A stretch of 64,000 nt of DNA, from contig OZ244561.1 in assembly GCA_965217585.1 (NCBI GenBank), positions 5,888,001 to 5,952,000 of the forward strand. Direction: 5' to 3'. The notes below the pieces were generated by a model that saw only the letters and a program-made list of their open reading frames with translations, did not search any database and was not told the DNA's origin. A program made the position numbers and the translations under genes. This DNA is from Candidatus Latescibacterota bacterium (GTDB lineage: Bacteria > Latescibacterota > UBA2968 > UBA8231). Shown piece after piece: positions 1-64,000 of the stretch (positions are counted from its first letter, which is position 1; the number at the start of each line of letters is the position of its first letter).

Positions 1-73
1 CTCTTTCGGAGATGTTGGTTTAAAATATTGTATTGATAGAATATAGAATAATAAGTGCTGTCTGGTCGGTTCA

Positions 74-102
74 TTGACACTTACGTTCACGTCAAGTACA
101 TT
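74..102 (+). promoter_or_regulatory. sigma70-type promoter of the merR-iscA-iscS-moeB operon with a palindromic operator in the spacer
   Basis: TTGACA (74-79), 17-bp spacer, TACATT (97-102). The spacer holds TTACGT-NN-ACGTCA, similar to the TTACGTnnACGTAA sites of LiuR-type MerR regulators. Confidence 0.7.
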
Positions 103-135
103 GCTTGCCAGAACTTTGCAGCGAAGGATGTCTCC

Positions 136-597
136 ATGCAAATAGGGGATTTGGCCGCTAAGGCCGGGGTCACGCCACGCACGATTCGCTACTATGAAGA
201 ATTGGGAATCGTCGAGCCAGAGGAACGCACTGCAGGCGGGTTTCGCCTGTATTCGGAAGCGCAATTGCGTCGCTTGCAAATTGTCCAAAGCCTCAAGGAT
301 TTGGGGTTTGGGCTAGAGCACATCCGCGCGTTCTTCAACCTGAAGCACTGCAACGAGTCTGGGGGCGGCTTGGCGCGCGAGCTCGTCGAGCATCTGGCCG
401 AGCAAGAGCGCCGGATCGACGAGCGCATTCGCCAGTATTCGCTTATGAAGGAGCGGAATCGGCGAGCCATTGAAATTCTCAGTGGCTGTTTTTGTTGTAA
501 GGTCAAGGTCGTCGAGCGGGATTGCCACCACTGCGAGGTCTATCGGAAGCACGACGAGGTTCCCGACCTCATCGAGTGCGCCATTTACGAATCTTGA
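136..597 (+). CDS. MerR-family transcriptional regulator with Cys-rich C-terminus
   Basis: MQIGDLAAKAGVTPRTIRYYEELG..GGFRLY is a MerR HTH. C-terminus has CFCC-x8-CHHC. ATG at 136 follows AAGGA. Confidence 0.92.
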   Translation: MQIGDLAAKAGVTPRTIRYYEELGIVEPEERTAGGFRLYSEAQLRRLQIVQSLKDLGFGLEHIRAFFNLKHCNESGGGLARELVEHLAEQERRIDERIRQYSLMKERNRRAIEILSGCFCCKVKVVERDCHHCEVYRKHDEVPDLIECAIYES

Positions 598-609
598 GGG
601 GATGTAATT

Positions 610-933
610 ATGGTAACTATAACGGAAGCCGCGGCTGAAAAGATCAGGGATTTGCTCGGCGAACAGAGCAACGAGGGACACGGATTGCGCATGGGCGTGA
701 TGGGTGGGGGGTGTTCGGGGTTCCAGTACAAGCTGGATTTCGAGCAAAGTGCCGGCGACATGGACCACGTCTTTGAAATCGCCGGCGTCAAGATCTTCAT
801 CGACATGAAGAGCAGCCTCTATCTCAGCGGCGTGACGCTCGACTACCACGACGGGCTGATGGGGGCGGGCTTTAAGATCGAAAATCCCAATGCCCGCACT
901 ACCTGCGGATGCGGTGAGTCCTTCAGCGCCTGA
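610..933 (+). CDS. iscA: A-type Fe-S cluster carrier (IscA/ErpA/HesB)
   Basis: GGGCSG and C-terminal TCGCGESF motifs. Confidence 0.93.
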   Translation: MVTITEAAAEKIRDLLGEQSNEGHGLRMGVMGGGCSGFQYKLDFEQSAGDMDHVFEIAGVKIFIDMKSSLYLSGVTLDYHDGLMGAGFKIENPNARTTCGCGESFSA

Positions 934-943
934 GCGACGGGCT

Positions 944-2113
944 GTGCAAATTCCAGTCTATATGGACAACATGGCTACCACGCCGGTTGACCCGCGCGTC
1001 TTGGCGGACATGTTGCCGTACTTCGGCACGCACTTCGGCAATGCGTCCAGCAAGACCCACGCCTTTGGTTTGGCAGCCGCCGATGCCGTCGAAAAGGCGC
1101 GGGAAGAGGTGGCCGGGTTGATTGGCGCGCGCGCTCAGGAGATCGTCTTTACAGCCGGAGCTACGGAGGCCAACAATTTGGCCATAAAAGGCGCGTTCCA
1201 GATGGCGCCCCCTGGAGCGCACATCGTCACCTGTGCCATTGAGCACAAGGCCGTCTTGGAGTGTTGCCACACCTTGGAGCAGCAAGGGGTGGAGGTAACT
1301 TATTTGCCCGTGGACCGCGACGGTCAGATCGACCTCGACCAGCTAGCGGCGGCAATCACTCGGCGGACGGTCCTCATCTCGCTCATGGCCGCCAACAACG
1401 AGATTGGGGTTTTGCAACCGCTGGCGGCGATTGGGCAGCTAGCTCGCGAGCGCGGCGTCTTGTGGCACTGCGACGCAGCTCAAGCCGTCGGCAAGGTGCC
1501 GCTCGATGTGGAAGCGCTCGGCATCGACCTGCTCTCGGTCTCCGGCCACAAGCTCTACGCTCCCAAAGGCGTCGGCTTCCTCTACGTGCGCTCGCGCAAG
1601 CCGCGCGTGCGCTTGCAGGCCCAAGTCGAGGGCGGCGGGCAGGAGCGCGGCCTGCGTGGCGGCACCCTCAATGTGCCGGGGATCGTCGGTTTAGGGTGCG
1701 CCTGTCAGTTAGGGCGCGAGGAGATGCCCGCAGAAGCGGCGCGGCTGGTGCAAATGCGGCGGCGGCTATGCGCCGGGCTAGAGGCCGCGGGTCCCTTGGT
1801 TGTCAACGGCCATGCGGAAGAGCGCCTGCCGGGCAACCTCAACGTGAGCTTTCCCGGAGTTGACGGAACCGAACTGCTCTTGGGATTGCGCGAGATCGCG
1901 CTGTCTTCGGGTGCGGCCTGTTCATCGCGGACGAGCGTGCCCTCACACGTCCTCAGAGCCATCGGCGCAAGCGACGATTTGGCGCGGGCCTCCCTGCGCT
2001 TTGGGTTGGGGCGTTTTAATACTATGGCAGAAGTGGAGTTTGCCATCGACCGCACAGCCGCGCAGGTTGCACGCTTGCGCGACTGTGCATTAGCAATCGA
2101 GGAGAGAGTATGA
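944..2113 (+). CDS. iscS: cysteine desulfurase (IscS/NifS)
   Basis: YMDNMATTP, SGHK (PLP lysine), SSGAACSS catalytic Cys loop. Start moved to GTG 944. Confidence 0.93.
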   Translation: MQIPVYMDNMATTPVDPRVLADMLPYFGTHFGNASSKTHAFGLAAADAVEKAREEVAGLIGARAQEIVFTAGATEANNLAIKGAFQMAPPGAHIVTCAIEHKAVLECCHTLEQQGVEVTYLPVDRDGQIDLDQLAAAITRRTVLISLMAANNEIGVLQPLAAIGQLARERGVLWHCDAAQAVGKVPLDVEALGIDLLSVSGHKLYAPKGVGFLYVRSRKPRVRLQAQVEGGGQERGLRGGTLNVPGIVGLGCACQLGREEMPAEAARLVQMRRRLCAGLEAAGPLVVNGHAEERLPGNLNVSFPGVDGTELLLGLREIALSSGAACSSRTSVPSHVLRAIGASDDLARASLRFGLGRFNTMAEVEFAIDRTAAQVARLRDCALAIEERV

Positions 2114-3297
2114 CTGTTACATCCAATCAGCTACTAGAGAGCGTAAAGGCCGAGATCGCCGAAGTGACCCCGGCCGAGATCCAATCAGCCCGCCAAGCTG
2201 GCCGGCCGGTTCACCTCGTAGATGTGCGCGAGCGGGAAGAGGTCATGGACGGCTATATCCCAGGGGCCGAGTTGATCCCACGCGGTTTTTTGGAGCTCAA
2301 CGTCGAAGAAGACGTGACCGTAGATCGCGACGCGGAAATCGTGCTCTATTGTGCCGGAGGCAACCGCTCGGCCTTGGCAGTGCGCGATTTGGCCTTTATG
2401 GGCTACACCAATGCCAAGTCCATGATCGGCGGTTTCAAAGGCTGGAAGGATGCCGGCTATGCGATCGAGCAGGGTGGCCTGCTCTCCGAAGAGGACTTGC
2501 AGCGCTACGCCCGGCATCTCATCCTGCCCGAAGTCGGGGAGAAGGGGCAACAGCAGTTGCTCAAGGGGCGGGTGCTGCTGGTGGGAGCGGGTGGTTTGGG
2601 TTGCCCGACGGCCCTGTACTTGGCCGCGGCCGGCGTCGGCAAGATCGGCTTGGTAGATGCCGATGTCGTCGATAAAAGCAACTTGCAGCGGCAAGTGCTT
2701 TTCGGCGAGTCCGATCTCGGTCGGCCCAAAGTCGAGGCCGCCCGCGACCGGCTGCTCGATATCAATCCCGGCATCGAGGTACACACGCACTACGAGCTAC
2801 TGACGTCGCACAATATTTTCGAGGTCATGGATGGCTACGACATCGTAGTCAATGGCTGCGACAACTTCCCGACCCGCTATTTGGTCAACGACGCGGCCGT
2901 AATGCAAAAGAAGCCCGTGGTTGACGGCAGCATTTTTCGCTTTGAAGGTCAAGCCACCGTGTACGTGCCCGGGGACGGCCCGTGCTATCGCTGCCTCTAT
3001 CCCGAGCCGCCGCCGCCTGGGGAGGTGCCTAGCTGCGCCGAGGGTGGGGTCTTAGGGGTCTTGCCGGGCATCATCGGGTTAGTGCAGGCCACCGAGGTCG
3101 TCAAGCTGCTCTTGGGACAGGGCACCTCCTTGGTGGGGAGGGTGATGCTCTACGACGCGATGGAGATGAAATTCCGCGAACTCAAGCTCCGGCGCGACAG
3201 TGAGTGCCCGGTGTGTGGCGACAGCCCGACCGTCACCGAGCTGATTGACTACGAGCAGTTTTGCGGCCTGCCCTCGCATAGCGAGGCCGCGGGTTGA
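2110..3297 (+). CDS. moeB: MoeB/ThiF E1-like adenylyltransferase with N-terminal rhodanese domain (MoeZ-type)
   Basis: Rhodanese LYCAGGNRS; RYARH, GAGGLG, SNLQRQ; Zn motifs CYRC and CPVC. Confidence 0.9.
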   Translation: MTVTSNQLLESVKAEIAEVTPAEIQSARQAGRPVHLVDVREREEVMDGYIPGAELIPRGFLELNVEEDVTVDRDAEIVLYCAGGNRSALAVRDLAFMGYTNAKSMIGGFKGWKDAGYAIEQGGLLSEEDLQRYARHLILPEVGEKGQQQLLKGRVLLVGAGGLGCPTALYLAAAGVGKIGLVDADVVDKSNLQRQVLFGESDLGRPKVEAARDRLLDINPGIEVHTHYELLTSHNIFEVMDGYDIVVNGCDNFPTRYLVNDAAVMQKKPVVDGSIFRFEGQATVYVPGDGPCYRCLYPEPPPPGEVPSCAEGGVLGVLPGIIGLVQATEVVKLLLGQGTSLVGRVMLYDAMEMKFRELKLRRDSECPVCGDSPTVTELIDYEQFCGLPSHSEAAG

Positions 3298-3323
3298 TCT
3301 CGATTCACAGTTATTATTTGCAC

Positions 3324-3359
3324 GGCGCTCTCTCGCACTAGAGGGAGCGCCTTTTCTTT
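3324..3359 (+). terminator. intrinsic terminator
   Basis: GGCGCTCTCTC-loop-GAGGGAGCGCC followed by TTTTCTTT after moeB. Confidence 0.8.
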
Positions 3360-3371
3360 GGGGAGAATTTG

Positions 3372-3974
3372 ATGGAGCAGACCGGGGCGGGTTTTTTGGC
3401 GTTACCGGATAACCCAGACCGGGATCCGACGTTGGTTTGGCGGGAAGTTTTTGGCAACGACCAGCCGGTGGAGGTCGAAATCGGCATTGGCAAAGGACGC
3501 TTTATCATCGACGCGGCCAGTCGTCAGCCCGCAGTGAATTTCGTTGGGGTCGAATGGGCGGCCAAATACGTGCGCATTGCCCGCCAGCGCGCCGCGCGCC
3601 GCAATCTCGACAACGTGCGGTTCGCGCACGTGGATGCGCGGGAATTCGTCGAGTTCTTCGTGGCCGCTGCATCGGTGCGAGCCTATCACATCTACTTTCC
3701 CGATCCCTGGCCCAAGAAGCGGCACCACAAGCGGCGACTCTTTAACGAGGAATTTCTGCGCGAAGTCGAGCGCACTTTGTGCGTGGGCGGTCAGTTGTGG
3801 CTGGCCACGGATTACGCCGACTATTTCGACGTCATGCTCGCCGCGCTGGAAACTAGCCCGTGCTTAGTGGAGGCGGATGTCGAGTGGCTGGGGGCGCGGA
3901 CGAATTACGAAGACAAGTTCATAGCCCAGGGCAAGCCGATCTACCGCCGGGTCATGGAGAAGATGCCGGCGTAA
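3372..3974 (+). CDS. trmB: tRNA (guanine-N7)-methyltransferase
   Basis: EIGIGKG, FPDPWPKKRHHKRRL, ATD, TNYE motifs. Confidence 0.95.
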   Translation: MEQTGAGFLALPDNPDRDPTLVWREVFGNDQPVEVEIGIGKGRFIIDAASRQPAVNFVGVEWAAKYVRIARQRAARRNLDNVRFAHVDAREFVEFFVAAASVRAYHIYFPDPWPKKRHHKRRLFNEEFLREVERTLCVGGQLWLATDYADYFDVMLAALETSPCLVEADVEWLGARTNYEDKFIAQGKPIYRRVMEKMPA

Positions 3975-3994
3975 AGGTATCCATCGAGCACGCA

Positions 3995-4030
3995 AAAAGG
4001 GGTTGGACCACGCGATGGCCAACCCCTTTT
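3995..4030. terminator. bidirectional intrinsic terminator
   Basis: AAAAGGGGTTGG...CCAACCCCTTTT inverted repeat after trmB. Confidence 0.8.
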
Positions 4031-4176
4031 CTATGTCAAGATGACAGTAGAGGCGATAATTAAAGAGAGCGGGTAGTAATTGGGGCACACACAAGATAGT
4101 GTGATATGCACACAAATAAGTGTAATTCATTCTTTAAAATGGCCGTATCTATCTGAAAAATATGGAAAAAATGTGC

Positions 4177-4240
4177 TTGACAGCCCTATTCCTATAGGTG
4201 TATTTTGGAAAGTGGTGGAAAGTGGTGGAAAGTGGTGGAA
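4177..4240 (+). promoter_or_regulatory. dcw promoter with MraZ-binding tandem repeats
   Basis: TTGACA 4177-4182 and TATTTT 4201-4206, then three perfect AGTGGTGGAA repeats (4211-4240), i.e. GTGG at a 10-bp period, the known MraZ operator pattern. Confidence 0.85.
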
Positions 4241-4269
4241 CGGAAGTTTTAACTTGGTGTGGGCATCAA

Positions 4270-4704
4270 ATGGCACAGTTTTTCACAGGGAGACACGAGG
4301 TTCCTGTCGATGACAAGGGACGGATTTTTGTGCCTGCGGAGTTCCGCAAGAAACTGCCGCCAGAAGCTGACGACACACTCGTGGTGGTGCGGGGTTTCGA
4401 CCGATGCCTGACGGCCTATCCCCAGCACACTTGGGAAGAGACCGCTCAAAAGCTGTTAGACTTGCCCCAGACCAATCCCGAAGTGAGGGCCTTTATCCGC
4501 TCCATGCTCTCGCGCGCAGCTGAAGTCAAAATGGACCGGCAGGGGCGAATCGGTATTCGGCGAGATCTCTTGAAGCTCGCTAATATCAACGGCCAGATGG
4601 TGATTATTGGAGTTTTGAACAAGTTGGAGTTTTGGAATCCAGACGACTGCGAGGAGTTCCCGCCCATGGAAGAAGTGGCGGATAGCTTCGATATAAACCT
4701 GTAA
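4270..4704 (+). CDS. mraZ: division/cell wall cluster transcriptional repressor MraZ
   Basis: VDDKGRIFVP and MDRQGRI repeats; first gene of the dcw cluster. Confidence 0.95.
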   Translation: MAQFFTGRHEVPVDDKGRIFVPAEFRKKLPPEADDTLVVVRGFDRCLTAYPQHTWEETAQKLLDLPQTNPEVRAFIRSMLSRAAEVKMDRQGRIGIRRDLLKLANINGQMVIIGVLNKLEFWNPDDCEEFPPMEEVADSFDINL

Positions 4705-4734
4705 AGAATTAAACAATGCTAAACTGGGAACAAC

Positions 4735-5661
4735 ATGGCGTACCACATTCCGGTCATGGTCGAGGAAGTGGTCGCGGGGCTGGTCGCCGATCCGGACGGA
4801 GCGTACGTGGATGCGACGGTCGGCGGCGGCGGCCACAGTTGGGCATTGCTTCAGGCCCTCGGTCCCAAGGGGCGATTGCTCGCAGTGGATCGGGACCAGG
4901 AAGCCGTAGCGGCAGCGCAAGCGAGGTTGGCGACAGATACGCGGGTCGTCGTGAGGCGAGGCCGCTTTGCCGAATTGAACGAGTTGCTGGCGCGGGAGGG
5001 GATCGGGCCCTTGAGCGGAGTTCTGTTCGACTTAGGGGTTTCCTCACATCAGATCGATGCACCGGCCCGGGGATTCAGCTACCAGGCCGACGGGCCTCTC
5101 GACATGCGGATGGATGCGGAAGTTGGTCCCACGGCTGCCGAATTGATCGCGACGTGCAGCGAGGCCGAGTTGGCCGAGCTGATTGCGCGCTACGGAGAAG
5201 AGCGCGCGGCGCGGCGGATCGCGCGCTCGATCTGCCGGCAGCGGCAGCTCGAGCCCTTGACCACTACGCAGGCTTTGCGGCAGGCTGTAGCGGCTACACG
5301 GCCCCAGATGCTCAACAAGACGCTGGCGCGCGTGTTCCAAGCGTTGCGCATTGCCGTCAACGACGAGTTGGGGCAGTTGCAGGCGGGGTTGGCGGCTGTG
5401 GAGGCAGGGCTGAAGCCCGGCGGCCGGCTGGCCGTCATGGCCTATCACTCCTTGGAGGATCGGTTGGTCAAGCAGCATCTCGCGGCACTGGTGCGCGGCT
5501 GTATTTGTCCGCCGCGCTTGCCCGTTTGCACCTGCGGGCGGAAACCGTCGTTCAAGCGAGTGGGTCACAAGTTGCAGAGGGCGAGCGAGGCCGAGGTGAA
5601 ACAAAATACTCGGGCGCGCAGCGCCGTTTTGAGAATCTACGAAAAAATCGAGGCAGGCTAA
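4735..5661 (+). CDS. rsmH: 16S rRNA m4C1402 methyltransferase
   Basis: HIPVM, DATVGGGGHS, DLGVSSHQ, FQALRIAVNDEL, YHSLEDR. Confidence 0.97.
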   Translation: MAYHIPVMVEEVVAGLVADPDGAYVDATVGGGGHSWALLQALGPKGRLLAVDRDQEAVAAAQARLATDTRVVVRRGRFAELNELLAREGIGPLSGVLFDLGVSSHQIDAPARGFSYQADGPLDMRMDAEVGPTAAELIATCSEAELAELIARYGEERAARRIARSICRQRQLEPLTTTQALRQAVAATRPQMLNKTLARVFQALRIAVNDELGQLQAGLAAVEAGLKPGGRLAVMAYHSLEDRLVKQHLAALVRGCICPPRLPVCTCGRKPSFKRVGHKLQRASEAEVKQNTRARSAVLRIYEKIEAG

Positions 5662-5662
5662 T

Positions 5663-5962
5663 ATGAGCAAAGGCGGAATTTCCTGTGTGAAGTACGTGCT
5701 CCTCATAGGGATGCTGGCCGGGGCGGCCCTCTTCCACGTCTGGCAAAAGGTCGAAATGGCCCGGGTGGCCGGCGGCATTAACACGGCTGAGACGCAAATA
5801 GTCGAACTCGACAGAGAGCGCACCCAGCTATTGGCGGCCATCTCGGTGCGGAAAAACTCCGGTTTTGTCGAGAAGGTGGCCCTCGGCCAGCTCGGCATGA
5901 TCTACCCCTCGAAAACTGTGGATAGCATGGGCGGCGCATTGGCGCATTGGGAAGGAGATTGA
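5663..5962 (+). CDS. ftsL: cell division protein FtsL
   Basis: 99 aa, single TM followed by coiled coil ending LGM, between rsmH and the PBP gene. Confidence 0.8.
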   Translation: MSKGGISCVKYVLLIGMLAGAALFHVWQKVEMARVAGGINTAETQIVELDRERTQLLAAISVRKNSGFVEKVALGQLGMIYPSKTVDSMGGALAHWEGD

Positions 5963-7926
5963 TGGGGCCACGGGTACAACATACGGGCATTGGTCGACTG
6001 CGCTGGGTCGTGGTTTTGGGCGCGGTGGCGTGGTTGGGTTTGTCTGCACGCCTCGTCCAAATCCAGATCTTCAGGCACGAGGCGTACAGCGCTGAGGCCC
6101 ACGAGCAGTACCTTGAGCGCCGCACCCTGAAAGCGAGTCGGGGTCGGGTTGTAGATCGGCGCGGCAACAACTTGGCCGTAGATGTCCAAGCCACGTCGTT
6201 TTACGCCAATCCCGAGCAGGTTGAGGAACCCAAGCGCGTAGCCGTCCACTTCGCGCTCCTGAGCGATAATCGGGCCGAGTCCATCGAGCGCCAATTGCGC
6301 GGGGACAAGCAATTTATCTATCTGGCGCGTCAGGTAGTTGACGCGAATGTGGGCGAGGTCGCATACGCCGGTGTGTTCCAACACCCGGAGACCCGCCGCC
6401 AGTACCCCTTGGGGCCGCTGGCCGGCCAACTCATCGGGCACACCAACATCGACAACAGCGGTCGCGAGGGGATTGAGCGGACCTTCGACGACATACTGCG
6501 CGAAAAGGACGGCTCGATATTGGAATACGTCGATGCGCGGGGCAAGCAAGTACCCGGGCGGCATCAGCGACGCGAAGAGCCGGAGCACGGCCGCGACCTT
6601 ATGCTGACCATCGACGCGGTCTATCAGAGCATTCTAGAGGAAGAGTTGCAACGGGCCATCGACGGCTCAAAGGCCCAAGGTGCTTTGGGCGTCATCATCG
6701 CCCCGCGCAGCGGCGAGGTGCTGGCCATGGCCAACCTGCCGCTTTTCGACCCTAATAAGGCGTCCCGCTCGTCGCCGGAACTCAGGCGCAACCGCGCGAT
6801 AACCGACGTGTACGAACCCGGTTCGACCTTCAAAGTCATCGCGGCCGCCGCCGTCCTCGAAGACGGGCTGGCCAGCCTGCATGATCGCGTCTTTTGCGAG
6901 CAGGGAATATTCAAGTTGGCCAATGGGGACGCGATCCGCGATGTCCAGCCCCACGGCGATTTGCTCTTTGCTCAGGTCTTGGAAAAATCGAGCAACATCG
7001 GCACGATCAAGCTGGCGCAGCGGCTGTCGCGGCCGCGCTTTTACGAATACATCCGCAATTTTGGCTTTGCCATTCGCACTGGCATTGACTTGCCGGCGGA
7101 AACGTCTGGTTTATTACAGGAGGTCGATCAGTGGTCCAAGCGGTCGCTGGCGACCATCGCCATCGGGCAGGAAATCGGCGTGACGGCCCTACAGCTCGCC
7201 ATGGCGTACGGGGCCATTGCCAACGGCGGCGTGCTGATGGCACCGCGGCTCGTCGCCGGTACGATTGGGCCGGACGGTCGGCTCGACGATCGCGGCGGTC
7301 CCCAGCCGATCCGCCGGGTCGTGAGCCGGCAGACGGCAGCGACGCTGAGCGAGGTGCTGACCGGAGTCGTGGAAAAGGGCACCGGGCAAAAGGCCCGCAT
7401 CAAAGGCGTGGCCGTGGCTGGGAAGACGGGCACGGCCCAGTGCGCTATAACCGGTGGCAGCGGCTACGACCCCAATGCCAGAATCGCTTCATTCGTCGGC
7501 TTTCTGCCGGCCGACGATCCCCAGTATGTGTGCGTGGTCATGGTCGAAAACCCCCGTGTGAACGGGTGGGGAGGATACGTAGCGGCCCCAGCCTTCCGCC
7601 GGGTGATGGAGCGGATCATCAGCACGCCCGGCGGCCTGTGGGTCGAGCCGGCTGCCAAACATCCGCAGAAAGAGGAGCCAGCCGTGCCGGACCTGCGCGG
7701 CATGACCCAAGCGGTCGCCCGCTTTCAGGCAAAGATGCGGGGATTGCCGGTGGCCTTTTCCGGCGCGGGCACCGTGGTCGTCAATCAGTCACCCCTGCCG
7801 GGCCGGGCTGGCCGCGTCGAGCAAATCAACTGCACGCTGGGCGATGGGGTCGCCCGCAGCCCGTGGAAAATGCGGCAGGCGCGCCTCGTCGGAAACATTC
7901 CAGCCCAAAGTTCGAGAGGTATTTAG
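5962..7926 (+). CDS. ftsI: class B penicillin-binding protein (FtsI/PBP3) with C-terminal PASTA-like domain
   Basis: RGRVVDR, EPGSTFK (SxxK), SSN, KTG; VPDLRG PASTA start. Confidence 0.93.
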   Translation: MGPRVQHTGIGRLRWVVVLGAVAWLGLSARLVQIQIFRHEAYSAEAHEQYLERRTLKASRGRVVDRRGNNLAVDVQATSFYANPEQVEEPKRVAVHFALLSDNRAESIERQLRGDKQFIYLARQVVDANVGEVAYAGVFQHPETRRQYPLGPLAGQLIGHTNIDNSGREGIERTFDDILREKDGSILEYVDARGKQVPGRHQRREEPEHGRDLMLTIDAVYQSILEEELQRAIDGSKAQGALGVIIAPRSGEVLAMANLPLFDPNKASRSSPELRRNRAITDVYEPGSTFKVIAAAAVLEDGLASLHDRVFCEQGIFKLANGDAIRDVQPHGDLLFAQVLEKSSNIGTIKLAQRLSRPRFYEYIRNFGFAIRTGIDLPAETSGLLQEVDQWSKRSLATIAIGQEIGVTALQLAMAYGAIANGGVLMAPRLVAGTIGPDGRLDDRGGPQPIRRVVSRQTAATLSEVLTGVVEKGTGQKARIKGVAVAGKTGTAQCAITGGSGYDPNARIASFVGFLPADDPQYVCVVMVENPRVNGWGGYVAAPAFRRVMERIISTPGGLWVEPAAKHPQKEEPAVPDLRGMTQAVARFQAKMRGLPVAFSGAGTVVVNQSPLPGRAGRVEQINCTLGDGVARSPWKMRQARLVGNIPAQSSRGI

Positions 7927-9411
7927 ATGGAACTAAAATACCTGCTCGAAGAGCTATCTGACGCCTGCGTGGAGGGCGACCGAGATATTGATCTAGGGCA
8001 GATCCGCTGCGATTCGCGCTGCGTGGAGGAAGGCGACTTTTTCGTGGCCGTGCGCGGGGGGCAGGAGCAGGACCGGCACCGCTTTGTCGACCATGCCATA
8101 GCCCGTGGTGCCCGCGCCGTGATGGTGGAGGAACGGATCGATTGTGCTGGAGCGACCCGGGTACAGGTGGCGGACTGCCGGGCCGCGCTAGCCCGAATGG
8201 CGGCGCGCTTTTACGCCTTTCCCGGACGAGCGCTGCTCAACGTCGGCGTCACTGGCACCAACGGCAAGACCACTACTGCCTTCCTGCTCAGGAGCGCCCT
8301 CGAAACCGCCGGTTTGCCGTGCGGGTACTTGGGGACCTTGGGATTCTGGGGCGATGGCGAATTGGAGAAGATGGACAATACTACGCCCGAGGCCTCCCAA
8401 CTCCACGGCTTACTGCGTCGGCTCGTCGATGCTGGCAAAAAAGCGGCCGTGCTAGAAGTATCTTCCCATGGGTTGGCGTTAAAGAGGGTGGAGGGCATTC
8501 CCTTTCGGGCGGCGGTCTTTACCAATTTGACGCGCGATCACTTGGATTTTCACGGGACTTGGGAGGCGTACTTTGCGGCCAAGGCCCGGCTTTTCGAGGG
8601 TCTGCAAGAAGACGGGATTGCGGTGATTAACGCCGACGACGCCCACGCCGACGAATTGGTCCGCAGGACCCAGGCGCGCGTCGTGACGTACGGTTGTGGC
8701 CCGGAGGCCGAGGTGCGGTTGCAAAGCGCGACCGCTAGTCCACAGGGAACGCACCTGTGTTTGGATACCTCAGCCGGTCCCATCGAGATGCAGACGCATT
8801 TGATCGGCCGTTTCAACTACTACAACCTCATGGCCGTCGTGGCCACCGGGTTGGCACTGGATTTGGATGCCGCGGCTCTGTGCCGTGGCTTGGTCGCCCT
8901 AGAGAGCGTCCCGGGCCGCTGCGAGCGGATCGTCGAGGGGCAGGACTTCGCAGTTATTGTGGATTACGCCCACACTCCAGACGCGCTGGAGAGGGTTTTG
9001 CACGCCGCACGAGACTTGGGGAGCGGCCGCTTGATTTGCGTCTGCGGCTGCGGTGGAGATCGAGACCGCGGCAAGCGGGCACTGATGGGCCGTGCCGTCG
9101 GCGAGTTGGCCGATTGGACGGTCTTGACTTCGGACAATCCGCGCAGCGAGGACCCGCAGCATATCATCGACGAGATGGCCGCTGGCGCGCCCGACAGCAG
9201 TGCGATACACAGCGAAGTTGACCGCGCACAAGCCATTGCCATATCCCTCACCGCCGCGCATAGCGGGGATGTCGTGGTCATTGCCGGCAAGGGGCATGAA
9301 CAGGAACAGGAGCTGGCTGATCGCGTCGTGGCCTTTGACGACCGCGAAGTTGCGCGGCGCGTGCTGCGGGGCTTGCGCGCTGGGGAAAGGCAGCTATCAT
9401 GCGCGCCGTGA
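7927..9411 (+). CDS. murE: UDP-MurNAc-dipeptide:meso-DAP ligase
   Basis: GTNGKTT, EVSSH, NLTRDHLDFH, DYAHTPD, DNPR (DAP-type specificity motif). Confidence 0.96.
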   Translation: MELKYLLEELSDACVEGDRDIDLGQIRCDSRCVEEGDFFVAVRGGQEQDRHRFVDHAIARGARAVMVEERIDCAGATRVQVADCRAALARMAARFYAFPGRALLNVGVTGTNGKTTTAFLLRSALETAGLPCGYLGTLGFWGDGELEKMDNTTPEASQLHGLLRRLVDAGKKAAVLEVSSHGLALKRVEGIPFRAAVFTNLTRDHLDFHGTWEAYFAAKARLFEGLQEDGIAVINADDAHADELVRRTQARVVTYGCGPEAEVRLQSATASPQGTHLCLDTSAGPIEMQTHLIGRFNYYNLMAVVATGLALDLDAAALCRGLVALESVPGRCERIVEGQDFAVIVDYAHTPDALERVLHAARDLGSGRLICVCGCGGDRDRGKRALMGRAVGELADWTVLTSDNPRSEDPQHIIDEMAAGAPDSSAIHSEVDRAQAIAISLTAAHSGDVVVIAGKGHEQEQELADRVVAFDDREVARRVLRGLRAGERQLSCAP

Positions 9412-10775
9412 CCCTGAGCGAGATGATGCAGTGGACGGCTGCCGATCTGGTCGGCAGCCTCCGGCCAGATTGCGTCCTACAAGCGGTGGCGACCGACAGC
9501 CGGTCCATCGACGAGGGCGAGTTGTTCGTTGCGCTGCGGGGCGAGCACTTCGACGGGCACGACTTCGTCGAGGCCGCCTTTGCCCGCGGCGCGTGCGCGG
9601 CCTTAGTGGAACGCCGTTGGCCAGGGTTGGACCGGGCGGCCTCCGGTCCGCTGTTGGCCGTTGACTCGACGCTGCAAGCGCTGGGCGATATGGCGCGGGC
9701 GTATCGACGGCACTGGGAGGTACCAGTGGTGGCTGTCGTAGGCAGCGCGGGCAAGACGACGACCAAGGAAATGATCGCCGCTGTCTTGGGACAGCGGTAT
9801 AGCATTTTGAAAACCATCGGCAGCGAGAACAACGAGATAGGGGTGCCCCGCACTCTGCTGCAATTGTCGCCGAGCCACGAGGCGGTGGTGTTGGAACTGG
9901 CGGCGCGGCGGGTAGGGGACATTCGCTACTTGTGTTCGGTTGCCGAGCCTACTATTGGGGTTCTGCTCAACATTGGGACTGCACACATAGAATTTTTCGG
10001 GTCTGTAGAAGGAGTGGCCAAAGCTAAAGGGGAGCTTCTGGATTATTTGGACGAGTCTTTAACGGCTCTCGTCAACGCCGATGACCGTGTCGTGGCTCAG
10101 GAGGTAAAGAGGACAAAGGGGAGACTCCTGACCTTCGGTTTTGCGCGTGAGAGCGAGTTTCGTGGGGAGAGACTCGTACTCGACCAGAAGGGCTGCGGCC
10201 ACTTCCTTCTACACCATGTTCCCATCGATCTCAATATTCCGGGGCGGCACAACGCGTACAACGCCTTGGCGGCGGCCGCCGTCGGCCGCATCCTCGGCGT
10301 GCCTTGGGAAGGGATCCAGCGTGCCCTCGCCGATTTTCGGGCGGTGAGCCAACGCGGCGAGATCGTGCGCAAAAATGGGATCGCAGTAATCGACGATTGC
10401 TACAACGCCAGTCCCGGCTCGATGTCGGCCGCACTCGACCTCCTCGTCGATGTGCCCGGTGAGCGGAAAATCGCCGTGCTCGGCGACATGCTAGAGCTCG
10501 GTGCGGAGAGCGGTCCGTTGCACGCGGCCGTCGGTGAGAAGGCTGCCGCGTGTGCCGATGTCGTACTGGCTGCTGGCCGCGAGAGCACGCACTTGGTGGC
10601 CGCGGCCCGCGCGGCTGGCATGGCTCAAGACGCGGCTCGCCACTTCGAGCAGCCCGAGCAACTCGGCGAATTCGCCGTGGTGCAATTGCGCCACGGCGAT
10701 GCGGTCTTAGTCAAGGCCTCTCGGGCCATGGCCTTTGACCGAGTCGTCGAGCGCATTCTGCAGCAGTTGAGATAG
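9399..10775 (+). CDS. murF: UDP-MurNAc-tripeptide:D-Ala-D-Ala ligase
   Basis: DGHDF, GSAGKTTTKE, DDCYNASP, GDMLELG, KASR. Confidence 0.95.
   Translation: MRAVTLSEMMQWTAADLVGSLRPDCVLQAVATDSRSIDEGELFVALRGEHFDGHDFVEAAFARGACAALVERRWPGLDRAASGPLLAVDSTLQALGDMARAYRRHWEVPVVAVVGSAGKTTTKEMIAAVLGQRYSILKTIGSENNEIGVPRTLLQLSPSHEAVVLELAARRVGDIRYLCSVAEPTIGVLLNIGTAHIEFFGSVEGVAKAKGELLDYLDESLTALVNADDRVVAQEVKRTKGRLLTFGFARESEFRGERLVLDQKGCGHFLLHHVPIDLNIPGRHNAYNALAAAAVGRILGVPWEGIQRALADFRAVSQRGEIVRKNGIAVIDDCYNASPGSMSAALDLLVDVPGERKIAVLGDMLELGAESGPLHAAVGEKAAACADVVLAAGRESTHLVAAARAAGMAQDAARHFEQPEQLGEFAVVQLRHGDAVLVKASRAMAFDRVVERILQQLR
9953..10236 (+). other. candidate large structured RNA domain embedded in the murF coding sequence
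   Basis: Nested stems 9953-9962/10227-10236, 10004-10019/10197-10213 (16 bp), 10035-10041/10184-10190, plus internal hairpins. G-U wobbles favour the sense strand. Coincides with atypical codons. Confidence 0.6.
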
Positions 10776-10830
10776 CTCGCTCCCACCGGGCGCGTTCTCA
10801 ATCCCCTAGCAACTAGCGAGTTCCTTACTG

Positions 10831-11949
10831 ATGATAGCTGTTCAGCGCGACAGCATGTGCGTGTTGCTGATCTGCCTGACGCTGGTAGGTCTGGGGCTAG
10901 TCATGGTCTATAGCGCTAGTTCGGTTTTGGCGAACGTGCGTTTTGGTGACTCGGGCCTCTTTCTAAAGAAGCAATCCATCCGCGTCCTCATTGGCTTGGT
11001 GCTCATGCTCGCGTTTTCGCGGCTACCTTTGCATTGGTGGGCGCGGCTTTCGCGCCCAATCATGTTGTTGGCCCTCTTGTCGCTCTTGCTGGTCTTGGCG
11101 TGGGGCCATGGCGCAGCCCAACGCTGGTTGAGCATTCCGGCTTTGGGTGGTGGCTTGGCCTTTCAGCCGGCCGAGTTTGCCAAGCTGGCGCTGGTGCTCT
11201 ACTTGGCGGATGTCTTGGTGCGCAAGCGCGACGAGCTACACGACTTTAGCCGCGGGTTTATCCCCCGTTTGTTGGTCGTCGGCTTCGCCCTCGTGCTCAT
11301 CGTATTACAGCCCGATTTGGGGACGGCCATTGCACTGGGGCTGATTGCCTTGCTCATGCTGTGGGTCGGCGGGATGCGCTTGTATCACTTGGCCGGGGCT
11401 GGGTTGCTCGCGCTGTTGGGCGTTGGACTTTCCCTGATGCATTCGAGTTATCAGATGCGTCGTTTGCTCAACTTTATTGACCCAGAACGCGACCCGGATG
11501 GCTTCTATCAACTCAAGCAGTCGCTCTGGGGCATGGGCAACGGCGGTCTTTTGGGGGTGGGTTTGGGCAACAGCATGCAAAAAGAGCAGTACCTGCCCGA
11601 GCCACACACAGATTTTGTCTTCTCGGTCATCGGCGAGGAAATGGGGCTTGTGGGTACGCTGGTCGTACTAGGGCTTTTCGCGGCTTTCTCTTTTTACGGG
11701 TTGCGCATTGGGACCCGCGCCGGCGATACGTATGGTTTTTTGGTCGCCACCGGCATTACGGCGATGATTTCGATATACGCCCTGCTGAACATCGGCGTGG
11801 TCATCGGGGTACTACCCACCACTGGCTTGCCGCTACCCTTTGTCAGCTACGGAGGCTCGTCGCTGATGGGGAATATGGCGGGAGTGGGCATCTTGCTGGG
11901 GGTTGCCCGCACGGCCCCCGGACACCAAGAGGGCTTGGTGCGTGGGTAG
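10831..11949 (+). CDS. ftsW: SEDS peptidoglycan polymerase FtsW
   Basis: MVYSAS, QPAEFAK, QPDLGT, LPEPHTDF, LPFVSYGGSS. Confidence 0.95.
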   Translation: MIAVQRDSMCVLLICLTLVGLGLVMVYSASSVLANVRFGDSGLFLKKQSIRVLIGLVLMLAFSRLPLHWWARLSRPIMLLALLSLLLVLAWGHGAAQRWLSIPALGGGLAFQPAEFAKLALVLYLADVLVRKRDELHDFSRGFIPRLLVVGFALVLIVLQPDLGTAIALGLIALLMLWVGGMRLYHLAGAGLLALLGVGLSLMHSSYQMRRLLNFIDPERDPDGFYQLKQSLWGMGNGGLLGVGLGNSMQKEQYLPEPHTDFVFSVIGEEMGLVGTLVVLGLFAAFSFYGLRIGTRAGDTYGFLVATGITAMISIYALLNIGVVIGVLPTTGLPLPFVSYGGSSLMGNMAGVGILLGVARTAPGHQEGLVRG

Positions 11950-11951
11950 CG

Positions 11952-13337
11952 ATGAAGACTCTCTTCGACCAATATCGCCGCGTGCATCTCGTCGGCATCG
12001 GCGGAGCAGGCATGGAGGGCTTGGCCCGGCTCCTCGCTGCCAAAGGCTGCTCGGTAAGCGGCTCGGATCAGGCCGACTCGCGCAGCGTCGCGCTGCTGCG
12101 CCAAGAGGGATTCTCCGTCGCGGTGGGGCATGACGATCAGCTCGTACAAGGCGTGGATCTAGTGGTGTATTCGGCCGCTGTCCCGGCTGACAACCCCGAG
12201 CGGCGGGCTGCCGCGCAAGAGGGAATCCCCACGGCGAGTCGGGCCGAGGTGCTCGGGGAGCTGTCCCGCGCACCGTTGACCCTCGCCGTAGCTGGTGCCC
12301 ACGGCAAGACGACGACCGCTTCGATGGTGGCGGCGATCTTGCGCCGCGCCGGCCTCGATCCCCAGGTCTTGGTCGGGGGCTGGATAAACGGGCGGCCGCA
12401 GGCCGAGCTGGGGAGCGGCGAGATCTTCGTGGTGGAGGCCGACGAGTTTGCCGGCAGCTTCTTGCACCTGTATCCGAGCTTGGCCCTCGTGACAGGTATA
12501 GACGCCGAACACCTCGATTACTATGGGAGCTTGGAGGCCCTCGAACGGGCCTTCGGCCAATTTCTCGCGCGTCTGCCCTTCTGCGGCCGCAGCGTGTTGG
12601 CCGGGGACGGGCTGGTCGGGGAGCGGGTGCTGGCCGGCTTGCAGCGCCCCCATCAGACCTATGGCACGGATGGCGACAACGACTACCAGATCGCCGAGCT
12701 CGAAGAGCGGGCTTGGGGCAGCCGGTTTGCCCTGTGTTTCGACGGGCAAAAGCTAGGCGAGATCGAGTTGCAGGTCCACGGCGTACACAATGTCCGCAAT
12801 GCCGCTGGGGCCGCTGCGCTGACCTGTGCACTACAGGTGGAGTTCGCAGTGATCGCCGACGCTTTGGAGCAGTTTGGCGGGGCCGACCGGCGCTTTCAGC
12901 ACAAGGGGGAATTCGCCGGTGTGCTGGTCGTGGACGACTACGCTCATCACCCGGCCGAATTAGCGGTGGCCTTGGCCGCCGCGCGGCAGAGTGGTCGCCG
13001 AGTCATCGCCGTTTTCCAGCCCCACCTGTACTCGCGCACCCGCGAATTGGCTGCGGCCTTTGCCCGCGAGCTAGCCGCGGCCGACTACGTGGTGCTGGCC
13101 GCGGTCTTTGCCGCGCGGGAGGCCCCCATGCCCGGCGTGGACTCCGAGCTAATCGCGGGAGCCTTGCGCGCCAGCGGATACAAAACCGTGGAGTACCTGC
13201 CGGATAGGGAGCAGCTCGTCGCCCACTTGGTGGATATCTGTCGCCGGGGCGACTTGGTGCTGGTCATGGGGGCCGGTGACATCGGCGAGGCGGCTGCGGA
13301 ACTGACCGCGGCCTTGGCGACCGGAGAGCGCTCGTGA
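11952..13337 (+). CDS. murC: UDP-N-acetylmuramate-L-alanine ligase
   Basis: GIGGAGM, GAHGKTTT, EADE, DDYAHHP, FQPHLYSRT. Confidence 0.96.
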   Translation: MKTLFDQYRRVHLVGIGGAGMEGLARLLAAKGCSVSGSDQADSRSVALLRQEGFSVAVGHDDQLVQGVDLVVYSAAVPADNPERRAAAQEGIPTASRAEVLGELSRAPLTLAVAGAHGKTTTASMVAAILRRAGLDPQVLVGGWINGRPQAELGSGEIFVVEADEFAGSFLHLYPSLALVTGIDAEHLDYYGSLEALERAFGQFLARLPFCGRSVLAGDGLVGERVLAGLQRPHQTYGTDGDNDYQIAELEERAWGSRFALCFDGQKLGEIELQVHGVHNVRNAAGAAALTCALQVEFAVIADALEQFGGADRRFQHKGEFAGVLVVDDYAHHPAELAVALAAARQSGRRVIAVFQPHLYSRTRELAAAFARELAAADYVVLAAVFAAREAPMPGVDSELIAGALRASGYKTVEYLPDREQLVAHLVDICRRGDLVLVMGAGDIGEAAAELTAALATGERS

Positions 13338-14161
13338 ACCGCAAGCAAACCAAGGCGTGCAAAAAGTCGCTAACCGTGGCGGATCGAGGCCAGAAGAAGG
13401 TCCGCTGGCCTTGGATTGCGCTCTTGATCTTGGCCACGGGCAGCACCTTGGCGGCCTATCAGGTTGCCACCTACTTCGGTCAAGCCTCCTTCTTTGGCCT
13501 CAAGGCCATTGAGGTGGATGGGTTGCGGCGGCTCGATGGGGCGGATGTGCGTGCTGCCAGCGGCCTCGCGGCCGGTACCAATATTTTCGCCATCGACTTG
13601 GACGAGGTCGCGCAGCGGCTGGAGGCCATGTATTGGATCAAGCAGGCCCTCGTGGTGCGCAAGCCGCCCGACCGCATTGCCGTCGATATCGTCGAGTACC
13701 GCCAAGTGGCTTGGGTCGACTTGGGCCAGACCTACGGGGTCACGCCCGATGGCGTCCTGCTCCCCGTAGGCAGTACGGGCGACCGGCCGGTCGCCCCTCC
13801 ACGCAATTTGCCCGTCATATCTGGGCTGTCCGTCGGCGGCGACTCGCTGCGGCCGGGCGTGGCGGTGCCGGATTCCGCGCTACTCGCCATACTGCGCTGG
13901 TGGGGGGAGGCCACGGCCGCGGATGCCGAATTCTGCCTCAACGTGGCCGGCATCCAGCCGATATCCGGGGAGGGCATTCGCTTGCAGATGGCGGGAGACG
14001 GACTCGAAGTGCGCTTGCCCGCAAACGAGGCCGACCGCCGGCTCCGCACCATTCGCGAGCTGATGCCGCGCGTCCATCAGAATCATCCCGATCCGGCCTA
14101 TATCGACTTGCGCTATGCCGGCCAGATGGTCGTCGGCAAAAAGAAAGCGAAATCGGGATGA
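13334..14161 (+). CDS. ftsQ: cell division protein FtsQ/DivIB
   Basis: N-terminal TM, POTRA domain, LPVISG, C-terminal YIDLRY. Confidence 0.88.
   Translation: MNRKQTKACKKSLTVADRGQKKVRWPWIALLILATGSTLAAYQVATYFGQASFFGLKAIEVDGLRRLDGADVRAASGLAAGTNIFAIDLDEVAQRLEAMYWIKQALVVRKPPDRIAVDIVEYRQVAWVDLGQTYGVTPDGVLLPVGSTGDRPVAPPRNLPVISGLSVGGDSLRPGVAVPDSALLAILRWWGEATAADAEFCLNVAGIQPISGEGIRLQMAGDGLEVRLPANEADRRLRTIRELMPRVHQNHPDPAYIDLRYAGQMVVGKKKAKSG
13773..13800. repeat. degenerate GTAG-type REP-like palindrome inside ftsQ
   Basis: GTACGGGCGACCGGCCGGTCGCCCCTCC, 26/28 identical to the copies at 17108 and 29580. Confidence 0.85.
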
Positions 14162-15330
14162 ACTGGGGCGAGGAGCGGAGCACTATTATCGCCGGACTAG
14201 ACTTGGGCACGACCAAGGTTTGCGCCGTCATTGCCGAGCGGGTCGCCGAGCGGCAACTGCGGATTATCGGCATGGGCCAGTGCCCCTCAGAGGGGATGCA
14301 GCGCGGGGCGATCGTGGATGCAGAGAAGACCGTACACGCCATTGGCGAGGCCATGCGCCAAGCCGAACTGATGGCTGGGGTCGAAATTGACTCGGTGTAC
14401 GCTGGCATTTCTGGCGAATACATCGCCAGCCTCAACAGCACGGGCATGGTGGCCGTCGGCGGCGAAGGCGGATGGATCGGAACACAGGACCGCGCCCGGG
14501 TCCTCGCTGCGGCCGGCGTGGTCAAAGTGCCGTTCGACCGCGAGGTGCTGCACGTTTTGCCCCAAGAGTTTGCCGTCAATGGCCAGCGGGGCATTCTCGA
14601 TCCCGTAGGTATGTATGGCGTGCGCTTAGAGGCCAGTGTACACGTGGTCACCAGCTCGGTTGCCGCGGTGCGGAACATCTGCCACAGCATCCTCCGCGCT
14701 GGCGTCGATGTGCGCAGTGTCGTTCTCGGTCCGCTTGCTTCGGGCTACGCCGTCCTCAGCGAGGACGAGAAGCAGATGGGGGTTTGCCTGCTCGACATCG
14801 GTGGCGGCACGACCGATGTGGCGGTCTTCATCGGCAAAGGATTGCGCCACTCGGGCATCATCGGGTTGGGCGGGCAGAACGTGACCAACGACATCGGCGT
14901 TGGGCTACGTACCACGCGGGCCGAGGCCGAGCGGGTCAAGTGCGCGGGCGCGCCTAGCGAGACTGTTGCCCACATCGTCGAGGCGCGGATGGAGGAGATA
15001 TTGGCTCTAGCCCGCAAGAATGTCTATACCGCGTTGCCCAATGTCGCGCTAGGCGCGGGCATCGTCCTCACGGGCGGGGCAGCGCAAATCGCCAGAGCCG
15101 TGGCCTTGGCCGAGCGGGTCTTTGGCATGCCCGTGCGTCTGGGCGTCCCGGTCGGGTTGGAGGGGGCCGCGGAGCTGGCCAGCCCGCCGTATGCTACGGC
15201 GCTGGGCCTGCTTCTCCACGGAGCGGAGCAACAGCAGGAGAAAAACCAAAAAGAAGCGCAGGTGCTGGTCGAAGACTCCTTCGATTCAGTATTTGGGCGC
15301 GTAAAAAAGTGGTTACAACCACGGGACTAG
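14158..15330 (+). CDS. ftsA: cell division protein FtsA
   Basis: GLDLGTTKV, LDIGGGTTD, VLTGG, C-terminal amphipathic FGRVKKWL. Start ATG 14158 overlaps the ftsQ stop. Confidence 0.95.
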   Translation: MNWGEERSTIIAGLDLGTTKVCAVIAERVAERQLRIIGMGQCPSEGMQRGAIVDAEKTVHAIGEAMRQAELMAGVEIDSVYAGISGEYIASLNSTGMVAVGGEGGWIGTQDRARVLAAAGVVKVPFDREVLHVLPQEFAVNGQRGILDPVGMYGVRLEASVHVVTSSVAAVRNICHSILRAGVDVRSVVLGPLASGYAVLSEDEKQMGVCLLDIGGGTTDVAVFIGKGLRHSGIIGLGGQNVTNDIGVGLRTTRAEAERVKCAGAPSETVAHIVEARMEEILALARKNVYTALPNVALGAGIVLTGGAAQIARAVALAERVFGMPVRLGVPVGLEGAAELASPPYATALGLLLHGAEQQQEKNQKEAQVLVEDSFDSVFGRVKKWLQPRD

Positions 15331-15366
15331 CGGCGGTGCTAGCCCCGAAAATCAAGGAGGAATACC

Positions 15367-16563
15367 ATGGCAATTAGGTTGATCGATAATGAGCATCGGG
15401 CGCGAATCAAGGTCGTCGGCGTCGGTGGCAGCGGCGGCAATGCCATCAACCGCATGATCGAGTCCGGGATGCACGGCGTTGAATTCGTCGCCGTCAACAC
15501 GGATGCGCAGGCACTGGAGTCCTCGCGGGCCGACTTCCCCATTTGCATTGGCAGCAGCGTCACGCGGGGCTTGGGTGCCGGTGCCGACCCGGAAAAGGGC
15601 CGGCAAGCTGTTGAAGAAGACAAAGACAAGGTCGCTAAGCAGCTACAGGACTCGGATCTGATCTTCATCACGGCCGGCATGGGTGGCGGCACGGGCACAG
15701 GGGCTGCGCCCATAGTAGCGGAAGTCGCCCGCGGTCAAGGGGCTTTGGCGGTGGGTATCGTTACCGAGCCTTTCCTAATGGAAGGCTCCCCGCGCATGAA
15801 AAGTGCCAAAAGCGGGATTGCCGAGCTCAAGGACCAAGTTGACACCTTGATCACCATCAAGAACCAGCGTCTGCTGACCGTCTGCGGCCGCGACACCACT
15901 CTCGAGGATGCGTTTCTCAAGGCCGACGAAGTGCTGATGCAGGCCACGCGCGGCATTTCCGACCTGATTACGATCCCGGGCATGGTCAATCTCGACTTCA
16001 ATGACGTGCGCACTGTGATTTCTAAGGGCGGGGACGCGATTATGGGCCTTGGGGAGCACAGTGGCGAAGAGCGGGCCGTGGAGGCTGCTCGCAAGGCGAT
16101 CAACAGCCCGCTTTTGGAGGACGTGTCGATCGCCGGTGCCAAGGGCGTGTTGATCAATATCGCCGGCGACTCCAATCTCACGCTCTACGAGGTCAACGAG
16201 GTCATGTCGCTGATCAACGAGGCCGCCGGCTCGGATGCCGAGATCATCTTCGGCACCGTAACCGACGGCAGCTTGACCGAGAACATCCGCGTGACGGTCA
16301 TAGCCACGGGCTTCAGCCTGAACAAGGACGGCGAAGCCGAGCCGCCTGCCCGCGCACAAGAGGAGCCGGTGCAGGACGTGGAGTCGGATCCGCTAACCAT
16401 CGGCAGCCCGATCCTCGTCGGCAATGCGGGCACCTCCTTGGACGTGCCCACGTATCTGCGCAACGGTCACAGCACCCCTCAGGAGCATCAGGAGCCAGAG
16501 CGCCCCGCGGTTGGCGACTTGGACATTCCCACCTTCCTGCGCCGCAAAATGAACGCTCCTTAG
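15367..16563 (+). CDS. ftsZ: cell division protein FtsZ
   Basis: GGSGGNA, GMGGGTGTG, NLDFND, C-terminal DIPTFLRR. Confidence 0.98.
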   Translation: MAIRLIDNEHRARIKVVGVGGSGGNAINRMIESGMHGVEFVAVNTDAQALESSRADFPICIGSSVTRGLGAGADPEKGRQAVEEDKDKVAKQLQDSDLIFITAGMGGGTGTGAAPIVAEVARGQGALAVGIVTEPFLMEGSPRMKSAKSGIAELKDQVDTLITIKNQRLLTVCGRDTTLEDAFLKADEVLMQATRGISDLITIPGMVNLDFNDVRTVISKGGDAIMGLGEHSGEERAVEAARKAINSPLLEDVSIAGAKGVLINIAGDSNLTLYEVNEVMSLINEAAGSDAEIIFGTVTDGSLTENIRVTVIATGFSLNKDGEAEPPARAQEEPVQDVESDPLTIGSPILVGNAGTSLDVPTYLRNGHSTPQEHQEPERPAVGDLDIPTFLRRKMNAP

Positions 16564-16651
16564 GGCGGTTGTCGCGCGCGGGCGATTTGGCTTATTTTAA
16601 CGCTTGATCGTTACTGTGCGCGATAGAATTCGCAGGGAGGGCGTTTTTTGC

Positions 16652-17107
16652 ATGGCAGACATTCGCGTTGGCGTAATCATGGGCAGCACCTCGGATGAGG
16701 ATACCATGCGCAAGGGGGCGGCGGTGCTCGAAGAGCTGGGCCTTGGCTACGAGATGGTCGTATCTTCGGCCCACCGCAACCCCGAGCGCACCGCTGTTTG
16801 GGCCAGTGAGGCGGCTGGCCGCGGCCTCAAGGTGATCATCGCCGGTGCCGGCTTAGCTGCGGCTCTGCCCGGAGTGGTGGCGGCACATACGACGCTGCCG
16901 GTCATCGGAGTTCCCATTGCCTCGGGTGCGCTTCGTGGAGTCGATTCTCTCTACTCCATCGTGCAGATGCCTCCGGGAATCCCGGTGGCGACCGTCGGCA
17001 TTGACAACGCCCGCAATGCGGCCATGCTGGCGGCCCAAATCATCGCCCTGTCCGACGAGGCGGTCGCCCAGGCCATTGAAACCTATCGCGCACAGTGGAA
17101 CCCCTAA
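16652..17107 (+). CDS. purE: N5-CAIR mutase
   Basis: [24 protein letters not shown]. Confidence 0.96.
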
Positions 17108-17135
17108 GTAGGGGCGACCGGCCGGTCGCCCCTAC
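17108..17135. repeat. GTAG-type REP-like perfect palindrome
   Basis: GTAGGGGCGACCGGCCGGTCGCCCCTAC directly after the purE stop; identical copy at 29580-29607. Confidence 0.92.
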
Positions 17136-17161
17136 ATAATGTTGAAAGGACGCGATGAGCA

Positions 17162-17785
17162 GTGGCCAATACAAGTCGCATTTCCAAATTGCTTTCGCTG
17201 ATGCTCAGGCATCGGCCCGACGAATTTGGACTGGAGATTGATGCCTACGGCTACGCGCCGTTGGATCAGGTAGTGCAAGGAGTACAGGAACGCTATTCAG
17301 AGGTACCCGAAGCCGAGATCGTCGCCCTCGTCAAGGATCCAGAGCAGTATCGCTTTGAACTGAACGAGTTTGGCATCCGCGCGCTGTACGGGCACAGTTT
17401 TTTCGTCGATATGGACGGCGAGCCTATGGACCCGCCACCCGATCGGCTCTACATGGGCACGACCCGCAGCGAGGCCCAGCGCTTTGCCCGCGAGGGCATT
17501 TCCCCGGGCGATCGCTACTACGTGCATCTGTCGCTGACGCGCGAGGCGGCCGAGTCGCACAGCCACCAACGCGACACCCCCTGCGTGGTGGAGATTCTCG
17601 CGGCCAAGGCCCACGACGAGGGCTGTCGCTTTTTTGCCCGCGGCGCGGTCGTGCTAACCGAAGAGATCCCGGCCAGTTGCATCGGCCCAACCCACGGCAG
17701 CCAGCAAAAAGCCCTCGATGTCGCCGAGATGCCGGCGGCTGGCGGGACAAGCTACGGCCGCAAGCCCCGGTTTTCGGCCCGTTGA
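17162..17785 (+). CDS. kptA: RNA 2'-phosphotransferase (KptA/Tpt1)
   Basis: SKLLSLMLRH, RFE, IRALYGHS, LYMGT, RYYVHLS motifs. Confidence 0.88.
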   Translation: MANTSRISKLLSLMLRHRPDEFGLEIDAYGYAPLDQVVQGVQERYSEVPEAEIVALVKDPEQYRFELNEFGIRALYGHSFFVDMDGEPMDPPPDRLYMGTTRSEAQRFAREGISPGDRYYVHLSLTREAAESHSHQRDTPCVVEILAAKAHDEGCRFFARGAVVLTEEIPASCIGPTHGSQQKALDVAEMPAAGGTSYGRKPRFSAR

Positions 17786-17795
17786 GAGGGATGCC

Positions 17796-18134
17796 GTGAA
17801 AAACATCGTGGCCTTTATCAAGCCCTTCAAACTCGACGAGGTCAAAAGCTCCTTAGCCGCGATGGGCATCGTCGGGATGTCCGTCAGCGAGGTGCGCGGC
17901 TGCGGTCGCCAGCGCGGCCACAGCGAAATCTACCGCGGTGCCGAGTACCAGCTCGACTTCATGCCCAAAATTCGCATTGAATTGGCCGTCGGCGATGGCC
18001 TACTCGACGAAGCGGTGGAGGCGATTTTGCAGTCGGCTGCCACCGGCGAGGTCGGAGACGGCAAAATCTTTGTCTCCGACCTAGTCGAGGCCATCCGCAT
18101 CCGCACCGGCGAAACCGGCGAAAACGCCCTCTGA
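17796..18134 (+). CDS. glnB: P-II nitrogen regulatory protein
   Basis: IKPFKLDEVK, YRGAEY T-loop, GDGKIFV, IRIRTGE. Start GTG 17796. Confidence 0.93.
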   Translation: MKNIVAFIKPFKLDEVKSSLAAMGIVGMSVSEVRGCGRQRGHSEIYRGAEYQLDFMPKIRIELAVGDGLLDEAVEAILQSAATGEVGDGKIFVSDLVEAIRIRTGETGENAL

Positions 18135-18145
18135 AGTTCCCGGCA

Positions 18146-21100
18146 GTGCTCACTGCATTGGAACTGGCCCGTCGCGCTCTCGCCGCCGCCGCGGCCAAAG
18201 CCCTTAATCCACTAGAGCAATTGGGTTTCGCCGATCCGGTCCAGGCCCTAGAGACCTTGGACCGGATCGGCGGCCCGCCGCAATCCGCGCCGCTGCCAGC
18301 CCTCGCCTTGGCCGAGTTGGCCGCGATGGGCCGGCCGGACGAGGGGCTGCGGCAGTTGGTGCGCTTGGCTATGGCGTACGGCAGCCCGCAGGGCCTTTTT
18401 TCTTACCTAGAGGCCGACCCCATCCTGTGCCAGCGCTTGGTGCAGATCGTGAGCCACAGCACTTTCCTCGCCGACATCTTGGTGCGCAATGCCGAATTTC
18501 TGCTGTGGCTGTTGGCCGAGACCCCGCACTTAGTCGAGCCGCTGGAGCGGAATGTCCTGCGGCAGATTTTGCGCACCGATATCGATCATGTTTCCGAATC
18601 AGAGGAGGGTTTGGAGATATTGCGGCGGGTGCATCGGCGCGAAATTTTGCGCATTGGTGCCGCCGAGATCCTCGGCACCAAGCCGGTTGCGGAGATTGGG
18701 AGAGAACTGGCCGACTTAGCCGACGTGGTGGTCGAGTTGGCCCTCGAAATATGCCAGCACGCCTTGTGGCAGGACTACGGGCAGCCGCTAGATGAGCGCG
18801 GCCGCCTGGCGCGTTTCCTCGTCGTCGGCTTGGGCAAATACGGCGGGCAGGAGTTAAACTACAGCTCGGATATCGACCTAATTTTCGTGTGGGACGGCGA
18901 AGGCGAGACCCAGCCCGAGCGGGGGGGGACGCGGCTGGAGAACAGCGAGTTTTTCCGCCGCTTGAGCCAGCGCCTAGTCCAAGTGCTGACCGCGGCGACT
19001 AAGGAAGGGTTTTTCTACCGGGTCGATATGCGGCTGCGCCCCGAGGGCACGAGCGGCAGCTTGACTCACTCGTTGCGCGCGAGCTGGGCTTATTACGAGA
19101 CGCGCGGGGAACTGTGGGAGCGGCAGATGCTCATCAAGGCCCGGCGCGTGGCGGGATCGCAGACGCTGGGGGAGCAATACGCGGCCATGCTCCGGCCCTT
19201 TATCTACCCGGCCCACTTCCACTCGGCACCGCACGAGGAAATCCGCCGCATCAAGGAGCGGATTGAGGCGAGCATCCGCGAGCGTCCCCGCGGCGAAAAC
19301 AACATCAAGCTGCAAGCGGGCGGGATCCGCGACATCGAATTCATCGTCCAGTGCCTGCAGTTGCTCTACGGGGGCATCCATCCCCAAGCGCGCATCCACA
19401 AGACGCTGGCCGCCATCGACCGCTTGGCCACGGTGTCGGCATTGACTGCGGCAGAGGCCAGCGCGTTAAAGAGCGCGTACGAGTTTTTTCGCCGCGTTGA
19501 AAACCTGCTGCAAATCGCCTCTGGCCGTCCCGACTACGCTATCCCGGAAGATGCGCGAGCTGCGCGGGCCTTGGCCCTGGTCATGGGCTATGGAGCTGCG
19601 CGGGCCTTTGCCAGCGAACTGGCCGGGCATCGGCTGCGGGTGCGCCGCCTGTTTGCCGCACTGTTTTACAGCGACGCGGCAGCTCCGCGCTCGCCGACGT
19701 GGCTCTTGGAAGTCGAAAATGGCAGCGAGGCGGCGAAAGCCGACTTGGCAGCGCGGGGTTTTGTCGATGGGGCGGCTGCGCACCGCCGCTTGCAGCGGTT
19801 GGCGGCCATGGGCTTGTTATTGAGCGGGGACCGCGCCCACTTGGAGGCCCTGTTGCCGGAATTGCTGAATTCGCTGGCCGCGGCCCCCGACCCAGACCAA
19901 GGGCTTTTGCGCTTTACCCAGCTAGTCGAAGCGTATGGTGCGCCGGGTGCTTTATACTCCTTGTTGCAAGAGCACACAGGCTTCCGCACCTTGCTCATTG
20001 CCATTTGTGGCTCGAGCCGCTTTCTCGCCGATCTTTTGCGCCGCGACCCGGCTCTGCTAGATAGCTTAGTTAGCCAAGCCGGCCAGGGATTGGAGCCTAG
20101 GTTGGCACGCGGCGATTTGAACGCCATCGCGCGGATGCAGAATCAAGCCCTCCTGCGGATTGGGGCCGACGACCTGATGGGGTTGGCGACCGAGGAGGAG
20201 ACCTTCCTGCGGCTGACGGAGTTGGGCGAAGACGTGTTGCAAGCGGTCTATCGGCTGGCTTGGCGTCCGTTGGTGCGGCGGTGGGGCAAGCCGCGCAGCC
20301 GACAGGGCCGCGACGTGCAGTTCGCCGTATTGGCCGCTGGCAAGTTTGGGGGCCGCGAGGTGGATTTCGGCTCGGATTTGGATTTGTTTTTCGTGTACGA
20401 AAGCGACGGCAAGACGCGCCGCGGCGTGCCGAATAGCGTATTTTTCATCGAGTTCAGCCAGCGTCTGATCACCCTATTAGCCGAGCGGGGGTTATACTCG
20501 GTGGATGCGCGGCTGCGGCCCGAAGGGGCTAGCTCTCCCATGGCCATCTCGTTGGTCGGCTACCGCCGCTACTTGGCGCAGCGGGCGGCCACTTGGGAGC
20601 GGATGGCGCTGAGTCGCGCTCGACAAGTGGCCGGCGATGCCGAGTTCGGTGCACGGGTCTTGCGGGTGATTGAGCGCTTCGTGTACAGCCGGGAAGCGGA
20701 CGTGGCCTTGGCCGCGCAGATGCAGGAGATGCGCCAGCGGATGGAGCCTCAGGGCAAGCGCCGAGCACGCATCGACATCAAGCGCGGCCCGGGCGGCATC
20801 GTCGATATCGAGTTTGTGGCGCAGATACTCGTGCTCAAGTGGGGCTATCGAGACCACAGCTTGCGCGTGGGCAGTACGAGACACGCGCTGCAGTTGCTCG
20901 TCGAGAGAGATTGTTTAGACTCGGAGCGGGGCCACTTTCTCCTCGATGCGTACGAGTATCTGCGGGCCGTGGAAAAAGGCATGCGGCTCGCCAGCGAAAG
21001 GGCCAGTGACACCCTGCCGACCGGGCGGGAGTTGGAGATATTGAGCCGCGCCCTCGGCACCGAAGACGTAGCGGCCTTCCAAGACGAGGTGGAGGCGCGC

Positions 21101-21154
21101 ATGCAGCAGACACGGCACGTATTCTCGGCCGTATTCGCCGAATTAACCAATTGA
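18146..21154 (+). CDS. glnE: bifunctional glutamine synthetase adenylyltransferase/adenylyl-removing enzyme
   Basis: Two nucleotidyltransferase domains (GKYGGQELNYSSDIDL and GKFGGREVDFGSDLDL), each with DxRLRPEG and GGIxDIEF. Confidence 0.95.
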   Translation: MLTALELARRALAAAAAKALNPLEQLGFADPVQALETLDRIGGPPQSAPLPALALAELAAMGRPDEGLRQLVRLAMAYGSPQGLFSYLEADPILCQRLVQIVSHSTFLADILVRNAEFLLWLLAETPHLVEPLERNVLRQILRTDIDHVSESEEGLEILRRVHRREILRIGAAEILGTKPVAEIGRELADLADVVVELALEICQHALWQDYGQPLDERGRLARFLVVGLGKYGGQELNYSSDIDLIFVWDGEGETQPERGGTRLENSEFFRRLSQRLVQVLTAATKEGFFYRVDMRLRPEGTSGSLTHSLRASWAYYETRGELWERQMLIKARRVAGSQTLGEQYAAMLRPFIYPAHFHSAPHEEIRRIKERIEASIRERPRGENNIKLQAGGIRDIEFIVQCLQLLYGGIHPQARIHKTLAAIDRLATVSALTAAEASALKSAYEFFRRVENLLQIASGRPDYAIPEDARAARALALVMGYGAARAFASELAGHRLRVRRLFAALFYSDAAAPRSPTWLLEVENGSEAAKADLAARGFVDGAAAHRRLQRLAAMGLLLSGDRAHLEALLPELLNSLAAAPDPDQGLLRFTQLVEAYGAPGALYSLLQEHTGFRTLLIAICGSSRFLADLLRRDPALLDSLVSQAGQGLEPRLARGDLNAIARMQNQALLRIGADDLMGLATEEETFLRLTELGEDVLQAVYRLAWRPLVRRWGKPRSRQGRDVQFAVLAAGKFGGREVDFGSDLDLFFVYESDGKTRRGVPNSVFFIEFSQRLITLLAERGLYSVDARLRPEGASSPMAISLVGYRRYLAQRAATWERMALSRARQVAGDAEFGARVLRVIERFVYSREADVALAAQMQEMRQRMEPQGKRRARIDIKRGPGGIVDIEFVAQILVLKWGYRDHSLRVGSTRHALQLLVERDCLDSERGHFLLDAYEYLRAVEKGMRLASERASDTLPTGRELEILSRALGTEDVAAFQDEVEARMQQTRHVFSAVFAELTN

Positions 21155-21167
21155 GGAGCGCTTATTT

Positions 21168-22154
21168 ATGGATGGTATAAGCAAGGCCGCGCGAGTCGGT
21201 CAGATGGTTATCGGAGTAGTGTATATCGTCGCTGGAGCGCTTAAGACATGGGAGCCGGTACTTTTTTATTGGGAGGCCATTCCCTATGCGCAGATGCTCG
21301 GGATCGTGGAATGGGAGTCCGCATCGGCAGCCGCCAAGGCGGCCATCGCATTGGGGCCGATTGAATTCGTCCTCGGCTGGGCGCTGCTGCTCAACTGGCA
21401 GCCGCGGCTGTGTTTGCCGGTAGCGACGATGTTGATGGCCGCGTTTACCGCGCTGACGGCCAAGGCTTGGCACATGGGCGCCTCGATAGACTGCGGCTGC
21501 TTTGGTGCCCTCGTCGAGCGCGGGCCGAAGGAAGCGACAATAGAAGATGGCGCTATGCTGGTGGTGCTGCTATTTGCTTGGTGGGGAATGCGCCGCAGTG
21601 CAAACACCGCGTCCGCGGCTGGTGGGCCCAATTGGTGGGGAGCGGGTGGTGCGCCCGTCTGGCCGCTGGCGAGTCGGATGGTATTAAGTGCGCTCGTCGT
21701 CGGGCTAGCGGTGGGTGGCGTGCGGTTTTTTCCCGAGCTAGAGCGAATCCAGCAGTCGGACCTCAAAAGCGGGGTGCGGCTCTCTGGTTTGGCGCTTGAA
21801 GGCGTGGATGTCGATTTGATGCAGGGCGAGTACCTGCTCGAATTGTTCAGCCCCACTTGCAGCCACTGCCAAAACGCCGTACCCAAGATGAACGCCCTCG
21901 CCCAAGACCCACAGTTGCCGCGGCTCATCGCCCTAACTAAGCACGCCCTCGATTCGCCGGATATGGTCGATTTCAAGAAGCGGCTGCAACCGCGCTTTGA
22001 CATTGCCACCATATCGCAGACGGACTTCTTTCGCCTGACCTTTGCCCACGGTTATCCGCGCTTGGCCTATATCGCAGACGGAGTGGTGCAGCAGGTGTGG
22101 GAGAGCGACTACATGCCGACGCAGGCGCGGCTGCGAAAAATTATGGGTTCTTAA
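21168..22154 (+). CDS. MauE/DoxX-family membrane protein fused to a thioredoxin-like domain
   Basis: TM helices with DCGCFG; C-terminal FSPTCSHC and YP motifs. Confidence 0.8.
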   Translation: MDGISKAARVGQMVIGVVYIVAGALKTWEPVLFYWEAIPYAQMLGIVEWESASAAAKAAIALGPIEFVLGWALLLNWQPRLCLPVATMLMAAFTALTAKAWHMGASIDCGCFGALVERGPKEATIEDGAMLVVLLFAWWGMRRSANTASAAGGPNWWGAGGAPVWPLASRMVLSALVVGLAVGGVRFFPELERIQQSDLKSGVRLSGLALEGVDVDLMQGEYLLELFSPTCSHCQNAVPKMNALAQDPQLPRLIALTKHALDSPDMVDFKKRLQPRFDIATISQTDFFRLTFAHGYPRLAYIADGVVQQVWESDYMPTQARLRKIMGS

Positions 22155-22203
22155 ACGTAGATTATCGTTTACCTACTTATGAATGACTTAGGATGGCTAT
22201 AGT

Positions 22204-23478
22204 ATGGCGATGAGCAAGTTGGCTCTTTTCGGCGGTCGCAAGGCCGTCACCTCCGACGAAGGCGATATTTTTCGCTGGCCGATCATCACTGCCGAGGACG
22301 AAGCAGCCGTGCTGGAGGTGCTGCGTCGCGGGGCGATGTCGAGTTTGGATGTAACCTTGGCCTTTGAAGAGGACCTGAAGTCCTACTTCGGCTTGCAGCA
22401 CGCCCTCTGCCACAACACGGGCACGGCGGCGATTCACGCCGCGCTGTGGGCCTGCGGCGTCGGCGTTGGCGACGAGGTGATCTCGCAGAGCATGACCTTT
22501 TGGGGCACGTCGCTGCAGGTGTTCTCGCTGGGGGGGACGGTGGTGTTTTCCGAGATTGACCCTGACACCCTGACGATGGACCCCGACGATATTGAGCACC
22601 GGATCACCGAGCGGACGAAGGCCATTGTCCCCGTGCATTACTGCGCCTATCCAGCCGATATGGATCCGATCATGGACATTGCCGAGCGGCACGGGCTGAA
22701 GGTGATTGAAGATGTCTCGCATGCCCAGGGCGGTCGCTATAAGGGGAGGCTGCTGGGCACAATAGGCCACATCGGCGCGATGTCGATTATGTCGGGCAAG
22801 TCGCTGGCCTGCGGCGAGGGGGGCTTTGTGGTCACCGACGACCAAGCTCTGTACGAGCGCGCCGCGGCCTTTGGGCACTATGAGCGAACTCGCTCCCTAG
22901 AGGATCCCGCGCTGCGGCCTTTTGCCGGGATGCCGCTGGGCGGATACAAATACCGGATGCACCAGTTGTCTTCGGCGGTGGGCCGCACGCAGCTAAAGCA
23001 CTACGACGAGCGGATGCAGGAGATCCAGCGGGCGATGAATTACTTCTGGGACCTGCTAGAAGGCGTCCCGGGGATCAAGGCGCATCGGCCTCCGGCCGAT
23101 AGCGGCTCCACCATGGGCGGCTGGTACGCGGCCAAGGGGCTGTATGCGCCTGAGGAGCTAGGCGGCCTGCCGGTCGAGCGCTTCTGCGCGGCGGTCACGG
23201 CCGAGACTGGGGCGTACAGGATCATGCCGGGTGCCAATGAGTTGATGCATCTACACCCGGTGCTCAACGAGGCCGACATCTACGGACACGGCCAACCCAC
23301 GCGCATCGCCCACTCCAACCGCGACTTGCGGCAGGGGCCGGGCAGCCTGCCGGTGACCGAGCGCATGACCGGCCGCATCTATTCGATTCCGTGGTTTAAG
23401 CACTACGACGCCAAAATCATCGAGCAATACGCCACGGCCTTCCGCAAGGTGGCCGAGTGTTCCGAGGAACTGCTTTGA
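22204..23478 (+). CDS. DegT/DnrJ/EryC1/StrS PLP-dependent aminotransferase
   Basis: GTAAIH, IVPVH, EDVSHA, SGKSLACGEGG. Confidence 0.9.
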   Translation: MAMSKLALFGGRKAVTSDEGDIFRWPIITAEDEAAVLEVLRRGAMSSLDVTLAFEEDLKSYFGLQHALCHNTGTAAIHAALWACGVGVGDEVISQSMTFWGTSLQVFSLGGTVVFSEIDPDTLTMDPDDIEHRITERTKAIVPVHYCAYPADMDPIMDIAERHGLKVIEDVSHAQGGRYKGRLLGTIGHIGAMSIMSGKSLACGEGGFVVTDDQALYERAAAFGHYERTRSLEDPALRPFAGMPLGGYKYRMHQLSSAVGRTQLKHYDERMQEIQRAMNYFWDLLEGVPGIKAHRPPADSGSTMGGWYAAKGLYAPEELGGLPVERFCAAVTAETGAYRIMPGANELMHLHPVLNEADIYGHGQPTRIAHSNRDLRQGPGSLPVTERMTGRIYSIPWFKHYDAKIIEQYATAFRKVAECSEELL

Positions 23479-23496
23479 TGGATACCTATAGCATTT

Positions 23497-23532
23497 ATAG
23501 AATTATCCGCAGATGGACGCAGATAGAATTAT
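23497..23532. repeat. CCGCAGATGGACGCAGAT mini-repeat flanked by 10-bp direct repeat
   Basis: ATAGAATTAT at 23497-23506 and 23523-23532; near-identical core at 63036-63054. Confidence 0.6.
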
Positions 23533-24340
23533 TCAAGATGGCGATATAACGATGGGGGATCCGTTGAGAGTGCGGCTGTTTGGGTACGGGGTGCCTTATC
23601 GGGCGGAGGTGGATGAAGCGGGGGCGGTTGCGCCGCGGCCTACGGATGCGGCGGGCGAGGCTGAGCGCCTTTGCCGCGCCTTGCGCCAGTTGCGCGGGGA
23701 AGGCAATGGCGTGACTGATCGCGACTGGGTGTATTCGTTGCCCTTTGGGCGCTGTGGGATACAAGGGCGTCCCCGCGAGCATATCATCGCCCACTTCTGC
23801 GCCGAGGCGTATCTAGACGTGCTCTCGATGGACGGGGTAAAAACGCAACCGCTCGCCGCTGGGGCAATCGCCGATATTGAGCCGGGGAGTGTCGTCCGGT
23901 TCCGCGCCCGGCCTTTGGAAAACCATTGCGTACTCGTGGCTTTCCAGACCGAGGACCGCACGCCGCTGTTGGGTCACGCCGCACCCTTCACCCTCGACGG
24001 CGCGGTGCCCGACGACTGGCGCGAGCGTCTGGTGCAGTGCCACGCCGCTTTTGACGCGGCGGCCGCGCGTGCTCCGAACGACGGTCATCGGCCGCTGCTG
24101 GAACGCTTCTTCGGGACCATGGCGGAAAAACTAGCCGACGATCCTGAAATCACCGCTGCACAAGAGCAGGCGCGGCGCGAGGGTTCGTACGCGGTCCCAG
24201 AGGAGCAACCCCTTTTCGACCGCCAGCGCGCCTTGCTCGACGAAGAAGTCCTAGCCCGCATCCGCGACCAAGACGAGGCCGTGTTTCGCTTTCCGGGAAT
24301 GTTCGGCGGAGTCGCGCCGCTTTTTAACCTAGTAGACTGA
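23513..24340 (+). CDS. hypothetical protein (true start may be ATG 23552)
   Basis: Long ORF with genome-typical codon use in operon orientation; no recognised motif. Confidence 0.7.
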   Translation: MDADRIIQDGDITMGDPLRVRLFGYGVPYRAEVDEAGAVAPRPTDAAGEAERLCRALRQLRGEGNGVTDRDWVYSLPFGRCGIQGRPREHIIAHFCAEAYLDVLSMDGVKTQPLAAGAIADIEPGSVVRFRARPLENHCVLVAFQTEDRTPLLGHAAPFTLDGAVPDDWRERLVQCHAAFDAAAARAPNDGHRPLLERFFGTMAEKLADDPEITAAQEQARREGSYAVPEEQPLFDRQRALLDEEVLARIRDQDEAVFRFPGMFGGVAPLFNLVD

Positions 24341-24439
24341 GACGCCGAGGCGGAGTTGCCCCGTAGATTCGCGTAAACTGCACAGTCGCGCCGCAGGAGA
24401 TCCTCTGCGGAGAAAATCACATTTCAGGAGAGCGACTAC

Positions 24440-25723
24440 ATGCACCATCTAAGAAACTACAAGGGATTCGCCGACGCCCAGATTAACCTGCTCAGGCCAT
24501 TCAGTCTGCTAATAGGACCCAACGGATCGGGAAAGAGTAATGTCATTGAGGCCATCGAACTGCTGTCCTTTGTCGCTCGTGGTCAGCCGCTATACGAGAT
24601 CGGCGACATTGGAAGGGGAAGTAGTGGCCTCGAAGTACGGGGCGGATTACAGGCTTGTGGACGGGAGGGAAAAGATCGGTTCCAGCTCGGTTTCTCAGCA
24701 AATGTCAGGTTTGAAGGCCAGAGACGTCCGTTTTTGTATGACGTTGGAATCTGTACACGACCGTCTCCGCAGATTATAGACGAAAGGCTGAAGGTTGGAG
24801 ACTGGATACTTTATGAGACTCTACATCAACAGTCGGATTCTACATCCCGTGACCTCACGATCCAATACAACAATTTCGCACGAGGCGGCAAAAAGTCGCA
24901 AGTACAGGTGTCCTCAGACCGATCAATACTATTACAATATCAAGAATTCGCTGCCTCGAAGAATAGGAAATACAGAGAGTGCCTTCTGCTTGTACAAGCC
25001 GTCATGTTGCACCTGCAAGCGTCTTTTGTCTTTGATCCCGATCCTAAGCTGATGCATAGCTATGAGCGCGTTGGAGACACCATTCTGAAGAGGAATGGGT
25101 CCAACCTGTCGGCCGTTTTGTATGGACTCAGCGAGGGAGATGAAGATCAGAGAGCGACCTTACAACGACTTCTTGATAAAATTTGTCAGTTGCCTGACGA
25201 GCCTTATGTGGGGTTTGACTTTACGCTGACGGGTTTGGGAGACGTGATTTTCGGCTTTCAAGAAAGTTCAGGATACAGTGTTGATGCGCGTGTTCTATCG
25301 GATGGAACCCTGCGAACACTGGCGATTCTCACTGCGTTTGAGACGGTTTCCAAAGGCTCTCGTATCGTTATTGAGGAGTTTGATAACGGACTACATCCCA
25401 GCCGCGTTGGGGTACTCGCTAAGGCGATCTCCGAAGTTGCACAGAATCGCCAGTTGAATGTTTTGGTAACCACACACAATCCAGCCACTATGAACTTCCT
25501 CACGCGGGAGCAGCTAGAAGGGGTGGTTTTATGTACTTGGGACGACGAGAATGGGAGTGCCAGCCTAGTTCGGCTCGACGAACTGCCTCGATACGACGAG
25601 TTCCTAGAGCGCGGTCGCCTTGGCGATCTGGTGACGCGACGGATTATTGATCAGTATCTGGCCCCAGAATTTGAGGAACAGCAAAAGAAGAAGGCGCTGG
25701 CTTGGCTGGAGGCCTTGTCGTGA
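24440..25723 (+). CDS. ABC/SMC-like ATPase (AAA_21/AAA_15 type), candidate defence or toxin component
   Basis: Walker A GPNGSGKS, signature LSDGT, Walker B/D-loop IEEFDNGLHP, H-loop TTHNP; no TM partner; AT-richer codons. Confidence 0.88.
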   Translation: MHHLRNYKGFADAQINLLRPFSLLIGPNGSGKSNVIEAIELLSFVARGQPLYEIGDIGRGSSGLEVRGGLQACGREGKDRFQLGFSANVRFEGQRRPFLYDVGICTRPSPQIIDERLKVGDWILYETLHQQSDSTSRDLTIQYNNFARGGKKSQVQVSSDRSILLQYQEFAASKNRKYRECLLLVQAVMLHLQASFVFDPDPKLMHSYERVGDTILKRNGSNLSAVLYGLSEGDEDQRATLQRLLDKICQLPDEPYVGFDFTLTGLGDVIFGFQESSGYSVDARVLSDGTLRTLAILTAFETVSKGSRIVIEEFDNGLHPSRVGVLAKAISEVAQNRQLNVLVTTHNPATMNFLTREQLEGVVLCTWDDENGSASLVRLDELPRYDEFLERGRLGDLVTRRIIDQYLAPEFEEQQKKKALAWLEALS

Positions 25724-26220
25724 CGGTCACCCCTGTTTACGTGGTAGATACAAGCTATCTCTGCGAGCTTTTTGCGGTGCCCCACTATTCCACAAAGAAA
25801 GATATTGTTGAGGTAAGAAGGCGATTTGAAGAGGCGGTAAAGACTGGGACGAGGTTGTACGTTAGTCTGCCGGCGATCTTTGAACTGGCAGGCTACATCG
25901 CCGATGTACCAGACGGTGGATTACGCAGGAAGCTATCGATGAAGCTCAGGGATACAGTAGTCTCCAGCATCCGCGAAGGTCTCCCTTGGAATCTGTTGCC
26001 AGCGCTTGACATGAGCACAGTAGAGAGACTTATAAACGGTTTTGTTGATCATTCTCGTGAAAAAGGGATGAGCCTTGTTGATACCACGCTCATTGACGAG
26101 GCAGACCGTCTTCGTCAGACCACCTATAGCGACCAAACATGGCGGGTGCATATCTGGACAAAGGATAAAAGGCTCAAGGCACGAGAGCCCGACGATGAAC
26201 CTAACGCTTTCTTCGGCTGA
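25720..26220 (+). CDS. PIN-domain-like putative RNase
   Basis: VVDTSYL..AIFEL..SLVDT..IWTKD acidic tetrad; GTGA overlap with the ATPase stop. Confidence 0.75.
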   Translation: MTVTPVYVVDTSYLCELFAVPHYSTKKDIVEVRRRFEEAVKTGTRLYVSLPAIFELAGYIADVPDGGLRRKLSMKLRDTVVSSIREGLPWNLLPALDMSTVERLINGFVDHSREKGMSLVDTTLIDEADRLRQTTYSDQTWRVHIWTKDKRLKAREPDDEPNAFFG

Positions 26221-26280
26221 GATGCTGATATTCGCTTGAGAGGTACTCTACTACAACCCTAGTAGATTAAGAGAAACGAA

Positions 26281-27246
26281 ATGGCAAAAAAGAAAGTTCG
26301 CGTTGGCCTAATCGGCTGTGGCGGCAACATGCGTGGTGCCCACATTCCCCGGCTAAAAGCCGATGGCCGCGTAGAGCTGGTGGCGGTCGCCGATCCTGAG
26401 GAAGCATCGGCGCGGCAGTTGCTGGAAGTATGGGGAGCTGAGGCCGCATATTACGCCGACTACCGGCAGATGATTGGCGCAGACGCGCTCGACGCCGTGC
26501 TGATTTCTTCACCGCATTCGACCCACTACGAGCAGGCGCGCTACGCGCTAGAGCGGGATCTGCACGTTTTGGTCGAGAAACCCCTGACGACGAAGGCGCG
26601 TCACGCCCAAGCTCTAATTGATCTGGCTGCCGAGCGGGCGCGCGTGTTGGTCGTCAGCTATCAGCGCAATTTTTATCCGGCGTATGCGTATGCACGAGAG
26701 CTGGTGCAGAAGGGTGCCCTCGGCGAGCTCAAAGGAGTCGTCGCCTACGTGACGCAAAACTGGGGCGGCAAGGGATGGCGGATGGTGCCCGAGTTGGCAG
26801 GAGGGGGGATGTTCATGGACACCGGCAGTCACTTGGTGGCTGCGGTGCTGTGGATTACCGGCTTGACGCCGGTAAAGGTCTCGGCCTTCATGGACAAGCG
26901 GGGCAAGCGGGTGGATATGGATGCCGTGATCAATGCGCGGTTTCGCGGCGGCGCGCTGGGGTCGCTGAGTTTTATCGGCAGCGCCAGCCGACACGACGAG
27001 CGGCTGGCCATCCACGGCGACGCGGGGACGTTGGTCTTTCATCTGCACCAGTGGCAGGTGCGGGAGGTGTTGCTGAATGGGGAACCATTGGAGGTTCCCA
27101 AACGGGTGCGGGAGGACACGCCGGACGCGGCCTTTTTGCGCTGGATTCGCAACGGCGGCAAGGGCTATGAGCCGGCGGATTTTGCCGTGCAGGTAGCCAA
27201 GTTCACCGAAGCTGCGTATCGGTCGCTGGAGCAGAAGAGGCGGTGA
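26281..27246 (+). CDS. Gfo/Idh/MocA oxidoreductase
   Basis: GLIGCG, HVLVEKP, GGGMFMDTGSH. Confidence 0.92.
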   Translation: MAKKKVRVGLIGCGGNMRGAHIPRLKADGRVELVAVADPEEASARQLLEVWGAEAAYYADYRQMIGADALDAVLISSPHSTHYEQARYALERDLHVLVEKPLTTKARHAQALIDLAAERARVLVVSYQRNFYPAYAYARELVQKGALGELKGVVAYVTQNWGGKGWRMVPELAGGGMFMDTGSHLVAAVLWITGLTPVKVSAFMDKRGKRVDMDAVINARFRGGALGSLSFIGSASRHDERLAIHGDAGTLVFHLHQWQVREVLLNGEPLEVPKRVREDTPDAAFLRWIRNGGKGYEPADFAVQVAKFTEAAYRSLEQKRR

Positions 27247-28916
27247 TTGCGTACGCGCCGCTCGTCGGCGAACTCGATCAGCAGGTAGAGGGGGTTCTCA
27301 CCCGGCAAGTACTAGATCGGCAAGACGCCTATTGCGGCGGCTTTATGGACGGCGATCGGCTGGTGGGTTCACAAAGCATCAGCGCGGTCGCGTCGCTTGG
27401 CTACGCCTGTCTCCTGCCCGAGTCGCGCCACTACCGGAGCGAAGAGCTTTTACAGCGGATTCTCCTCGCCGCTGAGTTTGCCCGCCGGCATCGGAACCCG
27501 TCGGGTTGTTTCGACTTGCTGACCACCAACTTCGACTCGGCCCCGGACACCGCCTTTGTGGTGCAGGCCATCGCGCCGGTCGTATTTGCGGCGCGGCAAC
27601 AGGCTACAGATGACGAGGGAGCCACAGCAATCGCGGACGCCTTGGGTGAGTTGATACAGACCGCAGCCCCGGGCATGGTCGCCGGCGGCTTCCACACGCC
27701 CAATCACCGCTGGGTGCTAGTCGCCGTACTGGCCCAAGCCCAGGCCCTCTATCCAGAGTTAGCGGTGAGCGCGACCGTGGATGCGTACCTCGGCGAAGGC
27801 ATTGATATCAACGCCGATGGCGAGTACAGTGAACGCAGCACGGGCGTGTACAATGCGGTGGTCAACCGCGCCTTGATCCGCGCGGCGCATGTGCTTGAAC
27901 GGCCCGACTTGTTGGAGCCTGTGCGGCGCAACTTGGATTTGTCCTACCATCTCCTCCACGCCGACGCCACCGCGGTGACGAGCATTTCCAAGCGGCAGGA
28001 CCGCGACACGCGAGCCGTACCGACCGGTTTGGCCGACGGCTATCACGCTTTGGCCCATTTAGACGACAATGGCTTTTACGCGGCCGTGGCCGACCTGTTG
28101 GTCGCTCGCGGCGGCGGTTTGATCTGTCTGCCGAACTACGTCCTGCATCCCGAGTGGCGAGCGGATTGTCTCAAGCGGACGCCCTTGCCCGAGCGCTATA
28201 GCCGCGTCTATCCCGCGTCCGGTCTGTGGCGGGTGCGCCAAGGCGCGGTGAGTGCTACGGCTGCGGCGGGCCTGACCGCGCCCTTTAGCGTGGTCTGCGG
28301 GCAGGCCGAATTGGCGGCGGTGAAGCTATCATCGACCTATTTTGCCACCGGGCAATTTGTCGGTGAGGAGTTTGCCGCAGCGGGGAATGGGGTGCGGATG
28401 CAGCACAAGGGCCGCAACCACATCTACCCAGAAAAGGATTACGTGGGGGGGATTTACTGGCTGCCGATTGCCGAGCAGGTGAATGCCCAAAACTGGCAAG
28501 AGGTGCGGGGTCGGCGGGCGACGTATGAGTTGCCGCCGCTGGAAGTCGAGTTGCACGTTGAGGAGGTAGCCGGCGGATTTGACCTCCACATCCGCACCTC
28601 AGGGGGCGTTGATGGGGTACCCTTTCAGATTGAGGGAGTTTTCGCGCCAGGCGGCACTTTGGAGATGGATAGCGCGCTCGTCGAGGGCCGCGCTGGGCAC
28701 ACAGTCTTTCTCAAAGCAGGCTGCGCGCTCTACCGGGTGGGCGACGACGCCATCCGCCTTGGCCCGGGGGCCATGGAGCACACCATGTGGCGGATGCGCA
28801 ATAGCGAGATCGACGAGGGGCGTTTGCGGGTGCTCATCGCGCTGCGGACGCCGGTGACGCAGACCTTGGAAATCCGCTGTGGGCAGTGGTCGGACGCGCA
28901 GGGTGGGTTTTTATAG
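27243..28916 (+). CDS. hypothetical protein, probable alpha/alpha-toroid carbohydrate-active enzyme
   Basis: 557-aa ORF coupled to the oxidoreductase; GGFHTPNHRW and DGEYSERS..YN resemble lyase/heparinase-like folds (inference). Confidence 0.6.
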   Translation: MIAYAPLVGELDQQVEGVLTRQVLDRQDAYCGGFMDGDRLVGSQSISAVASLGYACLLPESRHYRSEELLQRILLAAEFARRHRNPSGCFDLLTTNFDSAPDTAFVVQAIAPVVFAARQQATDDEGATAIADALGELIQTAAPGMVAGGFHTPNHRWVLVAVLAQAQALYPELAVSATVDAYLGEGIDINADGEYSERSTGVYNAVVNRALIRAAHVLERPDLLEPVRRNLDLSYHLLHADATAVTSISKRQDRDTRAVPTGLADGYHALAHLDDNGFYAAVADLLVARGGGLICLPNYVLHPEWRADCLKRTPLPERYSRVYPASGLWRVRQGAVSATAAAGLTAPFSVVCGQAELAAVKLSSTYFATGQFVGEEFAAAGNGVRMQHKGRNHIYPEKDYVGGIYWLPIAEQVNAQNWQEVRGRRATYELPPLEVELHVEEVAGGFDLHIRTSGGVDGVPFQIEGVFAPGGTLEMDSALVEGRAGHTVFLKAGCALYRVGDDAIRLGPGAMEHTMWRMRNSEIDEGRLRVLIALRTPVTQTLEIRCGQWSDAQGGFL

Positions 28917-29558
28917 ACTCCCCCCGGCCCACCGCACTCCTTGCACCATCATCTGCTGCATGCCTAGACGTGCAAATGTTCCCGGACCGTGTCCCAAGGC
29001 CGTGTAAAACACCCGTCCTGCGCCGTACGGCTTGACCCACGCTAGGGGATGCTGCTTGCCGCTCCACTCGGCGGTGGCCAAAATGCGGATGGCCGGGTCC
29101 CACGCCGACATGTAAATCTCGTCTTCCACGTCAAAGTCGGGCACGCTGTGCGTAACGGGGTGATCTCTGTCGGCAATGGCGACGGTGAAGGTCAATCCCG
29201 GCGGGTGCCAGTTGGCGTGACCGCCAAGCAGATCCACGGCTTTGCCGCCAATACACCACGCAGTGCCGTGGATGCCGACCAGGCCTTTGCCACCGGCGAC
29301 AAAATCGAACAGCCCCTCTTCTTGCGCGGGCGTCAGTACGGGCACTTGCTGCACGGTGCCGTCTTCCTGCCGCTCGCCTCGCGTGAAGCCGGTGCCGTGG
29401 ACCAGCACATCGAAATCGCGCAGACCATCTGACGCCAACACGTCCTTGTCGTCGTCAAGCGCGACGGACAGATCGTCGTGCACGCTCAAAAACTCGTGGA
29501 TGACCGGGGCACTGGCCGCAAACCCATGGTTTGAGCCGGATAAAATTAGGACGTTCAT
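28911..29558 (-). CDS. ThuA-like (class I GATase-like) domain protein
   Basis: GKGLVGIH, HPVT, EDEIY, GRVFYTALGH. Confidence 0.88.
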   Translation of the reverse strand: MNVLILSGSNHGFAASAPVIHEFLSVHDDLSVALDDDKDVLASDGLRDFDVLVHGTGFTRGERQEDGTVQQVPVLTPAQEEGLFDFVAGGKGLVGIHGTAWCIGGKAVDLLGGHANWHPPGLTFTVAIADRDHPVTHSVPDFDVEDEIYMSAWDPAIRILATAEWSGKQHPLAWVKPYGAGRVFYTALGHGPGTFARLGMQQMMVQGVRWAGGSL

Positions 29559-29579
29559 TAGGATCTCCTGGGTTGGTTG

Positions 29580-29607
29580 GTAGGGGCGACCGGCCGGTCG
29601 CCCCTAC
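29580..29607. repeat. GTAG-type REP-like perfect palindrome
   Basis: Identical to 17108-17135; its CTA (29604-29606) is the TAG stop of the minus-strand dehydratase. Confidence 0.92.
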
Positions 29608-30731
29608 ACGGAATAGGACACTGAGCCGTCGGCGCGCAGGGGGGTAGAGGCGTTGTTGATGGGTTTGTAGGGCGTTTGCTCGATTAAGTTCTCATCCAGC
29701 TCCACGCCGAGGCCCGGGGCTTGGGGAATCGGGATGTAGCCGCCCTCGCGCTTATACGCGCACTGATAGACCGCGTGGTGGGGGGCTTCGTCGCCTTTGG
29801 TGTATTCTTGGGTAATAAAGTTGGGAATCGAGGCGTCGAGGTGCAGAGAGGCGGCGGTAATCAGCGGCCCCAAGAAGTTGTGGGTCACCACCGCGCAGTG
29901 GTATGCCTCACCGATGGCGGCGATTTTTTTACAGTGCGAGATACCGCCGGCCAAGGCCACATCCGGCCGCAAATACTGGGGGCCGCCCTGCTCCAACAAC
30001 TCGCGGAACTCCCATATAGACACAAAGCGCTCGCCATTGCCAAAGGGCACGGTGGATTTCTGCGCGATGTGGGCTTGGGCCGAGATGCTGTCGATCTGGA
30101 TCGGGTCTTCGAGGAAGAAGACGTGGAAGGGCTTGAGGGCCTCGGCGAGGGCTATGGAGACCATGGGCGTCAGCTTGCGGTGCAGCTCGATAATCAGGTC
30201 TAAATCCGGGCCGCCGGCTTCGCGCGCGGCCGCGGTCAGCTCGACGGCGGTTTGGATCATCCGCGCTTGGCCCTTGTCGTGGCAGTCCGTGGTGACCGGG
30301 TCGAACTTGATGGCGGTAAAGCCCTCGGCGACAGCGGTTTGAGCGGCGTTGAAGTTGGCCTCTGGGGTGCTGCCTCCAGAGAGCAGGTGCAGGCGGATCT
30401 TGTCGCGGACATTGCCGCCCAATAGCTCCCACACCGGTACCTCGAAGTGCTTGCCCTTGATGTCCCACAGCGCGATATCCACGGCCGAGACGGCTCCCAT
30501 GATGGCCGTGCCTCTGAAGGGGGCCATGCGGTAGAGGTGCTGCCAGTGGTGTTCGATGCGGAGGGGATTTTGGCCGATGAGATAGTCTTTGAAGACATCG
30601 ACGATACTCTGCACGGCCGTGGGGTAGCCCCAGCAGGCGGTTTGGCCAATGCCGGTTAGGCCGGTGTCAGTAGTGATGCGGACGACGTAGCCGTTGCCGA
30701 TCAAGAGGGATTCGATCTGTTCGATTTTCAT
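29604..30731 (-). CDS. enolase-superfamily sugar-acid dehydratase (galactonate dehydratase DgoD-like)
   Basis: SAVDIALWDIKGK, FTAIKFDP, ELH, LEDP, GER, HN, PGLG. Confidence 0.88.
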   Translation of the reverse strand: MKIEQIESLLIGNGYVVRITTDTGLTGIGQTACWGYPTAVQSIVDVFKDYLIGQNPLRIEHHWQHLYRMAPFRGTAIMGAVSAVDIALWDIKGKHFEVPVWELLGGNVRDKIRLHLLSGGSTPEANFNAAQTAVAEGFTAIKFDPVTTDCHDKGQARMIQTAVELTAAAREAGGPDLDLIIELHRKLTPMVSIALAEALKPFHVFFLEDPIQIDSISAQAHIAQKSTVPFGNGERFVSIWEFRELLEQGGPQYLRPDVALAGGISHCKKIAAIGEAYHCAVVTHNFLGPLITAASLHLDASIPNFITQEYTKGDEAPHHAVYQCAYKREGGYIPIPQAPGLGVELDENLIEQTPYKPINNASTPLRADGSVSYSV

Positions 30732-30837
30732 GTTGTGTGCTCCGTGTATATCGTAAAGGGGTAGGGTTGGTTACTAGTAGAAATAGGTAGCTTATTTATT
30801 GAAAACTGCGCGACAGCGCAAGCAAGGGGAGGGTAGT

Positions 30838-31593
30838 ATGGCACATTTGCGGTTTGCAGCACCTGTTGAGCAGCGGGTAGCCTTGATTACAGGGGGGGCG
30901 CGCGGCATCGGGGGTGCGGCCGCGTTGCGCTTGGCCGAGGCCGGGCGGCACATCGTCATTGTCGATGTGCTGGCGGAACCAGCGCAAGAGCGGGTGCGGG
31001 AGATCGAAGCCATGGGGCAGCAGGCGCTCTTTGTCGAGACGGACGTGACCGACGAGGGGCAGGTGCACGAGGCGGTGGCCCAAGCGGTAGCGGCTTTTGG
31101 GCGGCTGGATATCCTAGTGTGCAGCGCCGGTGTCTTGGGGTGGGAGAAGCCCTTTTTCGAGCAGACGGCTGAGCAGTTTGCCAAGGTTATGCAGATCAAT
31201 ATCCACGGGGTGTACTACGCGCATCAGGCGGCGGTCCCGCACATGCTTGAGCGCGGGTGGGGGCGCTGTGTGACGATTTCTTCAGGTGCGCGCAACGGCA
31301 GCCCCAATCAGGTGCCATACTCGGTGTCCAAGGGGGCGGTCTGGTCGTTTATTCAGGCCCTGGGCGACGCTTGGCCGCGACAGGGGGTGTTTGTCAACGG
31401 CGTCGAGCCAGGCCGGGCCCTGACCGACATGGTCGTGCCGCGCTTTGACGAGGCGCATCTGCGCGACCCAGGTAACGCGATAGGGCGCTACTCAGATGCG
31501 GCAGAGGTGGCCGAAGTGATTGAGTTTTTGTGCTCGGAGCGGAATACGTACACTACGGGGTCGGTGTGGAGTGTGAAGGGGGGGAAGGGGTGA
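30838..31593 (+). CDS. short-chain dehydrogenase/reductase
   Basis: TGGARGIG, YSVSK, VNGVEPG. Confidence 0.92.
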   Translation: MAHLRFAAPVEQRVALITGGARGIGGAAALRLAEAGRHIVIVDVLAEPAQERVREIEAMGQQALFVETDVTDEGQVHEAVAQAVAAFGRLDILVCSAGVLGWEKPFFEQTAEQFAKVMQINIHGVYYAHQAAVPHMLERGWGRCVTISSGARNGSPNQVPYSVSKGAVWSFIQALGDAWPRQGVFVNGVEPGRALTDMVVPRFDEAHLRDPGNAIGRYSDAAEVAEVIEFLCSERNTYTTGSVWSVKGGKG

Positions 31594-31616
31594 GATAAAA
31601 GAGAGGGAAAAAAATT

Positions 31617-33545
31617 ATGCTCGCGATTGAAGCCACTCTGCCGCTCGTACAGCCCCCGGCTTGGGCCGTGTTGGAGCGGCAGCTTTTCCAGGTCATGGAG
31701 GACGCTGTCCATCCATTCTTGGAAAAGTACACCCACCCCGACGGCCGCTTGATCTGGCGCGACGGCCTGCGCCACTCCCGCGACGGAGCCGACGATTTCT
31801 ACGAGAGCTTCTACAACTGGCCGCTGCTGTACTTGCTCGGCGGCGGCGACCATTTGCTCGCCCTTGGTCAGCGGCAGTGGGAGGCCACTACCGAGCTGAT
31901 GGTAGAGTACGGCCACGTGTACAAGGAATACGAGATCGGCTACGATCAGTTCCACCAGAGCGAGAGCTACATCTACTTCTACCTGCTGTGCATGGCCGAC
32001 CCGACCCACGCCGAAAATGTGGCGCGGGCGCGGCGCTTTGCCGGTTTCTATCTCAACGAAGACCTGGAGGCCCTCAACTACGACCCAGAGCACAAGATCA
32101 TCAAATGTGCCCACAACGGGAGCAAGGGGCCGCGCTGGCTGTACGAAGAGGATGAGGAGCCGTCGTATGGGTACAGTCCGGGGATGGCGTGCTATGGCCT
32201 GCCCTACGAGGACTTAGAGGGGATTGATGAGCCTGCCGACCTCAAGGACCCGGCGAAGGCACGGCGCATGGGGCAGGCTATGAAGGAGCGCATGACCCGA
32301 GGCGATTGCGCCACCAACCTGCACGTCACCTCGCTGATCGCCAACGCCTGCTACCTGACCGGCGACGACAAATACCGCGCTTGGCTGCTCGAATACGTGG
32401 ATGCGTGGATCGAAAGGGCCGCGGCCAATGGGGGCCTGTTGCCCGACAACGTGGGGCTGAGCGGGCAGGTCGGAGAATACATGGAGGGACGCTGGTATGG
32501 GAGCATGTACGGCTGGACGTGGCCGCACGGGTTGTACAACATCGCCATGGCGGCCATTTTGGCCGGCACCCATTGCTATGTGCTGACCGGCGAGCAAAAG
32601 TATCTCGAACTGCCCCGCACCCAGCTTAGAAAGGTGCTAGAGCAGGGGAAAATGGCCGACTTGGGCCAAATCGAGATGAGCTTGGGTGTGCACTGGATCG
32701 GCCAGCTAACCGCCCTCGGCGACGACAAGGTCAGCTTTGTGGTGCCCTATTGCTACGGGGCCAAGGGGTGGTCGGACTTCCAGCCGCTGGCGGCCATGTA
32801 TCCGGCCGCGCTGTGGAACGCGAGCGGGGCGGCGGTCGATTGGGAGATGCTCGAAGCGCTCCGCGCCAAAGAGCGCTACGACTGGCGCACAGTCGTGTCG
32901 TTCCACAACAAAGAGGACGCCTACCACGAGCCGCCGTGGTTTTGCTATCTCAAGGGCGAAAACCCCGACTACCCGGTGCAGATCCTCCAAGCTGCTCTCT
33001 CGCAGGTCTATCGGCGGATGGAGCTTATCCGCTGCGACGAGAGCGACCCTCGCGACAACCATATCCACTGGTGGCAACAGCTAAACCCAGTGACGACCGA
33101 GGCACTCATCCAACTAACCTTGGGCGCGCCGCAGCTCCTGTACAACGGCGGCATCTTGGTGGCTCCGCTGCGCTACTTTGACGCCGAGCGCAAACGCCCG
33201 GGCCTGCCAGCGGATGTGGCCGCGCTCGTCGAGACCGTGGAGCGGGATCGCCTCGTGGTGCACTTGGTGAACTTGAGTGGGATGGCTGCCCGCAAGGTGT
33301 TGCTGCAAGCCGGAACCTTGGCCGAGCATCGGTTTGGGGAAGTGGCGTACAACACTTTGCAAAGCGCGTACCCGGGCACGGTAGGAAGCTATGCCGCGCC
33401 GCCCGTGGAGCAGGTGATCAAGCGCGTTGCCGTCAATGACACGCACTTTGCGGTAGCCTTGCCGCCGGGGACTGAAATCCGCCTCGAAATCGGCTTGGCG
33501 CGGCACGCGAACGCGCCGACATACGACTTGCCAACGACTTGGTAA
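31617..33545 (+). CDS. conserved-looking hypothetical protein (probable alpha/alpha barrel enzyme)
   Basis: 642-aa ORF with strong coding bias; motifs DGADDFYESFYNWPL, YDQFHQSE, PGLPADVAALV. Confidence 0.65.
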   Translation: MLAIEATLPLVQPPAWAVLERQLFQVMEDAVHPFLEKYTHPDGRLIWRDGLRHSRDGADDFYESFYNWPLLYLLGGGDHLLALGQRQWEATTELMVEYGHVYKEYEIGYDQFHQSESYIYFYLLCMADPTHAENVARARRFAGFYLNEDLEALNYDPEHKIIKCAHNGSKGPRWLYEEDEEPSYGYSPGMACYGLPYEDLEGIDEPADLKDPAKARRMGQAMKERMTRGDCATNLHVTSLIANACYLTGDDKYRAWLLEYVDAWIERAAANGGLLPDNVGLSGQVGEYMEGRWYGSMYGWTWPHGLYNIAMAAILAGTHCYVLTGEQKYLELPRTQLRKVLEQGKMADLGQIEMSLGVHWIGQLTALGDDKVSFVVPYCYGAKGWSDFQPLAAMYPAALWNASGAAVDWEMLEALRAKERYDWRTVVSFHNKEDAYHEPPWFCYLKGENPDYPVQILQAALSQVYRRMELIRCDESDPRDNHIHWWQQLNPVTTEALIQLTLGAPQLLYNGGILVAPLRYFDAERKRPGLPADVAALVETVERDRLVVHLVNLSGMAARKVLLQAGTLAEHRFGEVAYNTLQSAYPGTVGSYAAPPVEQVIKRVAVNDTHFAVALPPGTEIRLEIGLARHANAPTYDLPTTW

Positions 33546-33631
33546 GGACGCGGGTACCTACCAACCTATAATCGACGGATGTTACGCACCTCCGATGATG
33601 CGTACCGTCATGCATTGAATTAGGAGAGAAT

Positions 33632-34600
33632 ATGGATTATGTGCGATTGGGCCGGGCCGGGGTCAAGGTCTCGCGGCTGTGCTTGGGCACGGCCTTTCGG
33701 GGATACTGGCATGGGCAGACCGATGAGGCGACTGCTGTGCGCACGGTCGAGACGGCCATTGATCTAGGGTGCAATTTTATCGACTGCGCCAACTACTACT
33801 TTCAGGGCCGTTGCGAGGAGCTGTTGGGCAAGGCCATCAAGGGCAAGCGCGACGATTTGGTGATCACCACCAAGGTCTGGAGCCAAATAGGCGACGGCCC
33901 CAACGATCGCGGCTTGTCGCGCTTTGCCATCATGCGCGAGATCGAGCGGTCGCTGAAGCGCTTGGCCACGGATTACGTGGATATCTACTTGCTGCATAAC
34001 TGGGATCCAGACACCGAACTCGACGAGACGCTAAGGGCGTTTGACGACTTGGTGCGGCAGGGCAAGATGCGCTATGTGGGGGCCTGCAATTTTACCGCCG
34101 TCCAAGTGGTGGAGGCGCTGTGGGCGGCCGATCGCGGGGGAATAGACCCGCTGTTCACTTTGCAAAACCAGTACAACCTGTTGCAGCGCTGGGAAGTAGA
34201 GCCGGAGCTGTTGCCTTTGTGTCAGCAGTACGGCCTTGGCATGATGACCTACAGTCCGCTGGCCGTCGGCCTGTTGAGCGGGCGGTTTAGGCGGGGACAC
34301 AAGCCGCCGGTGGATAGCGCTTGGCAGGACGATGCGCGGTTTGCCGAGGCCATGAACGAAAAATGCGACCGGATTGTGCAAAAGCTGATCGAGATCGGCG
34401 CAGCACAGGACAAGACCCCGGCGCAGGTTGCCGTCGCTTGGATATTGGCCAACGAGGATGTTACCGCGCCGATCATCGGCCCGGACCGGCCCGAACACGT
34501 GGAGGAAGTTGTTGGGGCACTGGAAGTGGAGCTAGGGGCCGAAGAATTAGCCGCCTTGGACGCCCTCTCTCAGTGGACGCCCTTGGAGCGCACGCATTAG
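33632..34600 (+). CDS. aldo/keto reductase
   Basis: VSRLCLGT, DCANYY, SLKRLATDYVDIY, YSPLA. Confidence 0.93.
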   Translation: MDYVRLGRAGVKVSRLCLGTAFRGYWHGQTDEATAVRTVETAIDLGCNFIDCANYYFQGRCEELLGKAIKGKRDDLVITTKVWSQIGDGPNDRGLSRFAIMREIERSLKRLATDYVDIYLLHNWDPDTELDETLRAFDDLVRQGKMRYVGACNFTAVQVVEALWAADRGGIDPLFTLQNQYNLLQRWEVEPELLPLCQQYGLGMMTYSPLAVGLLSGRFRRGHKPPVDSAWQDDARFAEAMNEKCDRIVQKLIEIGAAQDKTPAQVAVAWILANEDVTAPIIGPDRPEHVEEVVGALEVELGAEELAALDALSQWTPLERTH

Positions 34601-34744
34601 CTGCTGCGGCCGGCTCAGCGACAGGTTCTACTTCCGCCGGTCCCATTTCTGGCCGCCTTGCTCACCAAATAGAAAACCGGCACCCTAAATGTCAGAGATG
34701 TACTTTTTATCGAGAGTTCGCGCACGGCAGACTGCTAAAAACGC

Positions 34745-34779
34745 AAAAAAGGGTTCAACGACCCGAAGCCGTCGAACCC
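34745..34779 (-). terminator. intrinsic terminator (minus strand)
   Basis: Minus strand GGGTTCGACGGC-TTCGG-GTCGTTGAACCC followed by TTTTTT. Confidence 0.8.
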
Positions 34780-34808
34780 CTTCGACCAAAAGGCGGTGCT
34801 GTGCAGCG

Positions 34809-35090
34809 CTACAGTTTGCGCAGGCGGATGGAGCCCCCCGAAGTGGACACCGACGCCGTACCGGAGCAGCTTTTTAGAGAGATGGACCCACCCGAAGTTT
34901 TGCCCTCGATCGGTCCTTCGATGTGGCCAAAGCTCAGACTGCCGCCCGAAGTCCGGGCTGAGACGCGGCCCTGAAGATCGCCTACCTCAATGCCACCGCC
35001 GGAGGTGCTCAGTTCCAAATCGTGCTGGCGCGGCACCGTGAGGCGGAACAGGGGGGCGCGTCCCTTCGCAAGGCCGAAGAAGTAATACTC
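34809..35090 (-). pseudogene. remnant of a DUF4097/adhesin-like beta-repeat protein
   Basis: FRLTVPRQHDLELSTSGGGI then three more TSGGS repeats; no upstream start or signal peptide; early TAG. Confidence 0.7.
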
Positions 35091-35176
35091 CCGATTGGGA
35101 ACAAGTCTGTCGTTTCTATATTTTAAATGGAATACCGCTCGGCAATTTCAACCCAATATCACCGGAAGGCTTTTTC

Positions 35177-35476
35177 ATGCCCGCAGTGCAAGACATTCTA
35201 GTATTTTTTCAGACCACGCCCGCGCTCGACGCCCAAGTCGTCGCTTGGGCACGCTACGAAGCCTCCAAGGGCACGGGCCTAGGCGACTTGGTCGAGGAGA
35301 GCGATCCTCCCTACCAGAATGCCATGGCGGCCATGCGCGACGGCTGGCAAGTCATCCAGATGTCGGAACTCAAACATCGCTTGCCCCAAGAGGGCTATGA
35401 ACTGGGGCCGCTGCCCTACCAGATCGTGCTGGCGAAATTCAACGAGCTGCAAAAAGAGGAAGGAGCCACATCGTGA
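35177..35476 (+). CDS. small hypothetical protein coupled to a PhyH dioxygenase
   Basis: 99 aa, GTGA overlap with the next gene, PYQNAMAAMRDGWQVIQ motif. Confidence 0.7.
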   Translation: MPAVQDILVFFQTTPALDAQVVAWARYEASKGTGLGDLVEESDPPYQNAMAAMRDGWQVIQMSELKHRLPQEGYELGPLPYQIVLAKFNELQKEEGATS

Positions 35477-36282
35477 AAGAGCATCTTTTGAACTCGAAGC
35501 AGATGGCGCAATTCGTTGCCTCGGGGTATTTGAAGTTCGAAGAAATGGTGCCCCAAGATCTGTGCCGAGCCTGCCTTGAGGAAATGCACCACAACCAGGG
35601 CTATCTCGCCGTGGGTACCCCCTTTGAGGAGACTTGGCCCAAAGGCACGGCTTTGGGCGATGCGTTCCGCCTGCCGCAGGTGCAGGGACTCATCCACTCC
35701 TTGGTCGGCCCCGATCCCCTGTACGACCACCACGGCGTGCACTTGACCAAGGCCGAACAAACCAAGGGGCCCAATATGCACCAAGACTCGGTCATCGACT
35801 TCCGCGACCATTACTTCGATATCCAGCTATCGCTGTTCCCCGCGGATACAACAGACGAGATGGGCGGTACTTTCTTGGTGCCGGGAACGCAATTCCGCAA
35901 TGTGCGCACCGGGGAGATCTCCATTTACCACCACATGCGCGGCAAGATCTGGGCGACCTGCCCGGCGGGGACGATGTACGTGTGGAACACCCGCGTCTGG
36001 CACGGGGCGCGCAGCAACTACACGGATCGGGATCGCTTCATGTACAAGTTGCGGCTCAACCCGACGCAGCCGCAGGTCTGCAACTTTAACACCGCGGATC
36101 TGGACGACCCTGAGATCGGTCGCATCCTGTCGACCAACCACGGCTGGGAGGGCAACGAGCATCGCTACGAACTGATGCAGCGCGTGCGCTTGTGGCGCTT
36201 TGTCTCCGACCAGCCAAACTACGATGTGGGCGAGCGCTTTATGCGGCGCATTGAGTACCAGCCCGGCGAGGCGGCAGGCTAG
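35473..36282 (+). CDS. PhyH-family Fe(II)/2-oxoglutarate dioxygenase
   Basis: HQD...GGT..VPGT...WHG facial triad. Confidence 0.85.
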   Translation: MKEHLLNSKQMAQFVASGYLKFEEMVPQDLCRACLEEMHHNQGYLAVGTPFEETWPKGTALGDAFRLPQVQGLIHSLVGPDPLYDHHGVHLTKAEQTKGPNMHQDSVIDFRDHYFDIQLSLFPADTTDEMGGTFLVPGTQFRNVRTGEISIYHHMRGKIWATCPAGTMYVWNTRVWHGARSNYTDRDRFMYKLRLNPTQPQVCNFNTADLDDPEIGRILSTNHGWEGNEHRYELMQRVRLWRFVSDQPNYDVGERFMRRIEYQPGEAAG

Positions 36283-36311
36283 ATGCCGAGGATTCTTTTT
36301 TTTCCAAAGAC

Positions 36312-38051
36312 ATGGTTCTAGAAAGTCCAGTGCTGCTGTCGTCTTATGCCCGCTGCGGACAGGAGCGCTCCTTTGCGTTTGTCGATCCGGTGGACGAGGT
36401 GGTGGCCGTAGCGGCGGGGGAGGTGCGCCCGGCTCTCAGCGCGGTGGAGCGGGCAGTGGAACAAGGGTTGCACGCCGCCGGATTTGTCTGCTACGAGGCC
36501 GCTGCTGGTCTGGACCCAGCCTTCACCACCCGTCCTGCTGGTGCGCTTCCTTTGGTTTACTTTGGCCTTTTTGCGGAGCGGACGCCGGTGGCCGCGCCTA
36601 GCGCTGGCTTGGGCACCTATGAGTTGGATGAGTGGCGGCCGTCGGTGTCGCGGGAGGAGTACGAGGCCGCCATCGCTCACATCCGCGCCTATATTGCGGC
36701 CGGCGACACGTACCAAGTCAACTACACCTTGCGCTTGCACAGCCGTTTCCGGGGCGATCCGCAGGCGCTGTACCGCGATATGGGGCAGGTGCAGGAGTCC
36801 GCGTTGTGCGCGTACTTCGACTTGGGCCGGCACGTGCTGATCTCGGCGTCCCCCGAGCTGTTCTTCCGCCTGCGCGACGGGCGTTGCACGGTGCGGCCCA
36901 TGAAGGGAACCCGGTCGCGGGGCCGCTTTGCGGCTGAGGATCAACAGCGGGCCGACGAGCTGCAAAATTCCGCTAAGGATCGCGCTGAGAACCTGATGGT
37001 TACGGATATGTTGCGCAACGACTTAGGGCGCATCTCGCAAGTCGGCAGCGTGGCGGTTCCGGCCCTGTGGTCGGTCGAGCGCTATCCCACGGTGTGGCAG
37101 TTAACGTCCACCGTGGAAAGCCGACTCAAAGCCGACGTGAGCTTGCCCGACATCTTTGCCGCGCTCTTCCCCTGCGGCTCGGTGACCGGCGCGCCCAAGG
37201 TGCGGACTATGGCAATCATCGCCGAACTGGAGCGTGCCCCGCGCGGCATTTACACCGGCTGCATGGGCTATGTGTCGCCTGGGCCGGAGGCGTGTTTCAA
37301 CGTGGCGATTCGCACGGCGCATCTCGACCGGGAGAGCACACAACTCGAATTTGGCGTGGGCGGTGGGATCGTCTGGGAATCGTCGGCTGCGGAAGAATAC
37401 GCCGAATGCGTCGTCAAGGCCGAGGTCTTGCGCGCTAGGCCGCACCCGTCTTTTGAGTTGTTGGAGACGCTGTTGTACGAAGATGGGGCGTACTTCCTGT
37501 TAGAGAGTCACTTAGAGCGGTTGTCTCAGTCGGCGGCATACTGGGGATTTTGCTATGCGGATGACCGCGTGCGTGCGCAGTTACAAGACGCGGCCAACGC
37601 TATGGAGGGCCGGTGCAGGGTGCGCTTGTTACTGGCCCGCAACGGCGAGATCCGCGTGCAGCATCATGCACTCGCGCCGCGGCGGCGGTTGCGGGTGGCT
37701 CTTGCCGCCGAGCCGGTGGACAGCACCGATCCCTTGCTGTACCACAAGACGACCCACCGGGCTATGTACGACCAGCAGTTGGCGGCGCGCCCGGATTGCG
37801 ACGATGTGGTGCTGTACAACGAGCGCGGCGAGCTGACCGAGTGCTGCATCGGCAACTTGGTGCTGGAGCGCGACGGCGTCCGCTACACGCCCCCGGTCGA
37901 ATCCGGGCTGTTGGCCGGCACCTTCCGCGCCGAGCTTGTGGCGCAGGGCCAACTTTGCGAACGCCCATTGCCCATTGGCGAATTGGCGCGGGCCGACGCC
38001 CTCTATCTCATCAATTCAGTTCGGCGCTGGGTCGAACTGGAACTCGTGTAA
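36312..38051 (+). CDS. pabB: aminodeoxychorismate synthase component I fused to ADC lyase (PabB-PabC)
   Basis: YQVN, SPELF, PMKGT, KDRAENLM, SVTGAPK; C-terminal class IV aminotransferase part (LLET, HKTT, GLLAGTFR). Confidence 0.9.
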   Translation: MVLESPVLLSSYARCGQERSFAFVDPVDEVVAVAAGEVRPALSAVERAVEQGLHAAGFVCYEAAAGLDPAFTTRPAGALPLVYFGLFAERTPVAAPSAGLGTYELDEWRPSVSREEYEAAIAHIRAYIAAGDTYQVNYTLRLHSRFRGDPQALYRDMGQVQESALCAYFDLGRHVLISASPELFFRLRDGRCTVRPMKGTRSRGRFAAEDQQRADELQNSAKDRAENLMVTDMLRNDLGRISQVGSVAVPALWSVERYPTVWQLTSTVESRLKADVSLPDIFAALFPCGSVTGAPKVRTMAIIAELERAPRGIYTGCMGYVSPGPEACFNVAIRTAHLDRESTQLEFGVGGGIVWESSAAEEYAECVVKAEVLRARPHPSFELLETLLYEDGAYFLLESHLERLSQSAAYWGFCYADDRVRAQLQDAANAMEGRCRVRLLLARNGEIRVQHHALAPRRRLRVALAAEPVDSTDPLLYHKTTHRAMYDQQLAARPDCDDVVLYNERGELTECCIGNLVLERDGVRYTPPVESGLLAGTFRAELVAQGQLCERPLPIGELARADALYLINSVRRWVELELV

Positions 38052-38062
38052 AGGAGCACATC

Positions 38063-39232
38063 ATGTATCGCATTGGCCAAGCAGAAATCAAGCAACTACA
38101 ACGGCTATTCGACAGCGGCGCGATCTTCCGCTATGGGGCAGGTGGGGAGTGCGACCGCTTTGAAAGGAACTGGGCGCGCTACGTAGGCGTGGGGCACTGT
38201 CGGATGACTCGCTCGGGGACCTCGGCGCTGTACGCAGCACTAGTGGGATTGGGCGTGGGGCCGGGGGATCAGGTGATTGTGCCCGCCTATACCTACATGG
38301 CGACCGCGTTGGCGGTGCTGGGGGCTGGAGCCATTCCGGTAATTGCCGATGTAGATGACTCCTTGACGCTGTGCCCCAAGGATTTAAAGCGACGCATTAC
38401 CAAGCACACTAGGGCGATTATTCCGGTCCACATGGTCGGCTTGCCCTGCGATATGAAGCGAATTGCCAAGATCGCCCGCAAACGCGGCCTGCTCGTTCTC
38501 GAAGACGCCTGTCAGGCGGTGGGCGGCGGGTACGAGGGCCGAATGCTGGGCAGTTGGGGCCACGCCGGTGCGTTTAGTTTCAACTTCTTCAAGAACATGA
38601 CCTGCGGCGAGGGTGGGGCTTTTGTAACCAATGCCGAGGCAGTGCATCAGCGCGGCTCGGTGGCGGTGGACTGCTGCTCCTTTTACTGGAACCCCGACGA
38701 AGAGCGCGAAGAGCTACAATTTGCCGGCCCCAACTTCCGGGCTTCTGAAGTCGAGGGGGCCATACTCAACGTGCAATTGCGGCGGATCCGGGGGATGCTT
38801 AAGACCATGCGTGCCCACAAGCAGGAGTTGCTCCAGGTCGGGCTGGAGGCAGGATTGGAGTCGATAAAAAACAACAGCTTGGACTACGAGTGCGGTACGC
38901 ACGTGGGCTTTTTGTTTGCCACCGAGGACGAGGCGCGCTCCTTCTGCAACCGATTGGCCGCCCAAGACGTGCGCTCCTTTTTGCCCATGGATACCGGCCG
39001 CCACGTCTATACGCGCTGGGAGCCTATTTTGCGCTACCAAGGCGCGCACCATCCGGCGCTCAACCCCTATGAGCTGCCGGCCAACCGCAAGGCGCGGGTC
39101 AAATACAAGCTGGATACGTGTCAAGACTCGCTCGACGTTTTGGCGCGAGCCGTACTGGTGTCCATGCACCCGAACAACACCAAGACCAAGGTGCGGAAGA
39201 TGGGCGAAGCGATCCGGGTGGCCGCGGGCTGA
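38063..39232 (+). CDS. DegT/DnrJ/EryC1/StrS PLP-dependent aminotransferase
   Basis: SGTSAL, IIPVHM, EDACQA, FSFNFFKNMTCGEGG; start ATG 38063 after AAGGAG. Confidence 0.9.
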   Translation: MYRIGQAEIKQLQRLFDSGAIFRYGAGGECDRFERNWARYVGVGHCRMTRSGTSALYAALVGLGVGPGDQVIVPAYTYMATALAVLGAGAIPVIADVDDSLTLCPKDLKRRITKHTRAIIPVHMVGLPCDMKRIAKIARKRGLLVLEDACQAVGGGYEGRMLGSWGHAGAFSFNFFKNMTCGEGGAFVTNAEAVHQRGSVAVDCCSFYWNPDEEREELQFAGPNFRASEVEGAILNVQLRRIRGMLKTMRAHKQELLQVGLEAGLESIKNNSLDYECGTHVGFLFATEDEARSFCNRLAAQDVRSFLPMDTGRHVYTRWEPILRYQGAHHPALNPYELPANRKARVKYKLDTCQDSLDVLARAVLVSMHPNNTKTKVRKMGEAIRVAAG

Positions 39233-39234
39233 GA

Positions 39235-39270
39235 TTGACGTGCCTGCACACGCCGTCTATATTGCAGGCA
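39235..39270 (+). promoter_or_regulatory. vapBC promoter with inverted-repeat operator; predicted leaderless mRNA
   Basis: TTGACG-17 bp-TATATT ending 6 nt before the ATG; TGCCTGCA (39241-48) / TGCAGGCA (39263-70). Confidence 0.75.
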
Positions 39271-39527
39271 TGACAGAAAAATCGACTCAGTACACCATCC
39301 GCAAAGTGCCTCCGCAGCTAGACAGGGAACTCAGGAGGAGGGCACGCGAGGAGCACAAGAGCCTGAATGAAATCGCCCTGTGGGCACTCGAGCGTGGCTT
39401 GGGCTTGTCGGAACAGGCCGTGCGTCACCACGACCTAGACGACTTGGCGGGCACTTGGGTGGACGATCCGGCCTTCGACCAAGCCGTCGACGCTATGGAT
39501 CAAGTAGATCCAGAGCTGTGGCGGTGA
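39270..39527 (+). CDS. ribbon-helix-helix antitoxin (VapB/FitA-like)
   Basis: QYTIRKVP..LRRRAREEHKSLN, acidic tail, overlaps the PIN gene. Confidence 0.85.
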   Translation: MTEKSTQYTIRKVPPQLDRELRRRAREEHKSLNEIALWALERGLGLSEQAVRHHDLDDLAGTWVDDPAFDQAVDAMDQVDPELWR

Positions 39528-39910
39528 AAATTGTCCTAGACACCAACCGCTACCGCGACTTTTGCCTCGGCGATCCGGTGGTCTTGGACCGTCTCCAGCT
39601 AGCCGAACAGATCTTCCTATCCTTCGTCACTCTGGCTGAATTGCGCGCTGGTTTCCAGTGCGGTACCAGAGCTGGCAAAAATGAGCGCATTCTGTTGCGC
39701 TTTCTCAGTCGGCCTCGGACATCCGTTCTCTATGCCAGCGAAGCCACCACGCGGCACTATGCCCAGCTCTTTTACCAGCTACGTCAGCAGGGTACGCCCA
39801 TTCCGACCAACGATATCTGGATTGCCGCCTTGGTGGTTGAGCACGGCCTTCATCTTTTTTCTCGCGACCAGCACTTCGACCACCTTCCGCATCTGCCGCG
39901 CATCGATTAA
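39524..39910 (+). CDS. vapC: VapC-family PIN toxin
   Basis: VLDTN, LAEL, IPTNDIWIAA, SRDQHF. Confidence 0.92.
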   Translation: MKIVLDTNRYRDFCLGDPVVLDRLQLAEQIFLSFVTLAELRAGFQCGTRAGKNERILLRFLSRPRTSVLYASEATTRHYAQLFYQLRQQGTPIPTNDIWIAALVVEHGLHLFSRDQHFDHLPHLPRID

Positions 39911-39935
39911 TTAGTCGCCCGTCGGTAGCGTTGGA

Positions 39936-40883
39936 TCAGCGATAGACGGCTTGGATCATGGCGCGGATGAAGCCGGTGGCGAAGGCGTGGCCTTGGCGTC
40001 CGCCTTGGTCGTCGGGGATGGACGGGGTGTGATCCATCATAAACGGCCCGTTAAAGCCCACCTCCTTGTAGGTCTGCATCGCTCGGTACATATCGACATC
40101 GCCCTCGTCGACAAAGACCTCCCTAAAATCCTTGGGCGTCCCGCGCACGTTGCGGAAGTGGACGTAGGCGATTTTGCCTTGGCGGCCCATGCGGCGGATG
40201 GCCTCGTACACGTCAATGCCCATCTCGGTGACGCAGCCTTGGCAGAACAGCATGGCGTTTTGGGGGCTGGGGTTGAGGGCGAAGATGCGCTCGTATTGGT
40301 CCAGGGTGGAGACAATTCGCGCGGCGCCGCCCATCGGCTCGGGTAGCGGGGGATCGTCCGGGTGTAGGGCCAAGGTAACGCCGGCTTCTTCGGCGACGGG
40401 GACGATGCGCTGGTGGAAGTAGGCGATGTTGGCCCACATCCCGTCCTCGTCGATGTGCTTTGCTGGATAGTCGTGGTTCTCTTTTTCGTATTCTGCGTAG
40501 GTGAAGGTGCTGTAGTGGGCACCGCCGCGGCCGGTGTCCGAGGGGGTGCGGAAGTTGCCCACGGGTTTGAAATTGTAGCCGAGGGTAGGGACGCCGACGG
40601 TGCCCATGGCCCGGAGCCAGTTACACCACTCCTCGATTTTGGCGTCGCGATCTTGTTGCGCGAGAGTGATTTCGTCCGGGCCGGTTAAGGCGGCGTTGTA
40701 CAGGCGGAGGCCGTTTTTTTCGGCGCGGGCGCGGACCCCCCTTAGGAACTCGACCATCTCGGGGTAGGTGTGCAGGTCGAGGGGGAGGGAGTTGACGGTC
40801 AGATAATCGACGCCAATGGCTTTGTAGTAGCTCAAGTTGTCATCGGTAATGCGGTCGTGGGGGAGTTGGTCTTGGATGTACAT
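39936..40883 (-). CDS. uxuA: mannonate dehydratase (UxuA-like)
   Basis: GYNF, LALHPDDPP, FCQG, YVHFRNV, DHTP. Confidence 0.82.
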   Translation of the reverse strand: MYIQDQLPHDRITDDNLSYYKAIGVDYLTVNSLPLDLHTYPEMVEFLRGVRARAEKNGLRLYNAALTGPDEITLAQQDRDAKIEEWCNWLRAMGTVGVPTLGYNFKPVGNFRTPSDTGRGGAHYSTFTYAEYEKENHDYPAKHIDEDGMWANIAYFHQRIVPVAEEAGVTLALHPDDPPLPEPMGGAARIVSTLDQYERIFALNPSPQNAMLFCQGCVTEMGIDVYEAIRRMGRQGKIAYVHFRNVRGTPKDFREVFVDEGDVDMYRAMQTYKEVGFNGPFMMDHTPSIPDDQGGRQGHAFATGFIRAMIQAVYR

Positions 40884-41003
40884 GGCGTCTCCTTTGGGTT
40901 GGGTAGCTACTGCACTAGGATTTGGCTATATACTTAGGAAAGAAAGGCATCGTCCTCACGGCGCGCCAATCGGCCTTTCACACAAAATATGGGATTATCA
41001 CAA

Positions 41004-41804
41004 ATGCCGAAAAAACTACCCCTCGCCGGGGTCAAACAATCCGAAGAGCAGATTGCCCAGTGGATCGAGAGATTTCATCGCGAGGGGTATCTGTGCGTTA
41101 AAAACGTCCTGCCGCCGGACTGGTGTGCGCAATTGCGGGCCGACTTGGACCGGGCGCTGGCGGACAATCCGAATGGACTGAACAACTACAGCGAGCGCAC
41201 GAAGCTCGCGCATCGGCTATTCGAAACGAGCGCAGCGAACCTGCGCCTGTTCGATCTCGAGCCGATTGTGAGCTTCGCAGAGGAGCTGGTAGCGCCGAAT
41301 TGCCACGTGATTCACAACAACTCGTTTCAGACGTTTCCGGGCGGAGGGATCTCGACGTGGCATCAGGACGACGCCCCGCACTACGTCATCACAGATGGCA
41401 AGCCACCGGCGAATGTCCATCTGCCCGTGCTGTTTTTCACGGCCAACTACTATCTGACCGATGTGGATACGCCGGCGCACGGCGGGACGGAAGTGATTCC
41501 GGGGACGCACATGCTCGGTAGATCACCGGGCGAAATCGAGGGCTCCGAGTGGGAAGACAAAATCGTCCACAACAGCGCGCCGGCGGGGAGCGTCGTGATG
41601 TTCAACAATCAGGTGTGGCATCGCGGGGGGCCGAACCGCACTGACCGCACGCGGTACATCACTCAGGTGACGTATGCGCGCCGGATCGTCGGGCACAAGT
41701 ACTACCCGTTTATGAACTACCAAATGCCGCCGCATGTGTACGAAAATGCAAACCCCCGGTTGAAACGGCTGCTCGGCTTCCTCGATCACGGCGCGTACGG
41801 CTAG
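41004..41804 (+). CDS. PhyH-family Fe(II)/2-oxoglutarate dioxygenase
   Basis: WHQD, YYLTDV..GGT..IPGTH, WHRG.PN. Confidence 0.9.
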   Translation: MPKKLPLAGVKQSEEQIAQWIERFHREGYLCVKNVLPPDWCAQLRADLDRALADNPNGLNNYSERTKLAHRLFETSAANLRLFDLEPIVSFAEELVAPNCHVIHNNSFQTFPGGGISTWHQDDAPHYVITDGKPPANVHLPVLFFTANYYLTDVDTPAHGGTEVIPGTHMLGRSPGEIEGSEWEDKIVHNSAPAGSVVMFNNQVWHRGGPNRTDRTRYITQVTYARRIVGHKYYPFMNYQMPPHVYENANPRLKRLLGFLDHGAYG

Positions 41805-41822
41805 CTGACTGGAGCAAGGCTC

Positions 41823-43931
41823 ATGGCGAACCCATACTGTCGCATCCTAATTGCTGTACTCATAGTGTCGAGCGCTTGCTTGGCCGCCGAAAGCGTTCAG
41901 AGTCAGCCACAAGTTGCGATCATCACCGGCGAAGTCCGGGATCCAACCTCGCGGGAAATCACATTTAGCTACCCGTCGCCGACAGAGTTGGACAATTCCG
42001 AGCAGCGCGTCGTGCTCGACAGTCTGAACCGCTTCTCCTGTGAGCTGCCTGTCGTCCGAGGGACCCTCGTCAGGGGGCATTACGAGGGAGGGCAGCCGAA
42101 ATGGAAGTGGGTGCAGTGGTTAGGAGCCTTCCTCTTTGATCACAGTCCCTTGGTCTTCTTCGTCGAACCCGGCGACAGTCTGTACGTGGCCGTGGAAGAG
42201 GGATTTTTCGGTCCTTCTTACTCGTTCAGCGGCCCCAACTCAGACAACAGCCGTCTCATTGCCGAGTGGTTCCCGCGATACTACTCCTTCCGTCTCGACT
42301 ACGAAGATCTGGAGGTGGAAGATTTCAAGCGCCAGATAGACCAGCGGCGGCAGGATCAGTTCGAGTTTCTGGCCGAGAGGCGCGAGAAATACGCACTCTC
42401 TCTAGGGTTTATCGACTACGCGACAGCCTACTTCAACTACGGGTGGGCCAATCTCATGATTTCTTATCCGACGAATTACTGGTTTGCCAACGGCCATAAT
42501 AACAGAAATATCCCCCCGGAGTACTATGACTTTCTCGAGGAAATCCCCCTAGGGGACGAAAAGGCCATAGGCGTAGGTAGTTATCACACCTTTCTGGAAC
42601 GAACCCTGGACTGGGAGTCTCAGGAGATGCCCCGACCATCCAGGCGGCCAAGTGGAGCTATCGGTCCCCCGACCAGTGATCGCGGGGAGTTAGGTGAGGT
42701 ACCCAGACGATCTTGGCAGCTATCCCAGATATACGATCTAGCGGATCTGGAGTTGTCGGAGGAGACCGTGGCCCAACTCGACGCCCTGTACGAAAAGGAG
42801 GGCCGGCGGCCCAAGCTGTCGCAGATGGTCGATCTGTCGGCGGTTGGTTTGTTGTCGGCTACCCAGACCCGGCTCGACTCAATGTACGAAAAAAAGAGAC
42901 TTCCCAAGCTCTCCCAGAGTTTTGATTTATCGGCGTTTGGTCTTTCGGAGTCTGCCCAAGCCCAACTCGACTCCTTATTTGAAAAATCTAAATCCTATAG
43001 CTTCTTCTCTTCGAGCAAGGAAGAAGTGCCTAGGGTGGATACGACGGGTGGGGTGTTGGCGTTCTATTTGCCAATCGCAATAAAGATGGATTCTCTGGCG
43101 AAAGAGCCGCCCAAGCTATCCGAGAAACTCGACCTATCGGGGCTGTCACAACCGGCCCGTGCCCAACTCGACTCCCTGTACGAACATCGCCAGCCGCTCA
43201 GGCTGTCTGAGAAGATTGATCTACCCGGCTTGGGTCTATCGGAGGCCACCCAGGCCCAACTCGATTCGATATATGCCTCTAAAGGAGGCCGGACGCATTG
43301 GAATTTTTCGAAAAGATACGATCTGGCCAAAAAAAAACTGGAGGGGAGAGTACTCTACTGGTTGCTGGCCGGAGAGGTGATTCGTGGCTTCAAACACGGC
43401 AGTGATGCCTTTGCGTTGGCCTATCGCAAGTGGGAAGATTTCCAAGAGATCAACCCGCACCCGGAATACACCGAGGCCGTCCAAGCGGCTCTGTATGAGG
43501 CCCTGAAGCTACAACCTGGGCAACCCGCACCCGAATTTACCCTTCACGATCTCGACGGTCAGCCCGTATCGCTGAGCCAGTTCAAGGGGCAGGTGGTTCT
43601 GCTCGATTTCTGGGCGAGTTGGTGCGGGCCGTGTATCGGTGACTTGCCCGAGCTCCGCGCAATCAAAGAAAAGACGGCGGATCAACCCTTGGTCTTCCTC
43701 AATCTATCGCTAGACACAGATGAGGCCGCTTGGCGAGAGGCGATTGATAAACACGGAATCGAAGGCGTCCACGTACGCGCGGATGGCTGGGGTGCGGACG
43801 TGGCCAAGTCTTACCAGGTAAACTCTTTGCCTTCGTATTACTTGGTGGACTCGCAAGGATTGATCGTGGAGCGTCTGTCTGGCGTAAGGGATACAGACGA
43901 GATCGTCGCGACGATCGAGAAGAGCTTGTGA
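41823..43931 (+). CDS. exported TlpA-like thiol-disulfide oxidoreductase with inserted helical repeats
   Basis: Signal peptide; C-terminal GQPAPEF..LLDFWASWCGPC redoxin; five internal ~30-aa repeats. Confidence 0.85.
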   Translation: MANPYCRILIAVLIVSSACLAAESVQSQPQVAIITGEVRDPTSREITFSYPSPTELDNSEQRVVLDSLNRFSCELPVVRGTLVRGHYEGGQPKWKWVQWLGAFLFDHSPLVFFVEPGDSLYVAVEEGFFGPSYSFSGPNSDNSRLIAEWFPRYYSFRLDYEDLEVEDFKRQIDQRRQDQFEFLAERREKYALSLGFIDYATAYFNYGWANLMISYPTNYWFANGHNNRNIPPEYYDFLEEIPLGDEKAIGVGSYHTFLERTLDWESQEMPRPSRRPSGAIGPPTSDRGELGEVPRRSWQLSQIYDLADLELSEETVAQLDALYEKEGRRPKLSQMVDLSAVGLLSATQTRLDSMYEKKRLPKLSQSFDLSAFGLSESAQAQLDSLFEKSKSYSFFSSSKEEVPRVDTTGGVLAFYLPIAIKMDSLAKEPPKLSEKLDLSGLSQPARAQLDSLYEHRQPLRLSEKIDLPGLGLSEATQAQLDSIYASKGGRTHWNFSKRYDLAKKKLEGRVLYWLLAGEVIRGFKHGSDAFALAYRKWEDFQEINPHPEYTEAVQAALYEALKLQPGQPAPEFTLHDLDGQPVSLSQFKGQVVLLDFWASWCGPCIGDLPELRAIKEKTADQPLVFLNLSLDTDEAAWREAIDKHGIEGVHVRADGWGADVAKSYQVNSLPSYYLVDSQGLIVERLSGVRDTDEIVATIEKSL

Positions 43932-44021
43932 GCAAGCTGCGCAGGCCTCTCTTGCAAGTTCCGGCAAATTCCTCACGGCCCTTCCCGACCTAAGCTCTGG
44001 GTACAAGAATTTTTTGCAATT

Positions 44022-44057
44022 AATGGGTCAGCATTAAAACGCTGGCCCATTTTTTTT
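44022..44057 (+). terminator. intrinsic terminator
   Basis: AATGGGTCAGC-loop-GCTGGCCCATT plus T-tract. Confidence 0.85.
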
Positions 44058-44078
44058 GCCTGCTGGGTAAAAAAGTAT

Positions 44079-44138
44079 TTGCCTGAGCATACAGGATGTT
44101 TTATTATATCAGTGTATCGTTATACCGATACACTGATA
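44079..44138 (+). promoter_or_regulatory. promoter and YtrA/GntR operator
   Basis: TTGCCT-17 bp-TATTAT, then palindrome TATCAGTGTATCG-N6-CGATACACTGATA (44107-44138). Confidence 0.85.
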
Positions 44139-44233
44139 CTGCAAGAAAATCTCGACGAGGAGGCACTGTGAAACGCGACAGCCGACGCACAATTACCACA
44201 AGGCAGGGGCAGGACAGCTAAGGAGAGTCGCCA

Positions 44234-44626
44234 TTGCGCATAGATCCATCTAGCGGGGTTCCCATCTACCTGCAGATCATTGAGCAGGTGAAGTACCAGA
44301 TCGCCACCAAAGTGCTCAAGCCGCACGACGAATTGCCTTCGGTGCGGGCCTTGTCCGGGCAGTACTTGATCAATCCCAACACCGTGGTGCGGGCCTATTT
44401 GGAATTGGAGCGCGATGGGGTGATCTACAAAAAGCGGGGTATGGGCACTTATGTGGCCGAAAAGGATGTGACCATGAGTCAGGAGGAAAAATTCGAGATT
44501 GTGCGGCAATTGCTCGACAAAGCCTTGGTCCAGGCGACTGAACTGGGGCTGAGTCCGGGGGAGATGCAGCAGATCTTTCAGAAGCGTCTGGACCAGTTTG
44601 GCAAAGAGGAAAGCGAATCGACATGA
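44234..44626 (+). CDS. GntR-family regulator (YtrA subfamily)
   Basis: PIYLQI, LPSVRAL, INPNTVVRAYLELE, RGMGTYV; short C-terminus; precedes an ABC ATPase. Confidence 0.93.
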   Translation: MRIDPSSGVPIYLQIIEQVKYQIATKVLKPHDELPSVRALSGQYLINPNTVVRAYLELERDGVIYKKRGMGTYVAEKDVTMSQEEKFEIVRQLLDKALVQATELGLSPGEMQQIFQKRLDQFGKEESEST

Positions 44627-45522
44627 CTGATACAGCGATCGCCATCGCGGGTTTGACCCACCGCTTTGGCCAGCGCACGGCTGTGGACAACCTCCAGATA
44701 GAGGTGCACGCCGGCGCGGTCTGCGGCTTTTTGGGGCGCAACGGAGCCGGCAAGACCACGACCATCAAAATACTGATGAACCTGCTTCAACCCACGGCCG
44801 GGCAGGTGGAGGTACTGGGGCTAGATCCGGGACGGGACTCGCTGGCGCTGTGGCGACAGGTAGGGTACGTAGCGGAGAATCCGATTCTGTACGGGTGGAT
44901 GAAGGTGCGGGAGTTGGTCTGGTTCACTGGCCAGTTCTACGAGACTTGGAATCAAAGCAAAGTCGAGGGCTTCATCGACCGTTTCGGCCTGGACCCAGAA
45001 CAGAAGGTCAAGCACCTCTCTCGCGGCATGAATGCCCAACTGGCCCTGGCCTTGGCCCTCGGGCACGAGCCTCGGCTGCTGATCCTCGACGAGCCGGCCT
45101 CGGGGCTGGACGTGGTGGTGCGGCGCGACTTTCTCGAAAGCATCATCGGGCTGATCCAAGAGGAGGGGCACACGGTCTTTCTGTCCTCGCATCTGGTGCA
45201 TGAAGTGGAACGGGTGGCCGACCGGGTGGTTATTATCGAGGCTGGTCGGCTGCAAGTGGAAGGGACGGTGGACGAGGTGAAACAGTCGGCTAAACGGGTG
45301 ATGGTGCGCTTGGCGGAAGATGCGGGTGAATTGACTGGTATCTCCGACTTGCGGGAGGTGCGAGGAGAGGGGGCACAGCGGCTGTTGACGGTGATGGGAT
45401 ATGGCGCAGAACAGGCCGCCCAGATAGAAGCGCAGGGCGGTCGGATCGCGGACGTGATGGATCTGAGCTTGGAGGATGCTTTCGTCGCTCACGTCCGCGC
45501 CACGGAAGGAGGCAAATCGTGA
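44623..45522 (+). CDS. ABC-2 type transporter ATP-binding protein
   Basis: GRNGAGKTT, LSRGM, ILDEP, SSH. Confidence 0.95.
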   Translation: MTDTAIAIAGLTHRFGQRTAVDNLQIEVHAGAVCGFLGRNGAGKTTTIKILMNLLQPTAGQVEVLGLDPGRDSLALWRQVGYVAENPILYGWMKVRELVWFTGQFYETWNQSKVEGFIDRFGLDPEQKVKHLSRGMNAQLALALALGHEPRLLILDEPASGLDVVVRRDFLESIIGLIQEEGHTVFLSSHLVHEVERVADRVVIIEAGRLQVEGTVDEVKQSAKRVMVRLAEDAGELTGISDLREVRGEGAQRLLTVMGYGAEQAAQIEAQGGRIADVMDLSLEDAFVAHVRATEGGKS

Positions 45523-47636
45523 ATCCGCTACGGGCGCTGATCTGGAAAGAAGGGCGCGAGTCGATCTACAAAATTGCCCTCGGTGTCTGCTTGGGGCTAT
45601 TCGTCGGGCTGACTATCAATCTCGACCACTATCCCTATCCCGACCCCTCCAATGTCATCAACTTTACTTTCGAGCAGATAAGCTTTCTGGTGGGTCTTTG
45701 CGGCGCTGTGCTGATGGGCATGGATGTAATGGCCGGGGAGCGCCGCCGGGGGACGCTGCCCTTCCTGTTGAGCCGGCCACTGAGGCCGGATATGTTGCTG
45801 GGAGTGAAGTTCGCAGTGGGGGCGGCCGGACTACTGGCGGTGCTGGCCGCGTACTGGGCCGGGGTGTACCTCGGGAAGTCGGGATGGGGAAATCCCGACT
45901 TCCAGGCCTCTGAATATTATATAAATTATATAGAGACGATCCTGACGGATGTCGGGTACGTCCGCATTGTCCTGCTGTGGTTTTTTCTTTTCCTGATCCT
46001 GTACACTGCGGTGTTCCTCGCCTCAGTTTTTTCCGACCGTTCCGCCCAAGCAGTGATAATTGGCCTGATGACGGTTTGGGTTGGGCTATTCTGCGTCGTC
46101 TTACTGTCTTTCGAGGCAGTCTCGTATTATCTCATGCTGGTCTTCCACACGGTGTTGGATCGCGATGCCGGGATCCTACGCCAAGCCTTTGACCCACCGC
46201 TGCTTCTGGCTAGGGTCGCGGGTGCTGGTCTATTAGCAGGCGGTGTGGTACTGTGGGCCTGCCGGGCGTTTAGAGCTCAGGCGAACAGGCGTTTCCAGTG
46301 GACTGTAGGCGCACTCACCCTGATTTCTGGGGGCATCGTGATGTGGTTGGATGTCACGCAGTCTCAGGGTGTAGAAGAGCCGACCGAGCCGGTGGGCCGC
46401 CTCCCCTATGCTACTCCCATCGTAGATCTGGCGCTGCAAGATCGGTTGGCGGTGGTGCTGCTGGAGCGGGGGGTGAGCGTGGTGGATGTGGCGGATTGGC
46501 GGGCACTGAGGGAAAGCGGCCGGGCGGAAATAGAGGGCTGGCAGCTCTGGCGGCTGGCCCTGTCCGGCTCGACTGCTTATGTCTGGGGATCGGCTGTGGC
46601 GCAAGACAGTGTAGGGGTGGCTGTATTTGATCTCAGTCAGCCCGAGCGTCCCCAACTGCGGGCACAGCGTTTACTCTATCCCATTGAGACGGGTCCCACT
46701 CCCTGGCTGAAGCACACTCCTAGGGTGGTGGGTTGGGCCGCATGGGAGGGCCATCTGTACGCTGGTCTGCTTGGGAACGAATCACTTGAACTGCATAGTT
46801 TCGACGTGCGGGAAGGCGGTCTGCCTCAACCCGTCCATGTGCTGCCGATCGCAGAGCGAGCTAAACACGTCTGGAACAACAACTGGGAGATGCGCTTGGC
46901 TGGCCTACATGCCTTTCTGACCTTGGGCCACGATTTCGTCGTTCTCGATCTAACCGATCCTCGTCGGCCTGAAGAGCTGAGTCGGACGCCTCTGCGCCGC
47001 TTTGGACCCTCCAAGCAGTATGAGGAATCCATCGAAGAACTCCATCACCAGCTAGCTCCCGGAGTGCTGCCGGACTCTGTCGCGCAGAAGCTGAAAGAAG
47101 CCGGTCGTCCAGGGCTGGGGGTTTTTCAGATGCGCAAGCGGACTCCCGATGGCGAGTCCTTCTATCGGATCGCCGCGCCGCCAGGATTGGGGCCCATCTC
47201 GCTAAGTGGTGACAAAGCGTATGTCCAGCGGTACTGGCCCGAGGAGCTAGCTGTGCTGGACATAGCCGATCTACGGAGGCCGGTGGAGGTCGATTATGTT
47301 CCTAATGAGTCTTTCTCTAGCGGACTGACCATGGACGGGGATTTTGCCTATGTCCTGAGATGGAACGGGATCGGTGCCTACGCCGTGGCTAGGTACGGAG
47401 CCTTGTGGAAGCGGGAGACGTTGGGCCTTGCGGACGAGGAAGAGGGCCTGCGGATTCCCGACATAATGACCGCGATCGCCGACACGAGCATAATCAGCTA
47501 CACGGGCCGCGAAATCGTCAAGGTCGTCGACATTTATATGCGCTATAAACGCCCCATCCCCATCCTAGCGGGCGATTATATCTGCGCGGTTCTGAAAAAC
47601 AACCTCGTCGTCTTCGAGGCCCTGCAGGACGACTGA
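45519..47636 (+). CDS. ABC-2 permease fused to an extracytoplasmic LVIVD-like beta-propeller
   Basis: LIWKEGR, ERRRGTLPFLLSRP and several TMs, then repeats VSVVDVAD, VAVFDLSQP, FVVLDLTDP, LAVLDIAD. Confidence 0.75.
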   Translation: MNPLRALIWKEGRESIYKIALGVCLGLFVGLTINLDHYPYPDPSNVINFTFEQISFLVGLCGAVLMGMDVMAGERRRGTLPFLLSRPLRPDMLLGVKFAVGAAGLLAVLAAYWAGVYLGKSGWGNPDFQASEYYINYIETILTDVGYVRIVLLWFFLFLILYTAVFLASVFSDRSAQAVIIGLMTVWVGLFCVVLLSFEAVSYYLMLVFHTVLDRDAGILRQAFDPPLLLARVAGAGLLAGGVVLWACRAFRAQANRRFQWTVGALTLISGGIVMWLDVTQSQGVEEPTEPVGRLPYATPIVDLALQDRLAVVLLERGVSVVDVADWRALRESGRAEIEGWQLWRLALSGSTAYVWGSAVAQDSVGVAVFDLSQPERPQLRAQRLLYPIETGPTPWLKHTPRVVGWAAWEGHLYAGLLGNESLELHSFDVREGGLPQPVHVLPIAERAKHVWNNNWEMRLAGLHAFLTLGHDFVVLDLTDPRRPEELSRTPLRRFGPSKQYEESIEELHHQLAPGVLPDSVAQKLKEAGRPGLGVFQMRKRTPDGESFYRIAAPPGLGPISLSGDKAYVQRYWPEELAVLDIADLRRPVEVDYVPNESFSSGLTMDGDFAYVLRWNGIGAYAVARYGALWKRETLGLADEEEGLRIPDIMTAIADTSIISYTGREIVKVVDIYMRYKRPIPILAGDYICAVLKNNLVVFEALQDD

Positions 47637-47669
47637 ATCAATGCACAGAACCTGAATGGAGGAAGCCTC

Positions 47670-49775
47670 ATGACGAATACATACTGCAACCTTCTAATTG
47701 CCATACTGATAGCGTCGAGCGCTTGTCTGGCCAGCGTTCAGAGCCAGTCATCGGTTGCGATTATCACCGGCGAAATCCGGGAGCCAACTTCGCGGGAAAT
47801 CGCGTTTAGCTACCAGCCGCCGTCGGCGATAGGAAGTGGTGAGGAGCGCGTCGTGCTCGACAGCCTGAACCGCTTCGCCTGCGAGCTGCCCGTCGTCCGA
47901 GGGGCCCTCGCTAGGGGGCATTACGAGGGCGGGCAGCCGCGGTCGAAATGGATGCAGTGGATTGGATACTTCCTCTTTGATCACGGTCCCTTCATCTTCT
48001 TCGTCGAACCCGGCGATAGTCTGCACATAGTCGTGGAGGAGGGCTTTTTCGGTCCTTCCTACTCGTTCAGCGGCCCCAACGCGGACAACAGCCGCTTCCT
48101 TGCCGAGTTGCTTCCGCGCTTTCGCGGCACTCGCTTGGACTACGAAGATCTGAAGGTGGAGGACTTTTCTCGCCAAGCGGACCAGTGGCTGCAGGATCAG
48201 TTGGAATTCTTGGCTGAAGAGCGCGAAGAATACGCACTCTCTCCGATTTTCGTCGACTATGCAACGGCCTACTTCAACTACGGGTGGGCCAGACTCATGA
48301 TTTCCTACCCGACGGAGTACCGCTTTGCCAACCACCATGAGAACAGAGAAATCCCCCCAGAGTACTACGACTTCCTCTAAGAAATTCCCCTAGGCGATGA
48401 GAAGGCTATTGGCGTAGGCAATTATCACACCTTTCTGACACGAACCTTGGACTGGGAGTCGGAGATGCCCAGACCACCTAGGCGGCCAAGTGGAGCTGTC
48501 GGCCCCTTGCCCAGTGAGCGCAGGGAGTTAGGCGAGGTGCCCAGACCATCTTGGCAGCTATCCGAGGTATACGATCTAGCGGATCTGGAGTTATCGGAGG
48601 AGGCCTTGGCCCAACTCGACGCCCTGTACGAAAAGGAGGGCCAGCGGCCCAAGCTGTCGCAGATGGTCGATTTGTCGGCAGTTGGGTTGTTCTCGGCTAC
48701 CCAGGCCCGGCTCGACTCGATGTACAAAAAAAAGAGATCTCCCAAGCTATCCCATATGTTGGATTTGTCGGCGTTTGGTCTTTCGCAGACCGTCCAAGCT
48801 GAACTCGACTCCTTCTTTGAAAAAAATGGCAGATCGTATACTACCATTTCTTCGAGTGAGGAAGAAGTGGCTAGGATGGATACGACGGATGGAGCATTGA
48901 TGTTCTTCATGCCTATAAACGAACAGATGGAGCCGCTCAAGAGGACGCCGAAATTGTCCGAAAAGGTCAATCTGTCAGCGATTGATTTATCGGAGGCTAC
49001 CCAGGCCCAACTCGATTCGATGTACGAACATCGGCAACCGCTCAGGCTGTCCGAGAAGATCAATCTATCCAGCTTGGGTCTATCCGAGGCCACCTGTGCC
49101 CAACTCGACTCGATATATGCCGATACCGGAGCCCGGATTATTTGGAGTTTTTCGAAAAGATACAATCTGGCCAAGGAAAAACTGGAAGGAAGAGTGCTCT
49201 ACTGGTTTTTGGCCAGAGAGCTGATCGGTAGGTTCGAGCGCGGCGGCAGCGGAGCTTTTGCGTTGGCCCAACGCAAGTGGGAAGATTTTCAACAGATCAA
49301 TCCGCATCCGGAATACACCGAGGCCGTCCAAGCGGCTCTGGATAAGGCCCTGAAGCTGCAACCTGGACAACCCGCCCCCGAATTCACCCTCGACGATCTC
49401 GACGGTCATCCCGTATCGCTGAGCCAATTTAAGGGGCAAGTAGTGCTGCTCGATTTCTGGGCGAGTTGGTGTGGACCGTGTATTAGCGACCTGCCCGATC
49501 TCCGCAGAATTAAGGGAAAAACGACTACTCTGCCGGTCGTCTTCCTCAACGTGTCGCTGGACACGGACGATGCCGATTGGCGAGAGTCGATTGACAAACA
49601 CGAGATCAAAGGCGTCCACGTGCGTGCGGACGGCTTTGGCTCGGACGTGGCCAAGTCCTACCAAGTAAATGGCATTCCTTCGTATTACTTGGTGGACTCA
49701 CAAGGGCTGATCGTAGAGAATCCTATCGTAGAGAATACGGACGAGATTGTAGCGACGATCGAGAAGAGCTTGTGA
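47670..49775 (+). pseudogene. paralog of the 41823 TlpA-repeat gene split by an in-frame TAA (48378-48380)
   Basis: ORFs 47670-48380 and 48447-49775 share one frame and align end to end with 41823-43931; DFL*EIPLGDEK versus DFLEEIPLGDEK. Confidence 0.85.
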
Positions 49776-49906
49776 GCGAACTGAGCAGGCGTTCCTTGAG
49801 CCGAGCTAGTGCGTTCTAAATTCAAAAGCCCCATTCTCCCGCGTATTGCCGAGCCAGATCGGCGTGATTAGCTTGCGGAGGTAGTACATCCCAAGGAGAA
49901 GAGGCT

Positions 49907-50317
49907 ATGAAAGCGCTCGTCGTGCTCGTCGCGTTGGTCTGGACGGGGACGTCTTGTTCCGGTCCGACCACGAGCACGGATATGGTATTCGACTCTGCTG
50001 CCGAAGGGCCGGCGACCTTTGCGCAGGTGCAAACGACGATATTCGATGTGTCCTGCGCTTTGAGCGGCTGCCACGGCGACAGCGCCTGGCCCAACCTGTC
50101 GGCCGGGCAAGCATACGACAACATCGTCGATGTGGAGAGCAGCCGTGGCATAGCCTTGGTCGAGCCGGGCGATCCCGACAACAGCTACTTGTATCGCAAA
50201 CTCCTAGCAGACGCCGATGTCGATGGAGTCCGCATGCCTCTTGGCGGGCCGTACCTGACACCGGCCGCGCTCGAAACGGTGCGCGCTTGGATAGAAAAGG
50301 GGGCACCCAACGACTAA
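49907..50317 (+). CDS. putative c-type cytochrome lipoprotein (CxxxxCH)
   Basis: Lipobox-like GTSC; SCALSGCH; LVEPGDPDNSYL..RMP..WIEKGA. Confidence 0.72.
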   Translation: MKALVVLVALVWTGTSCSGPTTSTDMVFDSAAEGPATFAQVQTTIFDVSCALSGCHGDSAWPNLSAGQAYDNIVDVESSRGIALVEPGDPDNSYLYRKLLADADVDGVRMPLGGPYLTPAALETVRAWIEKGAPND

Positions 50318-50336
50318 TTCGCGCCGGGCAACGTGT

Positions 50337-50909
50337 ATGCGTTGGCTCATCCCGTTTCTGATCTGTTCGCCGCTGGCCGTCCACGGCGGCGAATGGCACG
50401 TCGATAAAAAGGCCGAGGGCAACCAAGTCGCGTTCACTTCCAAAGTGGTGGCCTTCACTTTTACCGGCACGACCGATAAAATCGACGGCTTTATCTATTG
50501 GGAAGGCGAGTCGCTTTTTGCGGCCAAGGACCAACTGCATTTTGAAGTGGACCTAGCCAGCTTTGATACGGGCATTGGCAAGCGGGACCGGGATATGCGC
50601 CAAGTGCTGGACACGGACCAGTGGCCCAAAGCCGTGTACAAAGGGGAAATCGCCGAACACACCGCCGTCGATTCCACCGTGGTCGCCTATCGCGTCAAGA
50701 CCAAGGGAATCCTGTCGCTACATGGGGTGGATCGGGCCGTAGAAGTGCCCGGTACCTTAGTGGTGGAAGAGGGGCGCTCCAAGGTCGAGGCAGCGTTCAC
50801 CATTAAACTGGCCGACTACAACATTGAGGCACCCTCGCTGGCGGCCTTTGTCAAGGTGAGTCAGGAAATTGCCATCAAAGTCTCGTTCTACTTAAAGCAC
50901 GTACAATAG
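50337..50909 (+). CDS. YceI-family periplasmic lipid-binding protein
   Basis: Signal peptide; DTGIGKRDRDM, GILSLHGV, LADYNI. Confidence 0.88.
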   Translation: MRWLIPFLICSPLAVHGGEWHVDKKAEGNQVAFTSKVVAFTFTGTTDKIDGFIYWEGESLFAAKDQLHFEVDLASFDTGIGKRDRDMRQVLDTDQWPKAVYKGEIAEHTAVDSTVVAYRVKTKGILSLHGVDRAVEVPGTLVVEEGRSKVEAAFTIKLADYNIEAPSLAAFVKVSQEIAIKVSFYLKHVQ

Positions 50910-50920
50910 GGCAGGAGAGA

Positions 50921-51787
50921 TTGACCGTGAACATTCGCGTCTTGTGGTTGGGAGCGCTGCTGCCGGCTTTGGCCGGTGCCCAGCCGTCGTGGCAGGCGAC
51001 TGTGCCGACCGAGATCCGGCTGGAGCTGTTTAGCGCTATTAAGACGGCCAATTATCCCACCACCGAAACGCTGTATCAAGGCGATTTCCACTACGAGATT
51101 TCGCACCGCTTTTCCCCGCCTATTGACGAGGGGTACAAGGCCAATTTCGGTTTTGATGGGCCGGCCAATATCCGCACCTCGCTTAGTTACGGCCTCAGCG
51201 ACCGGCTGATGGCGACCTTGGGGCGGAGTAATGTGCTGGACAATTTGGATCTGCAGTTGCAGTACCATTGGCTACAATTCCCCCACGAGCGCTTACCGGC
51301 GGTCGTGGCCCTAAACGTCGGCATGGCCTGGAATACGGATATGCCGGCTATTGTCGATCGAGATGCGGCTGCGGCTGACAATTTTCAGTACTATGGGCAG
51401 TTGATTGTCAATGCGCTGCTGGACGAAAGGTTGGGCATAGGGTTGGTGCCTTCCTATCTGTACAACAGCGCCATTTTCAGCGTCGATGCGCAGTACACCT
51501 TTACGCTGGGAACCTACGTCCAGTATTACTTTGACGATATGTGGGGCGTGTGGTTGGAGTATAGTCCGACCCTGACCGGGTACCAGGGCATTTTATTGCC
51601 GGGGGAAGCGGGCCGCTCGCACAATTCATTGGCTTGGGGCCTGTCCATAGATACGGGAGGGCATACCTTTTATATATTCGCCACCAACAATACGCGCCTC
51701 AGTCCAGCCCAGTACTTGGTGGGGGCACCCGACGACGCGGCCCCTGACAACTGGCGCTTGGGCTTTGGAATTACGCGCTTTTTGTGA
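50921..51787 (+). CDS. outer-membrane beta-barrel protein (DUF5777-like)
   Basis: Signal peptide; ISHRF, FGFDG.ANIR, DTGGHTF..TN, C-terminal GFGITRFL. Confidence 0.75.
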   Translation: MTVNIRVLWLGALLPALAGAQPSWQATVPTEIRLELFSAIKTANYPTTETLYQGDFHYEISHRFSPPIDEGYKANFGFDGPANIRTSLSYGLSDRLMATLGRSNVLDNLDLQLQYHWLQFPHERLPAVVALNVGMAWNTDMPAIVDRDAAAADNFQYYGQLIVNALLDERLGIGLVPSYLYNSAIFSVDAQYTFTLGTYVQYYFDDMWGVWLEYSPTLTGYQGILLPGEAGRSHNSLAWGLSIDTGGHTFYIFATNNTRLSPAQYLVGAPDDAAPDNWRLGFGITRFL

Positions 51788-53037
51788 GTCTCTATCGCAT
51801 CGTGCTTGACGATCGCTTCATCCGCCCCCGCTATAACGGCCACTGTTTTGCCGATCTGCCGGCCACCATCAAATGGGTCCTGACGGGCCAAGGATCGCCT
51901 AGCCTCGACCCGGCGCTACTGACGGATGTAGGCCCTTGCGACACCGTGGTGCTCTTTTTTATCGACTCCTTTGGCTGGCGCTTTTTCGAGCGCTGCGAGG
52001 ACCGCTATCCCTTCCTAAGCGATATTGGCCGCGAGGGATCGGTGGCCCGCCTCACCGCGCAGTTTCCGTCCACTACCGCTGCCCACGTCACCTGCATCCA
52101 CACGGGTCAGCCGGTCGGGCGCAGCGGCGTGTTTGAATGGCAGTACTACGAGCCGAGCCTCGACGCCATTATCACCCCGCTGCCTTTTGCCCTAGCCGAC
52201 AGCGACCAGCCCGATTCGCTGCCTCGGGAAGCGGCTCGGACCGTCTTCCCCCAAGGCACGCTGTACCAAGAGTTGGGGCAGTTAGGGGTCGAAAGTTGCG
52301 TTTTTCAAAGCCGCGCCTTTACTCCCTCGACCTGCTCTGACACATACTTGCAAGGCGCTCAAGTCTATCCCTGCTACACCTTTTCCGAGGCGCTGACCAA
52401 TCTGGCTACGCTACTGCAAAAACCGCGTTCAGGGCCGGCTTATTTCCTGTTCTACTTCGACCAGATCGACCTTATAGGCCACTGCTACGGTCCGGACTCG
52501 CCGCAGTTTCAAGTCGAAATCGACACCTTTCTGACCGCAGTTGATCGGCTCTTTTGGCGTCCGCTGGCCGGCCGTTTACAGCGCACTTTATTCGCCCTCA
52601 TCGCCGATCATGGTCAGGCTCCGGTCAATCCGGAAACCACCGTGTATATCAATGACGAGACTCGTTTTCCCGGCTTGGTTCCCATGCTGCGCACTGACCA
52701 CCGCGGCCGCCCTCTAGTGCCAGCCGGCGCGTGCCGCGATTTCTTTCTCTACGTCGAGGACGATCGGCTCGACGAAGCCCACGCCCTGTTGGCCCGCCAA
52801 CTTGAAGGCTGTGCCCAAGTCTGCCGCACCGAGGATCTGATCGAAGCCGGCCTCTTCGGGCCACTGCCTCCGTCCTCGCGCTTCCTCGACCGAGTGGGCA
52901 ACTTGGTCATCCTGCCCTTTGCCGGCGAGTCGGTCTGGTGGTACGAAAAAGACAAATTCGAGATGAATAAGCACGGTGCCCACGGGGCCCTGACCCCGGC
53001 CGAAGTAGAAATCCCGCTGCTGCTGTTCTATTTTTGA
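51784..53037 (+). CDS. alkaline-phosphatase-superfamily nucleotide pyrophosphatase/phosphodiesterase
   Basis: IDSFG, FPSTT, DLIGH.YGP, ADHG, HGA. Confidence 0.87.
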   Translation: MSLYRIVLDDRFIRPRYNGHCFADLPATIKWVLTGQGSPSLDPALLTDVGPCDTVVLFFIDSFGWRFFERCEDRYPFLSDIGREGSVARLTAQFPSTTAAHVTCIHTGQPVGRSGVFEWQYYEPSLDAIITPLPFALADSDQPDSLPREAARTVFPQGTLYQELGQLGVESCVFQSRAFTPSTCSDTYLQGAQVYPCYTFSEALTNLATLLQKPRSGPAYFLFYFDQIDLIGHCYGPDSPQFQVEIDTFLTAVDRLFWRPLAGRLQRTLFALIADHGQAPVNPETTVYINDETRFPGLVPMLRTDHRGRPLVPAGACRDFFLYVEDDRLDEAHALLARQLEGCAQVCRTEDLIEAGLFGPLPPSSRFLDRVGNLVILPFAGESVWWYEKDKFEMNKHGAHGALTPAEVEIPLLLFYF

Positions 53038-54809
53038 CCCTTGGCCAGAAAAACCATTCGCCTGACCACCTCGTGAACTTCATCCGCCAGTTCTATCGCC
53101 TCGTCCGTCCCCAACGCACCCTCCTGGCCCTGACCATCGGCTGCGGATTCCTCTTTGTTGCCACCAACCTGCTGCCGCCCTTGGTCATCCGCCGCCTCAT
53201 CCAATGGCTCACCGAAGGGGGTGGCTCCTCAGCCGGTCTGCTGGAGCTATCCCTCTTGCTGCTGGGCACCTACCTGATCCGGGGCTTGGTGCGCTACGGC
53301 TATGGCCTGTACTCGCACATGGCCGCCTATCAAGTCATGCACCGGCTTATGACTCGGGTGTACCGCCATTTGCAACGGATGCCGCACCGCTTTTTCCACC
53401 AGCGCCGCACTGGCGAACTCATGGCCCGCTCCATCAACGACGTGGAGACTGTGGAGGACTTTATCGCCCACGGCATTCCCGAGACCTTCATCGCCTTGGT
53501 CATTCCCGGCGCCATGTTGACGGTGCTGTTCATCCTCGACGCTCGCCTCGCCCTCATCGCGCTGGTACCCATCCCCCTGACCGCCTTCCTCGTCTTTCGC
53601 TACGTCTCGCGGGTACGGGGCATGTGGGCCGGAGTGCGGGGCGGCTTGGGCGATTTGGTGGCCCAAGTGCAGGACTACCTCTCCGGCGTCTCCGTCATTA
53701 AATCGTTCGTCCAAGAAGAGCGCTGCGCCCGCAGCATCGAGGCCCGCAGTCAGACCTTCCGCGACCGCATGGTCGCCGCCAACAAGATCTCGATTATCCC
53801 CTCCGGCCTAATCGAAGGGGCCGGTGGGGTAGGGGTGGTGCTGGTGATCTGGGCGGGAGGCACTGATGCGCTCCAAGGCGGCATTTCCGTGGCCGACCTC
53901 TTTGTCTTCGTCGCCTATATGGCCCATATCTACGAGCCTTTTCTGCGCTTGGCCGCCATCAACGACGTGCTGCAGAAAGCGGCCTCCAGCACCGAGCGGA
54001 TCTTTGCCCTGCTGGCGCAAAAACCTACTATCGTTGACGCGCCCAACGCCGTGGCTCCAGCTCACTTGGACTGGTCCCTGCGCTTCGATCGCCTCACCTT
54101 TGGCTACGAGTCAGACCAGCCCGTGCTGCACGATATTGATTTTCAGATAGAAGCTGGACAGGTGGTGGCCTTGGTCGGCCCCACGGGTGCTGGCAAGAGC
54201 ACGATTGCCGCCCTAGTGCCGCGCTACTACGACCCGCAAAGGGGCCGAGTCGAACTGGGAGGGCGCGATGTGCGGAGCCTGCCCTTGGACTATCTGCGCG
54301 GCCACATCGCCTCCGTCCCCCAAGACGTCTTTCTCTTTCACGGCACCGTGCGCGACAACATCCTCTTTGGCCGACCCGAAGCCAGCCAGGCCGACATGGA
54401 GGAAGCAGCCCGGGCGGCCAATGCCGAGGAATTCATCTGCGATTTGCCCGAAGGCTACGACACTTTGATCGGCGAGCGCGGCGTGCGTCTGTCGGGCGGC
54501 CAAAAGCAGCGTCTATCCATTGCCCGCGCCTTGCTCAAAAACGCCCCGGTCCTGCTCCTCGACGAGGCCACTTCCTCGGTGGACACCGCAACCGAGGCCC
54601 TCATCCAAGAAGCCGTCCAGCGCCTCATCCACAACCGCACCACCCTGGTCATTGCCCATCGCCTATCCACGGTGCGCCGGGCCGATTTGATCTTGGTGCT
54701 GGACCGAGGCCGCATTGTCGAGCGCGGCACCCACCAAGCTCTGCTGACCCGAGATGGTTTCTACGCCCGCATGGTCCAGGCCCAGGAGCTAGCCGACGCG
54801 CTGGTTTAA
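53034..54809 (+). CDS. ABC exporter, fused permease/ATPase (MsbA-like)
   Basis: Six-TM domain; GPTGAGKS, LSGGQKQR, LDEATS, IAHR. Confidence 0.95.
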   Translation: MTLGQKNHSPDHLVNFIRQFYRLVRPQRTLLALTIGCGFLFVATNLLPPLVIRRLIQWLTEGGGSSAGLLELSLLLLGTYLIRGLVRYGYGLYSHMAAYQVMHRLMTRVYRHLQRMPHRFFHQRRTGELMARSINDVETVEDFIAHGIPETFIALVIPGAMLTVLFILDARLALIALVPIPLTAFLVFRYVSRVRGMWAGVRGGLGDLVAQVQDYLSGVSVIKSFVQEERCARSIEARSQTFRDRMVAANKISIIPSGLIEGAGGVGVVLVIWAGGTDALQGGISVADLFVFVAYMAHIYEPFLRLAAINDVLQKAASSTERIFALLAQKPTIVDAPNAVAPAHLDWSLRFDRLTFGYESDQPVLHDIDFQIEAGQVVALVGPTGAGKSTIAALVPRYYDPQRGRVELGGRDVRSLPLDYLRGHIASVPQDVFLFHGTVRDNILFGRPEASQADMEEAARAANAEEFICDLPEGYDTLIGERGVRLSGGQKQRLSIARALLKNAPVLLLDEATSSVDTATEALIQEAVQRLIHNRTTLVIAHRLSTVRRADLILVLDRGRIVERGTHQALLTRDGFYARMVQAQELADALV

Positions 54810-54907
54810 AATTGGCTGCTCAAACTTCATTCGACGGATCTAGAGAAGACGAGGTGGTTCTACTGAGACGTTTTAGGCGGTGTGGTCGCTTGCGACTCCG
54901 ACGAGAA

Positions 54908-56161
54908 CTATCCCAAGTCTGCTTCACCACGATTGTCGCGCTGCCTAAAACAAAGCCAAAAAATCGCCGCGCCAGAGGCAGTTAAGCAACCTGCCATAAG
55001 GAATAGAGCGCGATATCCCACCGCTTCAATCATATAACCCCCACCTAGCGATACGCCGGCATAACCAAAGCCGGTCATGGTGGCCGCCGCCCCGGCCATC
55101 GCTGTCCGCCAGCGCCGTGGCATCATTTCCTGTTGGAAAACGGTAAAGGCCGGTCGGCGGATCCCCGCCAGGCACATCGTGCCCATAAGGCATAAACCAG
55201 CGATGCCCCAATGGGGAATTAAAGCGAGGGGGACCAATATCAGAGCCGAGCACAAAACTGCTCCATTGAACGTGCGGGTGCTACCAAAACGTCGCACTAG
55301 AAAGGGCATCATTAGGGCGGCGGGAATGGCGAGTAATTGTCCTGAAGCAGCTAGGGTACCAATGAGGGCGGTACTCGCATTTAATGCGTCATCTAGATAG
55401 ACATTTAAAAAAGTGCGAACTGCACCTTCACTGGCGGTATAAAGAAACGCAATAAAAGAGAGTAGCAGGATGAGCTTCAGCGGCAAGGGGGTGGCATCAG
55501 TTGGAGTGTCCTCATGGTGTTCGCGGGTCTCTTGACCCGTTGCCACAAGGGCAAACACGCCTGGGGTGAGTAGCAGGGAAGCAACGAGCAATGTATGCCG
55601 ATAGGGGGTGGGATGGTCGAGGGAAAGTTGTAAGAGGCCGGCAAAGCCGCCCGGTAGGAAACCCCCGACCAAACTGCCAGCGAAACCCGCCAGGGGAAAG
55701 AGCGCGGCTTGGAGCGAGAATACGTGGTGGCGCTGTGCGGCGCTGGAGACCGCCATTAGGTAAGGATAGCCGTTGACGATATACAGCGAGATGCCGAGTA
55801 AGCCGAGGGCGTTCGTGCTGAGAATGAAGCTTTGCCGGTGGATATCAGAGACGAACTCAGCTTGGGAAAGCAGCGCATGGCCGACGATGGCCAAACTAAG
55901 GCCGAGGATCATGGTGCGGCGATTGCCCCAACGGCTGCCGAGGAAACTGCTCGGTAGGCTGGATAGGGCAAAGGCTAGGCCGCCGACGGCGTTGACCTGG
56001 CCGACGAATGCGGGACCGTAGCCCAGCCGCAGCAGATATAAATTGAACAATAGCGAGTAAATGCCGCTGAATAGGCAAAATCCAACCAACCCAGAAGCAA
56101 ACAGATACAGGCGAATGTCGCGATTGAAATGGCGAATTGTGCGCAGATATTGGTCGGGCAT
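54908..56161 (-). CDS. MFS transporter
   Basis: About 12 hydrophobic segments; GSRWGNRR motif A. Confidence 0.88.
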   Translation of the reverse strand: MPDQYLRTIRHFNRDIRLYLFASGLVGFCLFSGIYSLLFNLYLLRLGYGPAFVGQVNAVGGLAFALSSLPSSFLGSRWGNRRTMILGLSLAIVGHALLSQAEFVSDIHRQSFILSTNALGLLGISLYIVNGYPYLMAVSSAAQRHHVFSLQAALFPLAGFAGSLVGGFLPGGFAGLLQLSLDHPTPYRHTLLVASLLLTPGVFALVATGQETREHHEDTPTDATPLPLKLILLLSFIAFLYTASEGAVRTFLNVYLDDALNASTALIGTLAASGQLLAIPAALMMPFLVRRFGSTRTFNGAVLCSALILVPLALIPHWGIAGLCLMGTMCLAGIRRPAFTVFQQEMMPRRWRTAMAGAAATMTGFGYAGVSLGGGYMIEAVGYRALFLMAGCLTASGAAIFWLCFRQRDNRGEADLG

Positions 56162-56202
56162 ACTGCGGGCTTATGGGTCGGGGGCGATGGGGCGAACTAG
56201 AT

Positions 56203-57744
56203 CTAGACTTTCTTCCTTTTTCTGTGCCGGTCCTTCTTTCCGTTCGGCGTCCTGCCTTTGGCGGTAAGCCTCTTTTTTGTCGTACCGGACTTAGGAGGAA
56301 AGGGAGCGGCTTTACCACGGCGGGGATACCCATTCGGTGATTTTGTTGCTGGCTGCGCCTTCTCGTGCTGGTCAGTACTCCGTTCTTGGTGCTCTCTAGG
56401 TCGCCGTCCCTGCTCCGCGTTCGCCGCAAGGAGTAGCGGTTCGTCGCCTTGGACCATCTTCGCCAGGGCTGAAGCCACATCCAGCGCCGTTGCATTGTGC
56501 TCCTGTTGATATTGCTCGATGATCGTGCGGAACAGGCCTAGGTCCTCAGTAGCAAGCACATTGGTAATCATCTGCTTAAAGCGGGCGATGCGCTGATCGT
56601 TGATTGCCGCGGTCGAAGGAAGCTGCAAAAGCGGGATCTTCTGTTGAGTGGACCGCTCTATGGCGTAGAGCAAGCGGCGCTCGCGTGGCGCGACAAAGAG
56701 AATCGCTTCGCCGGCACGTCCCGCTCGGCCGGTGCGTCCGATGCGGTGGATATAGGCTTCGACATCGGAAGGGATATCGAAGTTGATGACGTGGCTGATG
56801 CGGTTGATGTCCAAGCCGCGCGCGGCGACATCCGTGGCCACGAGGATATCGAGTCGGCCCTTCTTCAGTTGTGCTACTGTTTCTTCGCGTCGTTTTTGCG
56901 CCATATCGCCGCTCAGGGCCGCACAGGCGTAGCCGCGGGCTTCCAGTTTTTCGGCTAACTCAACCGTTGCCGTCCGCGTGCGGACAAAGATCAAGATACC
57001 GTCGAAAGGTTCAGCTTCCAAGATGCGGGTCAGCGCATCGAGCTTGTGGTCTTTGCCGCTGACCATCCAATGGCGCTGGCGGATCTTATCGGCAGCAGAG
57101 GTGCGCTCTTTAATGGCGATATGGGCTGGGTCGCGTAGGTATTGTTCGGCGATGCGGCGGATCGGCGCTGGCATCGTCGCGGAGAACAGGGCCGTCTGGT
57201 GGGTGTCCGGCGTTTGCTCCAAAATCCACTCGACATCTTCGATAAAGCCCATCCGCAGCATTTCGTCCGCCTCGTCTAGCACCAAGCAGCTAAGGCTGTC
57301 CAGACGCAGGGTCTTGCGGCGCATGTGGTCCATCACTCGGCCCGGCGTGCCGACCACTACATGTACGCCGCGCTTAAGCGAGCGCAATTGGCCGTCGTAG
57401 GCTTGGCCCCCATAGATGGGTAAGACGTGAAAACCCGGGATATGCGCGGCATAGCGCTGGAACGCCTCGGCGACTTGGATGGCCAACTCGCGAGTGGGGG
57501 TTAAAACCAGCGTTTGCACTTCCCGGTGCCTAAAGTCGATCCGCGAGAGCAATGGCAGGGCAAAGGCCGCGGTTTTACCCGTGCCGGTTTGCGCTTGGCC
57601 GACTACATCGCGTCCGGCCAGCACCAACGGGATGGTCTGTTCTTGGATCGGCGTTGGAATCTCGTAGCCGACTTCGGCCAGTGATTTGAGTACGGGCTCA
57701 GCTAGGGCAAGGTCTTGAAATTTCGTGCCGGATGCTGCGGACAT
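56203..57744 (-). CDS. deaD: DEAD-box RNA helicase (DeaD/CsdA-like)
   Basis: Q motif, AQTGTGKT, PTRELA, DEAD, SAT, HRIGRTGR. Confidence 0.88.
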   Translation of the reverse strand: MSAASGTKFQDLALAEPVLKSLAEVGYEIPTPIQEQTIPLVLAGRDVVGQAQTGTGKTAAFALPLLSRIDFRHREVQTLVLTPTRELAIQVAEAFQRYAAHIPGFHVLPIYGGQAYDGQLRSLKRGVHVVVGTPGRVMDHMRRKTLRLDSLSCLVLDEADEMLRMGFIEDVEWILEQTPDTHQTALFSATMPAPIRRIAEQYLRDPAHIAIKERTSAADKIRQRHWMVSGKDHKLDALTRILEAEPFDGILIFVRTRTATVELAEKLEARGYACAALSGDMAQKRREETVAQLKKGRLDILVATDVAARGLDINRISHVINFDIPSDVEAYIHRIGRTGRAGRAGEAILFVAPRERRLLYAIERSTQQKIPLLQLPSTAAINDQRIARFKQMITNVLATEDLGLFRTIIEQYQQEHNATALDVASALAKMVQGDEPLLLAANAEQGRRPREHQERSTDQHEKAQPATKSPNGYPRRGKAAPFPPKSGTTKKRLTAKGRTPNGKKDRHRKRKKV

Positions 57745-57748
57745 GAGT

Positions 57749-59617
57749 CTATTCTTCTTTCTTGGCGTTTTTTTCGGCGCGGTAGCGCAGGCTGTGTTGC
57801 AGCTCCCTCTTGCGTATGCGCAGGGCCTTGGGCGTCACTTCCAAGAGCTCGTCGTTGTCCAGGTATTCAATCGCCTCGTCAAGCGTCAGGATGCGCGCCG
57901 GTGAGAGTGAATCCAATAGGGCCTTGGGCGCAGCGCGGTGGCCGGTCAGGTGTTTGGTGCGGCAGACATTGACGACCAAGTCTTCGTTGCGGATAGTCTC
58001 GCCGACGACTTGACCGGCATAGACTTCCTCACCGGGACCAATGAAAAAAGTGCCGCGCTGCTGTAGATGCTCCAGCGCATAAACACTGGCGGTGCCGCGC
58101 TCGTGTGAGATAAGTGAGCCGTGTTCTTGCACGTCGATCTCCCCAGCCACCGGCTCGTAATCGTGGAAGAGCGTATTGAAGGTGCCCGTACCGCGCGTGG
58201 TAGTTAAGTAGGGCTGGCGAAACCCGAGCATCCCGCGGGTGGGAACGAAGAATTCGGCATAGACTACGCCGTCATCGCCGTGGCGGATGTCCTGTAGCCG
58301 CCCGCGCCTTTTGCCGAGTATTTCGCTAACGGGCCCCAAATACTCGGCAAGCACCTCGATAAAGACCCGCTCAACGGGTTCGAGGAGGCCGCGCGTACTC
58401 GGGCGCAAGATGACCTCGGGATTGCCCACCGCTAGCTCGTAGCCCTCGCGCCGCATTGTTTCGATCAGGATGGCTAGGTGCAACTCGCCGCGGCCAGACA
58501 CGACAAACTCGCCCGAACGCTCCAAGTCCTCCACGCGCAGCGCGACATTGCTCTCCAACTCGTCGAAGAGCCGTGTGCGGAGTTCGCGGCTGGTCACGAA
58601 GCGGCCCTCGCGCCCGGCGAAGGGGCTGTCGTTGACCTTGAAGAGCATGCGTACTGTCGGCTCTTCGACTTTGATCGGCGGCAGCGCCACGGGTCGGGCC
58701 GGGCAGGTCAGCGTATCGCCGATACCGACGGCGGGTACGCCGGAGACGGCGACGATATTGCCGGCGTGGACTTGTTCGACCGACTCGCGCTTGAGGTTGC
58801 GGAAGACGAAAACCTGTCCGACCGTGGCCGGCTGCATCTCGCCTTCATCGTTGATGTGGACAATTGCCTGACCGGCGGCCAGCGAACCGCTGCTCAAACG
58901 GCCGACGGCGATCTTGCCGACATAGGAGCTGTACTCCAAGGTCGTAACCAATAACTGCGGCGGACCGTCTATGGCGATCTGCGGCGGCGGGAGGTGGCCG
59001 ACGATCGCATCGAATAAGGGGACTAGATTTTCAGCTAGCCGATCGGGTGCAAGTCCGGCGCGACCTTCTAAGGCCCGGGTGTAAATCACGGGGAAGTCGG
59101 CCTGTTCGTCGTTGGCCCCGAGGTCGATAAAAAGATCAAAAGTGGCGTCGATCACTGCGTCGGGGCGGGCGGCGGGCCGGTCTATTTTGTTGACGACGAC
59201 GATGGCCTTGTGCCCGCGCTCCAGCGCTTGCTTGAGGACGAAGCGCGTCTGCGGCATCGGCCCCTCGACGGCGTCAATGAGCAACACCACGCCATCGACC
59301 ATATTCATAATGCGCTCGACTTCACCGCCGAAGTCAGTGTGGCCGGGGGTATCGACGATATTGATGGTCGTGCCGTCGTACATAATGCCCGTGTTCTTGG
59401 CCAAGATCGTGATGCCGCGCTCGCGCTCGAGATCGTTGGAGTCGAGGACGCGTTCGGCGACTTGTTGGTGCGCCTCGAAGACATTGCTCTGTTTGAGCAT
59501 ACCGTCGACTAGGGTGGTTTTACCATGGTCAACGTGGGCGATAATGGCCACATTGCGGATATCGGTGCGGGGTGCCGTTTGCACTGCGTCTTGCGTTGCG
59601 GGTTCGGGTTGGGTCAT
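57749..59617 (-). CDS. typA: translational GTPase TypA/BipA
   Basis: [34 protein letters not shown]. Confidence 0.97.
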
Positions 59618-59640
59618 GGATCCTCTAGGATTGGGCCAAT

Positions 59641-59686
59641 AAAAGGAAAGGGGGCCGCGCTGTGGCTTTCTGCGCGGCCCCCTTTT
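59641..59686 (-). terminator. terminator-like hairpin in the typA 5' leader
   Basis: Minus strand AAAAGGGGGCCGCGC-loop-GCGCGGCCCCC-TTTCCTTTT, ending 23 nt before the typA ATG. Confidence 0.75.
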
Positions 59687-59787
59687 ATGGTCGCCGCACG
59701 AGCTAACTCTACGCGGCGTATTCGCTGAGCGTTTCGTCTAATCGATTTGGAAGCTGTCTAATTTTTTATAAGACAATGCCTTAGAGT

Positions 59788-59816
59788 AAATTAGGGTGCT
59801 TTTAAGTATTGGGCAA
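59788..59816 (-). promoter_or_regulatory. putative typA-deaD promoter
   Basis: Minus strand TTGCCC-17 bp-TAATTT in an AT-rich patch. Confidence 0.55.
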
Positions 59817-60024
59817 ATAAATGGTCATCGCCGCCGCGCATCCGCCGCCGCAAACGCGTCCTCTCCCGGACCGCCGTAGCAGTATTTTGCTGACCAACGA
59901 ATGCTACCTCGATGCTCAGTCTCGCTGGTCTGCTGCAGTTTTTGCCGCATTGTAGCCGGCGGTGTATCTTCCTATTTATCTAGGTTAGAACGTGCAACTT
60001 TGCAACCTCCGCAGACAAAGTATA

Positions 60025-62718
60025 ATGCCCGGTAAGCACCGCCGCAGAGATCGAAAGCGGAAACGGCTAAAACAGAGGCGCGTACCTCCCAAGCATCTGT
60101 TGGAGCAGGCCCGGCAGAGTTTAACTGAGGGAGATGGACGCCAAGCCCTCGACCTGCTCAGGCAGGCCCAACACGGCGACTCCGCTCTGGAGGGACTGCC
60201 GCTGTTGCTCTTTTGTGCCTGCATTCAACGCGCCCGTCAGTTGGCGAAAAAGGGCTTGGCCAAAGAAGCCGTTGCCATGCGCACCTTGGCCGCTCAACAC
60301 CGGGCCTCCATTGCCTTCCAGACGCTGGCCGAAGAAGATTTGGTGCAGTACATCCGCCACTCAGATGGGGCCGAAGCCTTGGAGGATTACGCGGACTATT
60401 TGAAGGCCCAACCGTCGCCCATTCTCCAAGTCGAACGGGTGCTGGCGGACCTTCTCGTGATCCAAAGGTGCTGGAAGGGCCTCGAAGTCCTCGCGGCGGA
60501 CCACCCCCTCCGGCGAGACGCCGAGCAGGTCGAACAGAGTCTCGAAGCCATGGACGCCGGGGACTGGGAGCGGGCCGTCGGCCTGCTACAAGGAATCGGC
60601 CGGCGCTCCCCGTTTGCCGCTTGGCGTCTGTTTTGCAAGGCCATGGTGTGTTTCGGCACCGGCGATGACCAGGGGTTGCGCCGAATTCTCGAGCTGTTGC
60701 CGGCCGACTTTGCCATGACCCACACGGTCGCCGAATGGAGACGCCTCTGTACAGGCGAAGGAGTGGACGGGCTGGCCCAAGTGCAGCAGGCCCTAGGGAC
60801 GGCCGGCGCGGCCAGCATGGCCTTGGCCGACCAACTGCGCCGGGCGATCCACAAAGGGCGTCTGCGCGATATCGAACGACTTATCCCCCGCCTAGCCGTT
60901 GCCCTGTACCCCGAAGAGCCCCTCCAAGCTCAGATGGCCCTGCTGCAGATCGTTGGTCTAGCCGTTCCTCGGGACAAAGTATCCATCCAAGCCATCCCCG
61001 GACTGGCGCAACGTCTCCTGCCGATTGAGCGGGCGGCTAGTGCCACGGCCCAGATTGGCTTGTTAATCCAGCAGCTGTCTCCCGACAGGTGGGATCCCGG
61101 GCCGGCGGCTGTGTACCTCGACCTGCTATCGGTGGAGTTTCCCCAGGCGCCAGATCGGGCCGTGGCCCGAGGCCGCGTGCTGGAGGCCATGGCCCGGACC
61201 GGCCACAAGGTCGGTCTTCAGCCCCACTTCCTGCCGGCCGAAATGGTCGAGTCGCTCGCCGCCCTGCTGGACGAGCGGCTCGACGATCCCGGGATGGCAT
61301 TGGCCCAATTGATGACGGCTAGCCTCGCGGCCGATCCCGACAACCGCGAAGGCTATCGCTTTCTTCTCGATCTGCTGCGGGGCCACCCCGAGTACCAAGC
61401 CAAGTTCGAAAAGACCTTGCGCGATATGGCGGCCCGCTTCCCAGACGATCCAGACCCCCACCTAGAACTGGCGGCCCTCCACTATGCCAAAAATGCGTAC
61501 CGCCGAGCCGAAAAGTCGCTGGCTGAGGGCCGCCAGTGCGCTCCCCACGACGAGCGTCTCTTGGATATGCAGGCCATCGGCTTCCTCAAATCCGCCGATC
61601 AGAGCCGCAAGCGCGGACGGTTTGAGCTAGCGGCCCAAGATCTCCAGCGCGCTGAGGACTTAGAACGCCCGCGGCTGGCGTTCGTCTTGCGGGTGAAGCG
61701 GCTCCTGCTGGCGGTGGTATCCGCCGGCCGGGATGCCGCCGAGGTCGTCGCTCCCCACTTAGAGTGCCTGCCGCCCAGTGCCCGACTCAGAACTTTGGCC
61801 CTGCTGCTCCACGATTTGGCGGAAAACAGCCATATCAAGAACGTCAAGCCCGAGATGGGAAATGCCCTGAAGGCGTTGCTCAATCGCCAGGCAACGGTCT
61901 TGGAGCAACTCGGCCCCGACGCAGTGCTCGAGCTCATCGCCCCTTTGCCCGCTGACTTCCGCATCCTCTACGACCGCCTCCAGATCGCTCCGGTCCTCGC
62001 CGACTGGTGGACCGCACTCATGGAGCGCCTCGAAGGGGATCACCTGCTCGCCTTCTTCGATATCCTGCTGGCCGGCGACCAGCACGCTCCGGTGCGCGCC
62101 GAAATAAACCGCCGCCTGCGGGGCCGCAAAAAGGCCCAACGCGACCCGCTGCTCCTGTTCTACTTGGCGGTGATCCGCTACCAAGAGGGCCAAGACTACG
62201 ATTCGAGGCGCTTTGCCGAAGTCCTCGACGCGGCAGATGCCGCCGACCAGACGCGGCTGCGGGCGGCGGCGGTGCGGCTGGCCAGCTACGCGCACGGCCC
62301 CTTGCGGCAGGCCCTACAGCAGTTCCGCTTTGACGTGCTGGATTGGCCCGTGCCCCTGTTCGGGGGTGGGCTGCCGCTGCCCGCAGACCTCCTCGGCGGG
62401 GAAGGCGGGTCGTTAGAGGAGGCTTTAGAGATGCTGCTCGGCGACGAGGCCGAGCCCTTGGCGATACCGGAGCTGAGCGACGGCGATATAGCGGACGAAC
62501 TGAGCGAGCTGGAGGACTTCATCGACGAAAACAGCCTGCGCGGTGCCCCGCTGGCCGCATTGAAGGAATTTGCCGGCTCCCTCAAGTCTAGCCAGCAGAC
62601 GCGGCGAGATCTGGAACGGATCGGCCGCGAGTGCGAAGCGGCGGACCTGAGCGACGACCTCTCGCCCGAACTGTACTTTCTGCTCTTCGCCCGCAGAAAA
62701 AAGAAAAAACATCGTTGA
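60025..62718 (+). CDS. large alpha-helical/TPR-like protein
   Basis: Leu/Ala-rich helical repeats (FPDDPDPHLELAALHY, AEKSLAEGRQCAPHD); basic N- and C-termini. Confidence 0.75.
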   Translation: MPGKHRRRDRKRKRLKQRRVPPKHLLEQARQSLTEGDGRQALDLLRQAQHGDSALEGLPLLLFCACIQRARQLAKKGLAKEAVAMRTLAAQHRASIAFQTLAEEDLVQYIRHSDGAEALEDYADYLKAQPSPILQVERVLADLLVIQRCWKGLEVLAADHPLRRDAEQVEQSLEAMDAGDWERAVGLLQGIGRRSPFAAWRLFCKAMVCFGTGDDQGLRRILELLPADFAMTHTVAEWRRLCTGEGVDGLAQVQQALGTAGAASMALADQLRRAIHKGRLRDIERLIPRLAVALYPEEPLQAQMALLQIVGLAVPRDKVSIQAIPGLAQRLLPIERAASATAQIGLLIQQLSPDRWDPGPAAVYLDLLSVEFPQAPDRAVARGRVLEAMARTGHKVGLQPHFLPAEMVESLAALLDERLDDPGMALAQLMTASLAADPDNREGYRFLLDLLRGHPEYQAKFEKTLRDMAARFPDDPDPHLELAALHYAKNAYRRAEKSLAEGRQCAPHDERLLDMQAIGFLKSADQSRKRGRFELAAQDLQRAEDLERPRLAFVLRVKRLLLAVVSAGRDAAEVVAPHLECLPPSARLRTLALLLHDLAENSHIKNVKPEMGNALKALLNRQATVLEQLGPDAVLELIAPLPADFRILYDRLQIAPVLADWWTALMERLEGDHLLAFFDILLAGDQHAPVRAEINRRLRGRKKAQRDPLLLFYLAVIRYQEGQDYDSRRFAEVLDAADAADQTRLRAAAVRLASYAHGPLRQALQQFRFDVLDWPVPLFGGGLPLPADLLGGEGGSLEEALEMLLGDEAEPLAIPELSDGDIADELSELEDFIDENSLRGAPLAALKEFAGSLKSSQQTRRDLERIGRECEAADLSDDLSPELYFLLFARRKKKKHR

Positions 62719-62731
62719 GAGGAGCAGCGAT

Positions 62732-63079
62732 ATGATAGCTCATTATTGGGTCTTGGGACTTTCCCCGGCCGCGTCCCAAGAAGAGATTCGCCAGCGCTAT
62801 TTGCAGCTAATCCGCACGCATCCGCCTAGCCAAAACCCCGAGCGTTTCCAGCAAATTACGGCCGCATACGAGGCCTTGAAGGATGCCCGCTCTCGAGCGG
62901 AAACGGCCATTTTCGGGATGGCCCAGTACGGCGATTTTGAATTGGCACTCGCGGCATTGGTGCAGGCGCGTCCGGCTGAGCGCAAGGTGCCGGGCTTAAA
63001 AACTCTCCTCGCCGCAGAAGGCAAGACGACTGGAAATCCGCAGATGGCGCAGATGAAAGGCGAAGGCAAGGATGGGTAG
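62732..63079 (+). CDS. small J-domain protein (HPP instead of HPD)
   Basis: YWVLGLSPAASQEEIRQRY..HPPSQNPERFQQITAAYEAL. Confidence 0.85.
   Translation: MIAHYWVLGLSPAASQEEIRQRYLQLIRTHPPSQNPERFQQITAAYEALKDARSRAETAIFGMAQYGDFELALAALVQARPAERKVPGLKTLLAAEGKTTGNPQMAQMKGEGKDG
63017..63070. repeat. ATCCGCAGATGGCGCAGAT mini-insert with 9-bp direct repeats
   Basis: GAAGGCAAG at 63017-63025 and 63062-63070 flank the motif also seen at 23505. Confidence 0.6.
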
Positions 63080-63740
63080 AAAGGGCGACGACTGGAAGCA
63101 ACAGGCCCTAGCGGATTTTGGACAGTGGCTGGACGAGTGGGCCGAGGACCCTTTAGAGGCCGATGCCGAGGAAACCGCCGAGTGCGACCTGCGCGACCTG
63201 TTTGCCGAAATTGCCGCCCTGCGGCAGGAGACCCGTCTGCAGAACCGGGAGCAGGCCAAGGCCGGCCGGGAGTTGGAAAAGGCGGCTACCCTATACGGGA
63301 CGGTCGCAGACTGGGCGCAGCGCCGGGAAGAGGATCTGGCGTCCTTTGAGAAGCGCATCGCTAGGGCGGCCGAGGATCGCTGTCTGCGGCCCTTTTTAGC
63401 TGTGCGCGACGCTTTGGTGCGAGGCCGAGCCGCGGCGGTCCAGCTACACAGACCGCCGCGGCTGTTCCGGCGTCCAGCGCCGGGGATCGCCGGGGTGGTG
63501 CAAGGCTATGAATTGGCCCTCAGACGCTTTGACCGGATGCTGGCCCAGTTTGGCGTCCAGCTTTTGCAGACCGTAGGGCATCCCTTTGATGCCCGCACGA
63601 TGCGGGCAGTAGAGACGCGCCGGGTCGCGCAGCGCGAAGACAACGTGGTCGTCGAGGAATTCCTCAGTGGTTTTACGCGCGAGGGCGAAGTACTGCGCTT
63701 GGCCGAGGTGGCAGTGAACCGTCTCGACATACAGGAGTGA
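63072..63740 (+). CDS. grpE: GrpE-like nucleotide exchange factor
   Basis: Coiled coil, then VGHPFDARTMRAV..VVEEFLSGF..VLRLAEVAV. Confidence 0.82.
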   Translation: MGRKGDDWKQQALADFGQWLDEWAEDPLEADAEETAECDLRDLFAEIAALRQETRLQNREQAKAGRELEKAATLYGTVADWAQRREEDLASFEKRIARAAEDRCLRPFLAVRDALVRGRAAAVQLHRPPRLFRRPAPGIAGVVQGYELALRRFDRMLAQFGVQLLQTVGHPFDARTMRAVETRRVAQREDNVVVEEFLSGFTREGEVLRLAEVAVNRLDIQE

Positions 63741-63745
63741 TTTCC

Positions 63746-64000
63746 ATGGAAGCAATTATCGGTATAGACTTGGGCACGACCAACTCGGAAGTGGCGATCA
63801 TTTCCAAGGGGACGCCAGCAATCGTCTGGGAGGACAATGAAGCGCTTTTACCTTCGTGCGTGGGGCTCAATGAAATGGGGCAGGTCATCGTCGGGCACCA
63901 GGCCCGCAACCAGTACGCGGTCGCCCCCGAGCGCACGGTGCTTTCTATCAAGCGCCTGATGGGGTCTGAGACCCGGGTGCCGATGGGGGCGGAGGAATAC
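63746..64000 (+). CDS. Hsp70/DnaK-family protein (partial, runs off the window)
   Basis: MEAIIGIDLGTTNSEVA..LLPSCVG..VGHQARNQ..SIKRLMG; absent from the ORF track because it is open-ended. Confidence 0.92.
   Translation, partial: MEAIIGIDLGTTNSEVAIISKGTPAIVWEDNEALLPSCVGLNEMGQVIVGHQARNQYAVAPERTVLSIKRLMGSETRVPMGAEEY

Follow-up and report, generated by a model that had tools for sequence, protein, structure and literature searches.

The window, a stretch of 64,000 nucleotides, raises the question of why a short part of an essential cell-wall gene should have hardly changed in sequence although the surrounding protein has diverged. The gene is murF (positions 9399-10775, forward strand), which was assigned to the UDP-MurNAc-pentapeptide synthetase (458 aa) from the list of open reading frames, Pfam and orthologues, the latter being found in 41 of 41 relatives. 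It is located midway within an 11-gene dcw cluster, whose named members are mraZ, rsmH, ftsI, murE, murF, ftsW, murC, ftsQ, ftsA and ftsZ. The class has no cultured member; several genomes and RNA libraries of the lineage were derived from sponges. A preliminary description had placed a structured RNA at 9953-10236, in a murF gene whose frame and MurF motifs were intact. Here we report that 10004-10213, a segment of about 210 nt, encodes a structured RNA in frame within murF, the sense strand being the one that folds; the RNA itself proved real, but its true span is shorter than proposed. The frame is indeed open, and the product matches all three Mur ligase domains (Mur_ligase, Mur_ligase_M and Mur_ligase_C).

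The constraint is most evident at synonymous sites. A zone of strong synonymous constraint, consisting of the RNA element and a few flanking bases, extends from 9996 to 10220 on the forward strand and was seen in the genus, in the family and in three other families. Among 23 sequences of the genus, third-position diversity was 0.03-0.06 at about 10030-10200, compared to a gene mean of 0.26, and amino-acid diversity in the zone was not below that of the neighbouring parts of murF. The synonymous difference was 0.12-0.25 in the element and about 0.6 elsewhere in the gene for 43 family sequences, and 0.10-0.28 versus about 0.6 for 20 sequences of the three other families, which were analysed independently. 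Synonymous variability is about five- to ten-fold lower in the element than in the rest of murF, with sharp edges; in the family alignment, synonymous sites upstream of about 9990 are free to vary, and the element is the sole deep diversity trough across 7.9-12.2 kb. DNA identity of the element is 77-99% across the family, and MurF identity is 52-64% between genera and 41-49% across the class. Codon usage is atypical, as had been noted previously, with a GC3 of 0.61 inside and 0.76 outside the element and numerous rare codons inside; the G + C content of the region is below that of its surroundings. Among 79 sequences of the class, 22 of 73 third positions are at least 95% conserved, and these are clustered in three G-rich motifs. 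We take it that the protein, through the N-x-D-D motif of MurF, may account for much of the conservation at 10071-10096.

The RNAalifold consensus consists of 54 pairs in six helices, which form a long closing rod (P1-P2-P3-P4) that is broken by conserved loops and ends in a large junction with the P6 hairpin. In 59 family sequences, 98.6% of 3186 cells were paired, compared to 44-50% when the partner was slid, and changes on both sides were found at 17 pairs and in 144 cells (4-8 pairs and 8-25 cells when slid); none of 500 shuffles matched the observed value on any of five measures. Across the class, 91.3% of cells were paired (43-52% when slid), with 22 compensatory pairs. The MFE z-score was -4.16 for 10004-10216 (0 of 200 shuffles) and -3.43 for a distant homologue; for the 284-nt span 9953-10236 it was -2.47 (3 of 200 shuffles), with -2.68 on the opposite strand.

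All helices are given here in forward-strand coordinates. The closing helix P1 comprises 19 pairs between 10004-10025 and 10191-10213, the latter arm being defined by the consensus fold and covariation, and 98.0% of its cells are paired in the 59 sequences. Its outer part is the stem 10004-19/10197-213 of the preliminary description, which appears in MFE folds and has 5 pairs changed on both sides. Pair 10010/10207 is GC in 32, AU in 24 and GU in 3 sequences, and pair 10011/10206 is GC in 27, AU in 17 and GU in 14. The compensating change at the latter pair alters MurF (Gly to Arg, Leu to Ser), which illustrates that the needs of an RNA can drive amino-acid change. P2 (10035-10041 with 10184-10190) is the predicted CTTCTGG/CCAGAAG stem; it is paired in 100% of cells and has 3 pairs changed on both sides, including 10037/10188 (CG 42, UA 16, UG 1) and 10038/10187 (CG 54, UA 5). 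P3 (10049-10059 with 10169-10180, A10178 being bulged) is 99.1% paired, with 4 pairs changed on both sides, and is also present in the MFE fold of the window sequence. P4 (10065-10070 with 10149-10154) is 98.9% paired in the family and 76.5% paired in the class-wide MAFFT alignment, where the register moves by one base.

Beyond P4 lies a junction or large internal loop. Its 5' strand (10071-10096) includes P5, a weak helix (10079-82/10089-92) with 95.8% of cells paired in the family and 66.8% across the class, and its 3' strand (10132-10148) is unpaired in the consensus fold. Between them lies the P6 hairpin (10097-10131), whose stem 10097-103/10125-31 is the expected TCAGGAG/CTCCTGA and closes a 21-base loop; it is 99.3% paired and has 3 pairs changed on both sides, among them 10097/10131 (CG 27, UA 26, UG 6) and 10098/10130 (CG 30, AU 21, GC 4). 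The asymmetric loop between P4 and P3 (10155-10169) is unpaired except for G10169, which pairs with U10059. Other stems of the preliminary description did not hold. The outer stem 9953-62/10227-36 is present in this sequence, outside the constrained zone, where synonymous sites vary to an ordinary degree, and is paired in 86.5% of cells in the genus and 59.5% in other genera; the TGGGA..ACAT/ATGT-TCCCA stem is likewise wholly outside the strongly constrained zone. The local hairpins at 10050-73 and 10149-81 are 93.2% and 84.0% paired, with nothing beyond chance in shuffle controls, and two pairs of the second are broken in 37 and 26 of the 59 sequences. At both of these sites, the conserved pairing is the long-range pairing of P3 (10049-59/10169-80) and P4 (10065-70/10149-54).

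The same cells indicate the strand. G-U combinations occur in 459 and A-C combinations in 22 of the 3186 cells, a bias towards wobbles on the mRNA strand that had been noted before and from which it follows that the sense strand folds. Constraint, covariation and G-U bias agree with the earlier claim of a dual-coded structure in the dcw transcript. They also bear on the possibility that no RNA function is involved and that the pattern reflects an overlapping frame, a DNA-binding site, chance folding or a recent recombinational spread of the segment. In favour of this possibility, the two strands of the 284-nt span outdo their shuffles by a similar, modest margin, and the region has a lower G + C content than its surroundings. 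A DNA site, however, cannot yield compensatory changes or the asymmetry between G-U and A-C, and the other five frames are closed. An overlapping reading frame was rejected as the cause of conservation: none was found, each of the five frames being free of stops in only 0-4 of 81 sequences and carrying stops in 77-81. Each family has its own variants of the element, which has therefore evolved along with the lineages and has not spread among them. Together with the depth of RNA-library contigs, which far exceeds that of the flanks, these results already refute this explanation on most counts, and we consider it almost certainly wrong.

A covariance model built from the element matched 125 of the 132 class genomes, which represent all four families, with one full-length copy each and E values of 1e-34 to 1e-67; in none of the 7 genomes without a model match was a murF orthologue found. 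The element is located within murF in 23 of 23 loci fetched from outside the family and likewise in the family alignments. In its own genome it is present as a single copy, with no copy elsewhere, and a two-motif pattern search of viral contigs found no copies. One genome (G053) has a weak second model match (26.8 bits) that covers only P1 and P2 and lies outside any same-strand open reading frame of at least 120 aa. A DNA search at the order level yielded the same 76 genomes as the family search, and in a 20-kb blastn comparison with five relatives the element merged into longer matches, which made this comparison uninformative. The element occurs in families f1-f4 and in part in f6 and f12; matches to its model were weak in the outgroup family f12, and f8-f11 lack it. 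As anticipated, the element belongs to no known RNA family: a scan of 9000-11200 on both strands with Rfam 15 (E up to 10) gave no family match, only two chance matches with E values of 4.9-6.7 to a miRNA model (19.5 bits, gathering threshold 73) and an lncRNA model (13.3 bits, gathering threshold 60). A literature search, with supplementary files outside its scope, found no account of this RNA.

RNA-library contigs point to an apparently discrete and abundant RNA of about 207 nt on the forward strand, with approximate ends at 10010 and 10216. In three of four studies, contig depth was 684-9321 over the element and 3-250 on the flanks. Run X7 yielded contigs 10010-10130, 10114-10171 and 10158-10216 at depths of 1044, 1063 and 684 (flanks 5.9 and 2.9), X9 a contig 10022-10131 at 1912 (flanks 3.7-9.6), and X1 a contig 10094-10165 at 9321 (flanks 248 and 41). 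The contigs 10010-10130 and 10022-10131 have 0 mismatches to the window, and adapter letters abut 10010 in both X7 and X9. The fourth study gave a single 834-nt contig over the element and its flanks, with a mean depth of 222 (neighbours 3-5) and no break at the element. As these are assembled contigs, they are a hint to ends, strand and level, not proof; an adapter of the type seen at 10010 would point to the opposite strand if the X7 and X9 libraries were dUTP-stranded, and uncovered stretches in the tables of RNA runs are no evidence of absence. The RNA of the element appears far more abundant than its host mRNA, which fits the earlier suggestion of an excisable RNA, the contigs over about 10010-10216 being far deeper than the flanks. 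No promoter-like site was found in 9700-10500 in a scan for sites of the sigma-70 type, and no intrinsic terminator was found after P1. A TAGAAT-like hexamer at 9988-9993 was rejected as a promoter, its synonymous sites being not conserved and a -35 partner lacking.

The same data can be read as the trace of an element that acts in cis, i.e. a checkpoint for processing or decay midway along the dcw mRNA, or a roadblock to ribosomes or exonucleases, of which the stable fragment is a by-product. Such an element might set how much MurF is made, or the ratio between the genes on its upstream side (mraZ to murF) and those on its downstream side (ftsW to ftsZ). Its position midway in the 11-gene cluster would suit this role, and flank depth drops across the element in three of four runs (X1, 248 to 41; X7, 5.9 to 2.9; X9, about 7-10 to 3.8); in X5, however, it is reversed (2.75 to 4.68), and contig means measure depth poorly. 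The P1 helix is long and almost perfect, and the high-depth contigs end 3 nt past it. Long near-perfect helices are recognised by double-strand RNases and stalled 3' exonucleases. A roadblock or cleavage site, however, would not need unpaired sequence to be conserved at degenerate codon positions, and the two flanks are both scarce compared with the element, so that neither half of the mRNA looks protected. Every passing ribosome unwinds a translated region, which leaves room for a cis role on the mRNA; we regard this reading as possible, though not as likely.

The conserved unpaired sequence includes three G-rich motifs on the forward strand. Motif 1 is a nine-base bulge (10026-10034; AAAGGGGAG, with AAAGGGGAA in other families) that is unpaired in the consensus fold; its third positions, 10028 and 10031, are the same in at least 95% of 79 class sequences. 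Motif 2, again AAAGGGGAG, is located in the P6 loop (10115-10123); its AAGGGGAGACTCCT is kept class-wide and also in the more distant families f6 and f12. Motif 3, GTGGGGAG, is part of the asymmetric P4/P3 loop (10162-10169) and is invariant in the 79 class sequences and lost in f6. These are the three occurrences of GGGGAG noted previously (10029, 10118 and 10164), which are all unpaired or nearly so and keep the same third-position bases in at least 95% of the 79 sequences. Counted by GGA, the element contains three or four such unpaired motifs.

We lean, if only somewhat, towards a processed RNA internal to an open reading frame that resembles FtsO of Escherichia coli and would act in trans via its G-rich loops. 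It would be cut from the mRNA of the dcw operon, rather than transcribed from a promoter of its own, and the RNA of about 207 nt would persist stably, long after the flanking mRNA has decayed. The three exposed motifs (AAAGGGGAG, AAAGGGGAG and GUGGGGAG) might then bind a C/U-rich RNA or a protein partner in trans, and the amount of the RNA would reflect how strongly the operon for cell-wall synthesis and division is transcribed and turned over. The complete 7.3-Mb genome was searched for the usual partners of such RNAs. Neither a CsrA gene (PF02599) nor an Hfq gene (PF17209) was found, with the same searches being positive in 3 and 5 control genomes, respectively, which means that both the chaperone on which base-pairing sRNAs normally depend and the protein that GGA-loop sponges normally bind are missing; this counts against the trans reading. 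Triplets of CTCCCC form 11 genomic clusters, the complement of the element itself being one of them; CTCCCCT is absent from the initial 24 kb of the window, where the whole dcw cluster is located. The tightest CTCCCC cluster is located in the leader of the RNase III gene (rnc), with three CUCCCC hairpin loops. This leader, the only C-rich candidate found, was rejected as a conserved partner because the C-rich loops are absent beyond close relatives and lacking in distant members of the genus.

Each G-rich motif, for which a putative role in protein binding or as a Shine-Dalgarno-like decoy had been put forward previously, can also pair with the canonical 3' tail of 16S rRNA (computed energies of about -8.2 to -8.6 kcal/mol). 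This would be in line with a housekeeping ribonucleoprotein RNA that holds 30S subunits through three Shine-Dalgarno-like sites or that, in the manner of 6S RNA, binds the RNA polymerase holoenzyme. We infer, however, that the invariant GGGG would be a poorer partner of the anti-Shine-Dalgarno sequence than GGAGG, which could be reached by synonymous changes. The length of about 207 nt, the rod shape, the pairing of both ends in P1 and the high contig depth recall 6S RNA, as does the internal loop of 26 nt and 17 nt between P4 and P6 that would arise if the weak P5 is unformed. The Rfam 6S model has no match in the organism's own complete genome, where SRP RNA and RNase P RNA were found elsewhere, or in any of 114 sampled genomes of families f1-f4. 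That model, however, was positive in only 4-5 of 14 control genomes, so that failure to detect 6S RNA means little. Sub-threshold 6S matches were obtained in the outgroup families f9 (5 of 6) and f12 (1 of 1); with f12 weak for both models and f8, f10 and f11 having neither, the distributions of the element and of 6S RNA are not complementary. Moreover, the element does not match 6S RNA (RF00013) even at E up to 10, and its stem beyond the bubble is limited to 7 bp and closes a 21-nt loop, whereas the terminal stem of known 6S RNAs is long. A housekeeping ribonucleoprotein RNA of either kind is quite improbable.

By analogy with the glmS ribozyme, the element might instead respond to a precursor of peptidoglycan by cleaving or refolding the dcw mRNA, which would give feedback on cell-wall synthesis. 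Its fold comprises several helices, with conserved nucleotides in the junction and the loops; it is located inside the gene of the enzyme that completes the cytoplasmic precursor, and has a fragment end at 10010 in two studies. An invariant CUCCU has two mutually exclusive pairings, with the upstream AGGAG (P6) or with the adjacent AAGGGG (MFE fold of the distant homologue). Against such a sensor, the element resembles none of the riboswitches and ribozymes in Rfam, and its apparent 5' end is inside helix P1. To our knowledge, a 5' end inside the closing helix is not typical of the known self-cleaving classes. We consider a ligand-sensing or self-processing RNA highly improbable. The broader proposition that the element is a class-specific core ribonucleoprotein RNA (6S stand-in or 30S-binding) or a self-processing sensor of peptidoglycan precursors, locked in an essential gene, we rate as unlikely; if true, such an RNA could not be lost and would always be made together with the division operon.

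Whatever its role, the element appears to add a rare case of one stretch of bacterial DNA with two products. Structured bacterial RNAs are sought almost only between genes, but in this case about 70 codons of an essential enzyme also specify a six-helix RNA. Its sequence has hardly changed, although the surrounding protein has diverged to about 45% identity. New RNA families can be found by scanning genes for synonymous constraint, and a covariance model for the murF RNA family is now ready.

Several known systems share features with the element. The glmS ribozyme is likewise a structured RNA within the message for an enzyme of cell-wall precursor synthesis, and its end, like the apparent one here, is defined and of the cleavage type; it is located in a 5' UTR, its ligand (GlcN6P) and fold are known and it is contained in Rfam, whereas the murF element matches no Rfam family. 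6S RNA is abundant, about 200 nt long and matured from a longer transcript, with its ends in a long closing stem and a large internal loop, and so resembles what is proposed for the murF RNA; the murF element differs in lacking a match to the model, in its very short terminal stem and in being embedded in coding sequence. CsrB and RsmZ present GGA loops to CsrA, and RsaI of Staphylococcus is a G-tract RNA; like the murF element, they show a repeated short purine-rich motif in loops or bulges of a stable RNA. The murF element differs in having only three motifs (GGGGAG), far fewer than the GGA motifs of CsrB, in being inside an open reading frame and in belonging to a genome in which CsrA was not detected.

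The most instructive comparison is with FtsO. According to Adams et al. (2021, eLife, PMC7815308), FtsO is an sRNA internal to ftsI in the dcw cluster of Escherichia coli that sponges another sRNA, RybB, with which it pairs through an unstructured region and with Hfq. It is apparently made by RNase processing, its reads exceed those of the ftsI mRNA by orders of magnitude, and its wobble positions are 91% identical, compared to 67% for the whole gene; its describers regard it as the first sRNA inside a bacterial open reading frame for which a regulatory role had been documented (PMC7815308). The murF element is likewise wholly contained in an essential dcw coding sequence, on the sense strand, with wobble positions conserved above the rest of the gene (synonymous difference of about 0.15 versus about 0.6). 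The two differ in host gene and phylum, and the murF element, which has no similarity in Rfam, is set apart by its six-helix covarying fold, its conservation across a whole class and a genome in which no Hfq gene was found. If the preferred reading is true, the murF element would be a second ORF-internal regulatory sRNA after FtsO, much more elaborately folded and likewise from the dcw cluster.

The murF gene (9399-10775, plus strand), which encodes the N, M and C domains of a Mur ligase, carries, in frame and on its sense strand, a structured RNA element at about 10004-10213. The gene lies inside a dcw cluster whose order we read as mraZ, rsmH, ftsI, murE, murF, ftsW-type, murC-type, ftsQ, ftsA and ftsZ. 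The ftsW-type (SEDS) gene directly follows murF and precedes the murC-type ligase (10831-13337), and mraY, murD and murG are absent between murF and ftsQ, unlike in the textbook dcw order. Upstream of mraZ (3975-4197), a terminator-like hairpin (AAAAAGGGGTTGGCC...GGCCAACCCCTTTT) is followed by repeated CACACAA / GTGTGA-like motifs, which might be MraZ operator repeats. Elsewhere in the window, the perfect palindrome GTAGGGGCGACCGGCCGGTCGCCCCTAC occurs in two intergenic places (17105-17138 and 29580-29607) and may be a repeated terminator or REP-like element, and a Tpt1/KptA-type RNA 2'-phosphotransferase gene is located between purE and glnE (17162-17785). The genome is a single 7.3-Mb contig; in public records, its relatives are represented by MAGs from uncultured organisms, for the most part under the label Candidatus Latescibacterota or Gemmatimonadota.

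Synonymous variation was analyzed in murF from 23 congeneric species (protein identity 74-98%), with codons threaded onto the protein alignment. Third-position diversity was 0.03-0.06 at about 10030-10200, compared with a gene mean of 0.26, while amino-acid diversity there (0.05-0.09) was not below that of neighbouring parts. This is the sole deep trough of nucleotide diversity within 4.3 kb around murF (0.033-0.042; next lowest window 0.095, typical values 0.15-0.2). A DNA search recovered the stretch at 77-99% identity in 72 of 76 family genomes (the same 76 that the order comprises) and in 17 of 18 genera, between which the MurF protein is 52-64% identical. Among 43 sequences, the synonymous difference of same-amino-acid pairs was 0.12-0.25 in 9996-10220 and about 0.6 along the gene, with sharp edges near 9990 and 10215; the constrained unit is therefore about 215 nt long, shorter than the 284 nt (9953-10236) proposed in the preliminary description. 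The trough was repeated in 20 sequences of the other three families of the class alone (0.10-0.28 vs. about 0.6). No overlapping gene is present, since nearly every one of 81 sequences has stops in the other five frames. The element is single-copy in its own genome.

The consensus fold was obtained with RNAalifold from 59 distinct sequences aligned by MAFFT, with no fitting of the alignment to structure. It comprises 54 pairs in six helices: P1 (10004-25/10191-213), P2 (10035-41/10184-90), P3 (10049-59/10169-80), P4 (10065-70/10149-54), a weak P5 (10079-82/10089-92) and P6 (10097-103/10125-31). Standard pairs occupy 98.6% of 3186 cells, versus 44-50% in a control with the 3' partner slid by 1-3 columns, and both-side changes affect 17 pairs (144 cells), versus 4-8 pairs (8-25 cells) in the slid control; on each of five pairing measures, the observed value was matched by none of 500 shuffles. 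For example, pair 10010/10207 is GC in 32, AU in 24 and GU in 3 sequences, pair 10037/10188 is CG in 42 and UA in 16, and pair 10097/10131 is CG in 27, UA in 26 and UG in 6. Two of the compensating changes, GGA to AGA and CTT to TCT, alter the amino acid, which indicates that the RNA has shaped the MurF protein. The structure contains 459 G-U but 22 A-C cells; the intermediates of compensatory changes are thus wobbles of the sense strand, and selection acts on the mRNA strand. Class-wide, 91.3% of cells are paired (43-52% when slid), with 22 compensatory pairs; the lower values of P4 (76.5%) and P5 (66.8%) are partly due to a one-base register shift in the MAFFT alignment.

All stems of the preliminary description were found in the sequence letters, and its 16-bp stem coincides with the closing helix of the constrained unit. 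Its local hairpins at 10050-73 and 10149-81 fared less well: they are paired in 93.2% and 84.0% of cells, with no excess over shuffles, and two pairs of the second are broken in 37 and 26 of the 59 sequences. Outside the genus, the outer stem of the description (9953-62/10227-36) forms pairs in only 59.5% of cells. The 284-nt span has a folding energy of -103.3 kcal/mol, modestly below that of shuffles (z -2.47, 3 of 200), and its opposite strand folds about equally well (z -2.68); for the exact element (10004-10216), the energy is -90 kcal/mol (z -4.16, 0 of 200 shuffles). The codons are indeed atypical, with a GC3 of 0.61 inside and 0.76 outside and rare codons such as AGA, AGG, ACA, CTT, TTA and TCT; the G + C content is 0.45-0.59 in 9950-10250, versus 0.62-0.74 over most of the surrounding gene. 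An Rfam search was negative, even at E up to 10.

A covariance model of the element (R1) gave full-length matches in 125 of 132 class genomes (E 1e-34 to 1e-67): 71/75 in the family of the window (f1), 28/31, 3/3 and 22/22 in f2, f3 and f4, and the own genome. The match was single in 119 of these; the other six add just a split or weak extra match. In all seven genomes without a match, no murF orthologue was detected either (paralogue-level matches only in G007 and G018; nothing at E 1e-40 in G072, G080, G114, G116 and G117), so that the element is found in every class genome where murF is found. At 23 loci that were retrieved from beyond the family, the match lies inside murF, whose product is 41-49% identical to that of the window. 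In the phylum sample beyond the class, weaker matches were obtained in f6 (2/2, E about 1e-16), f12 (1/1) and f13 (1/3), and none in the 30 genomes of f5, f7, f8, f9, f10, f11 and f14; in f6, good conservation is limited to the P6 hairpin and the first two G-rich motifs (see below). A scan for the exact three-motif pattern, with one genome per species, returned 64 stretches, nearly all from MAGs labelled Latescibacterota or Gemmatimonadota; viral contigs, scanned with a two-motif pattern, had no match. One relative has a weak second R1 match (26.8 bits; G053:C3, minus strand, L211 679-805) that is confined to P1, P2 and the AAAGGGG bulge around an insert of 53 nt and lies in no same-strand ORF of 120 aa or more. 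In MAG assemblies, murF tends to be a break point or to be missing, and two contigs of G058 (C8, C115) both end inside the element; assemblies may fragment because co-occurring strains carry nearly identical copies of the element.

The three G-rich motifs are located in unpaired parts of the fold: AAAGGGGAG forms a nine-base bulge (10026-34), ...ACAAAGGGGAGA lies in the P6 loop (to 10124), and GUGGGGAG (10162-69) is in the asymmetric loop that separates P4 from P3. Among 79 class sequences, 22 of 73 third-codon positions are at least 95% conserved, clustered in or beside these motifs. For each motif, pairing to the genome's canonical 16S 3' tail is possible at -8.2 to -8.6 kcal/mol. The G-rich loops may bind C/U-rich RNA or protein, and we favor such action in trans because unpaired bases at degenerate positions are invariant, a feature for which a simple roadblock would have no need. 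A role in cis, in the processing of the operon, is a serious rival. Neither a sigma-70-like promoter in 9700-10500 nor a terminator after P1 was found.

Fourteen RNA-library runs from four studies contain between a quarter and a half of the words sampled from a 1-kb query. One run per study was examined, each consisting of assembled contigs, and three of the four contain short contigs confined to the element at very high k-mer depth next to low-depth flanks: X7 (10010-10130, depth 1044; 10114-10171, 1063; 10158-10216, 684; flanks 5.9 and 2.9), X9 (10022-10131, 1912; flanks 3.7-9.6) and X1 (10094-10165, 9321; flanks 248 and 41). The fourth (X5) has a single 834-nt contig over element and flanks with a mean depth of 222 (neighbours 3-5). 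Contigs of X7 and X9 match the window without mismatches over 121 and 110 nt, a stretch with variants unique to the window among 23 genus sequences, so that depth summed over distant relatives is unlikely. In both runs, sequencing-adapter letters immediately precede 10010, which marks a fragment end, and two X7 contigs continue past 10216 into A-rich letters. Together, this is a strong hint of an abundant discrete RNA of about 207 nt; we grade it as a hint because assembled contigs cannot establish RNA ends, strand or level, and because the adapter type at 10010 would mean the other strand if the libraries were dUTP-stranded, contrary to the G-U evidence.

A 6S-like role is conceivable. The 6S model has no match in the own genome or among the 114 genomes of f1-f4 that were sampled, while both SRP RNA and RNase P RNA were found elsewhere in the own genome; the model, however, matches few of the control genomes, the element has a short terminal stem, and the distributions of the element and 6S RNA are not complementary. 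Sub-threshold matches in the outgroup families f9 and f12 only (L243-L248; 22.7-43.2 bits, cut-off 46.4) may be divergent 6S RNAs of this phylum.

For the trans-acting RNA that we favor, no partner was found, and neither an Hfq nor a CsrA gene was detected in the own genome. Outside the window, after fabF, the RNase III gene has a leader (G000:C1:7260784-7260891, L212) with three tandem short hairpins whose CUCCCC loops are complementary to the GGGGAG motifs; these hairpins occur in close relatives, are absent from more distant genus members, and were rejected as a conserved partner. The published full texts searched (supplementary files lay outside the search) contained nothing on an RNA in murF or of this lineage. 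The nearest precedent is FtsO, which passages of PMC7815308 describe as an sRNA that RNases cut out of ftsI in the Escherichia coli dcw cluster, with reads that outnumber the mRNA by orders of magnitude and strikingly conserved wobble positions, and which sponges the sRNA RybB. By analogy, the murF RNA would be processed, stable and active in trans. We rate it among the ORF-internal sRNAs, where it is unusual in its size, covarying fold, class-wide conservation and host gene.
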